Translations under genes and position numbers: made by a program | Origin: Haplodiscus bocki | Lineage: Eukaryota | Reading direction: 5' to 3' | Assembly: GCA_965655095.1 (NCBI GenBank) | Contig: OZ296658.1 | Coordinates: forward strand, 9,610,001 to 9,674,000 | DNA length: 64,000 nt | Notes under the pieces: model-generated | Seen by the model: only the letters and a program-made list of their open reading frames with translations | Told to the model about the DNA's origin: nothing | The model's database searches: none | Shown here: positions 1 to 64,000 of the stretch, in pieces | Layout of the letters: each line of letters starts with the position of its first letter | How positions within the stretch are numbered: position 1 is the stretch's first letter

Positions 1-2260
1 GGGCAAGTTTTCGACAAGTTCAATGATTTTATTGCTTACCACAAAAAAAACACATCAAAGATTCATTTTTGTTTTGAACAAAATGATTCTTTTAGTTGAA
101 ACGAACAAAAATTTACGACTTGGTGACGGAATTATGAATCACTGCTTGGACAAGTTTTAGCATTTGTGCACCATTATTGTTACATTCGGCGCTTATAACC
201 CGCCCTGTACTTAATCTGTCACCGAACAAAACCGAGGAAACGTACATTGAGTTTACCCATTCTTTTCTGCAAATCATATCGAATGCAAAACCTGATCGTT
301 GTTGCAATTGATTTTTACAAGTGGATTATAATTACGTAGACGATCTTCTTTTGAGAATCAAATTGGAAGATTCGGGAAAAAATTCTGCTTGCTATTTCCA
401 TAAAACTACATTACAGGTACTAGCAGCATCCCATCATTTGAACATCAAGCTTTTGAAGAGCTTGAGCGGGAAAAAATGCATTTGACGGTTGAAGTTTTGG
501 AATCCAGTCCTTTCTTTCACAGAAGTCATAACTTTTGCACTTTCTTTCATTTGCCCAGTCAAGATAATTTCCCTCATATCTTCAACGTCTCAAGAGTTGT
601 GACTGGTCACCAATAAACTACCCAAAAAATAGAAGCTTAATGGACGAGTTTCAACCCTCACAAAATCTCATGCTGAAGAAAAAGAAAAAATCAATCCCTT
701 CTTAAGAAGCATCGCTCATCTGCAGTGAGTGATTTGGTTTTTATTGCGTTGATGCTATTCGTTTTTCAAGTTTCTTACAATTTCGTCAAGCTTGTTTTAC
801 CATTTTTTCAGAAAGCAACTTTTCTCAAAAGCTACTGCGAATGAAGAGCTCAAATTTTAGTTCAGGCATCAGGCATTTTCAAGTTTTTCCAGCCTTCCCT
901 CCCCAGCCCGGCTTTTTCGATCTTCAGAACGTTGGAATTCGTGTGAACCGGGAAGTGAATTCAGCCAATGTCTCAAAAAAACTGGCAAATGAAAGGTTCA
1001 AAATCGTTGCATAAACTTCACAGGCGAAAGCCATACCGTTTGGCTACGAATGCGTGCGGAAAAGCCTTTCACTGTTTGTTGCAACGCTGCAATATATCAA
1101 GTGAAATTCCTGATTGATAGATTGTCATCTTACTCACACATATAAATTTAAGTGGATGTTGAAATATTCTGGACCGGAGTTTTTTTACTCTTCTGCTTTT
1201 TGAGCACATACTGCATGCACGAATTAAAAGTCACTGTCAGTGAAATTACGCAAATGTTCAATGTAGCTGTGATCGTGTATAACCTGGTTACAAATAAAGC
1301 AAAATTTATGAAATCTAGTTGAAAAAATACCGCTAAAAGAATGGCTAAAAGATTCAACTTACAACAATACAATTTTCCCGCTGTTAGACGTTGAGAAACA
1401 AATAGTCGGAGTTTTCATTTACCCGAGATATGTCGAGAAGAAACTCATAGGCCTTGAAAGAAAGCAAAAATTGAATTGATCCTCCATTCGTTTGAATTTG
1501 AAAAAGTTTATTTTTTTTTTGAAAAAACGGTATACAAAACACCGTTCATGTCAGTGTTTTAAGCTTCTTTAAAATGGTCAAATTCTAGTTTCATACAGAG
1601 AGTCCTTTTTTGGTTCTTGGTCCCAATTGAAGTGTTCACTTTTTGCGTAAGAATGTATTAACTCAAAATAAATATCAAATCAAAGCTCATATTGACCAAA
1701 AACAATGAGAACACTAAATCTAACAGCTTCAGCCCAAACTATTTCGAAGGAATAGAGGTAGTGCATTTATATCTCTTTGACCTCGCACTGAGCTGTGAAC
1801 TTTTGAATAACAGGTCAAACACCATATCAAACATTTTTCTTTCGTCAAACATAAAAGAGGAAAATAAGCATCTTGAAACAAAATCAACATCAGAAATATC
1901 AACTGCCGGCATTTTTTGGGCCATTTCAGCACCGAAAAATTATTCTACAGAATGTTTGACAAACATATTCTATTCGGGAATTCAAGAGGACAAAATCAAA
2001 TTTACAGGTTGCAAATGGATGACGAGTGCACATTTCAGGATGTTTATTTCTAATTTTTATCAACTTTTCGCGTCAATTGAAACTTCCACCTTGAAGCTTT
2101 TACGTTTTTTATCCAGTTTTCTTAAATTTTTCATCAATGCCGAAAATTGATATTCTTCTTCATGTCGTGGAAGCAAACTTTTTCACTGTTTGCCAAAGAA
2201 TCCAAGCAACAATATATCTTCGCACACATTGACGTTTTGTTTTTCGCCCGAGTTCGTTGT

Positions 2261-5200
2261 TTAGTCGGCTCCAAAAGCGCTTCTAAACTTCTTCAGCTGT
2301 TTCATCACTGATTGTTTGAACTCGTTCATTTCTTCCATTTGAGATTCCAGTTTTTCAACCTTTTCTTTCAACTGAGCAATCTCTTCTTGTAATGCTTCCA
2401 CGTACTTCTCAGAAACTAGAAAAGAAAATGCTTGGAAAACAGCAAAAATTTATTGAATTTGATCACAGAAAACCGAAAATAGTCAAACTTGGATCCACCC
2501 GTAAAGCTCACTCTAATTGAAATGAAAGCCGGTTTTTACATGTTTATTTTTTGCAGCGCTGGAATGAAGTTCTGTCATGTTCGAAACTTCCAGAATTTTT
2601 CGTTATCTCAAATTCATCCGCATCTACAATAATTCAAGTTGAAAAATCAAATCAAAAGCATAGGTCCCCATGGGGCCAAAAGCTCCAGAATTTTTTCCAT
2701 AAAGTGCGACATTTTTTCAAGGAACCAAAATTCAGTTCAATTTTGGATCAACTTGGTAAAACTTCTGCTCATCAAGGCAGACTTCGAGTTGAAAAAAACT
2801 GAACTTCGAATGAATGCTTTCCCGTCGAGATAAAAAAAATACAGGCAGAAGTTGCAGAAACAAACAAACAAAAAACGACAAAACGAACAAAGTAACAACC
2901 TCCGGCGAACTGTGCATCGAGGTAGTCACTCGAAAACTGAGTGCTTGAGTCTTCATCGAACTGGTGCAGAGGACGAAAAGATTTTCTCAGTTCAGCTGGA
3001 AGCTCGCCTTGGGATTCTGCAGAAGCTGCTAAGTCATCCTGCTCTTCTTTTTTAGTAGGAGTCAAGTCAATGTCAAAAGTAGTGGCTTCGTTAACACTGC
3101 TTCCTATGAAATGCGCGCCATTTATATACAGCTTTTTTTTGAAAGTTCCCGACTATTAAACTTTTTTCTTGAAGACCATCAAAATCGACGAAACTCAAGG
3201 AAAATTCTTGGTGTTACTACAAGCCCGCATACTATCTCCAGACCAAAGAAAATGCATTTTTCAACCCAAAAGGAACTCGGAGCTACATGATCACTCTTTC
3301 ATTTAGCCCAAAAATTTTCAAGCCCAAAACCATTTACTTAATTAACTTTTTATGATACCTCCTTTAAGACCAATTTTTTTCGTACCGCCTAAAAGCACAT
3401 GCACCAGATTATACGGATATTGATTATCCAGAATTTAAACGACCTTTTTTACGGCCCCTATTTTTCGAATGATCGAGAACTCGACTTTGTTCTGTTTTCT
3501 TTTCAACTACATTTTTGTGCAATCGCAGCACGTCCCACATACTCCAAGCCCCCTGTTTCAATACGCGGGGCCTGCGAAGAAAATTCCTGAAAAATTGCAA
3601 TTAAAGTCATTTTCTAAAACTTTCAGCACAATAATTGTCGGTTGATAGAAAATGAACTTCTGAGGAAAATGAAAGGATGACACCATCCAACAAACTCGAA
3701 ATAAATAATCGATTCCTAAATATTTGTTCAGTTCAGGTGTTGATTTTGATGAAATAGGCGTAAATCACTGTTTAGCATCGTACACAGCATGTTTAAGCAC
3801 TACCGATGCCAACTAGTTCACCGAAATTATTATTTTTGGGATTATGAAACAGATGACTGATTTGATCTGAAAATTTTCAGTTATTGGTTTCTACAACAAA
3901 CAGCAAGCCCAGGAGGCTCAACTCGGTGTCGCCTGTATGGCTCAAAATATGTGAGAGGGTATCATGAAAATTTTGGACCTTCTATTGCAAAAATGGGACA
4001 TTGCTTCGCATCACATTATGCTTGTATGCTTTGAGTCTTTCATTGGGGTAGAAGGCATAGACCTGTTGTATTAGGCTGTAAACTTTTCGTAAAATTGTGT
4101 CCATTTTAATTGAAAGACTTTAAAAAACTAATTGTGCACTTTTTTTGATAAAGTTTGAAGCTTATGAACAAAGAATTAATTGTTTCGGCGCTTATTAATA
4201 AGCTCTTATCGCCAAAACCATTGAATTTCATGACTTACAAATTTTTGGGCTAGTGGAGTGTAGGTAATTCAATTTTGGCAGTGAAGGTAGTTAGGATTTT
4301 TCGGCATTGTGAAGTTTTGACATAAGGAAGCACAATCAGATTTATAAATGAACACAGAACGGAACATCGCCACGCAAGGCAAAGCGGACCTTTGCGACAC
4401 ATTCTGACCTGTCAGTTGGGATCAAAGATCCCGAAATACATTAAAATCATGATCGGTATAATACACCAGCTGTCAATGAAGACTTAGTTCGAAAAAATCA
4501 AATTGAGACAAAAGCTTGTTGCAGGGTCTCATGCTCAAAAATTTGATGTCAATCCTGTCTTTTCAGGTTACGCCATTTTACATGCCAATGTTTAAGACGT
4601 TTTGGACACGATTAAAATAAACAGCATAATCCGGTTTCAATAAAAATTTAATTGTTTATTGTAATTTCGAGACCTTTCTATAACTTTCTTATCACAAAAA
4701 TAGCGTTGAATTAACTGTCGCTTCTTAATCGGAGCTTTCTACTTTGATTTAAAAAACGACTATTACAATGACTCGTTTTTTTTTTCAAAGCTAAAAGGTT
4801 CAAATGTTACGGCCCTCCAGGGGGTAGGACAAAACGTTTCCCAGCGATTGAAACTGGTTCGAGATTAAGGAAGTGCAATATTTCATTCTGGAGAAAACAT
4901 CCCAATTTTGTGGATTTCATGTAACACCCCCTTTTACATTTTGAGCTTTACCAGCAGCGCCGCTTTAAGCGTTGCGGATTTTTTCAATTACAATCAGCTC
5001 AATCATGCATTTTTACTTAAATTTAAGCTGCTTCCGCTGGACTGTTTATCACTTTTAAGCAGGTCGATTCTATGATTCCTACTAATCTAACAAGATTGCT
5101 AACTAATGTTTTACAGAGTTTCGCAGGTTTTGAAGTTCATCGGAATTAATTAACTTTTTACCAGATCCCAAAATCTCTTTTTCCAGATCCTCCACTTTGA

Positions 5201-8200
5201 CTGCATTATTGCCCTCACCTGTCGAGGGATAGTTACCCTTCAGAATTCCTTTGGAGACACATAATTGTAACAAATCAAATTCTTCAGAGCTCTCACTGTC
5301 AGCTAAAAAACCATTCTGCATTATTTTAATTAGGAGTAAAATGGATTAATGGATTAAGTAGGGGTTTCACATCATCGAATCATTCGTATGAAACTATACT
5401 GAGGCGAATCGAAACATCGCAACACATTGATTTGTCAGTTTGAGATCAAAAAAGAACAGTACCTATCAAAGATTCTGACAGATGTTTGAAATCATGATAA
5501 GAAATGTGATTGACACTTCTAAAAATCTGACCAGCTGTCAATCAAGCCTTTGTTCAAAAAATTCGAATTGAGATAGTACCAGTCAAATCACAGTGTATCC
5601 CACTCGCACACTTGATCTCTCAATCTTGTTTTTTTTTGGGTTACGGCGTTTTACAACTCAATGTTTCAAGAATTTGCACATTTTACAACGCGAAAATGAA
5701 AGAGTTCCTGTCGAGTGTCTCATATTCACAAATTCTGGTATGCCAAACATAACCTTTTAAGGACTTTTATGTTCATTTTTTCAGACCAATGTTCAAAAAT
5801 AGGTATCAAACAGTAGGCGCAGAGTATAAAGAATAGTGGAGAAAAGTTGAAATTCGTGAAAAAAAAGAATGGGGGGAATTCAGAAAAAAATCCATTGCGT
5901 ACAGCGTGGAAAATTTCAGCGCGTTTTTTAAGAAAAATTGAATATTTTACACGCTTTGAATAATTGGCAATTTTTTGACGCTTTGAGAATCGACAATTTT
6001 CCGAAGCGATGAATGGTCATCATTTGGATCATTTTGAAAAGCGGAAAATTAGATGCAAATTCAATTGGCAAATTTGAGAAATTTTATATTTCAGAATATC
6101 AATTAGCACAAGTGATTGAAATTGAAAAAGTAAATAGCTAAGAGTGGCGTCCGCTTTAGCGAAAGCGTAAATAAAAACGAATAAAAAGAGAGGCGAAGCT
6201 AGGCTTCGCAACACCTGCGCCTACAAAAGTGCCATGCTATTTCAGCGATTCTTGATATTACTTAATCGGAATTTCACAATTTCGGGAGCCAATAGCTACG
6301 TCGGTATGGCGCTTACCTGCCACGCCACAGGCCGGAAGGAGCTGCAAAGTGTTCAAAAACTTTAAGAGCAGGAAATTTTTGAGTTTGAACGGATCGAAAA
6401 AGTGGTCGCGAGGTGTAGTCATCAAACGGCGGCCACCATGCTTTATTTCTTGTAACCAAAAAAAAAGGTCTTGAAAAGAAACAAAAGAAACATCATATTT
6501 GAAATTGACAAAATTACCAAACTGGAGTTCCGTGCAATTTGAAGGACAAAAAATCGCAAGGTGTAAAACTTCATAGTCAGGATTATTAGCAGGATTTTTT
6601 TCATATCAAATTGAACTTCAAGGGGAAAAAATCAAGGACATGCAATTTCATCGTAGGGATTCATTCTGAAGACGAAAACATCACAAAAATTTACTGTTGA
6701 CTTCAGTCTTGCAGACATTTGATCATCAAATTAACTTATTACTATGACAAAAAATTATTGATCAGCAATGTAGCGTGAGACACTTGATCGGACAATCATC
6801 CGTCCTGATGCGGAATTATGGAAAAACTTAGGAGCAGTGACCGCAAACTCTGCGATTTTCCACAAAAATTTCCTCGGAAGTAGTATACAGCCAGCAAGAG
6901 GCCCAAAATCGGCGTCATCCGTAACGCAAAAATATGCACAGGGGGCCCTGCTTTTGGAATAATTTTGATTTTCAATAAGGAAATCGAAACGAAGCGAAAT
7001 CTATTTTCGTCGGAATTTTGTCTTAATGTATCAGAATAGTATGATGTCTTTTGATGTTTGATTTGGATTTCTTTGAGGCGAAAGTAATTGGCCCTGTTAC
7101 CTGGAACAGTTAGGTTTTTGTATTATTTAGCTGGATAATTCGATGTGACAATTTAAAATAGACGCATGCAAGAAAAAGTGAAACGACCATGCCCAGTGAC
7201 ACAGGGGGCGAAAACAAGAATAACGTCAACCTACAGTGTCTGACAACTTTGTTTAAAAATCACCCGTCACCAGAATAAAAACGTTGAATCACAAACAAGC
7301 GATTTTAAAAATGATTCAAAAAGAAAGTGAAGAAAATTGAGATGAGGGAGGGAAAATTTAAATGAAGACAAACCTCCAAACTGCATCCCTAATCCTTCAA
7401 AACAACAAAAAAGATCAATTTCTCTCTACAAATCATTATTTACCGTACCCCGAAGTAGTCTATCAATGTATTGACGTCTAATCTAATCCTTTCTTGTGTT
7501 CATTGCATAAATTTAATTGTATAATGCAGAATTGTACACGTGCAATAAACGTTGCGTTTATAATCACTTCCGATTTTTAAAATATCTCTGGAACCAAAAG
7601 AAAAGTACGACATTTTTAATGAAATCACAGTACCATGGAGAAAATACAATATGAAATCGCCAGAAATTGCTAAAATTGAAAAAAAATCAGCCCTCTTGTC
7701 ATAATTTTTCTCTTGTGTTGTTATTTATAGGCAAAACTTTAATTCCGTAGAGATCTAGAGTATTCTGAGCTAGCGCGAACTCAATATTATGACAGTATAC
7801 TCGTATATATTACACAGAGAAGTTGTGCTTCGCAACACTTGCACAAACAGAATAGAACTAAGAAACGATATAATATTTCATTCCCTTGATGTTTTAAAAA
7901 GAATACTGATTCTCAAGCGGGAATGTCAAGACAATAGAGCATACGACTGCGTTGGCAATGGTCCTAAGTTCGAGCCAAAGAAACTCCCTTCTCTTTGATC
8001 AAAATCTGGGAACAAATACGAGTTGTGAACGGATCGAAAAAAGTCCGCAGAAACCTTTGATATAACATTTGCTTGCGCAAGTTCAATAAGCGTATTTTCC
8101 CATATCTTTTCGTTATTGTACTGGCCTTTATACATCCTACTGATTATCACTTTTGAAAGGTTTCGATTAATTGAAGGATTCTATTTTACTTGCATTACAT

Positions 8201-11200
8201 TGAAGCTAACCTACAGTAGTGATTTTAATTATTGCGACTAAGCAATTTTGATACGCTTTACAAAATCCTAAGTAGAGAAGTAAATAATAGGAGATCAGAG
8301 TAAACAAAGGTACTCTGAGAAAGCTCATTAAAAGGGCTATCACATGGTTATTTCATTTGCCAAAACAAGTACTTCAAAGAGGTAGAAAATCGCATCCCAA
8401 AATTGAGTAAATAAACCATGCAAGCATTGCGAATAATGACAGTTTTCGTAAAAAATCTTGACAATGACGCAAAATACCAACAAACAAATCACATAATTTG
8501 TTAGTTTTGGTTAATTCCCAGAGCTTTTATCTTTAACACTTTTCTCACAACTTCGAATTTTCTGAGAAATTGCAAAAAGTAAAAGTATAATGTTAACATC
8601 CTATTTTATTACATTGATTTTCAAATTTAGTAGATTCAAGATAAATTTTGGAAGTTTTTGAAAACTTTTCCGCCAACAGATGATATCAATTGTCGCAAAA
8701 ACATCAGGGGCATCTATCGATGAAGTAAAATTCCATAATTAATTTTTTAAAGTTACGAAATTCTCAAAAGAATGGAAAGTTTGGCCAAAAACGCATTTTC
8801 TAGTTTTTGCTCTATTCGTTGGAAATTTTTCAAGTAAACACCATTATAATCTCCTGAAAATTCTAAGAATATTTTGTTTCTGGTACTTTTGTCCAAAATG
8901 ATTATTCCCGGAGTTATTCGTGCTCAAAGTTGACTTATGCATTAAAGTTGTCGCATTAATTAAAATCACTACTGTACTAGCAATGTTGAGAGAATGTAAT
9001 TGATAATGAAAAAAACCATTCTTTGCAGTTAAATGTAACTAATTTAAATTTTATGCTATGTGGCCTACAATCCTTTACAAAATTATACGCAGAGATGAAG
9101 TGGAACTTCGCAAAGCCTTCTGACCTGTTAGTAGAGATCAAAGATCCTGAGACAATTGAAACCATGATCGGAGATGTAACTGAAACTTTTAAAAATACTA
9201 CAACAGCTCCCAATCAAGAGTTAAAAGTCAAATTGAGACAAGTACCTCTCACAGGGTCTCCTACTCGAACATTTCATGTCAATCATGTTGTTTGTGGTTA
9301 TGCCATTTTACAGCCCAATTTTCAGACATTTGTACATTTTACAAAGTCAAAACGAATAAGCACCTGCCACAGCTTCTCATATTCAAAGCAATGTTATGTG
9401 AAACATTACCGTTTTGAGCGCTGTTCATTTTTTAGACCAATGTTAACAGAACGCGAAAATAAACAAGTACCTGCCGAAAAGTTTCGAAACCACCCTCTTT
9501 GACCGTTTACACTTGATGGTTAGAATCTCTCATGATGTCAAAAATGCAAGTTTGGAGCACGATGAAAAAACTGGGCACAAGCCTTTTCAATACACATTTT
9601 TCCTTTCAGCAGAATGTGTAAAAAACACCTAAGATATTTTCCGTTTGCATAAAAATTTATTGAAACACTTGTTGTTTTCACCTATAATGGAATGCGCACC
9701 TTTGTTCTGCGAGCACTTATGCATTAACCTCTGTACTATCCAATCCTCTCGCCAAGCGTCAATATAGAAGAACCGAATACTCTATTCTAATTATCTGAGA
9801 GCTTAAGAAGTTGTGGTCACAACAAGCCTTGTCTCTTAACCAATCACTATCAAGTATTCGATGACGTCATCTAAAAACCTTAATGCCGAGTTGATAGTTT
9901 CTCTTTCAAATATGAAGTATTGAGTTTCATAAAGTCAAAATACAAAGTTCGAAATAATAGGTTAACATTGTCAAATATTATCGAAAAGTCTAACATTAAC
10001 TTTTGTGTTATGACTCTTTGCCTTATGGCGGGTAGGTTCAGTTATTAAGGAATTTGTTAATTTAGTCAAGATCAGTAACCTTGAGTAACTTTCTTCACGT
10101 GACACTCATGAACATTGGGTGAGTTTTGAGTTGGGCGCATTTTGTGGACCTTCATCTCCACTTTTTGTCTGAAAACCTCGGAGCGGAATAGATCCAAAGA
10201 CTCGTCACTGAATTTCTCATCAGCTGCACCTGAAAAGTAAAATGCTGAATGCTGGGATCTTTACAGTTCACCCCCTTTCTGCTGCAAAAAAAAATATTTT
10301 CCCCCAAACAATTAAATTGGCAAAATTTTTGACTTTTATACTATTTCTCAAGGACTATTTATGTCATGAATCATGCTAAGCTAAGATGTCACAAATTAAC
10401 AAATTAGTTCATTTAATCGTAATGAGTGAGTCACGCCATCATTATTAAGGAATGCTCATTCAACTTATTCATTCAGAGAGCTATGACTCAGCTCATTGCA
10501 TTTGAATGGGGGGATACTGAAAAACACCCGCATGCTGTTTGTTTTCGAGTGAAAAGATACAAAATGCTATAAAACTGAATAGCAACCCTAGTTGGGGAAA
10601 ATACATTTCTTGCGACATCTTGCAAGTATTTAGCAAGATATCTCCTGGAAGCATCAAGCGAGGAACATATTTACTTGTAAGAATCGCGTTATCTTTCAAG
10701 ATTCTAGCAAGATAGGGGTTTTTCCTCAACTAGGGAATTTCCACCCGGCGTTTTCAACACTGTCAAAGTAAGATTTCAACATTGAAAATGGACATGGCAG
10801 GAATCGATCCCCATGCTTTATTATTGCAAGCAGACGTGTTACCAGTACACTATTTTGCCTGACATCATGATTCATTATTCATCTTCATATACCAACTAAT
10901 TATGGTCGTTTTAAAACTTCTTAGGCTCTCCGCGTGACCTTAGAAGTTTTCTTGTCACTTCTATTCTGCGGCAAACTTGAATCCTGACAAGCAAGAAAAA
11001 AAGTTAATTAACAAGATCCAAAAAGCGAAGAGCCCCAAAATTTACACCAACTAATGTTTCAAAAATATAAAAACCGAACACAATGATAATCTGATATACC
11101 TGGTAAGGAGACTTTGATGGCTTGTGCCGAAATGACGTCATTTCTTGCAGATGATGCACCACCAGTGGTATTTGATGGGTTGAAGAAGATAAACTGATGC

Positions 11201-14200
11201 ATCATTGGTCGGGTATCGCTCACTTTGACAGTGGCTGAGTAGCCGTGGTCCACACAAAACACCTCCACTTGAGAAACAGCAGCAGCGCCTACGATTACAC
11301 TCGGGGTCACAGGGATGTGCGATTGTCGATATCGATGACTGATTGATTTTATTTACTGATCATGCTAATTACGTTATATGCGCGTACATAGGTGCTCATT
11401 TTATATTTTTTTACGACCCTGCATAAAAATGGGACACAAAAATTTTATCTTTTCAGATCACAGTTATTGACTGTTCGAAGTTACTGCGTTATTCTAGAAG
11501 TTACTTGAAACGTTGAATCCGGAGTCCGTTAATTTCAATCAAAGTAAACTTTTACACCACCTGCCAGTAATTTTGTTGATTTCGATAGCAACGACAGACC
11601 GAAAATGGCCAGAAATCCGGATGCTCCAATTACAGATGTATCTTTTTAGAAACTCAATGTCTTTTTGATAAATCCTCGTTTAATAGCGGAAAATGGATGT
11701 GCCAAAATTTTGGACGCAAAACATTGTTTCACAGTTCCAAAACACTCAGCACGCAGATTTTTTTGACACTCGCATTACTTTCATTCACGGTTCGTGCATT
11801 TGAAATCTAGATAGTCAAAAATTTCGCTGCAAAGGAACCAAAACTAAAGAGTAGTTACTGAAATAGTCAAAACATTATCAAGTCTCGAGTAACAACAGAT
11901 TCAATTGTTATCATAAAACAGGAGGCACCAAACGTGCAAGACATTAAACGCTAAGAATTTAGAATAGTAAAAAAAGTTAGAATAACAATTTCGCAAAAAT
12001 TCCCATTGCGCTGAAAAACTGCTAACTAATGAAAACGTCGAAAATTTCGGAGAACACAATGGTCTACTGGTCAATTTCGACGCTTTAAATAGTTTGCAAT
12101 TTTTCGACGCTTTGGGAGTCAGCAATTTTTAGACGCGATGAATGGTCACAATTTTGAAAAATCGGAAAGCAAGATGCGAACTGATGAAACAATTTTTGAG
12201 AAAATTTGAATCAATTAGGTGAAATCTAAAAAGTAAATAATGACGGTGGCTCCAGATTGGGGGGAGAGTAAATACAGAATAATAAAAAACAGCGACTATT
12301 CCGGTTCACTTTAGCGATCAGCCTCGCCCAGTCGGTCAATCACGAAGACGTTTACGAAGAAAAAAATTAAAATCTATTGGCATTAAGTTTCACTTATGCC
12401 TAAAAACAAACAATCTCCAACTTCTGCGATACTATATTAATTTGATGGGTAATTCAAAGTCAGGTGCCCTTATGTCTCTCTACCGCACATCCCAACCGGT
12501 AGTCGGAGTAGATATTGCACTTTCGGCAGCAGAACAACTGTTTGTAGACGATGACGTCGTCACCAGAGAATCCTGACAAGCTGGCCACCAGCCGAGTTGA
12601 GTAACTTGGGCACGCAACCATCTGTTGTCAATCTTGACACACACCAACTCGAAAGGCTGAAAAAAAGGATGACGATGAAAAACCTTATCACTGTTATATT
12701 ATTATGTGACAGTGATTTATAAGCAGAACAAGCCCGGATGCTCAAGTCGACACTGCCCCCCCCCCCCGAAGTACAAGATATATAGGGGGGTCTCACAAAT
12801 TTGGGGGTAGCAATATACACTAAAATAACACATTTTGCCGAAAAAGTTTGGATGTACCTAGTCTCGAACACTACTAATCTATGGCTTAAAAACTTTAAAA
12901 CTTTTTTGTCCTGTAGACTACCGGGGCCTTCTAAAGTACCGGCCATTTTGGGTTGGTCATGAACTTTATTGACAAAAAAACATTTTGGACCTTTTAGCAA
13001 TGGAAAAAAGTGACTGCACTGTAATACTTGCTTTTTACTCAAATGAAGCGCTGACTATCAAACTTATGATATTAAACTTCTGACGCCATCGCGGAAGGAA
13101 CGAAGTAAGCAAGTAAAAATAGCGAGCCAAAAAAAGAGCGTTCGTGGCTCGGGAGTCGACGGTTCGGGTTCCATGCCGAGGGGTGCCTAATTTTTAGGCA
13201 GTAAAGTTCTTAAATTCAATAAATTATCAGACAATTACGATGAAATTCGGACACATTGCGTAGAAAAAAAACCTTTAAATTGTCTTGCTATCGCAAAAAA
13301 GTTGTTTTCAGTGTTTGTGCATTTTGCGGTTTGTTCAACGTTGATACATTCCTGTTTTTTTTTCATTATCTGGTTCGACCGTAAAACAATGAAGTCAATT
13401 AAAAAATCGGGAACCCAAATGGTCAACGACACGAAGACAGAGGAGTGCCCAAGAATTTAGAATGACGGATCCACTGAAAAGAAGATGAGAGGGGTGCACT
13501 TGAAAAGATGATGACATGTGTACATGCTTCAAAGCTGTTACAGAGATGAGCGAGTTCAAATTGGCTGACCAAATTCGAAGTTGGTACGACATGGAATAGT
13601 TTGGTGCCTACAAACAAGTTGACCCCCGTTCTGCCTCCGATGCTAGAGGTCAGATAATATTGGAAGCCACAAAATATCACGACGGATGCCGATATCAGGT
13701 AGGTACATTGTGCGCCGACAATGAAAGCACTTTACAGAATAACTACTTTTCCGCTCTAGTGCAGTTAAGGTCCCGTGAATGCCGCCTCGATAAGAACCCG
13801 GAATTGCATATCAGTTACGCTCAAACGATAACGAGTGATTTAGAAAAAGGCTACATTGTTAAAGTTGACAATAAGAACTGTTTTAAAGTTGATTGTACTC
13901 GTGAGTGGTAAATGCAGCAGCGAAATTCCATGGTTCCCCATCAAATAACGCACTTTTGACCGCAACTGACCTGCTACTAAAACTAATCGCGTCCTCATTC
14001 ACTTTCACCACTACCAGTACGTCGTTTCTGTGGTTATTGAAGGCATGTTTCTGCAAGTTGACGTTATTCCAAAAGACCAACCGTCTCTTCATTTTTTGTG
14101 ACAGGAGGACCCGGCTAACGAAATCACTGAGTACCAGTACGTGTGTAAACAGTACGTGTGTAACCAGTACGTGGGAGGAAAAATTTCAAATGGATGACTA

Positions 14201-17200
14201 GCTTGAGTCGAACTCCACCGTAGAAGCAACAATGGAAGCTCAAGACCTGAACATGTTACCCAAAGGCGGATTCGCTCTCAAAAAGTTCGACAGTAAAGTC
14301 CGCCGTGTGGTACCAACTCTCAATCAAACGAATAAACCTATCAACGATAACGTGAAGGCCTTAGCGGCCGAAGACGAGTCCTCTCACATCTTGGGATTGA
14401 AAGGGAATTATCGGTTTGATACCTTAGTTGTCAGCTGTGGAACCAGTCCCGATCATAACTGCACCGTAACCCAGAGAGTTGTATTCAGTCTTGTCTCGGC
14501 AGTGTACAACCCCATCTGACTTGTCGCACCTTAGACCGTCGAAACGACAACTGTTGAAGACATTTGGCGACTCGGCGGTCAACAATGGGATGACAATCTC
14601 CCCGATCACCTCACCGCCAAGTTCCGAGAGTGGAGCAACGAGTTAATGAAGATCCTCAGGAATTAATTGAATGGACAGGTAGAAAAATAGAGCTCCATAC
14701 CTTCGGCAGCAGCTCCCAAGACGTTTTCTCCTCAGTGGCTTTCCCTCGAGAAAAAGTGTCAAGGGGCACATATAACAAAACAGAAATTGCCTCCATGTTC
14801 GAAAAAAGCCGAGTCGCGTCGATGAAAACCTTGACTATCCCCCAGACTGGAATCAAAAGCAGCTATCTCATCTGCTCGGTTAAGAGATGAAATCCAATTG
14901 TTCTTGACAATATCTATCGAACGAACGTTTCAGTGGACCGACAGCACTACCATTCTTCAGTGGTTGCAGTCGATCGACAAATTATCAGCTTTTGCAGCAT
15001 ACCGAGTGCAAGAAATTCTAGACTTGACGTTAACAGACGAATAGAACTACGTTCAAACATCTGAGAATCCAGCCGACACTGGCACCCAAGGGCTTTCATC
15101 GAATGCTCTCGGAGAGCCATTGGCTGAAAAACCCATTCTTTCTAAAGACAGACTACTGGCCTTTCCAACGGTCATCGGACGTTTCGAACAAAATCAAAAG
15201 GAACAAGTTTGATTCCGACCAGTTCCATCTGAACCCGAAAACCAACGGACAACACAGCAAATGTCGCTGGCATTGTATCAACTTCCGAAAAGCAGGCTAT
15301 ACCTCGTACCAGAGACTTCTGCGCATTGTAGCATACATTTTTGCATTTCAGTTTTACTTTACCTAAGTTTGCTGGTAAACGAACCAAAACTGGGTCGAGT
15401 ACTGATCCGGCACAGTAAGAAGTTGCGCGACAAAAACTTTTCCTGGTCGTCCAGAACGAATCCTTCTCTCCTGGAGGAAAAATTTGCTGACGTGTTCCCC
15501 GAATCAGCAAGACTTCAACTACATTTAACATCTCTCCCTTTATTGGACCGAAAGGACGTACCCAGCAACTGAAAATTGCTAAACTCGAAACTAAATGTCC
15601 TGTGATACTTGATGATGCTCGACATCGGTTAGTTCGCTTGTTTCTACAGCATCTACATCGGACATTGCCACCACGGTATATAGTATTTAAGGGCTTTGAA
15701 CCAAAAGAAATTCTTGATTCTGAATCTTCGCACGACGTTAAGGTCTATTCAGTTGAAGTGTGTTACATGGCGCAAACGCAAAACGGAAACTTTCACACCA
15801 ATTGTGGCTCATCTCTCCGAGAAAGATTAGCCTTTAGATCTCCTCCATTCACTAAGAATGGGATCGATTACTTTCGACCTTCCCATGCGTCTGTTGAACG
15901 CTCGACGAAAAAAAAGTCCGGCTACCTTTTCAAATGCCTCACTACTCGCGCTGTCCACTTCGAAGTAGCATCATCAATGGACACCAGTAGTTGCTTCATG
16001 GGAATCGATAGATTTGTAGCCCGTCGTGGCCTCCCTGGCGTTATGTGGCTTGAGAATAGTACCAACTTCACTGCAATTGAGAAGGAACTGAACAACATTC
16101 TCAACATGAAACAGCAGACGTTGACTAATTCGATCGGGGAGAAAGGCAAAAAGTGGAAACTGAACCCTCCAGGCGCACCGCACCACGGAGATGTATGGGA
16201 ACGACTTCTGAGCAGCTTCAAACACACTTTTTATGCTATCCTCGGTAATCGACGACTGACTGACGAAAATCTCCAGTATTTTCTGTAATGTCGAGCAAAC
16301 CCTCAATGGTCGCCCGCTAGTTACAGCGAGTGCAGACGCAAGATTTAGATGCTATCGCTCAAAACCCTGTCTTTCAGAGCATAGCCGGCTCGAGCCTACC
16401 ATCGTTGGTAAAATGTAACTTTGACCACCGCAAGCGCTAAGCACGGGCGCATGCTTATTCCGATGCCATCTGGAGCCCTTGGTTCAAAGAGTACGTACCG
16501 TCCTTGAACAATAGAACCAAGTGGCCTTCACCGTCCAATTGAGACCTCAAAACAGGCGATCTTATTTTGATTGTGGAGCAAACTAGTCCGAGAGGTTACT
16601 ATTCTCTTGCGTTGTAAAATTGACGTTAGGCAGCGATGCGGTTGCTTGCTCGGCCTAAGTCCGAACTGCTTCTAGAAACTTGATCCATCTCGTTGTCAAG
16701 CTTGCTCCCGTTCCTGATTAAAATTTATTATCAACTTTACTTTCATCCTCCTTTAATCTCCTTCCATTATTAGCATAATATTTTGTTCTGGTTGCGAAAA
16801 ACGTTTGCGTAATTAGCTTCTTCGATAACGTACTACATGCAAAATCGAAAACAAAATAATTTTTCCACGTAATTTCATGTTTCATGTTCGTATAAAAAAA
16901 TCTACAAAAAATTGTGTTTACTTGAAACATTTGTCGGTGAAAACATTTCTGTTAAGCTTCCTTTTTTTTCAAAATAATTTGACACATCTCGCGCCCGGAG
17001 GATGTTACAGGCAAATAGCCAATTAACGTACCGATAAGTACGACCTCTTAGTTTAGCGATAGCGCTCGTGGCTCGAGAGTCGACGTTTCGGGTTCGATGT
17101 CGAGGGGTGCCAAATTTTTAGACTGTAAAGTTCTTTAATTGAATAAATTATCAGACAATTAAGTTAAAATTAGCACACGCTGCGTAGAAAAAAACCTTCA

Positions 17201-20200
17201 AATTGTCTTGCTATCTCAAAAAAGTTGCTTACAAACAGTGTTTGTGCACTTTGCGGTTTGTTCAGCGTTTGTACGTTGATGTTTCTCTCATTATCTGGTT
17301 CGATCGTATCACTATAAAGTCTATTAAAAACGATACTTGTTGCTTTATTTCTTAGCAAAGATTTATAGTCATAAGAGTGACTCCGAAGCCGAAGAAGCTT
17401 GAAGAGATCTATAAGATGTCTTTGACAGATTGAAAATTTAATCTGCCGATCTGGCAGAAGGGTTTGCTACGAGAATTGAATGAAAGTAGATGTAGTGATA
17501 GCTCAGTAAAAGTTGTTGTTTTACAAAAGAAAGAATTGAATTGAAGGTTCAATAGCAAACAACGTTTTCGTTAGTGAGAGTGAGATCAAGCGATTTCTGC
17601 AAAGCATTGACAAATTGTGGCAAAAAGAATACAGCGCGTGAACAAAACATGAAGACATGTTAAAGAATGACGTGTACCAAAATTAGATCATAACAAACTA
17701 AACGAAATTTTAGATTGACTTTCAACATTCTCCTCTCCTTGTTATGATATAAATTTCAGTTTCGAAATGTCAAGAATATCTAGAGACGTCGTCAAGCCAT
17801 CTCCACTCGAGAATTTGCAGTGCATTCGTGAGTTGCTGCATGAGTGTTCTGCAGTCTCGAGGCTGACGACGGAGGAAGTGCGTCTTCGGAGAGCTGAGCC
17901 GGCGGTCATAACCGACTTGGCTATCAACGTTGAGGGACCGTCAGGCGAGGCTCTGCTGAATGCTAGGGCAGTGGAGGACCTGCCGGAGGCGCTCTTCGAC
18001 AAGCGTGCTACCAAGAGGGTGTCCACTCCCGATCTGCCAGTGGGCATTCTAGATGACTTCTACATCAAAGAAGGTAGCGTGGCATGTGGTTGGCCCGATG
18101 GCTTCGGTCCCCTTAACTTTGGGTATGAATACTGATTAAAGTGATGAATATCTTGATAAAAGAAGAGTGTGATGAATTTCATTTTGTCGATTCTTTCAGC
18201 TACTTCGTCTTTGTTGAGGGGACCAGCTACAGACCGTGGCACTACGATCTCAGTGCATCGGAGACAGCTGGCGACACGATCGCAACTCTGCTGACTGGAA
18301 GGAAGATTTGGGTCTTTGCTCCAATGGGTCGAGCGTCAGCTGATCTCGTCAAGATCTGCGGTGCTATGAGATCGTCAAAGGCTATTGAAGAGTTCCTGCG
18401 ATATCTGGGGGCCATGTCCAGGACTCTAAAAAAGAAGCTGAGCTGGTGTGAAGTGGGGGCTGGCGAGACCATCTACATGCCGTACGGGTATGGGCACTCT
18501 GTGATCACTTTGTGTGAGGGTCGTCCTGCCTGTATGGTTTCTGTAGACGCCAGGGCAGATCCGGAGCGTGTTATCGCAGCTAACAACTCCGCCAATAACT
18601 TCACAGCAGTTGGCCACAGAAGAGAATACTGAGGTTGGTAATAAAATTTGTGGTAAACATTCGAATAAGTTGAAATGTATTTTTCTGAGAATGATAGGAA
18701 ACTTTCAAGAGTTGAGCCATGAAGAGAGAGTCATAATAAGCCATAAAGTGCGACTGTATGATGAAAAATGACTTTGGGGATACGGTTTTTATGAGTTAAA
18801 AATTCAGCGAAAATGAGGATTTTGAAGAAATAATGACTTGTAACAATGGAAGGAGTAGTCGGTAACTGAGAATACAGTTATGGAAGGTGTATCCCACTGT
18901 GGAGCATCCATTGACACCATAAAATCGACAATATCATCAAAAATGAAAGTGGGGATACGGTTTTTGTGGCTAAAAAACCGTAAAATTTCCAAAAATTCGT
19001 CAAAATTGAGGATTATTAGTCTTTTATTGATCTTGAGCTGGTAACAGGGTTCTGTCAGGTGACGCCAGATCCAAGGGCATTTTTCGTAGCTGGACGACAG
19101 GACGTATAATATCACCTTGTATTGTTTTGACTTTGACAACTCGGTTTGTTTCGTCATTGCCTTCATAAACTTCGATGATTCTGCCTTTCTTCCAATGTAA
19201 TGGTGGCTGATTATCCTCAGCAATGAGAACAAAATCTCCCACGGTTAATCTTTCACCATCCTTGAACCATCTTTTTCGAATTTGAAGGTGTACTAAATAA
19301 TCTCTTCTCCAACTTTTCCAAAATGACGAAGTTAATTTTTGAAGTAATCTGTACCGTTCATCTAGTTGTAAAGATATTGGCACATTGTGAAGCGGAAGAG
19401 CTTTTAGTGGTCCACCGACAAGAAAGTGAGCTGGTGTAAGGACTGAGGTCGTCAGGATCATTTGAAAGAGGGGTCAGAGGCCTGGAGTTCATGATGGCTT
19501 CTATTTGACAAAGATAGTTTGATAGCTCTTCATATGTCAAAACATGAGTTCCAACTGATCTTCTGAGATGATGTTTCATCCTCTTAACGGCAGCTTCCCA
19601 TAATCCACCAAAATGGGGAGCACGTGGTGGTATCATAACCCATTCTGTTCCATGTTCTGAACCGAAACTTCTGATGGATTGTTTTCCTTTTTCCAATAAG
19701 TCTTGGATCTTTAGTAGATCATTCCTCGCACCAATAAAATTTGTTGCATTGTCTGTATAAATTCTTTGAGGGACTCCTCTCCGTGAGGAGAAGCGCTGTA
19801 GAGCATTGAGACAGGCTTCCTTGGTTAACGATGAAACTAGCTCTAGATGAGTTGCTTTAACTGAGAAACAAACGAAAACAGCAATATACGTTTTGATATC
19901 TGGTTCTGTAATAATTGGTCCTGCGAAATCTAATCCCGTGTACGTGAAGGGCTTGGAGGGAGTGATTCGCTCACTGGGTAGGTCCGCCATAAGTTGAATG
20001 GGAGGTTTGGCACTGAATCTTTGACAAGTGATACAATTTTTGATATAAGAGTTGATTTGTTGTTTTCCCGAAATTGGCCAATATTCTTGACGTATCAAAT
20101 TGAGCGTGAGCTGCCCGCCCCCATGAAGGGAACCTTCATGAAAATGTCGGATAACCAATGTTGTAAAATGGCAAGTCTTCGGTAAAAGCACAGGAAATTT

Positions 20201-23200
20201 CTTGTTGTCACTGTATGTTGATTGCGAAAGTCGGCCACCAACACGAATGACATCGAATGTAGCATCCCAGAAGGGTGAGAGATTTTGAAGATGGCTCTTA
20301 GGTGGAAGAGCTTTGTTCTGCTTGAGCAAATTGTACTCTGACGAAAAGAATTCTTGTTGAAGCCTTGAAACGATGTGAAATTTGGAAATTTGAATGTCTT
20401 GAAATGAAATTGCGACTTCTGGCCTTTCATTTTTTCTGGTCTGCTTGTTAAGTAAGAATAAGAATCGATCCCTTGCTTTGTAAACGTAGGTCAGGGCATT
20501 GTACAGATGATTAAGATTGGAGAAGCGATGTGGATCAATGATAAAATCACATGATGGATTGGAAGCAACATAAGATGATGTATCGGTCCTGGGCTGTTTC
20601 TTTTGCTCTGGTGGGGAATCCAATTGTGTAGGCATCTTAGGCCATGCTGAGGAAGAATTGTGAAGCCATTTTGGGCCTGACCACCAGAGAGAACAGTCTA
20701 ATAACTCCTTGGGTGTCATTCCTCGAGTTGGAATGTCAGCAGGATTGGATGCAGTTGGAACGTGATTCCACTGTTGAGGCGAAATAATGTCTTGAATCTG
20801 CGAGATTCTGTTAGCAACGAATGTTGTCCATTTATTGGGAGGCTGAGATAGCCATTGAAGTACGATGGTCGAGTCAGACCATGCGAAGACAGTATAATTT
20901 CTAAAAGCGGTGAGTGATAACAAATCTGTTATCGTTTTAATGAGCTTTGATCCCAAAAGTGCAGCACAAAGTTCAAGTCTGGGTAGTGAGACTGTTTTGA
21001 CTGGTGCTACTCGACTTTTCGAGGCTAGAATTTTGATTGACACATTATTTTGGAGATCAACCATTCTTGAGTATACAACTGCGGCATAGGCTGTCTCTGA
21101 AGCATCTGTGAATAGATGTAATTCGAAATTTGTACAATCAGAAGGTGGAAGAATGCATCTTGGAAGTTGAATAGAGTTGAGTAAGGGCAATTCAGAGCGT
21201 AGTTGCATCCAACTACTGAGGATTTCATCAGGCAAGGTTTCATCCCACTTGGAACCAGTAGTCCAAGTTTGCTGCATTAAAATTTTGTATTTGATAACAA
21301 CTGGTGCTAACCACCCGAGAGGGTCAAATAGTTTTGAAAGATCTGACAAGAAAATTCGCTTGGTAAATGTTTGAATAGGGTCAAGATTGATTTGAAAATG
21401 GAATTCATCAAGGTTTGGTCTCCATTTGACTCCAAGAGTTTTGATATGATAATTCTTGTCAAGAACTTTGTCATCATCTGTGTTTTCGCGAAGATGTTTG
21501 GGTAATTCGAGGATTATCTCCGGCTCATTCGAGGTCCACTTGCGCAACTCGAGGCCGAATTTCTGGAGCTCTGCTGAAATGCCACGTAAAAGTGATCGTG
21601 CTTCTTGAATAGATGGAGCTCCACTGAGATAATCATCGACATAGAAGTCATTTTGAATGGATGTCGAAAAAAGCGTATCCCCACTCAGCTCGCCAATCTT
21701 TTTGAGGCAGCGAGTGGAGTGATGGGCCGAGGAGGTAATTCCGTATGTCACACGAGTCATGCGGTAATACTGTATGGGCTTGGATGTGTCATGTCGCCAT
21801 AAAATGCGGTGAAAATCTTTGTCTGCTTCATTGAGTCCAACTTGTCTGTACATCTTTGCAACATCTCCACTAATGGCAACCCTATGGAATCGAAATCGAA
21901 GCAAGGTGGAGAATAAATCGGGCTGTACAGTAGCTCCTACCATTAAAGATTCATTAAGCGATATGCCAGATTGACTCTTGGCAGAGCCGTCAAAAACTAC
22001 ACGTAATTTGGTAGTCGAAGAATCGTCTTTGAATACGCAATGGTGTGGTAAGTAGAAGACTTGATGCGGTAGCTTTTCCATAGCAGTTCCTGGTACCTTC
22101 TCCAGGTGCTCTAAATCAATAAATTCTTGTACAAAGGCTTTGTATTTTTGCTGTGTGTTCGGATTTGCTTGTAATCTTCTTTCGAGGGACAAAAATCTTC
22201 TTTTGGCTTGTTCAAAACTGTCACCTAGTTTTGGAACTTCTTGCTTGAATGGAAGTTTCACAATGAATCGACCTTCTTGATCACGTGTTGTTGTGGTTTC
22301 AAAGTGCTGTTCGCAAGCCACTTCTTCTTTGGTAAGAATGTTCTGTTTTGGAAGTTCCTCGAGCTCCCAAAATTTTCTTAAATCGAATTCTGAAGTAACA
22401 TGATAAGATTGTGTTGGTCGATTTTCTTCAGATGCGACTTGACCGGAAGCAACCCAGCCAAATTCTGTTTTGCGGAAGTACAGACCTTCAGTTGTTTTGA
22501 TTTTGTCTTGCAAAACAACTTCTTCAAATATATCTGCCCCCAGAATAATGTCAATGTTCCTTGATTTGAGATAATCTGAATCAGCTAATGGCGTAACTTC
22601 AATCGGGAGAGACTTGTGTTTGGGTTTATTGACAGCTGGCATTGTGGCAGCTAATTTGGGTAAAATCAAAGCCTTGACTTCAAATCTTTTTTCTGTATCG
22701 ATACTTGAGAGAAATTGAAATTTCGTTGATGCTGTTGGAGTTTTCTGAGTTTTGTCTCCAATTCCTGTGAGTTGGAGCATATGCTTTTGGCGCTTTAGCT
22801 TGAGCAATTGAGCACAATTTTCTGTTATAAATGAGCTTTGAGAGCCACTGTCTAGTAGGGCTCGGCAGGAAATAACTGTATTATCAGCTGAAATGACTTT
22901 GATCATAGCAGTGGGGAGGAGGGTACAAAAACCGTATCCCCACTCTGTTGAGTGATTGCTTTGCGTTTTCTCCGTTGGTTTTGCGAAGGTATCATCATGT
23001 AGCATGGTGTGGTGCTTTTTCTGGCATTTTCGACAAGTATTTTTGGACTTGCAGTCTTTTGTTTGGTGACCAAGACGTAAGCAATTGAAACACAACTTGA
23101 GAATTTTGACTTTTTCTGGTTTTTCAGCTAATGATAGATGCTTGAATTGTTCACACATAACGAGCTTGTGGTCTGCTTCACACGCTGGGCAATTTTGTGA

Positions 23201-26200
23201 ACTCGCATGATAATTTTGGATTGGTTTTTCTTGATGAATTTTCTCTTGATTCGAAGTTTTATTCGACTTACCAGCCGCTTCTAAGGCATTTGCTCGTTCT
23301 TCTAAGAACTTCTTGAGTTGATCCATCATTCGGATGTCGTCACCAGTGGAAGTAAGCTCCCATTGTCGCCGAGTCACGTAATCTAGCTTTTGTGAGATAA
23401 CTCGAACAAGGAAACAACTAAGTTGATCTTCTGTCTTGACTAATTCATCGAGAGCCATGGCATTTTCAACATAGCAACTGATTAAACTGCGAATTGATTC
23501 TGGTGATTCTTGGTTCAAAGGCTTGAAATTGAGAATTGCATCAATATGTGCACGAGAAATTAGACGCTTGTTTTCATACCTTTCTTTTAGAAGTTTCATT
23601 GCCACTTTGTAGTTTGCGCCGGTAATTGGAAGATGTGAAAGAAGTTTTGCAGGCTCATCTCTGAGACTGGCTTTGAGATAATGTAACTTTTGAATGTCGG
23701 GTAACGTGTCATTTGAATCAACTGCTCCCTTGAAAAGGTCGAGAAATGGTGTCCAGTTCTGATATTTTCCATCGAATTTTGGAAGATCAAATTTTGGTAA
23801 TTTCAAATTTGATGCAGTTCGAGAATGAACAGATTCTGTTCCATCATAATTTTCTGTAGGATTGTCAGAGCTGTTCTTGGCGACAAATTTCTCTAGTTTA
23901 AGCTGACGCATTCTGAATTCAAAGTCTTTTTCATCGATAATTTCCATTTCGGCATCAATATCGTCTTCATTGGCGGCTTGAATAATTTGATCGTTGATAA
24001 TGATAATTTCCTTGAGTTTGTCAGGAATTATTCGAAGCATCGTTTCCAGAGAAGTAAGATCGTCAGTGGTAAGATCATCTTTACCTTTTTCGAAGATAAC
24101 TTCTGCTTTCGTTGAGTTTTTGGTAAAGAAACCAAATAAATAGCCACGCTTTCTTTTGAGTTCGGATAAAGTGGCTGACATTTTGCTTTGCAGTTCGTAG
24201 ATTCCCGGGTCGCGGCACCAAATGTAGTGATAGCTCAGTAAAAGTTGTTGTTTTACAAAAGAAAGAATTGAATTGAAGGTTCAATAGCAAACAACGTTTT
24301 CGTTAGTGAGAGTGAGATCAAGCGATTTCTGCAAAGCATTGACAAATTGTGGCAAAAAGAATACAGCGCGTGAACAAAACATGAAGACATGTTAAAGAAT
24401 GACGTGTACCAAAATTAGATCAAAACAAACTAAACGAAATTTTAGATTGACTTTCAACAGTAGATACCCGTTATCTCGAAGGAAGACGAATTAGTTCACT
24501 CTTTAATCACTACGCCAGACTGTCATGGATCGATTTGCGAAGTGTGCAGGAAATAACTATATAGACCTTAAGCAAGCTTAATGCTTAAAAATAATCAATA
24601 GGTCTTAAGCTAATCGCTTAATGCCTAAAATTGTGTTTACATGGAACGACTTGAGAATTTTTGGAACTAAATTGAATTGTTTGACGAAATTATGCCATTT
24701 GGCACAGTAATCCCAGCATTTCCGCCGCATTCAACGAAGAGCATTTTCGGTGAATGAGCAATAATGGCGGTTAATCGACTGCTTGCTTGGATCATTTTCA
24801 TCAATTATAAGTGGGAAAAAGTGCACCTCAATCTAAAACTAACGAAAGGTCTATAATTTGGGACTTCTGTCAGTTCATAAGAAGGCAGAGTCTCGTACAA
24901 CAGCGCCCGTACTGCTTCGTGATTGGACACACAACTTTCTTTTTGATTGGCTGCCGAAGTTTCAGAGTTTGACGACGAACGCACGACTTGCTCGAGTTGC
25001 ACGTAGAACTCAGCAGGCGACTTAACGTGAGTTACAGTTCCGAGGTACTCGCAGTCATTGCGAAGAGTGATTTCTGGGATGTTGCAGTGTCGGGTCCATT
25101 CGGCTGATGCTTCGGAAAGAATGATGTCATTTGTTTCAAACAACAATTCTGTCATCGTTCCTTGATCGTCTATAAAAACAAAGTCATAAAGGAGATAAGC
25201 ATAACTAAAAAGAGAAGTTGCTCAATTCCTCTTCAAAATGTATGATAAATTTAAACCACCCGGGAACGGCCCAAATCGACGGCACCCGTAAGACGTAAAA
25301 TATCCATGAAAGGTTTTTTTTTGGAAAAATTGTGATCTTTTCGCCGAAAAAATTGGTAATATCAAGTTTTCTTTCACGTTTAAATTTTGTCGTGGGGCGC
25401 CAAAAATTTAGTAGATGTACTCGTTGCTACAATACAAAACTTATTGAGAAAGTCATTAGTTCAAACATTTTTGGTCTATGAATTTCTGGTAAATATAAAG
25501 GGGTATCACAAAAACTTTGGCCCGAAGGCCCGAAATGATTTCGTACATATAAGGTTGCTTTCGCGTTCCTGGCCTGTAGTTTTGAACCTAATGAGTGCAT
25601 GAAAATTTTCTACGAAATTATTCCGAGAACAAAACTTCTGAAAAAATCCGGATCACTCAGCATCCACCCGAAATTGACTAGCGAGAATAAACTAGAAAGA
25701 ACCAGAACATAAATCGATGGAGGAAACTGAAAACAATCCTCTCGAAATTATTTTTCAGTCTTTTTCACCAACCCATTTCAACTTCAATATCCACCCAGTT
25801 ATAGACAACTCTGAGTGCTCGGTATGTTGGATCGTTATCGGTAAGTCCGATGCCAATATACTCCAAAATTGTCGCTATTTTCGATTCATCCGGGACTACC
25901 TGAAACATGCAAATTACATACATACAAAGTCTTTCCAAGATTTCTTGCTCTTATCTAAAGGACAATGATAGAAATTCCAAAGTCGCATGATTCAAAAATG
26001 AGAAACTTGGGGAAAAAGATGAATGGAAAGTTTTGCCCATGGAAAGATAAAGTTCTTTAAAAAACATTTTGCAAACCGCAGTCTAATTTCATAAGCTCCA
26101 AAAAGTTTTCACAGCCAAAATAGTTTTCTTCGCATTTTTACCACTTTCGCATGAGCATGACAAAATAGCCAAACGTAGGCTCTAAGGTGTTTAGCGCAAG

Positions 26201-29200
26201 GCTCGCGAAGGTACTCAACCTCTTGACTACATCGCTGACCATATGCTTATGCAATGTCAGAGAGCATGTACCAAAACCCGGAGAGACTAGGCAGAGAACA
26301 ACCAATAGAGGAAACAGCGGAGGCTCAAGGTAACTATCCTAACTTTAAACAAAAACTAGCTCAAAAAGAAATATTTGTCATCTCAAAAGTCAACGAATGC
26401 CAGGAGCTGTTTGGCAACTGCCGTCTGAGAGCAGCAGGGTTCCAGAAAATGACAACTAGGGCGTTAAGTAGAAATACGACGCTGGAAACAAAAATTCTTC
26501 CCAAAAAGCCGTATTTTTTCGACAATTTTTCTCAAAAAAACTCGACTAAAACAATTTTCGCACAACCCGAAGGTCACATGAACAATGAAGAGATGCTGAG
26601 GATTATTAGGAGACACACATTCGAGGCAAATTTACAGGTGATGAGAGTCGCAGTAAATTATCGCAAAGGGCTAAAACAATTGAAAAAAAGCTCTACATCT
26701 CAGGAGTGCCTTGGCCAGACTAGCTATCTACGACGGAGCGTACCCTGAAAAGCACTGGACTGCTTCCAGAGCACTACAGACAATCCAGTGGGCGTTACGA
26801 AGCCCAGTTCAACTTTGTACAACCGGATAAACACTCTTCGGTAGATCGAAAAGTCTTAAGGGAACCTATTAATTGACAAATTTCGGGAACAAATCCTAGA
26901 AAACTTCGCTCGGAATCGAAACTTGAACAAAACCCACTGCTGTACATTTTGCTTGATGTTTCCAAATTGCAGTGATATGCATTACTTTGAAGCACGCTGA
27001 ACGCGCTAAACTTAAGATAATTCAGAAATTTATCTGGAAATTCATTTTTTTGCGTAAAAAATTTCGGTCGAAACATATTGAAAATCAGAAAACTAAGGGG
27101 CTAAACTCTGAATGCAACTAACGCTTCCTATTCCAACTTATAAACAGCACTGGGATGTCTTAAATGGGATATTAGGCCAGAGACGTGCGACAAAGTAAGA
27201 CTTGCCCTTCTGAAAAAAATTGGTTTTCAGTTGTTTCCTGTTTCCCTCAAAAACTCGCCGGCTCAAAGCTTTGGACCACCGATAAGTTCGGCCCCGGTGG
27301 ATTACTACCTTGCTAATGCAGCTAAGCAAGAAGCAAACCGATCCTACAAATGCCTTCGTAGAAAAAGAGCGTCAAAATTACGAAACGCAGTGGGCAATGG
27401 GGAATGTCGAATCTGTTTCGAAAAAAATCCAAAATTTCCGCTTTTTTGACGAAAACTGGCCGAAAAAAACAATTAGGCAGAAAATATCACAGCACGCCGT
27501 TTAAGTGAATCGTGGTCTATTGATTAATGCAAAAACATCTGTATTTCCAAGCAAGCTTACTGTAAATACAGGACTCAAAAATATTCCCTCTGCCCTCTAA
27601 AAAAATCCGAAAATTGAATTTTTTCATCGCTCATAACTCGCCGAAAAAAATTTCGGCGTTCGAAAATCTGAAATATGACAGATCGTGAACCCTTCGTACT
27701 GTTTATACAAAAATGGGATAAATCCGGTTACTAGGTGCCGAGAAAAATAGATTTAAAGAGATGAAACGCAGAGGGATGTCACGGACGGGAAAAAACGAAA
27801 TCATTGTGACGTGTCCTTCTGCGAATAGGTTTCGCTCCGCTCGCCTATAAATGGCCAGAAACAAATTTTGAACTATTATCTCCAAACATCGTTTAAAATC
27901 GACAGAAGCCTCTAAATTTTTGAACCACAGAACCGCGATAGGAAATGCCCTTTTATGGATGAACTTTTTATATATAAATGTCAAATAAATTTGAAATATA
28001 TATAATTATGTATATACAAAAATGAAAAATAAACCACAAATCGCCAAAATCGGCACCAACCGTAAGACTCAAATTGCTAGCAAGGCTCCGTATTTGATGT
28101 TTTGAAAAACATTCAGCATAGCAAGCGGAGGGGCATATCACAATTACGAAGGGCTGAACACAGAGGCTAAGCTGCCCTTCATAATACTTGCGCCAACGTA
28201 ATACTAGTGAACAAATTGAAGAACTATAACTGAATTTTCGTTACGACTATTGATTAAACAATTAAAGAAATTTATTTAACTCAGTCAATTTTTTACATAT
28301 TTAAAACAAGCGCGCACGAGGGCAAACAAGCTACGTGAGCAAATTTTAGCGACTATACGAGAGCGCATGAATGAGTTTTTGCAAGAAAACCAGAGGACCT
28401 GAACAAAATCTAGACAACATTAGAATTTAGGAACAAATGCGAGTTGTGAACGGATCTGAAAAAAAAACAAAAGCCTGTGATAACACTTGCTTGCGCAAGT
28501 ATAAAAAATTTTCATTTTCAACTTTTTATCGAAACCTTTTCATTTCGCAGTGTGGAAAAATTCGTGAATGGTGTTTTTATCCAGCCAACCTCAAAGGCAG
28601 AAAAACAAGCGTGGAAAGTTGTGACAGGATGCCGAAGACTTTCTCGGTCGATGTTGAACAAATTCGAGACTTCTACTTCCACAATTTCGCCCGAGTCAAT
28701 TAGCTCTACCTTCCAATTATCACTAGCCCCCAATGTCCCAACATTGCCTTCGAAGGATGAGTAGTCATCCAGATTGGTTAGCAGTGGCCCTTCTGCAGTT
28801 GAAGAAGCTGAGGAAGCATTCAAGGTGCCTCCCACGATAGCGTCCACGGTTTCCGCGCTAGCACCTAAAAGTCGAAAAAATAGTTTATTTTATTCGCTAT
28901 GTTAACATGATTTGAAATAGCAGCATAGGCTATTTTTCAAAATGGACATTGGAAAAAAAAGTTCAGTACAACTGTCGTCTAATAAGAACTGCTCCTGAAC
29001 TGAGCGCAAGGAAAGCAATCCGTGATCCCAATTTCCGAAGTGAAAATCATTTTTTTAATGACAGGCGTCATCAAAAAATTAACCGAAGCCGATACTTCAA
29101 AATGATAATCGTTTCAAATGATTATAATTTACTCACATTTTCCTTGATACTTGCCTCTGCCATTTTTATATTTTTTTAAAGCCAGGAAAAATTTTAATTA

Positions 29201-32200
29201 CGCAAAGAATGTTTTTTAGAAAGAATTTCAGCTAGAAGATTTCTGCTTTGTGGTAATTGGACATATAATAAGTCTTAAATCAGCAATTTTGACACTTCAG
29301 AACTAGAACCACGCATTTTTTGAATGTAATTAATTAAGATTACTAAAAAGTAACAAAAATTCAGTCACTCAAACAAGATGGCAGGCTACCGCCAGCATAG
29401 TTTCCGCCTTCCAAATTTGTTGAAAATGACTTTTAGAAGGATGAAAGCCCTAAATTTAGGTGGAAAAAGACATTTCTAAAAGAAATAAAATCATCAGATT
29501 CGCATTCTGCAGCAAATTTGCCAGCAAATCATGTTTTTTTTCTGAAAATTTTTTCCCAAAAAAAAACAATCATAGTAAGTTTTGAGAAATCTTACTATTT
29601 CAGTCGCATTCTACGGCAAATTTGCCAAAAATTTGCGATAAAAGATTTTCACGGTCCGAACTGTCGAACATCGGACACTTTCATCACATCGGCCATTATC
29701 AATTGGCGAGTAAGCATTTAAAAAAAAACGTCGGATTGGAGGGTTTTACGCGGATGATTTTCCTTCCATATTATGAATACGGGCGAAAATTAATAAATTC
29801 AATTGTTACCTTTTTGGCAACCTGGCTTGTTCACTCAAACAATGATTTAATCGCTTACCAAACAAGACGCCCGGCTACCACCAGGATATTATCCGCCTTC
29901 CAACTTTCTTGAAAAAGGGGTTCAAAGGAAACTATTTTTTTATCAAAAGGAAAAAAATTATATTTTATCATTCGTTCAACCTGAAATTTGTCACTTCCCA
30001 ATTCCCAAAAAACCTTAATCTCGGTCACAAAAACATATGTAAGGAAGTTTACCATTTTATATGCATTTTAAAGCAAATTTGCCACCAGCAAATTTCTCTG
30101 AAATCTTTTTCGTTCCTATTAGAATTGAAGAAGAAACCGCTAACTATATAACAGAGGCGAAGTGGAACTTCGCTACTCATTCTTACTTGTCAATAGAGAT
30201 CAAAAATAAAAATTATCCGGGGAGGCTGTTGCGAACATGATCGGAGATGTCATTGATACTTTAAGAATTAAAAGTTTGTACGAAAAAGTCGAATTGAGAC
30301 ACGTACCTGCCAGAATGCCTCATACTAAACCATATAATCTGTCAATCAAGCCTTTTTAGGTTTTGCCATTTTGCAACCCAATGTTTAAGATTTGAACAGT
30401 AAACAACGCGGAAATGAATAAACCCGGAAATGAATAAACCACACCAACAACAGTTTTTCATACTCAAGGCATTGATAGGTAAATCAAGACTTTTTCGGAG
30501 GCTGTTTATTATTTTTATTAGACCATGCTTACAAGATTACCACTTTTTGCAACGCGGAAATAACAAATACCTGCCAAATTTCTGAAAAGGGCCTTCTTTG
30601 ATCGTTTACACAAGATGACTGGACTCTCTCATGACGTCACAAAATGCAAGTTTTGGACAGGATTAAAAAAAACTATGGATAAGCCGGCTTCCAATATGCA
30701 TTCTTCTTTTCAGTCAGAATTATGAATATGGCGGAAATTAAAGTAAATTATTAGGTAAATTATCTTTTTGTTCATTACAGAGTGGAGTTCTCAGAAAATA
30801 CCAAAAACTAAAGCGCATCCCCGAGAATCGAACCTGTAATGTTGAGCTGGTCGGAAACTGGTTGAGGACGCAACAAAACTGCTCGTTTGAAAGCAAACTG
30901 CTCATTTGATGAGGTCATAGTTTCATTTTCAACTCCTCCGTTGACCAAAACTGTTTCTGGTGACCTTTGTTGGATGTTGGGGGTTGCGGACTGTTTGGTT
31001 TTGGCAAGACACACGCGACCAGGTTGCGGGTTGATGATCCTTAAAATGAGTTAGAAATCAGTCAATTCACGCAGTTATTATATAACAAATGGATTCGTGA
31101 AGTATCTTTTTTTATCAATTTTTCCTTGGAAATTGGCTCGTCCAGTAAAAGAAATTTTTATTTACAAAACATTTTTTCGATTCAGTTGGTTTTTTTCCAA
31201 AATCGTTTTTCATATTTCTTTCATGTCTTGTTGCTTTTTTAGATTTTTTATGCCTATTGTCTTATTGCATTGACGAGATTTGTGACAAAAATCTCGAAAT
31301 TAAATTTTCATCAAGAAGTGGTAATGAACTAATAACAATTGAGAAAGCTTTCTCAATTGTCAGTAGCGGGCATTTTAATTGAAGCCTTCTAAGTTTATTA
31401 AATAACTTTGGGATTCTTGAATCAAAATTTTACCCAATATTAACAAGATAGTAAACTAGATGGATTAAACAACACCAAGGACAGGAATTTACGCATCCTG
31501 CTGTTTCCTGTCCTCTCCAAGCCTATCGACAATAGTTACTACAGTGCTTGCTTCTCATTTTTTTCTGAATAAAATTCGTATTAGCATAAAATTAGAATTT
31601 TTTAACATCTGCGGAGACAAATGAAAGTTTTACCGTTTCAAAGAAGAGCCGACACTTTGCAGAGACTCGGAAAACTGTTTGACAGCTTGTTTGTCTACAT
31701 TAGAAACTGGCAGTTGAAGGATGATGTTTTTGGGAGACTCCAGCAGTACGAGGTTGGCTTTGAACTCGGGCTCAATTGGGACGAAATTTAAATCACTGAT
31801 CCAAAATACATCTTTCTTCTTCTCTTTCCTGATACGAAAAAAACTTAGACTATGTCACAAGATTATTGTATTTTCTTGAAGTTGGTTAGATTCCTCGTGA
31901 AATAGTTTTATCTGTTTAAAATTCTACTTTTAAAATCATTTTTTCTCAATCAATCAGGCAAAATATTTTTTCCATGATTCTAGCCAGAAGAAATATTCGC
32001 TTGTATGAAGTTTGCAAGATACAGTATTTGCACAAAGACCTTCCGAGAACTCTGCTAGGGATCTCATTCAGTTAACAAAACAGCACTGATTAGAGCACAC
32101 ATTATAGTCTATAGCAAACTGAAATAGTGTTTTTGCGACCATTAATCGATACCGTATATTTCAGAAATATTTTACCAGTTTTTGTAAACATAATTTGCAA

Positions 32201-35200
32201 CGGACAGTTGTAAATTGCGCGATCTTCTTCCAAATTCATAAGAAGCAGTTTTACTCAGCGCACTTGCGTCCAAAGAGGGCCCACCCACGTGCAAAAAATG
32301 CGCGTTTATACAGGTTAATGAAATTTCGCTTAAAACTTCGATTTTCAAGAATAAAAATCTGTCCATCCCAAAGTCGCTACGAAATCTTTTTATATAATTT
32401 AGCAAATTTCTAGTAAATCGATACACCGTATACCGATTCATGAACTTCCATGTTTTTGATTCGACATTTGTACCGGTATCAATATACTAAAAATATGTAT
32501 TAAAATACATACTTAGTGAAAGTGCCACCTCTCCCCATTTTCAAGGAATAAGCTGTTGCCGCCGCTCCAGGTTCCAATTCAGACTCCTTTGGAACAAATT
32601 TGGGACCGAGTCTTGATCGCATTGAAGGTGGGTAAAAAGCTGAAACACATTTTAAAACACTGAAGTTATCAAAAGTAATTCTAACAAAACTCCCATTCGG
32701 AGAAAAAATCCAATTCGCATCTGATTGAACTTTTATGAAATCCATCCTATTTGATTATACAAAACCCTGGAAAAATCAAAGTTGGCAGCAACTGTGAAAA
32801 GTGCGGTGTTCACAGATACACTAGCCGACAAAAGTAAACGTCAGATCATCTTCAGTAAGTCCATATTTTGTACGAGAATTTCTCTTTTTAGACAAATATT
32901 CGTAAGTTTAAGTAGTCTTTATGGATGCTTTTTGTTTGAGAGTTGGACCATTATTTTAGAAGTTATGATATCTTCCTTTTTCAGTGTTTTCGACCATGTC
33001 TGACCTTTTGTCGGCTAGTGCTTTTTGATTTATCAATCAAAGTTGAACTTTCTAAGTTGCTGTAGCAATAACAAGCAAATTTCAACAAACTCGTATCAAT
33101 AAATTCTACTAAGCGTTTTTGAAAGCACATTTTACTAAGAGTCTCTGATTTCTCTAATTTTGAATTGATTCTTGGTGAGAAGGCAGACCATCACAGGCAA
33201 CAACTTTGAAACTAAACTCAATTTGCACAGGAATCTGACGAGTATTTTGCAAGATATCAACAAAAGGTTTATCTTACAATTGTTGTTATCGTCCATCGGA
33301 GAGTAATTAGACCCTCTTGTTAGTGGTCCTGTAGCTCCCCCTCTTGGTCGAGAACCCAGAGCACCTCGGTGAGAATAATTCTGCTGCCCTTGCGAGTATT
33401 TCGAATCTCTGTTGTTGCTGTACTGAAACGAAAACAGATCTGGATTTGAACATCTGACTGATAATTTAATGGATCATTTTTATAACAGCAGAATGCAATT
33501 TAATAGCCATTTGATTTTTGACTTCTTCTGACATTTCGAAGCTTCTTTTTGGATACCAAACAACAATTTTCCAAATAAAAACAAATTTCTGATTTTATTG
33601 CTTTAAGTAATAAATGTAATGAAAGAAAATCAGCAAAAACCCTCTATGGCGCCGTGGACACTCTGTATCTTTATGATGCAAAATTTAGGGCTCCACTGGC
33701 ATAAAGGCTTTGGCCTTCTTTTAAAACCATAAAACTTCAAACTTCATAGGGATCTGGGATCTATTCACAGCATTTTTTACGCTTTGTTTTGCGTATATGC
33801 AACTCGTTCCAAAAACATTCTCTTGAAATTCTCGATACCGCAGGTATTAAAACAGGCCATTAGATTCCATATTACATGATGGCTTTTCTGGACTCCAAAC
33901 TCATTGGCATTATTGGTCTGGTAACTTTCTTGGCCCGGCTGCAAGTTGTTCTGATTTTGCTCCTGGTAATGTTGTCTTCTTGAACCCGATCCACCTCGAT
34001 GAGAGAAACCCATTCCGCTGCCTCCTCTTCGCCCCCTATCAGAACAAGACCTAAATTGTAACAAGTTACAGAACATCGCCATAAATTTGTGAAACCAGAT
34101 ATTTTGAAGACAAAATGTGTAAAGAAGCGGCAAAAAATCATCATGTGGAAAATATTCGAACTAAAACATAGTTACCTCAGGCTTATTTTTTATTTAGGAG
34201 GCTTAGAAAGAACACAACTGTTTTTTTCATGATCCAAACCGAATCGAAAAAATGAGACGAAACTTGGCACTCTCAGTAAAACTGCGATGGGATCCGGTCA
34301 TACCTTAGTAGGGTCCAAAAATGCAGCTCTGGAACTCGAGATAACCAAATAAATTCATCTTGGTCTACAGTTAGTCATCTAAAAATTTTTGTAAAGAAAC
34401 AATGGAGTACATCGCTTCTTTTATCAAAGAAGATAGCTGAAATTGACGTAGTCTATCGAGACTAAAAATTTTTCATTTGGAAACATGGCCAAATCTATCG
34501 CCGAAAACCTCATCTTCCAGTAGTTCCCGGCTTGCTAAAATGGCCCAATAAATGATCATTTAATAGTGAAGCACAGAACCTACAACTACCTGTTGCCATC
34601 TCCTGCTCCCCCCTCGCGAGGAGCCATTGTTGCGACATCTTGGAACGGCTCCTGGAAGTAGTCCTGGTACTGCTGCGAAGACGAGGTTCCATTTCCTCCG
34701 CTGTTTTGTTGGAAGTTCTGGTGATGCTGCTGTTTCTGTTGTTGGTATTGCAATTTTTGTTGGTACCTGAAATTTAAAGGTCAAGTGTTTTTATTTCAAT
34801 CTAAACTATTTGACCTTTACAAGACGGCCGGCTACAACCGGCATATTTTCTGCTCTCCAACTTTTAGTTCTAAAACTGCTTTTTAGGTTAGAAGCGTTTT
34901 TTTCCCGATAAAAACATTTTTTCTTCACCGAACTTTCCAAATTTGAACAAAATCTGGTTTTTTTGCAAAAAAATCATTTTAGGTGAAAAAGAAGACATTT
35001 TGGAAAATATTCTTTTTATAAAAAATCTACAGCAAATGTGCCACCTTAACCGATTTTGAAAAAAAATCACGTTTTTTCTAATAAACTAAACTTTTCTTCC
35101 AGAAAACCCAAATTTCGTACGTTTTGGGAAATTTTACCGTTTAAGTCGCATTCAACGATTTACGACAACTTGATTAAAAAATAAATTTTCGAATTCAGAA

Positions 35201-38200
35201 TCGTCATTTTGCCGTGCCGGACACGGACATTTTTTAATTGGCATTCACATTTAAAAAATGTAAAAAAAAAACGTTTGCGTTGAGTGGATGATTCTCCTTC
35301 CATATTTAAATATAGGCGGAAAATTAAAAAACATTTTACGGTTGTTGGACATCCAGTGATGTACTACATTGTTAGGCTCATTTGAAGTATACTGTACTTC
35401 CTATCCTCTTTCCACTACAACACTTCAAAGTATTTTCCTTTAAAGGAATCCTTTTTATCATAAACAAATGAGCGTATAAGTTCAAACTTAGAAGGTGGAT
35501 TTGAACTCTGATAGAAGACAAAACTGTTGAGAAGACAAAACTGCAATCTTTTCAAACTACCACGAAGGAAAGTTTAACTTGGAAAATTCTCAAAAAACTT
35601 TCCTAGTCAAAGCAAATGGAGTTATTAGTCGAAGAAACAGAACATTTTATGATCGATTTCATTCATGAATTTCTCCTCATATTCAAGATTGAATACAGAA
35701 AAAATTATAGGTTCCTTTGAAAAAATATGCTTTAGTTTTTATAACAAAAAATTTCTTCAATAAAAATGTACATCACTGTAGACAACCATCATAAGATCTG
35801 GAAAAAAACTTTGAGGAAGCAACTAACTAGCTTGTTCCGACAGACTATCAAAAGACAACTACTTGAGCATCAGGTAGTATCCTTGTTTTTTCTGTAAACT
35901 GATGCTGAGCTCCACAAAAAAAGGACAGGCATCGGAGAAACAATTCAGTTCTTATAATTGTTGCCCTTTTTTGGTGACTACTAAATTGCCTATTTCAACA
36001 ATTTTTTTTGTACAATTTACCTCACTTCGAAGACTTTTGAGGTAATACCGCGTGCTGGTTCTACCGATTTTCATTCAACAGCTTAAGACGTGACAACATT
36101 CAACAAAGAACGATTCCAATCGTAAAAAAAAACAAGTCGGGAACGGCGGCGTTGGTATGGGTCAAAATATCCATGGAGATTCTATTTCCGGTATACTAAA
36201 ATTCGGGAGGGAGGATAGAAAACTATAATAACGCTTTCTCGAATCTCAATACAAAAATTGGACTTGCCCGTCTCGAGTCTCTATCTATGGCTTGGAAACC
36301 TTTTGTCGTACCCTCTAGAACAACACGCGGGGGTAGAAAATTTTGGGGTTGTAGAGCCATAGCAATATAGTAAACATCCAAAATTTAATTAGACGTTTCC
36401 TGGAAAAGGAGAAAAAAATTGGACAAACCTAATCTCGAACCCGATCTATAGCTTGAAGACCTTCATCTCTAGACCACCGGGGATTTCTCGAGAATCAATA
36501 ATCTTGAGTTGGGACTGCTGAGTTTTTGTATAATTTCGATTTCAGAGGTCTTAAAAAAACAAAAGCGCCAGTAATATTCGGGTAGTTTTTTTCTAGAAGA
36601 GCCAACTAAAAACAGGCGCTCAGGGCTAAGCCCGCGCTAGAAACTTCTGAAAAAGCAGTAAAAAGCAGCATCTTCTTTCAAATGGAACCTCGGTGTCTTA
36701 AGGATGTGATTTGAAACCAAAACTCAGATTTGGAAGTTTTCATAACAGACCGAGTTTCATTTTTTCCCCATAAAAACCGATCGAAAAAATTTCTGAACGC
36801 AACTGAAATTAGGTATATAAAGAAATGTAGTCTCTTTGTTATGCCAATTCCACATCTGCGTCATTTAAAGATATTGCTTCCGGGATCTAGCATTAGAAAT
36901 TGACAAAAAAAGTTCAACATAGCGATAAATAGTTCAATTTTAGAGCTTCTTTCCCTAAAAAAACGTACCAAAAATGTTTGCGCCGGATTTTACAGCGAAG
37001 CGAAACCATGCTTCGCAACACCTGTGCAAACGGATTAATACTAAATATAACTGATTTTTGAAGGGGCCAGGATACTACGAATACTACTGATAACAAGTGT
37101 ACAGAAAGTCAGTTAATTAATTCTTCTACAATTATGTACAAGTGAGAAACTCTATAACATTTCATTCGCTTGATTTTTCAAATAAGAATACTGATTCTCA
37201 AGTGGCAATGTCACATTTAGTAGAGCATGCGACAGCAAAACGAAAGGTTGCAGGTTTGAGCCTAGTACATTCCCTCCTCTTTGATCAAAATCTAGGAACA
37301 AATGCGAGCTGTGAACGGATCAAAAGAAGTCCGCAGAAGCATGTGATTAACACTTGCTTGCTCAAGTGTAAGCAAATCTTGGCACCGCCACCAAATTTTA
37401 GTATGTGATAAAACAGAGTGTCCTCATTAAGTGGGTACAAAAATTAGGCGATTTGAAGGCCTACATGCGAAAATAAACGACTTCTAATTATGACATAGTA
37501 TTGTCACAGTAAACAAGAATAGCTAAATTTCAAGTTTTTTTTCGCAAAAAAACCCTACTGAACAATTGCCGGAGCGCATCAAAATCTAGTGCGTGATAGA
37601 CTAAAGTCTTGTCGTTACGTTTTGCGCAAAAATCAAAGAAATCCGTCAAATAGGTAAAGAGATATTAGGCTTTGAACAAAAATATTCGACTGAAAGTGGA
37701 ACGGGCAAAAATTTCCTCTCAATTTACCAGTTGGGTCTAGAAAGACTTCACTACGCTTCGCTATGCTCGCCTAAAAACGCGTTTACTTTTTCAATTAGAT
37801 TTCATATAATACGCATTTTACCTCAGAAGTTCATACTAACTTAGATGACACCTCGAATCAACGATAAAATGAACAAACACCAAGACATTAATACACTGTG
37901 CTTTTTGCTGCTAAGGAGAAACCGAAATTAAAGAAGACACTCAGGTTACCAGACAAAACGGGCGATAGAAGAAAACGAAGGCGAATCGGGTTAGATCCAA
38001 AACTCAATCAAATTCAATTTTTTGTCGCTTTGAAAAGATGAAAAGTTTAGTTCAGTAGTAACTCCTTTCAGGTGTGAGACTCAAACTAACTTCACGGAAA
38101 AGCCGTTTGCGATTCCAAAAGACTGCCGGGTATTTAAGCCTTTGTGGATACCAACCAACAATTTGCGAGATACTATACCGATTTTGACCGATTCGAATAA

Positions 38201-41200
38201 TCGATGGTTTATGGAAAAAAATGTGAATAACCAACAGCCCATGTCTATAGGGCAATAATAACTAATACTAACGAAGGCATGGTTTCCTTTTTCCTCGCGT
38301 ACATGGCCTTTATTCTTTTGCCTTTGAATTCTCTGTTCCTCAAAAACTGACGCACTGTTTCTGCCTCTTCTGCCGTGTTGAACTTCTGGAAACTGAAACA
38401 GTTGCATGGATTACAAAAACCGTCGAAAGTGGGATTTCTCAAGACACTAATCAAGCAGTAATTGAAACCACATCTTTCATATTTCTATCAGCTTGCAAAA
38501 GAAAATTTTGGGAAATGCTCCATCCTTAGTTTTTTTTGAAATAAAATGTCAGCTCTTCGGTCCAAAATTTTTTCCTTACAGACATTGCGTATAACAAATC
38601 TTTCCGAAAAGTCGAAAATTTGCAAACATCAAAATCTCTCGTCCTATGAGTATGTTGAACCTTACGGGCAGCGCACACTTGGCCGTTCTCGGCTCGTTTA
38701 GTAATAAAACACTGAGAAGTATGAACAACAGTTTGTTTGTTTTAATCAAGAGAATTCTCACGCAAAAATGCGTTTTGAAGCTCAAAATTTCAAAAAAAAT
38801 TAAAGGTTTTTTAGAAGTAGCAGGAAAAGTTTAGATACAAGAATAAGATTAACACAGAAGCGAAGCGCAACTTCCAAACACATTCTCATTTGTCAGTTGA
38901 GATCACGGATCCCTAAAGACATTCGAAACCATGATCAGGGAACTGATTGACTTTGAGAAATACTAAATCAGCTGTCAACCCAAATTTCCTTCGGAAAACG
39001 AAGAAAAATTGAGACAAGTAATTGTCACAGGGTCTCATACTCGTACATTTGATACGTCAATCATCTCTTTTCAGGTTACCCCATTCTGCTGCTCAATTTT
39101 TAAGAAGTTTGCGCAGTAGAAAATGAGCAAGAATCTGCAACACTGTCTCAATTGTATGTCAATCATGTTTTTTCAGCTTACGCCATTTTCCTGCTCAATG
39201 TTTAAGGAAGTTTGATCGGTAAACAATGTGAAAAACACGAAGTACCTGAGACATTGCTTGTCTATATACGTCTATCATGTTTTTTTTCCGGTAACGCCGT
39301 TGTGTAGCCCATGTTCAAGAATTTTGCACAGTAAAGAACGCGAAAATCAACCAGCACCTGCCACAATGTCTGAATCGAAACAATGATAAGTCAAGCATGT
39401 TTTTTTAACGTTACGCAATTTTGCTGCCAAATGACTGAGAACGCGAAAATGAACAAGTACCCGCCAAAAAGAGCCGTTTTTGACACTTTACATTAGATGA
39501 CTAGACTCTCTGACGTCACAAAATTCAAATAGTGAACCGGATAAAAAGTACTCGGCACAAGCCGTTTCCAATGCACATTCTTCCTTTCAGTCAAAATGTG
39601 TAAAGTGTTTTATTTGACGGGAATGACCAATAGTCAAAAACTTACGACCCCATTTTTGGGCATTTATCACATTTTTTCACTTTTCCCCTCTTTTCAATAA
39701 TTTTATCGTAACATTCGCCCAATTCTCTATTTAACTACATTGGCAATGAAGCACCCGCGGCCATTCTGTTCACCTTTTGCAGAGAAAATCTTTCACTTTA
39801 CAGAATTCAAGGTTTGTAGGTGCCGAAAATGCAATTTACATGCATTAAGATAAGGTATAGCGATTTAATCTCACTATATAGGCGTAAACATTCTCAGGGA
39901 AGATTTTCCGAAAATATCGCAGAGTCAAACGTTTTTGGTAAAATTTGAAGCCAAAACATTGTTGAAGGAAACTTTTCCATCATTTATACTTCATAAGATT
40001 TTCCAGATCAATCTGACAATTTACCAAAAATCGGGATGGTAATAATTTTCCAACCATTGGTCTAACTTCAAAACAAACAAGTCATGAATGGCCCGAGTCG
40101 GCGCCGTACCCATGGTTCAAAACACTCACAGGACGGAGTTGATTTAAAATTTGAAAAAATGTAATTTGGTATATTTTTGGAATCAAATCTAAGCGAGGCG
40201 AAGCGGGCCCTCGCAGCACATTGACTTGTAAGTACGGTACTGATTTTCATTAGGTGAACTCAGCAAAAAACGAGCAATTTTGAAGCTCTCAGGGTAACGG
40301 TTTTACGAGAAATTTTTAGGTTCTTCATGGAAATTTATTAGTGTTATTTGTTTTGATATTTGACCACTGGTTAGAAAGTTAGAACCACACTGAGCTTAGA
40401 CATTTTCGACCAAATCTGGGGTATCTTACCGCGTACAGAAAAACCTCCATATACTAATTCTACTTTTGAAACAGACCTAAAACATTTGACTCAAACGATT
40501 TTTGGAAGAAACATCACTTTAAAAGTTCACGCCTATAGAGGGAATTGATGTCGCTCTACCCTAGCATATTACATGTAAATTGACATTTCGGCACCTGAAA
40601 ACAGTGAATTTTGTAAAATGGAAAATCATTTCACCAAAAGTTCAAGAGCCTGCTCTCGGGGGATTTATGGTAGACCTAATAACCTACAAAAATTCAGAAA
40701 ACATTTTATTCTAACCCCCGAAAAAATCGAAAAGTCCCAAGATGGCTGAAAAGTGACCAAAAATGGGGGTCTCAAACCATTTGAATATTGGTCCGATTTT
40801 CACCAGATTCAAAGGATCCGATCTTCACCTAACAAAAACCTTTGTAATTTTATGAAAAAGCCTGAGAAAAGTTTGCTCCTACTTATTTCTGAACCACATA
40901 ATTTTTGAGATTTTGGGACTTAAAGCGCTAATTTCAGCTCAGGAGTTCACTTGAATAAAATCAAAACTTTTAGTTATAAGAAAAAATAAACGCCAAAGTC
41001 CCTGAGAGACAATTGAAAACAAGATGGGAGATGTGATTGACACTATAGAATTACTACACAGACAGTCACTCAAAATTAGTTCGAAGAAGTCGAATTGAGA
41101 TAAGTACGAGTCACAGTGCCTCATACTCAAACATTCAATCTGTCAATCACGGCTTTTTAGGTTTTGCAATTTTGCAGCCAAATGTTGAAGAACTTTGCAC

Positions 41201-44200
41201 AGAAAACAACGCGCAAATCAACAATATACCACCAATATTATTGAAGATACCAATACACTAATATGCCTTCATATTGAAGACGTTGACATTTAACACATCA
41301 CTCTGTCGGAGGTTTTTGTTCGTTTTTTTTTCAGTCTGCGTGTTTAAAAATTCAAACAATTCAGAACGCGAACTTAAACAACTCCCTGCCAGATGTCTCA
41401 AAAAGAGAACTTTTCATCGTTTCCAAAACACTGCTAGACTCTCTGTAGACTTTACAAAGGCGAGTTTCGAGAGGATTGAAAAAATATGCCTAAGCCGTTT
41501 TCCAATACGCGTTCTTCCTTTCAGTCGAAATATGTAAAAACATAGTGTTGGCGACTCGAACACGAAATGAATTTAGAGCCTCCCGGTAAAAAAATGTGAA
41601 CACTTGCAAACCCTTTGCATAGGCCCGAAATGAGACCTGGTAGATCCTCATCGAAAGAGGAATTCAAGAAGGTAGAACAAGAAAGATGAAAGCTCATAAT
41701 TATATTCATCGATAAAATTTGCAAGGTGACCCCATCGTTTAAACTTAAAGCCTACCCGTGAAAAATTGATGAACAACTGGACATCCATTTGCATGGCAAC
41801 TGCTATTCCACAGCATTTATTGAAGATCTGTACGATGACATTTCAGTCAATTAGTTCCCTGCAAAGAAACACTAATTTTTAGTTCTCATTAATTTCAACG
41901 ATGTAAAATGATGCCATCTGTGATGTTTAAGACTGGTCCCGTTTCTACTAAAATGCTGTTTAAGCAACCGTGCTAACATGCATAGGTTTTACACACCATA
42001 GTTGTAAATCTTGTGGTAGCGTTTTTCCCCATTTTGCCCTTACTGAATTTGTTTCAAACATTAATTTTTTTCAGTGCTACTTTCACAAAATGAAACCGGC
42101 CGTGTTTTCATTACGAAACTCATTGAGGAACGATTCCTATAAAACCGCAAACCCCACAACCAAGAGCACAGTCGTTTCGTGACGCTTTTTCGACATTTGC
42201 TCTAATTAATGTTTTCGAGAATTGAACAATGAAAAATTTCCGATTTTTTGATGATTTCTATCAGATTGTGAAATATTCCTCCCGTAACTTCATAGCTGGC
42301 ATAGCCATAACTCCCACACTTGCTCACACCTCACAATCTGTTGCCTAAATGGTTGGTGGCCGATTTCCCATAGACATCCTTAACCCAAGAAAATTACTTT
42401 TCATAATTCATCCTCCCCTTGGTTCAAAGTTTTTATATTTTTTCCGACAACGATAGAGTATTCAATGGACGCTGATGTACGTTCCATAGCGCCAGTACTC
42501 TAATTGAACGTGATTGGCCGGTGCTTCGTCAATGTTACCTTACTTTAGTATTAGTCGTATCATCAGGGTAAACAAATTAACTTGCTTCGAGACTGATAAT
42601 AAACTTTGGCAAGTCATTATTTACTGACCACGTTTCTCTATCTTATCTCCCTCCTCAAAATTTGCAGTACATATCTCTAGCCGCCACTTTAGCAGCTAAT
42701 TATTATTTGCGGATATCTAATGTAAGGTATTGAATTTTGGTCCGATCTTAACTGATGATAACTTGTAAGACTTCATAAATTTAACCAGACCCAAATTTGA
42801 TGCTCAAGCGAAAAGGCGGTCGTTAACTAGATATTCTCTTCTCTCAATCTTCTTCAATTTCGAGTCCAGGAAGCTGTTACCCAATTAAAAGCAATTGGTA
42901 TCACTGGAGCGTTTCATTCGAGAAGAGTTGGGAACACAGAAATTGAAGTTATTAACAGCTGGTAGTAGTTTCGATCTAAACCACGAAAAATATTGCATAC
43001 AGTCCCTTTTAACTTGGAGTGGTTGCCAAGCAGTACGATCCAGGGCCGGAGTAAAGTTTGAATCTGTCTGTAGGATTCGAGCAGCCGTTATATTTGCTCC
43101 GCCGACCAATTTTTGTTTTATTTTCAATTTGTGTTTTCATTTTGTCGAGTGAAACTAAGGAGACGATTGAAATCACGGGGATTGAAGAAATCATTGGCAA
43201 GCGCTGCATTCAGTTGAACCTTAATTGGTATCGTGAACCAAAGAGGACGAAAGATTTGAACAATTCGACTGATTCAACCAAGTGGAAGACGTACGTTGAA
43301 AAGTTGGGCATTTGTGTAACCACGATAAATGGCATAGTCACGAGTATCACCTTCTACTTGAACAAATATAATGAAGGTTTTTCTTGGGTCGATTTAGTTC
43401 TGCTTCTCCAGAGAAACCTGGCTGTTTTTGGTGACTTAACCGGTCTAGAGAGATGCTATGGCAAGGGTGAAATCAGATCCTCCCGGAAAATGGCAGCCGA
43501 CTTGGATAATAAGCAAGTGTCGCTGACGAATTTTCTCATCAGTTGGCAGAAAGTGAATAGTGATATCGAGACCATCCAAGACAGACGATTGCAGCTGAAA
43601 TGTCAAAAAACGCTTGACACTAACTTTAAGCTCACTGACACCCAGAAGGTCCTAGATAGTGAAAAAAAGGACTCCGAAATCAAAGAGAAGGCATTGTATA
43701 CTCTCACAAACAGCCAGAGACAATTAAAGATTTGACTGACCCATGCTTGAAAACGAGGGACCACACTGTAATGAAAATGCGAGAGATTTCGCTTCTGAAA
43801 ACCTTACTTGCTGCTCAGAAAAGGAAAGAACTCGGTTTTTTCTTAGACTGATGCTGACCTTCATTTGTGATATGCGTATTTGGATGGTATCGAAGGCAGG
43901 CACAAGGCGTCACAAGGCAAATCAGTCCATTTTGGCAGTGAGAAATTGGGAGAAGTCACGGATATAAAAGCTGGGCAGAGCAAATCCGCTTCGGAAACTA
44001 CGATGATGATGGCGGAGAATCAGTCTGGCTCAACTTCGGGCGAAACTGAAGCCAGCCAAGAACTGCAAACGCCTGCAGATTCCTCTTTGGGATTGGTTGC
44101 AGGTACGGCGAACGATTCATCGATACGTCTGGTAAGTTGCGCTTCAGCAGTGAAAGTGCCGGAACAACCAGCCGACATCTTGGATGAATTAAATTTGAAA

Positions 44201-47200
44201 TCGAAGAAGTCTGCGTCCAAAACCTCATCCGTATCCACCAGACGCAGACTAAAATTAGAAACTGTCTTATTAGAAGACCAAGCGCAAACAGATGTAATAT
44301 CATTGGAAGAGAAATTTGCGCTGCATCAGAAACGAGAGATGGAACTCGAAGCTCATAAGGAGGCACAAGAGTTGGCTGCAATCAAACGGGAGAACGAACT
44401 GGAAATAGAATTGAAAAAACGAGTTGGAAGCAGGAAATGGTTTTTCACGCAGCAGTCTATCAAAAGTTAGTTCTTCAGTTAGCGCGAAGGATAAAACTAA
44501 AAGTTGGGTAAATTCTCCAATCAACAAGTTTGGATCCACAGCCACCAGCCACTGCTGCCCCTTGAAAGCAAACGTCCAGCAGATTTGTAACTCTGGTAAC
44601 GATACTTCGTCAGCTGCAAGAACTGGTGTTGTGAGGCTGGACGTTTCTCAATTCAACGTGGCACCCGAAAGGACCACTGGTATGATTTACGATCGCAACA
44701 AATCGTTTATTCCTTCCAGTGCGACAACCCGCTGCCTTACCAGCACCTGAAGGCAAATTTTTTGGTGATATGTTTGAATGGCCGGAATGGTCAGGACAGT
44801 TTCTAGGAACAATAGATTAACCTTTTGCTCATGATGGCATGAAAATAATCTATTCGAAAACCCTTGTGACTGGAAGAGCTAAAGCTGCCAATGAAGGCAA
44901 GGGCTACAACGCAAGCAATCACAGAATTGCTTGGGACATGTTAGCCAGAGTTTGGTCGGCCAGAATTGGTGGTCAATGCACAACTCAAGTTGTATTGCCA
45001 TCTCTTCCAAAAACCGCATGACACAGCACAGGTGATAAAATAGTCTCTGTCTCATCATGTGTAAAGGTTTTGAGCCAATATGGTAATGGAAGCGACTACA
45101 TGTCAGAATCAGTTTTGAACAATGCGATCAGGAAGTTGCCAATGAAATTGAAAGCTAAGTGGCTGACTCAACTGCAGAGATTTAACCCGAGCTTGAAAAC
45201 CATGCGGGTTTTCAATGCTTGACTGAAGGATATTGCTGAAGTTCCACAAAAGTTGAAAAAGCAGTTCGGATCCGTAACAGAGGCAAATTTGTTCCAAAGA
45301 CAGAAAATTACGAGTTTCGCGTCAGAAGCTCAAAAGAGGTGAAATGAAAAAGCGAGTGAATACCCCATGAAAGATGGTGATCACAAAATATGGAAGTGCA
45401 ATCAATTCAACAAAATGGGAGCAAAGGAGAGAAATGAGACAGTGAAAAGGCTCAACATCTGTTTCTGCTGTCCAAATGTAGGGCAATGCGCTAACCAATG
45501 CAAACAGAAAAGAAGCTGTGGAAAGGATGGCTGTACTCGAAAGAACAACAGACGGGTTCATAGTGATGGAAATGATCAAGCAAACAGTCAATTGACTGAT
45601 AAAGGGGCTAACCCCGATTTGACAGCGAATGCATGCTGTGGTATCCTGTAAGTGGTGTGAGTCACGTTGTTTATTGGTGTTAACTCGGCTGATACGCTAG
45701 CGGTTGGTTCGTTCAAACTCAAAGCCTACCCGTGAGAACTGGACGCTACGACAGAAAAAGAGTGAATGGAGTCTCATATCCCTTTCAGAACATTGGAATA
45801 GATTACTTTGGCCCGTTCGAAGTTAAAATTCTACAAAAAACCATGAATAACTGATGCTGTCTATTTACCTGCTGGAATGTATTGAACTTTGATCCGATCT
45901 TAACTGATAACAACTTGTAAAATTTTATAAAATTAACCAGAACCAAATTTGATGCACTAGCGAGAAGGTTGTCGTTAACTATTTTCTTCTCCATAACTTC
46001 CTCAAATTCGGGCCCAGGAAGCCGATATTCAATTGAGAGGAATTGGTATCACTAGAGTGCTTCGTTCGAGAAGAGTTGAAAACACAGAAATTGAAGTTAT
46101 TAACACCTGGGAGTAGTAGTTTGGAGTCTTCACATGTCAAACATCCATTTTATGTTCACTCTTTCAGGGACAATGTTTAAAAAAAAAGCTCATAGCCATT
46201 CCAAAAAGCGCCGGCTAAAATACAGTTCCTTTCTGTTGACCCCCCCCCCCCCCCCCATATACATACACACGATGAAGTATATGCGGAAAAATAGGCGACG
46301 TAATGGTTTCACTCACGCACAAGTAAATTATAGCCAATCAGAGAAGACTTCGCTTCCGCGAGGGAAGGGGAGATAAAAATGCTCTTACTACTGCTGGGAG
46401 GAAGCAACAGAAATTATCCCAAAAACACATAAGATTTTAAAAATCTAAAAATTTTGCTTGTTTCCGTGTGAAATTGTTGTGTTTTGAGAAGTTGGCTTCC
46501 AAACTTGCTTAATTTCTGCTCAAAAGTTCACTTAAATAAAACCAATACTGTAACCGACTGCTCATTAAAAAGATTGTTCAAGGAGCCGACCCGAGATTTT
46601 GTTTCTAAATTATTATTGGATGAGCTAGCGAGATAGGGTTACCTAACATTTCCCGAGAGATGAGCGGAAGCCACATAAGCGCAATGCAATTCGGTTAAAA
46701 TATCGGTTAATTGAGCGACACCCCCAGAATACGATGTTTCAAACATTGAAACTGGCCCAACTAAGGTTAAATAATTTGTGAACACGACTAACCAAAACCA
46801 CCAATCGATGTTATCTCGATGAATGAATTTCGTGAACTCAGGCTGTATCTGACAATTCTTTACCACATAGTCGGCGAATTCTTCCTAAAACAGGAAAAAT
46901 TAGGATCAAGAAAATCGCGAATTAAATCAACCGACCCCAAACACTACAATGGGTATGCGAACTCACGCGAGAGTGAATTTTAGCTAATCAGAGACGAGTT
47001 TGCTTCCTCGTGGAGGGGGGAGTTAAAATTCTCGTAGCAACTGATTGGGGGGAGTTTACAGAAAAGATCCCATTGCCCAATTGATGTCATCATGACATCT
47101 TCGTTGTCCAATGTAAGCTATTATCACGTATTGACCGGTTTCAAGGTCGTTCGGCTGCCAATAAAGGGTGCCGTTCAATTAGCCGAGTACTGCTACCCGA

Positions 47201-50200
47201 CTGTGCTATCAAACGAATTCGTATTGTGTTTGACTTCTCCTTCCTCGGAATTGTTACATAGTCATAACACGCTAGCTCTTCCGTGACATATCAACTGGCA
47301 GACGGTTCAGTTAACCGATTGGGTGAGACGTAGGGCAACCCAAAGGGCCAAATGGGCCATTGGGGCCAAATGGGCCAAATTTTAGAAAGGGGGCCAAGTG
47401 GAAAATGTAGAGGGTCAATTCACAGCAGCATCAGTTAAACACTGGTATTTCTCAGAAAAACGAATGCATTGCGAATGCATTGCAGCCGTAGCTGACCCTG
47501 CCATTGCACTGCTCTGTGTAAACACTTCACTGTGCACAAATTGACACAGTCTGAGCAAAGCGTACTGTACACAAACTGTAACAGCCACTTATTTTCAGAC
47601 TTGTGCACTGCTAATTGTAAACCATGGGCCGCCAGGGATTGTGCACATCTGATAAAATTGATACGTTCACCTCAAAGTATCCGCGGGAATTCGAAAAAAG
47701 GAAACTACTAGGCGAGTTTGTTCTGTACTGCAAACTATGCAAAACCAAAGTTAGTTGCGACAAGAAAATCAGAGTTGAGATTCATCGCTCAGGACACGTT
47801 CACCAGAGGGAGATAGGTCAACTGCAGTTGACCCCAGTTGTGAATTTTTTTATTCCAAACACAACAACGAAATTCGACGATCCCATTCGAACATATCTAG
47901 TGAATCGACTCGAAAATATGCAAGACCTGATGGATATTATATCATGCACTACCGGACTTTCGCCTGAGAAGACTGCAAAACTACGAGGCGCAGTTGGCTC
48001 GTCGGCGTCAATTGAACGATCCTTCAGCAAACTCGGAAAATTGCTTGCCGAAGACCGCAACTTCGATGCTAAGAATGTAGAAGCTTATATTTGTGTATAC
48101 TGTAATAACCTTTAAAACAACTGTTAATCGACTATTTATGCATTGTTACAAAGTTTTTTAAGGGCAAATTTAGGTAAATTCGGTTCATAAAGGGCCAAAT
48201 ATGGGGCCAAATTGGGGCAAAATAAAGGGCCAAGAGTGGGCCAAATATGCAAAAAAAAGGGCCAACGTGGGTTGCCCTAGTGAGACGTATCGACTAGCCG
48301 ACAGCTCTGCAAACCGATTGTTCACTGAGCCGAATTTAGAATGTTTAAACAAAATTCGGTTAGGTAATATTTCCGAGCGATGAACGGAAGTCAAATACGC
48401 GCAACGCGAATTCGGTCAATATCACAGTCGGTTAATTGAGCGGTCGGCTAGTTGAACGGCTTTGAACCGATTGATCAAGGAGCCGATTTTAAGTTGAAAT
48501 ATTATTGGCTGAGGTAGTGTGATTCGGTTACGTAACGTTACCGAAAGATGAGCCGAGGCCAAATACGCGCAATACGAATTCGTTCAGTAGCACAGTCGGT
48601 TAATAATAACTGAGTAGAGCGATGAAATCGGCTAGTTGAACAATCGGTTAAAAGAGTTGTCGGCCTCTTGATACGCAATCACCAATACAACTTATTTATT
48701 GCCGACGGTGGCTATTCGCAAGCGCGAAAATAAATTTGGTTTGCACAAGTCCGAAAATAATTTAGCTAAATTAAAGTAGTCATTAGTTTTCACACTGGTG
48801 CCTTGGGCACTGTCACATCGTCCGCTCCGCTCTCCGAGGGCAGCATGCGTGCTCTCACTACGCTCAGGAATTATTACTTGGTGTCTTTGTAACTTCGTTA
48901 GTTAAAATACTTGTTTCACAATGTTATAATAAAAGGTTCGAAGATGCGCGCTCATGTAAATTGCTTAAATTTGATTGGTTGACTTTAATTTAAAGCAAAA
49001 TTTATTTTTTTCTTTCTGACTTGTGAACAGACACCATCACTGACTGCTACAGCTTCTCAGTAGCCACTGAGTTTGTCAATTGGGTTGAAGCAAGGTTTAT
49101 TGGAAACGTTTATTTATGATGGTTCTCGGCTTTCCTCAGTGAAGGTATTTTTCACCATGTTCGAAATTGTTCTTTACAATTAGACTAGTGATTTTTTGCC
49201 AGAGGTACCTACTAATTAAAGCTACAGTAAAATTTAACAGAGTGGAGACTTAAATTGGATTAAATTCAAGCAAAAATCAAGTCCATTGAACGCGAAAGAA
49301 GCCACACACACCTTTTTTGAGGAAAAAAAACTGAATGGAAAGTCCGAAACACATTTTGTGAGCGAAAACGTGACAGAAGATAAACAGGCCTTCAGTGACC
49401 AGCAAAAATCCAGAAAAAGTCCAGGTGCGATGATAGACCTTTTTGCTCGAAGTATAATTAAACGAGAAATTGAAAAAGAAATCCCGCGACCAATTTGTAC
49501 AGCTTGAAGAAGGAAAAAATTTAATATCATTGCTACTACTTCAAGAATAATGGCTCGGTCGAAAAGAAAATCAGAGTTGAGATTCATCGCTCAGGACACG
49601 TTCACCAGAGGGAGATAGGTCAACTGCAGTTGACCCCAGTTGTGAATTTTTTTATTCCAAACACAACAACGAAATTCGACGATCCCATTCGAACATATCT
49701 AGTGAATCGACTCGAAAATATGCAAGACCTGATGGATATTATATCATGCACTACCGGACTTTCGCCTGAGAAGACTGCAAAACTACGAGGCGCAGTTGGC
49801 TCGTCGGCGTCAATTGAACGATCCTTCAGCAAACTCGGAAAATTGCTTGCCGAAGACCGCAACTTCGATGCTAAGAATGTAGAAGCTTATATTTGTGTAT
49901 ACTGTAATAACCTTTAAAACAACTGTTAATCGACTATTTATGCATTGTTACAAAGTTTTTTAAGGGCAAATTTAGGTAAATTCGGTTCATAAAGGGCCAA
50001 ATATGGGGCCAAATTGGGGCAAAATAAAGGGCCAAGAGTGGGCCAAATATGCAAAAAAAAGGGCCAACGTGGGTTGCCCTAGTGAGACGTATCGACTAGC
50101 CGACAGCTCTGCAAACCGATTGTTCACTGAGCCGAATTTAGAATGTTTAAACAAAATTCGGTTAGGTAATATTTCCGAGCGATGAACGGAAGTCAAATAC

Positions 50201-53200
50201 GCGCAACGCGAATTCGGTCAATATCACAGTCGGTTAATTGAGCGGTCGGCTAGTTGAACGGCTTTGAACCGATTGATCAAGGAGCCGATTTTAAGTTGAA
50301 ATATTATTGGCTGAGGTAGTGTGATTCGGTTACGTAACGTTACCGAAAGATGAGCCGAGGCCAAATACGCGCAATACGAATTCGTTCAGTAGCACAGTCG
50401 GTTAATAATAACTGAGTAGAGCGATGAAATCGGCTAGTTGAACAATCGGTTAAAAGAGTTGTCGGCCTCTTGATACGCAATCACCAATACAACTTATTTA
50501 TTGCCGACGGTGGCTATTCGCAAGCGCGAAAATAAATTTGGTTTGCACAAGTCCGAAAATAATTTAGCTAAATTAAAGTAGTCATTAGTTTTCACACTGG
50601 TGCCTTGGGCACTGTCACATCGTCCACTCCGCTCTCCGAGGGCAGCATGCGTGCTCTCACTACGCTCAGGAATTATTACTTGGTGTCTTTGTAACTTCGT
50701 TAGTTAAAATACTTGTTTCACAATGTTATAATAAAAGGTTCGAAGATGCGCGCTCATGTAAATTGCTTAAATTTGATTGGTTGACTTTAATTTAAAGCAA
50801 AATTTATTTTTTTCTTTCTGACTTGTGAACAGACACCATCACTGACTGCTACAGCTTCTCAGTAGCCACTGAGTTTGTCAATTGGGTTGAAGCAAGGTTT
50901 ATTGGAAACGTTTATTTATGATGGTTCTCGGCTTTCCTCAGTGAAGGTATTTTTCACCATGTTCGAAATTGTTCTTTACAATTAGACTAGTGATTTTTTG
51001 CCAGAGGTACCTACTAATTAAAGCTACAGTAAAATTTAACAGAGTGGAGACTTAAATTGGATTAAATTCAAGCAAAAATCAAGTCCATTGAACGCGAAAG
51101 AAGCCACACACACCTTTTTTGAGGAAAAAAAACTGAATGGAAAGTCCGAAACACATTTTGTGAGCGAAAACGTGACAGAAGATAAACAGGCCTTCAGTGA
51201 CCAGCAAAAATCCAGAAAAAGTCCAGGTGCGATGATAGACCTTTTTGCTCGAAGTATAATTAAACGAGAAATTGAAAAAGAAATCCCGCGACCAATTTGT
51301 ACAGCTTGAAGAAGGAAAAAATTTAATATCATTGCTACTACTTCAAGAATAATGGCTCGGTCGAAAAAAATTGAAACCTCACATTTTTGTAAAACAAAAA
51401 GGACCAAGTTCTTCGAGTTCAAGAACATTTGAAGAAGATTCTAAAGTAGAAACGTCCAGCAAAATTTGAAAGGTTACTTAGTCGTGGTAAAAATTAAGCA
51501 CCTTTGATATATTTCATCTTTTCGATTTTCAAAGCAATATATGTTACATTTTTTTAACGAATACTATGTCAAACTTCACTTGCAACTTTTGATGCTTTCC
51601 ATAAATAAACGATTAAGGTCTAGAAAATAAGAAATTAAGCTCTGGCTAGGTTATGCTAATTTGGCAGCAGACGCCAGCTTTCTGGCGCAGGTAAGCAATT
51701 CCACATAAAAAGGAGAGCTCTAAGAGTAAAATAGGTGGCGGCATAGTTCAAAGGACCGAATTTTTCCCGCGAAGCAAATAATCTCCATGACAACAACTGA
51801 AAACAAAATTGTTCCCCCTTATCAGCAGCTTCGTGAATCATGCATAAAAGCAATTCCAGACGGTCGACAGGAAGCAAAAGGACGAAATTTTCACATCCAA
51901 AACCTCGCCTTTTTCATCAGAGCCTCAGAGAATGACAAAGGCATTTTCGTCACTTTCTCCTGACTAGTTCACTGTCTATCATTCAAATGGCTATAAGAGT
52001 AATCAAGTAGAAAACTAGTACCAGTCTTTTATCTCTAGTGGCAAAACTTCCTCTGCCTACGACGACAAAGAAATCTTATCAAATATTTCAAGGCTAGCCA
52101 ACAAACTTTTCAACTAAGGTTTGTCATTGTTGGGCTAACGAGCAGATTAATTTTTTGAAACTGGCAAACCCATTTCAGTTACAACTGTTACTACTGTCAA
52201 AAATAAGGCATAAACTAGAACACCGGCAACGGATAAATCAACAGACACAGAATGAACCTTGTATGAAAAAAATGTTTGAGAGGAAAACCATTTTGAAATT
52301 TGACGGATATTGACAATATATGCTTTTGAAGCAATTTTTCGACCATCATTTTTTTTAGATGAAGCGAAATCTCGATAATATACCCCCAGTTAAAAGAATA
52401 GACATATGGTGGTAACCTGTCGATTCAGCCGCAAATGAAAAGAAAGTCACAAAAACTATTTTAAAAATTGACCGAAATCGATATCATATGCTTTAAGCAA
52501 TCTTTCGACCACCATTTTCAAAATTTGGAACAAAAGTTTGAAAAGGTGCTCCACTTAAACGGATTGACACAGAGTAAGCTGTCTATTAGGACGCGCAGGA
52601 AAGAAATTGAATAGGTAGTTTGGGATAACAAGTATCTGCAAATTGAACAAAATCGAGATATGCATTTGCAGAGATGCTGTTTGCACCATCATTTCGAAAT
52701 ACCGAAATACCAAAAACAAAATACCGAAAAAGCCCCCAAATTGAATCAATCTACATACAGTAAACGGTCGATTAGGCCGTAAATGAAAAGAATTGTGTGG
52801 GTAGTTCAAGAGGTAAACTTTGAAGAAGGGACTGGAATCGATATCAAAATCTTTTTAAGCAAAATTTTGACCATCATTCTTAAACAATGGAGAACATCGG
52901 AAAAATTGGCATATCGTAAGCTTTCGTTTGAGCCGTAAATGAAGGGAATTGAGTGGGTATTTTTGAAGGTAAAATAATTTTCCAAATGGACCAAAGTAGC
53001 ATTTTAGGCGTTTTGAGTCACATTTGGAACATCATAACTGGACAATAAAAACAAAACTCTAAAATCAGCCCGACCTAAACGCTTCGATTTTACTGTTAGC
53101 TTTAAGATAAGTCTAGGTTGAAGACGATAATGTGAAAACTTTTTCACAAAAAAATTCTCTGAAACGAAGATATGTAGCTCTAAACCATATGATATCAAAG

Positions 53201-56200
53201 CTTCCTGGGAAAATTTTCTTCCTCAGTCGTAAGAACTCATCTCGTAGCTCAGCGCTTAAATGAAACATGTCCGGTTGGAAACTGAAATGGTTAAAAATTG
53301 ATGCATTATCCGAAATAGTTTACCAAGTGCTTAAACCAGTTGTTGAAATATGTAACACCGATAACACTTTTCACAGTTGGCGAACTTTCTTAAGTAAGCA
53401 TAAAATTGGTGTTGTCTTAGTCGACCTTGCATGCAAGTTTTACATGTTGCATGGAAAACTTTGTAAAAGTTCCCTGCAGCAGTCAAATTCTCATGCATAT
53501 AAAATTTTACAAGCATCATGTGTGTGAAGACTATTCTCTAGCCAATCGTGACTTCAACTGATAATCATTGCATAATTACGCAATTAATTAACTACATAGC
53601 CCGAGGCATGGTCAGATGTATGTTATGCAACACGTCACATCCTCCCGAGGCATGGTCAGATGTATTTTATGCAACACGTCACATCCTCCCATCTTTAAAA
53701 TAGCATCAATGGTAAAATAATTAGCATCATTAAAATATAGCAACATTGGCAATAGTCCCATTAACAAAGAGCAAGACTGAGTTTGTTTGGAGCTTTCACT
53801 ATATGTCCGGATCTGGTGCGCTTAGGCGCCTTCTCCTCCGCTGTAGACAGACGAGGTTCTGGCCGCACCGTTCGACTGAGTTGCGGGACCAGAGCGTCAC
53901 TCCCGGAGACTCGCGCCGGCGAAACAGGGGGTTTCTTGGTCTTGCTTGTAGCCGTTGGGTACTAAGCTGATGTAGCCGTGACCGTCGGACACCCCTCGGC
54001 AACCTCAGGATGACACTCTTTGTCAGATGGTGCTGGAGCAAGGTGGCGCGTATTTAAATATTATGTGCTCTTTGGTGTGCGGATTTCAGCGAGCTGCGGC
54101 GAAAGTAAATCCGTCACCAAACCCTTATCTTTCACGAGTGGATGTTTTCTTGACCAGAACAAAGTTGCGAATAAACACTTTTGAGCCTCGTTGAATTTTA
54201 CCTTTGTTCATCGTAAAATCTGCATCGTTTGGAAGAAGTTTGAGGTCTGAATCGGCAAAATAACGACGACGAAAACGAAAAAACAAATCGTGAGGCGATG
54301 ATCCAGTTGACTCACAGACACGAAAACGAAGGATGAACAATGCTTCTCCCAGACACTGCTCCCAATCTATCGAGTCTAAACCGTTTTCCTTGAGAATGCG
54401 TGCGATCAATCGCTGTAGTTCGCCGTTGTATCGTTCGTTCTGACCGTTACCTGCAGGATTGTACTTTGAAGAATGAGAAATTTCGACTCCACATACGTCC
54501 AGAAACTGTTGGATATCTGTGTTCATGAAAGCCTTTCCGCGATCTGAGTGAACTTTGTTAGGCAATCCAAACCGTGCAAATACCTGATTGGAAAGCACGT
54601 CGATCACCGTCTCCGAATCCGGATGCTCAACAACAAATGCCTCCCAAATACATGCTGTATTCGTCCAGAACTGTTAGGATCCATTTCATCTCTCCAGACC
54701 GTGTTGCTTTCGGGTCGATGAAATCCAATGACAATCGCTCCAATGGTTGAGTGCGAGTCACCAATGTTCCGTCTTCTGGCTTCTCAAAACGAGGTCTTGT
54801 TTCAGCGCAGACACCGCACGACTCGATGTGATGTTCTACGTCTTATCGCAAGTTGACCCAGTAGAAGCCTTCGCGGATGAGCTGCAGAGTTGCCTGAATA
54901 CCAAGATGACCAAACTTGTTGTGCGTTCTCTCCAGAACTGCTAGACGAAGAGACCTTGGGCACAACACTCGTACGTTATCAGACTCGACTAGGCACAATA
55001 CTCCTTGAAGTACTTGCATTCGTTTTCGGTTAGACCACAAACCAAGCGAAATTTCGGCTGGTCTGAGCTGATTTTCGAGAGAACTGCGTAGCGTTGATAA
55101 TTCGTTATCCTCTTCTTGAGCTTGACGGAACAACTCAATTGTGAACAAAGACTCAACTGATTGCAGAGCAAATGCGCGGGAGAAAGCATCCGCTCCCAGA
55201 TTTTCCTTCCCCGGTTTATACGCAATTCTGAAGTTATACTCAGACAACTCCGTTCGCCATCTGATCAGCTTGTTGTTCTCGCACGTTGACTTCACTGAAC
55301 TTGAGAAAAGAAATGAAAGCGCGCGTTGGTCAGTGTATAAGACAAATGGACGTCCAAGCAAGAACTGTCTGAACTTGCTAGCACAGTAAACAATAGCTAG
55401 AGCTTCAAGCTCAACTGCAGACCACGACTGCTTGGCGGTTGATAAACGCTTACTGGCTACTGCAACAGGAAGACCGTGCTGAGTCAGAACCCCCGCTATC
55501 GCTATTCCGCTTGCGTCCGTCTCCAACACGAACTCTTGATTGAAATCTGGAACAGTGAGAAACGAGTCCAAGATGGCTGCTTTCACTGCGCGAAACGTAT
55601 CAGCAAGTCTGCTGCTCCACTGAAACTGGCCACTGTTCTTCAAGTCTTGGAGTGGAGATGCCAACTCAGCGAACCTGGATAAAACTTGGAGCAATAATTT
55701 GCCATACCTAAGAAACGTTCGAGTTCCTTCATGTTCGTGGGTTCTTTGTACTCCTTGAGTGACTTTGTACGGTCAGGATCCGGCTTAAACGTACCCTCGC
55801 TGATCACGTATCCAAGCCAATTCAGCTCGCTTTGACCGAACGAACATTTCTTACTATTAAGAGATACATTGACCTCACGGCATCGCTGCAAGAAAGCATG
55901 AAGGTTTGCGTTGTACTCTTCAATCGTGTTGCCACAAATCACGATGTCGTCAAGATAGATGAAGACACCAGGAATGTCATCGAAGCACATTACCATTATC
56001 CGTTGGAAATTCGGCACTGCGTTGAGAACTCCAAAGCAAAGGCGAGTGTACCGAAGTAACTTACCCAATGCTTCGGACGCCGTATTTTCCATGTCTTCCT
56101 TCACTAATGGCAATTGATGGTAGGCCTGGGTAATGTCGACAACCGAAAAGTATTTGTACTTTCCCACCTTCTGTATTAAATCTGAAATCAGTGGCAACGA

Positions 56201-58789
56201 GAAAGCGTCCCGCTTCCCGAACTTATTCACCGTGCAGCTGTAATCCACGGTCATGCGCTTGCCTCCACCGCGTTTGCTTACGATGACTGGTTGCGACCTC
56301 CACTGTGAACGGGATTCTTCAACGATTCCATTCTCGAGCAACGACTTCACAGTTTTTCTAATCACCTCTTGATCCTTTGGCGTGAAGGTGATCGTATTGG
56401 TACCGCATCGTCTGTCAAATCGATGATGGGTTCCGGTTCGATTTTGAGATTGCTGTCCTTTAAACTCTTGTCGAACACGTCTTCATACTCCTTGAGTATC
56501 TCCGCGACGCCGGCCATCTCGCTGTGAGCTGCTAACACAAGATGAGGGCCGCTGTCAGACGTTTTCAATGTTACCTGAGAAAAGTTAGAGAGCGAATCCC
56601 TACCCAGGATTGCCCCGAAGCTCAAATTCTCAATTACGCGGACTGGAACAGTGAATGAATGACCTGAGATACTCAACGAACAGTTTACACGCCCAACTTC
56701 TACCAACTCTGAGCCAGTGGCAGACTTCAGCGTGTCAGACCCAGTTACCTGTAACCATTGCAATCCAAGTTCTTGTGCGCACTTCAACGACAGCAACGTT
56801 GAGGGTGATCCAGAATCAACTAGCCATCGCACATTCCTCCCATCGATGGTGCCATGCAGCAGCTTTGGAGCACCTGCTTGCGTGCTAGCAAAACCAACTA
56901 GGGAGTCGAGACGAACTACCTCATCAGCAACAACTCCAGCGACGTGCGTTTTGGCGCCTTGGCTTGTGCCTCGCATATTGCTATAACCAACCTTGGATGT
57001 ACTGCTCTTGCACACTGCCGCGAAGTGATTAGGCTTGTCACACTTCTTGCATTTCTTACCCCAAGCTGTGCAATCCTCCTTCGAACGGTGCTTTTGATTT
57101 CTGCCACAGTACTTGCAGATAAAGGTTGACGATGCTGGACCAGTCTTCTGTGTCCGTGGGGTAGGTTTGTTACGTTTCAATGCAAACGTACCTGAGTCAG
57201 TGCTGCCGACCTGTGACATACCCCCCTGCTCGCAGACGCTCGTCTCCAGTTGTTTCGCTCGCTTTAGCACATTTCCTAAAATCTCTGTGTCGGCCATCAA
57301 AAGTAGCTCCTGGCAGATGCGCGGCTCGCGGATTGCCGAGATGAGCTGCTGCTTGACCTCCGCGTCGACTTGCCCTCCGAAGTCGCACTGCTGTGCCGCA
57401 AACGTAGAGACGTCCTACCCCGTCTCCTGCCGCAGCTTCCTGAAGTTGTAGACTGCGTACGTCTTCGAGAAGCGCTCGCCGTAGTAGGTCTCCAACGCTT
57501 TTATTGCTTCTGCGTAGGTAGTACCAGAATTCAGCGTCGTTAAGATCTCGTAGCATTTTGGCGTAATGTTGGCCAAGAGAACTGCACGTTTTTCAGCGTC
57601 TTCGTGTTGCATAGTTACTGGCAACCATGTAATTCTCGAACACCTGACGCCAAAGCTTCCAATTAACAGTCTTGTCATCGGGATTGAACTGCGCGGGTGG
57701 CTTAATGTGATGTCGAAGAACAGTATCAGGCATCACTGAATGAAGTAACCAAAATTCTAGTGCTAGAATCAACGAATTTTGCTGTTGCAAGTGCTGATCT
57801 CCCCACAAGTCGTCGTGGTGCCAAGATGAACTGAAGCAAGAATCGCCAGAAAGTTACCCCGTGTACCACACAATAGCAATCCCAACACAATATCGTTGGA
57901 AAGGGCTTGAATCAGGCTAGCCCCCGAAATATTTTTCAATAAGACCGGTTCAGTCTTCGAGAAGTTATTAGCTTCCAAAGTTAGGCTGACGTTCTGACTG
58001 AACGTCCCTCACTGCAGCGTAATGCTCGTAGTGCTGCACTGCCGCGACTCTAATCTTGCTGACTGAACCAAATGTGAAGACTATTCTCTAGCCAATCGTG
58101 AATTCAACTGATAATCATTGCATAATTACGCAATTAATTAACTACATAGCCCGAGGCATGGTCAGATGTATGTTATGCAACACGTCACATCCTCCCGAGG
58201 CATGGACAGATGTATGTTATGCAACACGTCACAATGTGAAAACTGCAAGTGTCAGGCAACTTTGAAAAACATGCAAAACTTTATGCAAGCTTGACTAGGG
58301 AACGAATATGATATTGAGTAGAAATATGAAGTTATAGTTGAAAATGTTGGCGATTTGCTAAGTTTCAAATAAGTTTTTTCGTGACGTACGAAAGGTTCCG
58401 CTCCACACATTTTCGAAAGTTTAGGCCATCCATCAGCGTTTATTATTCAAACTTTCTGGGCCTCTATATTCAAATTAGATAGAATGGCTCTTGAACAGCT
58501 AAAATATTGGCACTCTTTAATTGTTTTAAGCAGAGCTGATGAAAAACTTTCAATATAACACTCGCCACTACCAGCCACTCACTTCAGTCGTCGATTTTTC
58601 GATGTATTGCAAATGCAGTTTGTCCATTTCAAAGTTGCCATCATCAACCCAGTTTGCATTCCGACGATTGGAAAATTCTGCATTTCCCCGGGACGTTCCA
58701 CGGTAGCTTCCTTTTCCTCCATCTTTGAAAGAATGTTGGTTGAACATGGCCTCTTGCGAAGAGGGAGACATCAGCTCCGTGTCTGTCAT
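2261..58789 (-). CDS. Multi-exon host gene: RRM + two extended Tudor domains + C-terminal coiled coil (Vreteno/Veneno/TDRD10-like), ~1058 aa
   Basis: Hand-spliced exons in transcription order, all GT-AG and phase-consistent: 58583-58789, 46793-46884, 38273-38392, 34590-34766, 33876-34050, 33278-33422, 32513-32639, 31634-31828, 30834-31039, 28590-28864, 25773-25899, 24844-25169, 12484-12656, 11100-11338, 10080-10229, 5219-5302, 2900-3103, 2261-2415 (sum 3177 nt incl. TAA). RRM: KLHLQYIEKSTTEEEFADY...DWWFCFQKFNTAEEAETVRQFLRNREFKGKRIKAMYA. Tudor 1: LLESPKNIILQL...PQPGRVCLAK...FKRAV...KVELIDSGEIVEV. Tudor 2: VTHVKSPAEFYVQL...ELVCVKIDNRWLRAQV...VEVFCVDHGYSATV...AQAIKVSL. Coiled coil: YVEALQEEIAQLKEKVEKLESQMEEM. 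Some splice sites (12484, 11338, 10080) are less certain. Confidence 0.8.
9085..9620 (+). repeat. Dispersed ~0.5-kb repeat family A (other copies ~4350-4640, 5395-5810, 30150-30720, 38850-39600, 40990-41530, fragment 58980-59040)
   Basis: Shared ACAGAGGCGAAG.GGAACTTCGC head, TCGAATTGAGACAAGTAC and TCAATC..GTTTTTT.AGGTTACGCCATTTT cores, CATTCTTCCTTTCAGTC tail. Confidence 0.8.
10790..10859 (-). pseudogene. tRNA-like remnant (pseudo-tRNA or SINE head)
   Basis: GGCAAAATAGTGTACTGGTAACACGTCTGCTTGCAATAATAAAGCATGGGGATCGATTCCTGCCATGTCC: A-box- and B-box-like motifs, broken stems. Confidence 0.45.
13137..17335 (+). mobile_element. Decayed BEL/Pao retrotransposon (pol remnant, gag deleted) between diverged LTR-like repeats
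   Basis: Broken frames with Pao motifs: DQIRSWYDME, NNYFSALVQL, FQMDD, NPADTGTQG, NGIDYF, KCLTTRAVHFEV, NPPGAPHHGDVWERL. PPT-like GCCCGGAGGA then TGTT at 17003; 13137-13405 resembles 17061-17330. Confidence 0.85.
17491..17727 (-). repeat. 3' LTR of BEL/Pao element
   Basis: 237 bp, immediately preceded on the minus strand by a polypurine tract. Confidence 0.97.
17728..17740 (-). promoter_or_regulatory. Polypurine tract of BEL/Pao element
   Basis: AAGGAGAGGAGAA abutting the TG of the 3' LTR. Confidence 0.9.
17767..18632 (+). CDS. JmjC-domain Fe(II)/2-oxoglutarate dioxygenase, 2 exons (17767-18122, 18200-18632), 262 aa, inside the retrotransposon
   Basis: A 77-nt intron GTATGA...TTCTTTCAG (18123-18199) joins the two ORFs in frame (..PLNFG|YFVFVEG..). 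Motifs: RPWHYD (H133, D135), TLLTGRKIWVFAP (K154), CEVGAGETIYMPYGYGHSVITL (H218), matching the JmjC consensus HxD...GxKxW...GexlfiPxGxxHxV. Exons are visibly more GC-rich than the intron and flanks. Confidence 0.9.
18640..18645 (+). terminator. Polyadenylation signal of JmjC gene
   Basis: AATAAA 7 nt after the TGA stop. Confidence 0.6.
19024..24181 (-). CDS. BEL/Pao gag-pol polyprotein (gag, 3 Cys/His knuckles, protease, RT, RNase H, integrase); one frameshift near 19445
   Basis: 1607-aa ORF: KLPKFDLPKFDG gag motif; CPACEADH/CFNCLRLGH/CRKCQKKHH knuckles; ALLDSGSQ protease; FYVDDYL RT; FTDASE RNase H; GLDFAGP...YTDNATNF...GLWEAAVK integrase. The C-terminal tail (VLTPAHFLVG...RPVVQL) continues in ORF 19024-19461. 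Confidence 0.95.
24203..24220 (-). promoter_or_regulatory. Primer binding site (tRNA-His/Phe-like)
   Basis: TGGTGCCGCGACCCGGGA, 2 nt inside the 5' LTR. Resembles the complement of tRNA-His or tRNA-Phe 3' ends; the isoacceptor is not resolvable without the host tRNA set. Confidence 0.85.
24223..24459 (-). repeat. 5' LTR of BEL/Pao element
   Basis: 237 bp direct repeat of 17491-17727, followed on the minus strand by TT then the PBS. Confidence 0.97.
29372..29800 (+). repeat. Dispersed repeat family C (other copies ~29860-30100, ~34820-35330)
   Basis: Shared ACAAGA.G.C.GGCTAC..C..G.ATA.T.TC.GC..TCCAA head and GGATGATT.TCCTTCCATATT...ATA.GG.CG.AAA tail. Confidence 0.7.
36990..37380 (+). repeat. 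Dispersed repeat family B with internal tRNA-like segment (other copies ~7810-8090, fragment 28410-28500)
   Basis: Shared AAGAATACTGATTCTCAAG..GAATGTCA...TAGAGCAT.CGAC...CTCTTTGATCAAAATCT.GGAACAAAT.CGAG.TGTGAACGGATC. Confidence 0.7.
39620..40800. mobile_element. Foldback/MITE-like element with long imperfect inverted arms
   Basis: Nested inverted matches: GACCCCATTTTTGG/CCAAAAATGGGGGTC; GGTGCCGAAAATGCAATTTACATG/CATGTAAATTGACATTTCGGCACC; TATAGGCGTAAAC/GTTCACGCCTATA; GAGTCAAACGTTTT/AAAACATTTGACTC. Confidence 0.7.
42725..46120 (+). mobile_element. Decayed BEL/Pao remnant (gag with knuckles, integrase fragment) between diverged ~245-bp direct repeats
   Basis: FEWPEWSGQF, KTLVTGRAKAA, PMKDGDHKIWKC/CFCC/CGKDGC knuckles, FQNIGIDYFGPFEVK...CLFTC; 42725-42970 resembles 45875-46120. 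ORFs 43058-43735 and 43880-44470 are probably its gag N-terminus. Confidence 0.75.
47331..48279 (+). mobile_element. Internally deleted hAT DNA transposon (949 bp)
   Basis: 11-bp TIRs TAGGGCAACCC / GGGTTGCCCTA; 8-bp TSD GTGAGACG (47323-47330, 48280-48287); subterminal GGGCCAAA arrays at both ends. Confidence 0.93.
47624..48115 (+). CDS. 163-aa truncated hAT transposase: BED-like zinc finger fused to C-terminal dimerisation domain
   Basis: YCKLCKTKVSC...IHRSGHVH (C2H2 BED-like) and SSASIERSFSKLGKLLAEDRNF (hAT C-terminal ERxFS motif); most of the catalytic core is missing. Confidence 0.75.
   Translation: MGRQGLCTSDKIDTFTSKYPREFEKRKLLGEFVLYCKLCKTKVSCDKKIRVEIHRSGHVHQREIGQLQLTPVVNFFIPNTTTKFDDPIRTYLVNRLENMQDLMDIISCTTGLSPEKTAKLRGAVGSSASIERSFSKLGKLLAEDRNFDAKNVEAYICVYCNNL
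47762..51365. repeat. 1802-bp tandem duplication (47762-49563 / 49564-51365)
   Basis: The ORF track repeats at a 1802-bp offset; one substitution seen (~48824 vs ~50626); junction microhomology CGA(C/A)AA. Confidence 0.95.
53523..58233 (-). mobile_element. Ty3/Gypsy LTR retrotransposon (Mag/K02A2.6-like)
   Basis: 161-bp TG...CA LTRs 53523-53683 and 58073-58233 (3 mismatches seen); TSD ATGTG; PBS-like TGGTTCAGTCAGC (58058-58070); PPT AAAGATGGGAGGA (53684-53696). Confidence 0.95.
54125..57733 (-). pseudogene. Gypsy gag-pol split by several frameshifts/stops
   Basis: Order gag (NWKLWRQVFENY; CKYC..H..C and CKKCDKPNHFAAVC), PR (WLVDSGS), RT (IYLDDIVI), RNase H (LETDASG), IN (HSDRGKAF...GQNERYN) across at least six ORF fragments. 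Confidence 0.9.
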
Positions 58790-58808
58790 TTGACTATCTG
58801 AAAAAAAA
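58790..58808 (-). promoter_or_regulatory. Splice acceptor 8 nt upstream of host ATG (5'UTR intron or trans-splice site)
   Basis: Minus strand reads TTTTTTTTCAG|ATAGTCAAATG; no upstream exon identified. Confidence 0.55.
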
Positions 58809-60459
58809 AGATAAAAAGCATCTATGAAAGAACTCCGTTTTTCGCGGCGACGTGTAGCACGAGTAAAGTATCTGAAAAACAATTTGAAAAGACTGACATC
58901 AAAGTTTCTAGGCACTAATCGCTTAAAAATTAGCAATATAAAAAAAATCACGTAAATCAACTAACTTTCGAAAAGCATACACAGAGGCCAAGCTGAACTT
59001 CGCAAGACATTCTGACTCATCAATTCAAATCAAAGATGAAGTTAAATGAACACTCTACCTGTAGAGCTGTTGGAACTGAAAGATTTACTGTTTCTCAATA
59101 ACATTGTAAATGGTTAAGTTCCAACTTCGACAATTTCAACACTCGTAATCAAACCAATGACCACAATCTACACGACGTGGTCTATTCTTGCAAAACGAAC
59201 TTAGTACTTTCTGAGCAGAATTTTTTCTGCAGACGTCCAAAAATGCTATCATTCTGGCGAGGAAATACAGCATTATTATTAGTAGCCTTGAATTGACAAA
59301 ATGTGCAATACATAACTTCACAAACTGACAAATATTTTTACATTCAGAGAAAAATAGTCCCAAAAGACAACTTTGATCTCTTCTCTACAGAAATGGATCC
59401 ATTTGAATTCGAAGACGGTATTTCATCGCCAGAAAGTTAGCATATTTCGACGCCTTCCAGAAAAAATTCTCAGGAAGTAGTAAATTCGTTTCCTAAGAAT
59501 AGGCCACATCGTATCGTAGATTGTGGTCATTGGCTGGATTACGAAAGATGAAATTGTCGAATTTGAAACTGCAACAACCATTTACTAATTTATCAAGAAA
59601 CAGTAAACCTTTTATCTCAAAAAAATCTTTACAGATAGAGTGTCAATTTTATGAGTCGATCGCGACAATCTTTCCCGGTGTTACCCATTTCAAGATTCTT
59701 TTTTGGAAACATTGCATTCCAGTCAGGTCTGATTTTTAAGGATGCCAGGCTTCAGATGCAGAAATTAGAACTGGACTGGTGAGTGACTACTGAACATTCC
59801 ATTATGTCTAAGACGGCACCGTTGGGGGTGACTGCATCTTCAGATTATGTGGATTGCTGTAACAAAATGGGAGCCTTTTCGTAATATATGAGCTTCATCG
59901 TAGAGACGAGGATACAGAAAAGCCCGAATTTTCACAACAGGAAAAGATTGGATATCAGTGTCAGAGAGTTTTAGATAAGGGAAAAGTTCGCAGATAGAAA
60001 TTAATTCAGTTTTGTAAGACTTGAAAGCCCTACTTTTTTCGTCGGCACCTTCAAAACATAGTTCAAGATCCTTTTCGGTAGCTCCAAAATTGTCATTAGC
60101 TTACTGCTATCGTCTGCATAAAGAAAAAGAAATGGCGACAGACATGACTCTTCCACTTGAATGAAAAAAACATGAAAAAAAGCGGGCCGAGCATTCGGCC
60201 TTGAGGTACCTATCCCACTAGTAACAGTTTCGAAGCCACTTCGAGAGCAGTCAATTTTAACACACTGTCGTCTGTCAATCGAAAAAGAAGAATTGAAAGT
60301 AGTAGATGCCCACCAATGCCGATGTTATCTCTTAAACATCTTGAGCAGGAATTAAGAGTGTATAAACGTTTTGAATCCTTTCTTGTGTGGAATGCCTCCA
60401 ATGGGTGGATTTTGAAGACAAGAACGACTGTTGTATGTCTAGGCATTCGAAGTTTCACA

Positions 60460-60960
60460 TTTTGAAACCTTGGCGGACTAATTATTTCCTTTTAGTTGAT
60501 TTTCAACCGAGACTTTCAGATGCTAGTAATTTCAAAATCCTGTCACTCCCTGGAGCATGTATACGTGACCCGTATATAATGAATCCCCGAAAAAGTATGT
60601 TTGAAACTTTGTTGCTATTCTTTTGAGGGAAGGATCTTTTCGACGGATTCGAACCTTTCTTGGTTTGTTCCCAAAAAATTGCCCAAGATTTCATTGAACT
60701 AGCAGATTTCGTTTGCCAGAGAACTGAAGCAAATTTTTCGTGCATGGAATACCCTAGTCAAAGCCAGTCAAACCAACGCTATTCTCAAAATTAAAGCGGA
60801 AAGGAAATTGCCCAAACACGACGTAAAAGTAATGTGGAAAAATGGCGGTGTCAGTGCATTCACGTCTGGTCGACGGTACTTCGAAGCGGATAAAATTCAC
60901 TTGAACAACGAGGAACCAAACGACATCAAGGATCTAATCAAAGGAAAACTTCTGTACTCG
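60460..60960 (+). pseudogene. Decayed SGNH/GDSL esterase-like reading frame
   Basis: Eroded blocks in the right order: FLLVDFQ (block I), ILSLPGACIRD (II), LLFF*GKDLF (III), FEADKIHLN (V). Confidence 0.5.
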
Positions 60961-61399
60961 CAATACAGCAATGAGCTAAACAACGCGGGAAAATCGAAGG
61001 CGTTCACTTGTGAAACTAACAGCTGCCGGTGTCTGAGTCCCTGGATAAATCAATCCAAATACTGTTAATTCTCCAAAAGTACCGTCAGGATCCATTGTTG
61101 AGTTAAAACCGAGATCTCCTCCCATTCGTGCTTCGGTTTTCCAAAGATACTGCCAGGTGCCACCGGATAAATCAAAAACCCAATGGTTCTTGCCTATTCC
61201 CTTTAATGCGATAAAAAACGTGAGAATGACTCGAACTTGCAGACCTTGCAAAAACGAGAGAAATATTGACGAAAACTCTTATGAATGCGTCTCATGCAAC
61301 TGTCAGCTTCACGTGAACCCGTAAGGAAATGCCCTTTCGAAATTCGCTTCAAGCGGCTGCTGTGCAGTACCCGTGTCAATAACATTGAGCGTGATAGTT

Positions 61400-64000
61400 C
61401 CATCTGAAGCAGAACTGTAGCGAATGTGGAAAAACTGAATATCGGAGAAAAATTGCAAAATACGGAAACAAATATGACGGAGCTAGTTGAAAAAAAAGTA
61501 GTTGGAGCACTGAAAATGACACCACACCAGGTTGAGAAGAAGTACTCATCTGTTTTGGATGCAGAAACCCAGAAATGTACTGGTGTAGTTCGGTTGAAGA
61601 AACATCATGCCGATAGATCTTACTTTGGTCACAATATCAAACAAAGTTTTGGAGTGCAGGGGGTCACTTAGGACTCGGAAAGAACAAAAGCTGAGAACGT
61701 ACTACTAACGTTTCAAAAAGTAAAGGAAGTGTTGAATTTAATTGGTGAAAAACAAAACATTGTTGACTTGAGGAGACTCGGCAAGTTTGACGGAAAAAGA
61801 GTAAAACAGGGCAGAGCTTTCTTAGAACCTTATCAAGAGAGCGCGAAGCGCGTTTGGTGTTGGTTACGACCATGGAAGAAGGGAAAACTTTGTTTGAAGT
61901 GGGTACATATCTCCTTCCAGGGTTATCGAAAGACAATGCCGCCAAAGAAAACTTGATACTGAAAAGCGACGTGATCTACCCAATCAAGGAATGGCCCGAG
62001 AGAAGTTGAAAATCAAAAACTTCGAACTGTTCAGCGATGGAGTCAAAGTGGGTCTTAATTGTGAAACTGATGCTCAGAAGGTAAAGTGACTAGTTTTCCT
62101 GAATGTTTGTTTATTGAACGCTAACAATTTAGTTACCAGTGAACGCCGATTCGAATTGATCAACGTAGTTTGGACCGAACCTTATCATGTTCTGTGTATT
62201 TGCGAAAAATGGATCGACAAAGACGTCCAAATTTGCGAATTGGCGATGGGAAGTTATTAAAATTTCAAGGGAGAGAAGCCTCCTAAAACCAATGTCAGCC
62301 CCTTTTCCGGTTCGCTGATTGCTATGACATACAGTTTAGACTCTGAAAGTGGATACCGCTCTCCGTGACTACTGCTTAGCTTGCAATATAGAGTCAACCG
62401 AAAGTGAAAGTTTCTTTTGCGTTTTTCACAACCCTGCTGAGGACAGTAAATATAGATACACGAAAGAAGACTTTGAAGCTAAAGTAAAGGGCAGCCCCAA
62501 ATCCAAACAACTACTCATATGCATTGATAATAATTTCTCCAAATCTAACTGGGAAACTTTCGTAAAGCGACAAGTTCGAGCTCGAAATTGTTGACCTTTT
62601 CGAGGAAAATCTTTCTGAAGAAACTGCAGATTTCATCACTTGTGGAAACAGCCTACTCGACATCGCTCTGCGCCGCAATTTCCCAGTCAATGTTGAAACG
62701 AACAAACATGTGACGAAATTATATGACTGCAGAGACCACGTTGCAGTTTCATTTTTGGTAGAATATACTCGCGTTGACACGAAACCAATCATCGGGGACT
62801 CCCGAAAAATTGGCAACTTAGACTATAACCAAATAAAAGAAATGATGAAAACTAAACATTTTGAAGCAACTTGCAATACAAACAGGAACCGAAAGAGTGA
62901 CGAAATGTATCATTGCATCGAAAAGTTGACAGAAATTTGTGTTCTTAGGAGAAGCCGTCATCAACAGAGTCTTCCGCCGTGGATTTCATTATGTACTCCG
63001 AACCCTTCAAAAAGACTTGAGACGAAAAAACGACTGTTATTTGAGAGAAACTACTTTATGCAGGAAACCAGATGTGGGAAATCAAAGATCAGATGTGACT
63101 GATTGCGCGGAAAGTGATCTTGTTGCGTACCAACGAAAACACCTGGAACAAGGAGACGCACATTCGATTTTCAAAAATCTCAAAAGACTTAACAAGAATT
63201 CTAATTTCCTAAAAAGTCTCATCAAGGACGGAAATTCGACCGAAACACAATCGAAAAAATCAACATTTTGAATCACTAATTCCATATGCTTTCCACGCCA
63301 AAACAAGGTTTCAACATCAATGATACTAAGCCAAAAAAGTCACTTCAACATTTCAGTCTCTCGAAAAAGAGTCTCCGCTAAATTCTGGTTACCTTGGGTT
63401 TTAAAAAAGCGCGAAGACCAGAAGGACTTCAACCATTTTTTTCCAAAAGACACCCGCTGCCATGGCACAAATAGTCCATAAATTTTCAAGAACATAGATC
63501 CTCTCCAACAAATGCCGGTCACTGGAAAAAATGCGGTTGTTTCCCATTTTTTTCAAGAAAGAGACAGACTCCAATTAGAAAAATACCAACCGCTGCCGCC
63601 TCCACACAGTGTCGGTAAACTTTTCGAAAAGTCATTAAACAGTCCCTGTATGACCAATTTGCCGAACTTCTACCAAAGTTTCAACATGGTTTTGTGAGAC
63701 GAAAGTCAGTTGCAACCAATAAGCTTGTCTTTCTGAAATAAGTTCACGATGCTGTGGAAGAAGAGTCATCAAGTGAAGTTTTCGCCTTGTACACAGAGTT
63801 TTGAAAGACTTTTGACAAGGTACCTCTTTCAGAACTTTTGAAAAAACTCAACCAGATCAACGCTGGGGGCTGCATTCTTGAGCTGATATCTGATTACCTT
63901 GACCAAAATAAACAATTTTTTCGTATGGGTAATTCAAACTCCCTCATTGTGGATGTTACAAGCGACGTACTTCAGGGGTCTGCGGTGAGTTCAATTATAT
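61400..64000 (+). mobile_element. Decayed non-LTR retrotransposon (CR1/L2-like LINE), truncated by the window end
   Basis: ORF1-like coiled coil and RRLGKF; APE-like VLCICEKW; RT motifs ALYTEF*KTFDKVP..LLKKL...LISDYL...VTSDVLQGS with many stops and frameshifts. Confidence 0.8.

What the first reader, a model, noticed from the sequence alone, without database searches (positions are those of the whole stretch)
17767..18632. BEL/Pao retrotransposon carries an intact antisense JmjC dioxygenase gene: candidate transposon-encoded demethylase / anti-silencing system
Seen: the gene lies strictly inside the element, between the pol stop (19024) and the PPT/3' LTR (17740), bounded by near-identical LTRs and a GTAGA TSD, so it very probably moved with the element. 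After splicing it is an uninterrupted 262-aa ORF with H133-x-D135...H218, the 2-OG-binding Lys in GRKIW, and a downstream AATAAA. Established: JmjC enzymes demethylate or hydroxylate Lys/Arg on histones and other proteins; the GxKxW form occurs in KDM2/KDM7 and JMJD4/6/8-type enzymes; the extra ORF described for BEL/Pao elements is usually an env-like glycoprotein. I do not know of a JmjC-bearing BEL/Pao family. Inference: a stand-alone, divergent JmjC used by the element to erase repressive marks (H3K9me/H3K27me) on its own copies or to modify silencing proteins, by analogy to the VANDAL VANC anti-silencing proteins. The substrate is unknown.
Basis: partly seen in the sequence, partly recalled or inferred. 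Interest (0 to 1): 0.93.

Follow-up and report, generated by a model that had tools for sequence, protein, structure and literature searches.

The report
Retrotransposon family carrying JmjC oxygenase gene
A young BEL/Pao retrotransposon of an unidentified invertebrate carries, on its opposite strand, an intact and selectively conserved gene for a JmjC-type oxygenase that most resembles histone demethylases; several related element lineages carry it too, so mobile DNA may bring its own tool against chromatin silencing.

Summary
Window 17491-24459 is a BEL/Pao LTR retrotransposon on the minus strand, with 237-bp LTRs (1 mismatch) and a GTAGA target duplication. Between the pol stop and the polypurine tract lies a plus-strand two-exon gene (17767-18122, 18200-18632) encoding 262 aa.

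The 77-nt intron sits at the same position and phase in four element lineages. The protein is a divergent JmjC Fe(II)/2-oxoglutarate oxygenase:
- A family profile hits PHF8, KDM7A and PHF2 at E=1e-9 to 1e-5.
- The AlphaFold model (pLDDT 89) matches PHF8, PHF2, KDM7 and KDM2A first.
- H133, D135, K154 and H218 are conserved in 25-29 of 29 family representatives.

Five insertions with different target duplications all carry the gene. It is found in at least six BEL/Pao lineages and one Ty3/Gypsy-type element, from several samples. dN/dS is 0.1-0.3. No canonical host JmjC came up at E<1e-3, and no paper describing the combination was found.

That it acts as a histone demethylase against silencing remains inference. 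The substrate, the transcript and the host species are unknown.

The parts
17486..17490 (.). Target-site duplication GTAGA, low side
   Evidence: Same 5 bases flank the other LTR at 24460-24464
17491..17727 (-). 3' LTR of the element (237 bp, TG..CA)
   Evidence: Direct repeat with 24223-24459, 1 mismatch
17728..17741 (-). Polypurine tract (read on the minus strand), abutting the 3' LTR
   Evidence: Read from sequence; conserved in L003, L014 and L018
17750..17759 (+). Pyrimidine-rich ...TTTCAG, a 3' splice acceptor-like site 7 nt upstream of the cargo ATG
   Evidence: A polypyrimidine-CAG lies 6-9 nt before the ATG in six lineages: window, L003, L014, L007, L008, L015. Its use (trans-splicing or a 5'UTR intron) is inferred.
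17767..18122 (+). Cargo gene exon 1 (codons 1-118 plus 2 nt of codon 119)
   Evidence: ORF; homologues P0003-P0006; dN/dS 0.29 against L018 at dS 0.36
18123..18199 (+). Intron, 77 nt, GT..AG, phase 2, antisense to the element's RNA
   Evidence: Same position and phase in L003 (71 nt), L014 (81 nt) and L007 (60 nt). Intron sequence diverged while exons are conserved.
18200..18632 (+). Cargo gene exon 2 with stop; holds the JmjC double-stranded beta-helix core with H133, D135, K154, H218
   Evidence: Profile hits to PHF8/KDM7A/PHF2/JMJD6; AF2 pLDDT 88.9 and Foldseek top hits to JmjC demethylases; residue conservation
18640..18645 (+). AATAAA polyadenylation-like signal, 8 nt after the stop
   Evidence: Read from sequence; AATAAA or AATAAT is at a similar distance in L014 and L003
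18633..19023 (.). Spacer between the cargo stop and the pol stop. Holds two 52-nt direct repeats (18751-18802, 18926-18977), each with the motif GGGGATACGGTTTTT.
19024..24181 (-). gag-pol of a BEL/Pao element (DUF1759, protease, RT, Peptidase_A17, integrase, DUF5641). Broken once, by one frameshift.
   Evidence: Pfam; relatives L003 and L006 read through continuously
24207..24220 (-). Primer-binding-site-like stretch starting TGG, 2 nt after the 5' LTR
   Evidence: Read from sequence; conserved next to the LTR in L003, L005, L006, L014 and L015
24223..24459 (-). 5' LTR
24460..24464 (.). Target-site duplication GTAGA, high side

Best explanation
Shown: the 262-aa gene is an accessory gene of the retrotransposon itself. 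It sits inside the LTRs between pol and the polypurine tract, on the opposite strand, and has been copied together with the element. It has been kept open and under purifying selection while the element lineages diverged about as far as their pol genes. It encodes a JmjC-fold protein with a complete Fe(II)/2-oxoglutarate site (His-x-Asp...His plus Lys).

Inferred: because the gene and its intron are antisense, the intron is not removed from the element's genomic RNA. Each new DNA copy therefore inherits an intron-bearing gene. That gene would be transcribed inward from the 3' LTR side and processed at the conserved acceptor just before the ATG. The enzyme would be an active oxygenase. As its nearest relatives are PHF8, KDM7, PHF2 and KDM2, it most likely removes repressive histone lysine methylation (H3K9me2, H3K27me2 or H4K20me1 type marks), or modifies a silencing protein. 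That would keep copies of the element transcribable against small-RNA-guided heterochromatin.
For: Position inside the element and mobility with it:
- TSDs are GTAGA (window), GGTGC (L005), ATATT (L006), GGTAC (L003) and GGCAA (L015), and all five insertions carry the cargo.
- There are at least 11 sequence variants, 96-100% identical, on at least 12 contigs.

Spread across lineages:
- The cargo is present in BEL/Pao lineages P0002, P0007, P0008, P0012 and P0022, and in a Ty3/Gypsy-type element (P0031).

Selection:
- dN/dS is 0.08-0.19 between lineages, with dS saturated.
- dN/dS is 0.29 at dS 0.36 for exon 1 against L018.
- Cargo identity is 57-61% where pol identity is 58-66%.

Fold and active site:
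- PDB profile hits: PHF8 E=1.7e-9, KDM7A 2e-6, PHF2 7e-6, JMJD6 about 1e-4 to 1e-3.
- The AF2 model has pLDDT 88.9; Foldseek top hits are PHF8, PHF2, KDM7A, ceKDM7A, KDM4A and KDM2A.
- Among 29 representatives, H133 is kept in 25, D135 in 25, K154 in 29 and H218 in 27.

Gene structure:
- The intron is shared by four lineages.
- The acceptor before the ATG is shared by six lineages.
Against: - No expression data, no activity data and no substrate are available.
- Single sequences stay below Pfam's JmjC cut-off (12-22.6 bits against 24).
- There is no reader domain (PHD, CXXC, Tudor) that would direct it to histones.
- The column aligned with a 2-oxoglutarate-contacting Thr of PHF8 holds Arg in 21 of 29 members, so cofactor contacts differ.
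- JmjC hydroxylases (JMJD6, TYW5, JMJD5) also appear among the hits.
- The antisense mRNA would be complementary to the genomic RNA, which could feed RNA interference rather than oppose it.
- The full-length window protein itself could not be submitted to the fold and family tools. Its exons were tested apart, with relative P0008 as a proxy (pLDDT 70.9).
Confidence: 0.45

Rival explanations
1. The cargo is an active JmjC oxygenase, but a hydroxylase or demethylase of a non-histone target. Candidates are a host silencing or translation factor, the element's own Gag or integrase, or RNA, as with JMJD6, JMJD5, JMJD7, FIH or TYW5. It would help replication in some way other than erasing histone marks.
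For: - JMJD6 is hit at E about 1e-4 to 1e-3 by the family profile.
- TYW5 and JMJD5 appear in the fold search of the full-length relative.
- The protein is small (262 aa) and has no chromatin reader domain, like the stand-alone hydroxylases.
- The 2-oxoglutarate contacts differ from those of PHF8.
Against: In both the sequence-profile and the fold searches, the top ranks are consistently lysine demethylases of the PHF8/KDM7/PHF2/KDM2 group, ahead of the hydroxylases.
Confidence: 0.27
2. The protein opposes silencing without catalysis, by binding heterochromatin proteins or nucleosomes. This is what has been proposed for the fission-yeast JmjC protein Epe1 (PMC7192584).
For: - Epe1 is a JmjC protein with an anti-silencing role described as non-enzymatic (PMC7192584, listed).
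- A C-terminal G-x-R-R motif is conserved in most BEL/Pao-borne members.
- The 2-oxoglutarate contacts are unusual.
Against: The metal triad and the Lys are kept in 25-29 of 29 representatives over deep divergence. That is what is expected if catalysis is selected.
Confidence: 0.1
3. The antisense gene serves the element in another way: as a self-limiting regulator, or through its transcript. The antisense RNA pairing with genomic RNA would yield small RNAs, with the protein secondary. This has been discussed for plant antisense ORFs (PMC7264820).
For: - The cargo mRNA would be fully complementary to the 3' part of the genomic RNA (read from the sequence).
- Plant LTR elements have antisense ORFs between pol and the 3' LTR whose role is unknown.
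Against: Selection acts on the amino-acid sequence (dN/dS 0.1-0.3) and on the catalytic residues. An RNA-only role would not require that.
Confidence: 0.08
4. The gene is a passenger: a host gene fragment captured by chance, or a secondary insertion in this copy only, with no function for the element.
For: LTR elements do sometimes transduce host sequence (PMC7264820). One sister copy (L005) has one frameshift in the cargo.
Against: - The gene is at the same place in every lineage examined, and it has no terminal repeats or target duplication of its own.
- dN/dS is low.
- No canonical host JmjC protein scored E<1e-3 among 1.84 billion representatives; only 29 clusters did, and most of the contexts recovered were retroelements.
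- L005 is broken throughout (10 indel events relative to the window copy), so its cargo frameshift reflects general decay or assembly error.
Confidence: 0.03

Closest known systems
PHF8 / KDM7A (KIAA1718) / PHF2 / C. elegans KDM7A, and KDM2A (JHDM1-type JmjC histone lysine demethylases)
   Same: They are the best sequence-profile and fold matches. His-x-Asp, the Lys after Gly, and the distal His align with the corresponding PHF8 segments.
   Different: - Identity is only 10-20%.
- There is no PHD finger or other reader domain.
- The protein is 262 aa, against 900 aa or more (my own knowledge).
- Arg replaces the Thr three residues before the first His.
- The gene is encoded by a retrotransposon, not a host gene.
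- No canonical KDM scored E<1e-3 in the representative search.
JMJD6, JMJD5, TYW5 (small JmjC hydroxylases)
   Same: They are stand-alone JmjC domains of similar size. They gave weaker but significant profile and fold hits.
   Different: They rank lower than the KDM7 group. Their substrates are proteins or tRNA rather than methyl-lysine.
Antisense additional ORFs between pol and the 3' LTR of plant LTR retrotransposons (Grande gene23, RIRE2, Retand; PMC7264820)
   Same: They have the same position and orientation in the element, and an own promoter is presumed.
   Different: The plant ORFs have no recognisable protein family and their function is unknown. Here the ORF is a recognisable enzyme, has a conserved intron, and sits in animal BEL/Pao and Gypsy-type elements.
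AlkB-type 2-oxoglutarate dioxygenase ORF in Phalaenopsis Ty3/Gypsy elements (PMC9289625)
   Same: This is an LTR retrotransposon that fixed a Fe(II)/2-oxoglutarate oxygenase acting as an 'eraser' of a methyl mark, proposed to counter host surveillance.
   Different: It is a different oxygenase family (AlkB, an RNA m6A demethylase), it is found in plants, and it is confined to one lineage.
VANDAL21 VANC anti-silencing protein (Arabidopsis Mutator-like DNA transposon); TET/JBP genes linked to KDZ transposons of fungi (both from my own knowledge)
   Same: The concept is the same: a transposon-encoded factor that reverses the epigenetic silencing of its own family.
   Different: There is no sequence or fold relation. 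VANC is not an enzyme. TET/JBP enzymes act on DNA bases. Both involve DNA transposons of plants or fungi.
Epe1 of fission yeast (PMC7192584)
   Same: It is a JmjC protein that counteracts H3K9-methyl heterochromatin.
   Different: It is a host gene, and its action is reported as non-enzymatic. Homology was not tested here.
env-like third ORFs of BEL/Pao elements (Roo; mosquito BEL/Pao with chuvirus-like glycoprotein; PMC13524379), and ORF3 diversity in bdelloid LTR elements (PMC5408684)
   Same: They are accessory genes downstream of pol, and the same accessory gene can be shared between BEL/Pao and Gypsy elements.
   Different: They are sense-strand glycoproteins, esterases or nucleases. None is a JmjC protein (0 occurrences in these papers).
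JmjC proteins of large DNA viruses (Leptopilina boulardi filamentous virus JmjC protein; mimivirus L613)
   Same: They are virus-encoded JmjC/cupin folds, found as the best viral fold matches.
   Different: E-values are 1e-5 to 5e-4 at 12-19% identity, these are DNA viruses, and no relation beyond the fold was seen.

Membership tests
JmjC-domain Fe(II)/2-oxoglutarate oxygenases | Double-stranded beta-helix (JmjC/cupin) fold | tested here: met
   The AF2 model of exon 2 has pLDDT 88.9 and pTM 0.80. All 50 listed Foldseek PDB matches are JmjC-type 2-oxoglutarate oxygenases, nearly all of them histone demethylases, starting with PHF8 at E=3.8e-6 and query-normalised TM 0.57-0.62. The full-length relative P0008 gives the same result.
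JmjC-domain Fe(II)/2-oxoglutarate oxygenases | His-x-Asp/Glu...His metal triad | tested here: met
   H133, D135 and H218 are present and align with the PHF8 triad segments. They are kept in 25, 25 and 27 of 29 family representatives.
JmjC-domain Fe(II)/2-oxoglutarate oxygenases | Lys that binds the C5 carboxylate of 2-oxoglutarate, on the strand after the HxD strand | tested here: met
   K154 in GRKIW is invariant in 29 of 29 and aligns with the Lys of PHF8 'GEK'. Its role in 2-oxoglutarate binding is taken from knowledge of the family.
JmjC-domain Fe(II)/2-oxoglutarate oxygenases | Significant match to curated family models | tested here: inconclusive
   Single sequences fall below Pfam's cut-off. 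Window exon 2 scores JmjC 12.4 bits and Cupin_8 15.1; the best family member scores 22.6 bits against 24. A profile of the family is significant against solved JmjC proteins (E=1.7e-9).
JmjC-domain Fe(II)/2-oxoglutarate oxygenases | 2-oxoglutarate-dependent catalysis | not testable with these tools
   No biochemical data are available.
KDM7/PHF8/PHF2 (JHDM1-type) histone demethylase subfamily | Closest sequence and structural neighbours | tested here: met
   This group ranks top.
KDM7/PHF8/PHF2 (JHDM1-type) histone demethylase subfamily | N-terminal PHD finger reader joined to the JmjC domain | tested here: not met
   Exon 1 (118 aa) has no Pfam hit at E<=10. The whole protein is 262 aa, and no member of the family shows a PHD domain.
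KDM7/PHF8/PHF2 (JHDM1-type) histone demethylase subfamily | Orthology-level similarity to canonical members | tested here: not met
   An exhaustive HMMER search of 1.84 billion representatives gave 29 hits at E<1e-3, and none carried a recognisable canonical KDM7 or KDM2. Identity to PHF8 is about 18%. It is a separate family that resembles this subfamily.
BEL/Pao LTR retrotransposons | gag-pol with DUF1759, Pao peptidase A17, RT, integrase and DUF5641 | tested here: met
   Peptidase_A17 E=3.4e-49, DUF1759 3.4e-34, DUF5641 3.8e-29.
BEL/Pao LTR retrotransposons | LTRs with TG..CA ends, short target duplication, PBS and PPT | tested here: met
Transposon-encoded anti-silencing factors (VANC-like, functional class) | Loss of repressive marks on the element's own family when the factor is expressed | not testable with these tools
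   This is a functional analogy only. No chromatin or expression data were at hand.

The most novel reading that the evidence does not exclude
Animal LTR retrotransposons of two superfamilies (BEL/Pao and Ty3/Gypsy-type) share an old, mobile, intron-bearing antisense gene for a histone lysine demethylase. They use it as a counter-defence that erases the H3K9/H3K27 methylation laid down by small-RNA-guided silencing. This would be the first enzyme of the chromatin 'eraser' class known to be encoded by a retroelement.
Probability: 0.35. Interest if true: 0.9.

Novelty: new variant of a known kind. Interest (0 to 1): 0.78.

Why it matters
Hosts silence retrotransposons largely through histone and DNA methylation guided by small RNAs. 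Known element-borne counter-measures are few: VANC in a plant DNA transposon, and an AlkB RNA demethylase in orchid Gypsy elements.

Several things here suggest that retroelements can carry a chromatin- or protein-modifying eraser enzyme as standard equipment:
- A JmjC oxygenase gene has been kept under selection in many BEL/Pao lineages and in a Gypsy-type element of invertebrates.
- The nearest solved relatives of the protein are the H3K9/H3K27/H4K20 demethylases.

If that holds, the question 'can transposons actively undo heterochromatin in animals?' can be addressed with a defined gene. The antisense, intron-bearing layout is also a natural counterpart of the antisense-intron design used in engineered reporters. 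It shows how a spliced gene can ride on a retroelement without losing its intron.

Tried and rejected
Searches that gave nothing or too little:
- Pfam on the two exons separately gave only sub-threshold Cupin_8/JmjC hits for exon 2 and nothing for exon 1.
- phmmer of exon 2 against PDB sequences gave only chance-level cupin hits, E about 1.
- The scan of JGI metagenome contigs failed twice. Alignment A4 was too divergent to derive patterns, and A3 patterns found no relative.
- Rfam and tRNA scans of the window found nothing.

Host identification:
- The larger window ORFs are all transposon-derived or unassignable.
- A NOP2 exon next to relative L003 is about 50% identical to rotifer, nematode, flatworm and tick proteins alike.
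- The assembly accession of P0022 was not found in any paper.
- The host remains an unidentified metazoan. Neighbouring contigs carry Cys-loop receptor, SNF transporter and HMG-CoA synthase genes.

Readings rejected:
- A secondary insertion or one-copy passenger is contradicted.
- A recent capture of a host JmjC gene is contradicted.
- A TATA-like TATAAA at 17746-17751 is not conserved in relatives, so it is not proposed as the promoter.
Full report
1. THE OBSERVATION

The window holds a complete LTR retrotransposon on the minus strand.
- Two 237-bp direct repeats (17491-17727 and 24223-24459) differ at one base. They start TG and end CA, and are flanked by the same five bases, GTAGA (17486-17490 and 24460-24464).
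- Next to the 5' LTR is a TGG... primer-binding-like stretch (24207-24220). Next to the 3' LTR is a polypurine tract (17728-17741).
- The internal gag-pol region (19024-24181, minus strand) has the BEL/Pao domain set: DUF1759, aspartyl protease, RVT_1, Peptidase_A17 (E=3.4e-49), Integrase_H2C2 and DUF5641.
- gag-pol is broken once, by one frameshift. Relatives read through continuously.

Between the pol stop and the polypurine tract lies a plus-strand gene.
- The ATG is at 17767 and exon 1 runs to 18122. A GT..AG intron of 77 nt spans 18123-18199. Exon 2 is 18200-18632.
- Joined as they stand, the exons give 789 nt and 262 codons without an internal stop.
The only correction is the LTR/PPT boundary, which is 17727/17728.

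2. THE INTRON IS REAL AND SHARED

Three other element lineages have a GT..AG intron at the same codon position and phase. The intron sequence is diverged and of different length, while the flanking exons are conserved.
- L003/L004/L001: 71 nt.
- L014: 81 nt.
- L007: 60 nt, in frame, and therefore read through in the database protein P0008.

A more distant clade (P0015, P0022, P0036) has continuous coding sequence there.

Because relatives share the intron, I joined the exons to test the splice model, and only inside scripts. The gene is antisense to the element's RNA, so the intron cannot be spliced out of the genomic RNA. It is therefore inherited by every new copy. This follows from the geometry, not from a measurement.

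3. THE GENE TRAVELS WITH THE ELEMENT

In the assembly that holds the window's protein (ERZ26859043) there are further copies.
- L005 is full length and 98.9% identical. Its TSD is GGTGC. It has many breaks (10 indel events relative to the window copy), including one frameshift in the cargo.
- L006 is 99.5% identical and has a large internal deletion of gag-pol. Its TSD is ATATT and its cargo is intact at 262 aa.
- The 90%-identity cluster of the exon 2 ORF has 11 sequence variants, 96-100% identical, on at least 12 contigs.

Diverged lineages carry it at the same place and on the same strand.
- P0002: L001-L004, cargo 263 aa and intact in three copies; the L003 insertion has TSD GGTAC.
- P0007: L014, cargo 257 aa and intact.
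- P0012/P0036: L015, TSD GGCAA.
- P0008: L007, with the pol C-terminus antisense just downstream.
- P0022: L008, from NCBI assembly GCA_013332895.1.
- P0004: L018.

These are documented.

Two more contexts differ. P0025 lies next to a degraded BEL/Pao gag. P0031 lies antisense inside a 13.5-kb element whose pol has the Ty3/Gypsy domain set and whose LTRs enclose it (L016).

The cargo is therefore not a secondary insertion in one copy. It is standard equipment of a group of elements, and it has apparently been exchanged between LTR superfamilies.

4. SELECTION

Nei-Gojobori dN/dS between lineages is 0.105 (window and L003), 0.19 (window and L014) and 0.08 (L003 and L014). Synonymous sites are saturated (dS 1.9-4.6), so these values only show that dN/dS is far below 1.

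An unsaturated pair is available for exon 1, which is the less conserved half. Window against L018 gives dS 0.36, dN 0.10 and dN/dS 0.29.

Cargo protein identity (57-61%) is like that of pol (58-66%) for the same pairs. This fits long co-descent rather than recent capture.

5. WHAT THE PROTEIN IS

Single-sequence tests are weak.
- Pfam Cupin_8 gives E=0.023 and JmjC E=0.23 for exon 2.
- The best family member scores 22.6 bits against a cut-off of 24.
- phmmer against PDB sequences gives nothing significant.

An exhaustive HMMER search of 1.84 billion representative proteins found 29 clusters at E<1e-3. None of those inspected is named, almost all are short ORFs from environmental assemblies, and none carried a recognisable canonical JmjC protein.

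A profile of these sequences is clearly significant against solved structures.
- PHF8: E=1.7e-9 to 1.8e-8.
- KDM7A: 1e-7 to 2e-6.
- PHF2: 7e-6.
- JMJD6: 8e-5 to 1e-3.
- C. elegans KDM7A: 3e-4.
- KDM2A: 0.03.

In that alignment His-x-Asp, the Lys after Gly, and the distal His align with the corresponding PHF8 segments.

AlphaFold2 gives a confident model for exon 2 with the family alignment: pLDDT 88.9, pTM 0.80, with the strands of a double-stranded beta-helix. Foldseek against the PDB returns PHF8, PHF2, KDM7A, ceKDM7A, KDM4A and KDM2A first (E=4e-6 to 1e-4, query TM 0.5-0.62).

The full-length relative P0008 is used as a proxy; its sequence includes the read-through intron. It gives pLDDT 70.9, with a poorly defined stretch at residues 75-134. 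It returns the same families, plus TYW5 and JMJD5 lower down.

Among the 29 representatives, H133 is kept in 25, D135 in 25, K154 in 29 and H218 in 27.

Two differences from PHF8/KDM7 stand out.
- There is no reader domain.
- An Arg (21 of 29) sits at the column that aligns with the Thr three residues before the first His of PHF8.

It is a JmjC oxygenase by fold and active site. It is a family of its own that resembles, but does not belong to, the KDM7/PHF8 subfamily.

6. HOW IT IS PROBABLY EXPRESSED (INFERENCE)

The ATG is 39 nt from the inner edge of the 3' LTR, so transcription must start in or beyond the LTR, reading inward.

A polypyrimidine-CAG acceptor-like site lies 6-9 nt before the ATG in six lineages. 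This suggests either trans-splicing of a leader or a 5'UTR intron whose first exon lies in the LTR. A TATA-like sequence in the window copy is not conserved.

Poly(A)-like signals follow the stop within about 10-30 nt.

7. HOW IT MOST LIKELY WORKS

Shown: a mobile, conserved, catalytically complete JmjC gene.

Inferred: it is an active oxygenase. Since its nearest relatives remove H3K9me2, H3K27me2, H4K20me1 or H3K36me2 (established knowledge of those enzymes), it most likely erases repressive lysine methylation on chromatin of its own copies, or on a silencing factor. I put this at about 0.45.

Rivals are:
- a hydroxylase or demethylase of a non-histone target (0.27);
- a non-catalytic Epe1-like anti-silencer (0.10);
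- a regulatory role of the antisense transcript (0.08);
- a neutral passenger (0.03).

One cost argues that the protein pays for itself. Its mRNA is complementary to the genomic RNA and could feed RNA interference.

8. COMPARISON WITH WHAT IS KNOWN

Described third ORFs of BEL/Pao elements are env-like glycoproteins, some of them shared with Gypsy elements (PMC13524379). Bdelloid LTR elements carry diverse ORF3s, none of them JmjC (PMC5408684).

Plant LTR elements have antisense ORFs between pol and the 3' LTR, without any recognisable family (PMC7264820). Orchid Gypsy elements fixed an AlkB-type RNA demethylase (PMC9289625).

No paper in the library combines BEL/Pao with JmjC, and broader searches found no retroelement-borne JmjC gene. 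Viral JmjC-fold proteins exist in large DNA viruses.

I therefore rate this as a new variant of a known kind: accessory genes of LTR retroelements, and transposon-borne counter-silencing factors.

9. LIMITS
- The host is unidentified.
- All relatives come from unannotated environmental or draft assemblies, and HiFi homopolymer errors may account for some frameshifts.
- The window's full-length spliced protein could not be given to the family, PDB or fold tools for lack of a reference, so its exons were tested apart.
- The slips are disclosed under 'tried and rejected'.

Noticed in passing
window 18776-18790 (+), 18951-18965 (+), 21668-21682 (-), 22927-22941 (-); L003, L004, L014, L005, L006 at matching places: The 15-nt motif GGGGATACGGTTTTT occurs four times in the element and nowhere else in the 64 kb (0.01 expected by chance). 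Two copies lie in the spacer after the cargo on the plus strand. Two lie inside the pol coding sequence on the minus strand. Lineages L003 (GGGGGTGCACTTTTT) and L014 (GGGGAGACACTTTTT) have the same layout with their own version of the motif. The four copies therefore co-vary within a lineage. In the genomic RNA the pol copies could pair with the spacer copies over 15-21 bp. This is a candidate long-range RNA interaction or a site for a lineage-specific factor. It is absent in L015.
   Followed up: partly
L016 4906-18381 (sample ERZ25071359): This is a 13.5-kb Ty3/Gypsy-type element: its pol has RVT_1, RT_RNaseH, Integrase_H2C2 and rve, and its LTRs are about 404 bp. It carries a JmjC-like ORF (JmjC E=4e-4, Cupin_8 3e-4) antisense after pol. 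Two further sense ORFs of 425 and 311 aa, with no Pfam match, lie between the JmjC-like ORF and the 3' LTR.
   Followed up: partly
window 17750-17759; L003, L014, L007, L008, L015 upstream of the cargo ATG: A splice-acceptor-like polypyrimidine-CAG is conserved 6-9 nt before the start codon. It could be a trans-splice site or the end of a 5'UTR intron.
   Followed up: partly
L003 and L014 just after the cargo stop; window 18632-18638: A donor-like GTGAGT follows the stop codon directly in L003 and 9 nt after it in L014; the window has a weaker GGTTGGT. A 3'UTR intron is possible.
   Followed up: no
C-terminus of the cargo protein (window 18600-18629) and alignment A4: A short basic motif, G-x-R-R, near the C-terminus is kept in most BEL/Pao-borne members despite low overall identity. 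Its role is unknown.
   Followed up: no
L001/L002 and L014: Elements occur as head-to-tail arrays sharing an LTR (start-to-start spacing 6452 and 6884 bp), each unit with its own cargo copy. One unit in L001 has the 5' part of cargo exon 1 replaced by unrelated sequence.
   Followed up: no
window 54125-57300 (-): This is a fragmented Ty3/Gypsy-type pol in several ORFs (protease, RVT_1, RT_RNaseH, Integrase_H2C2), in the most G+C-rich part of the window (0.46-0.49). It has no JmjC-like ORF nearby. Elsewhere in the window there are an rve fragment and a hAT dimerisation fragment.
   Followed up: partly
database protein P0001 (exon 2 ORF): The stored protein ends ...REYWGW, so the gene caller read the TGA stop at 18630-18632 as Trp. 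This is an artefact of an alternative genetic code applied to this contig.
   Followed up: no
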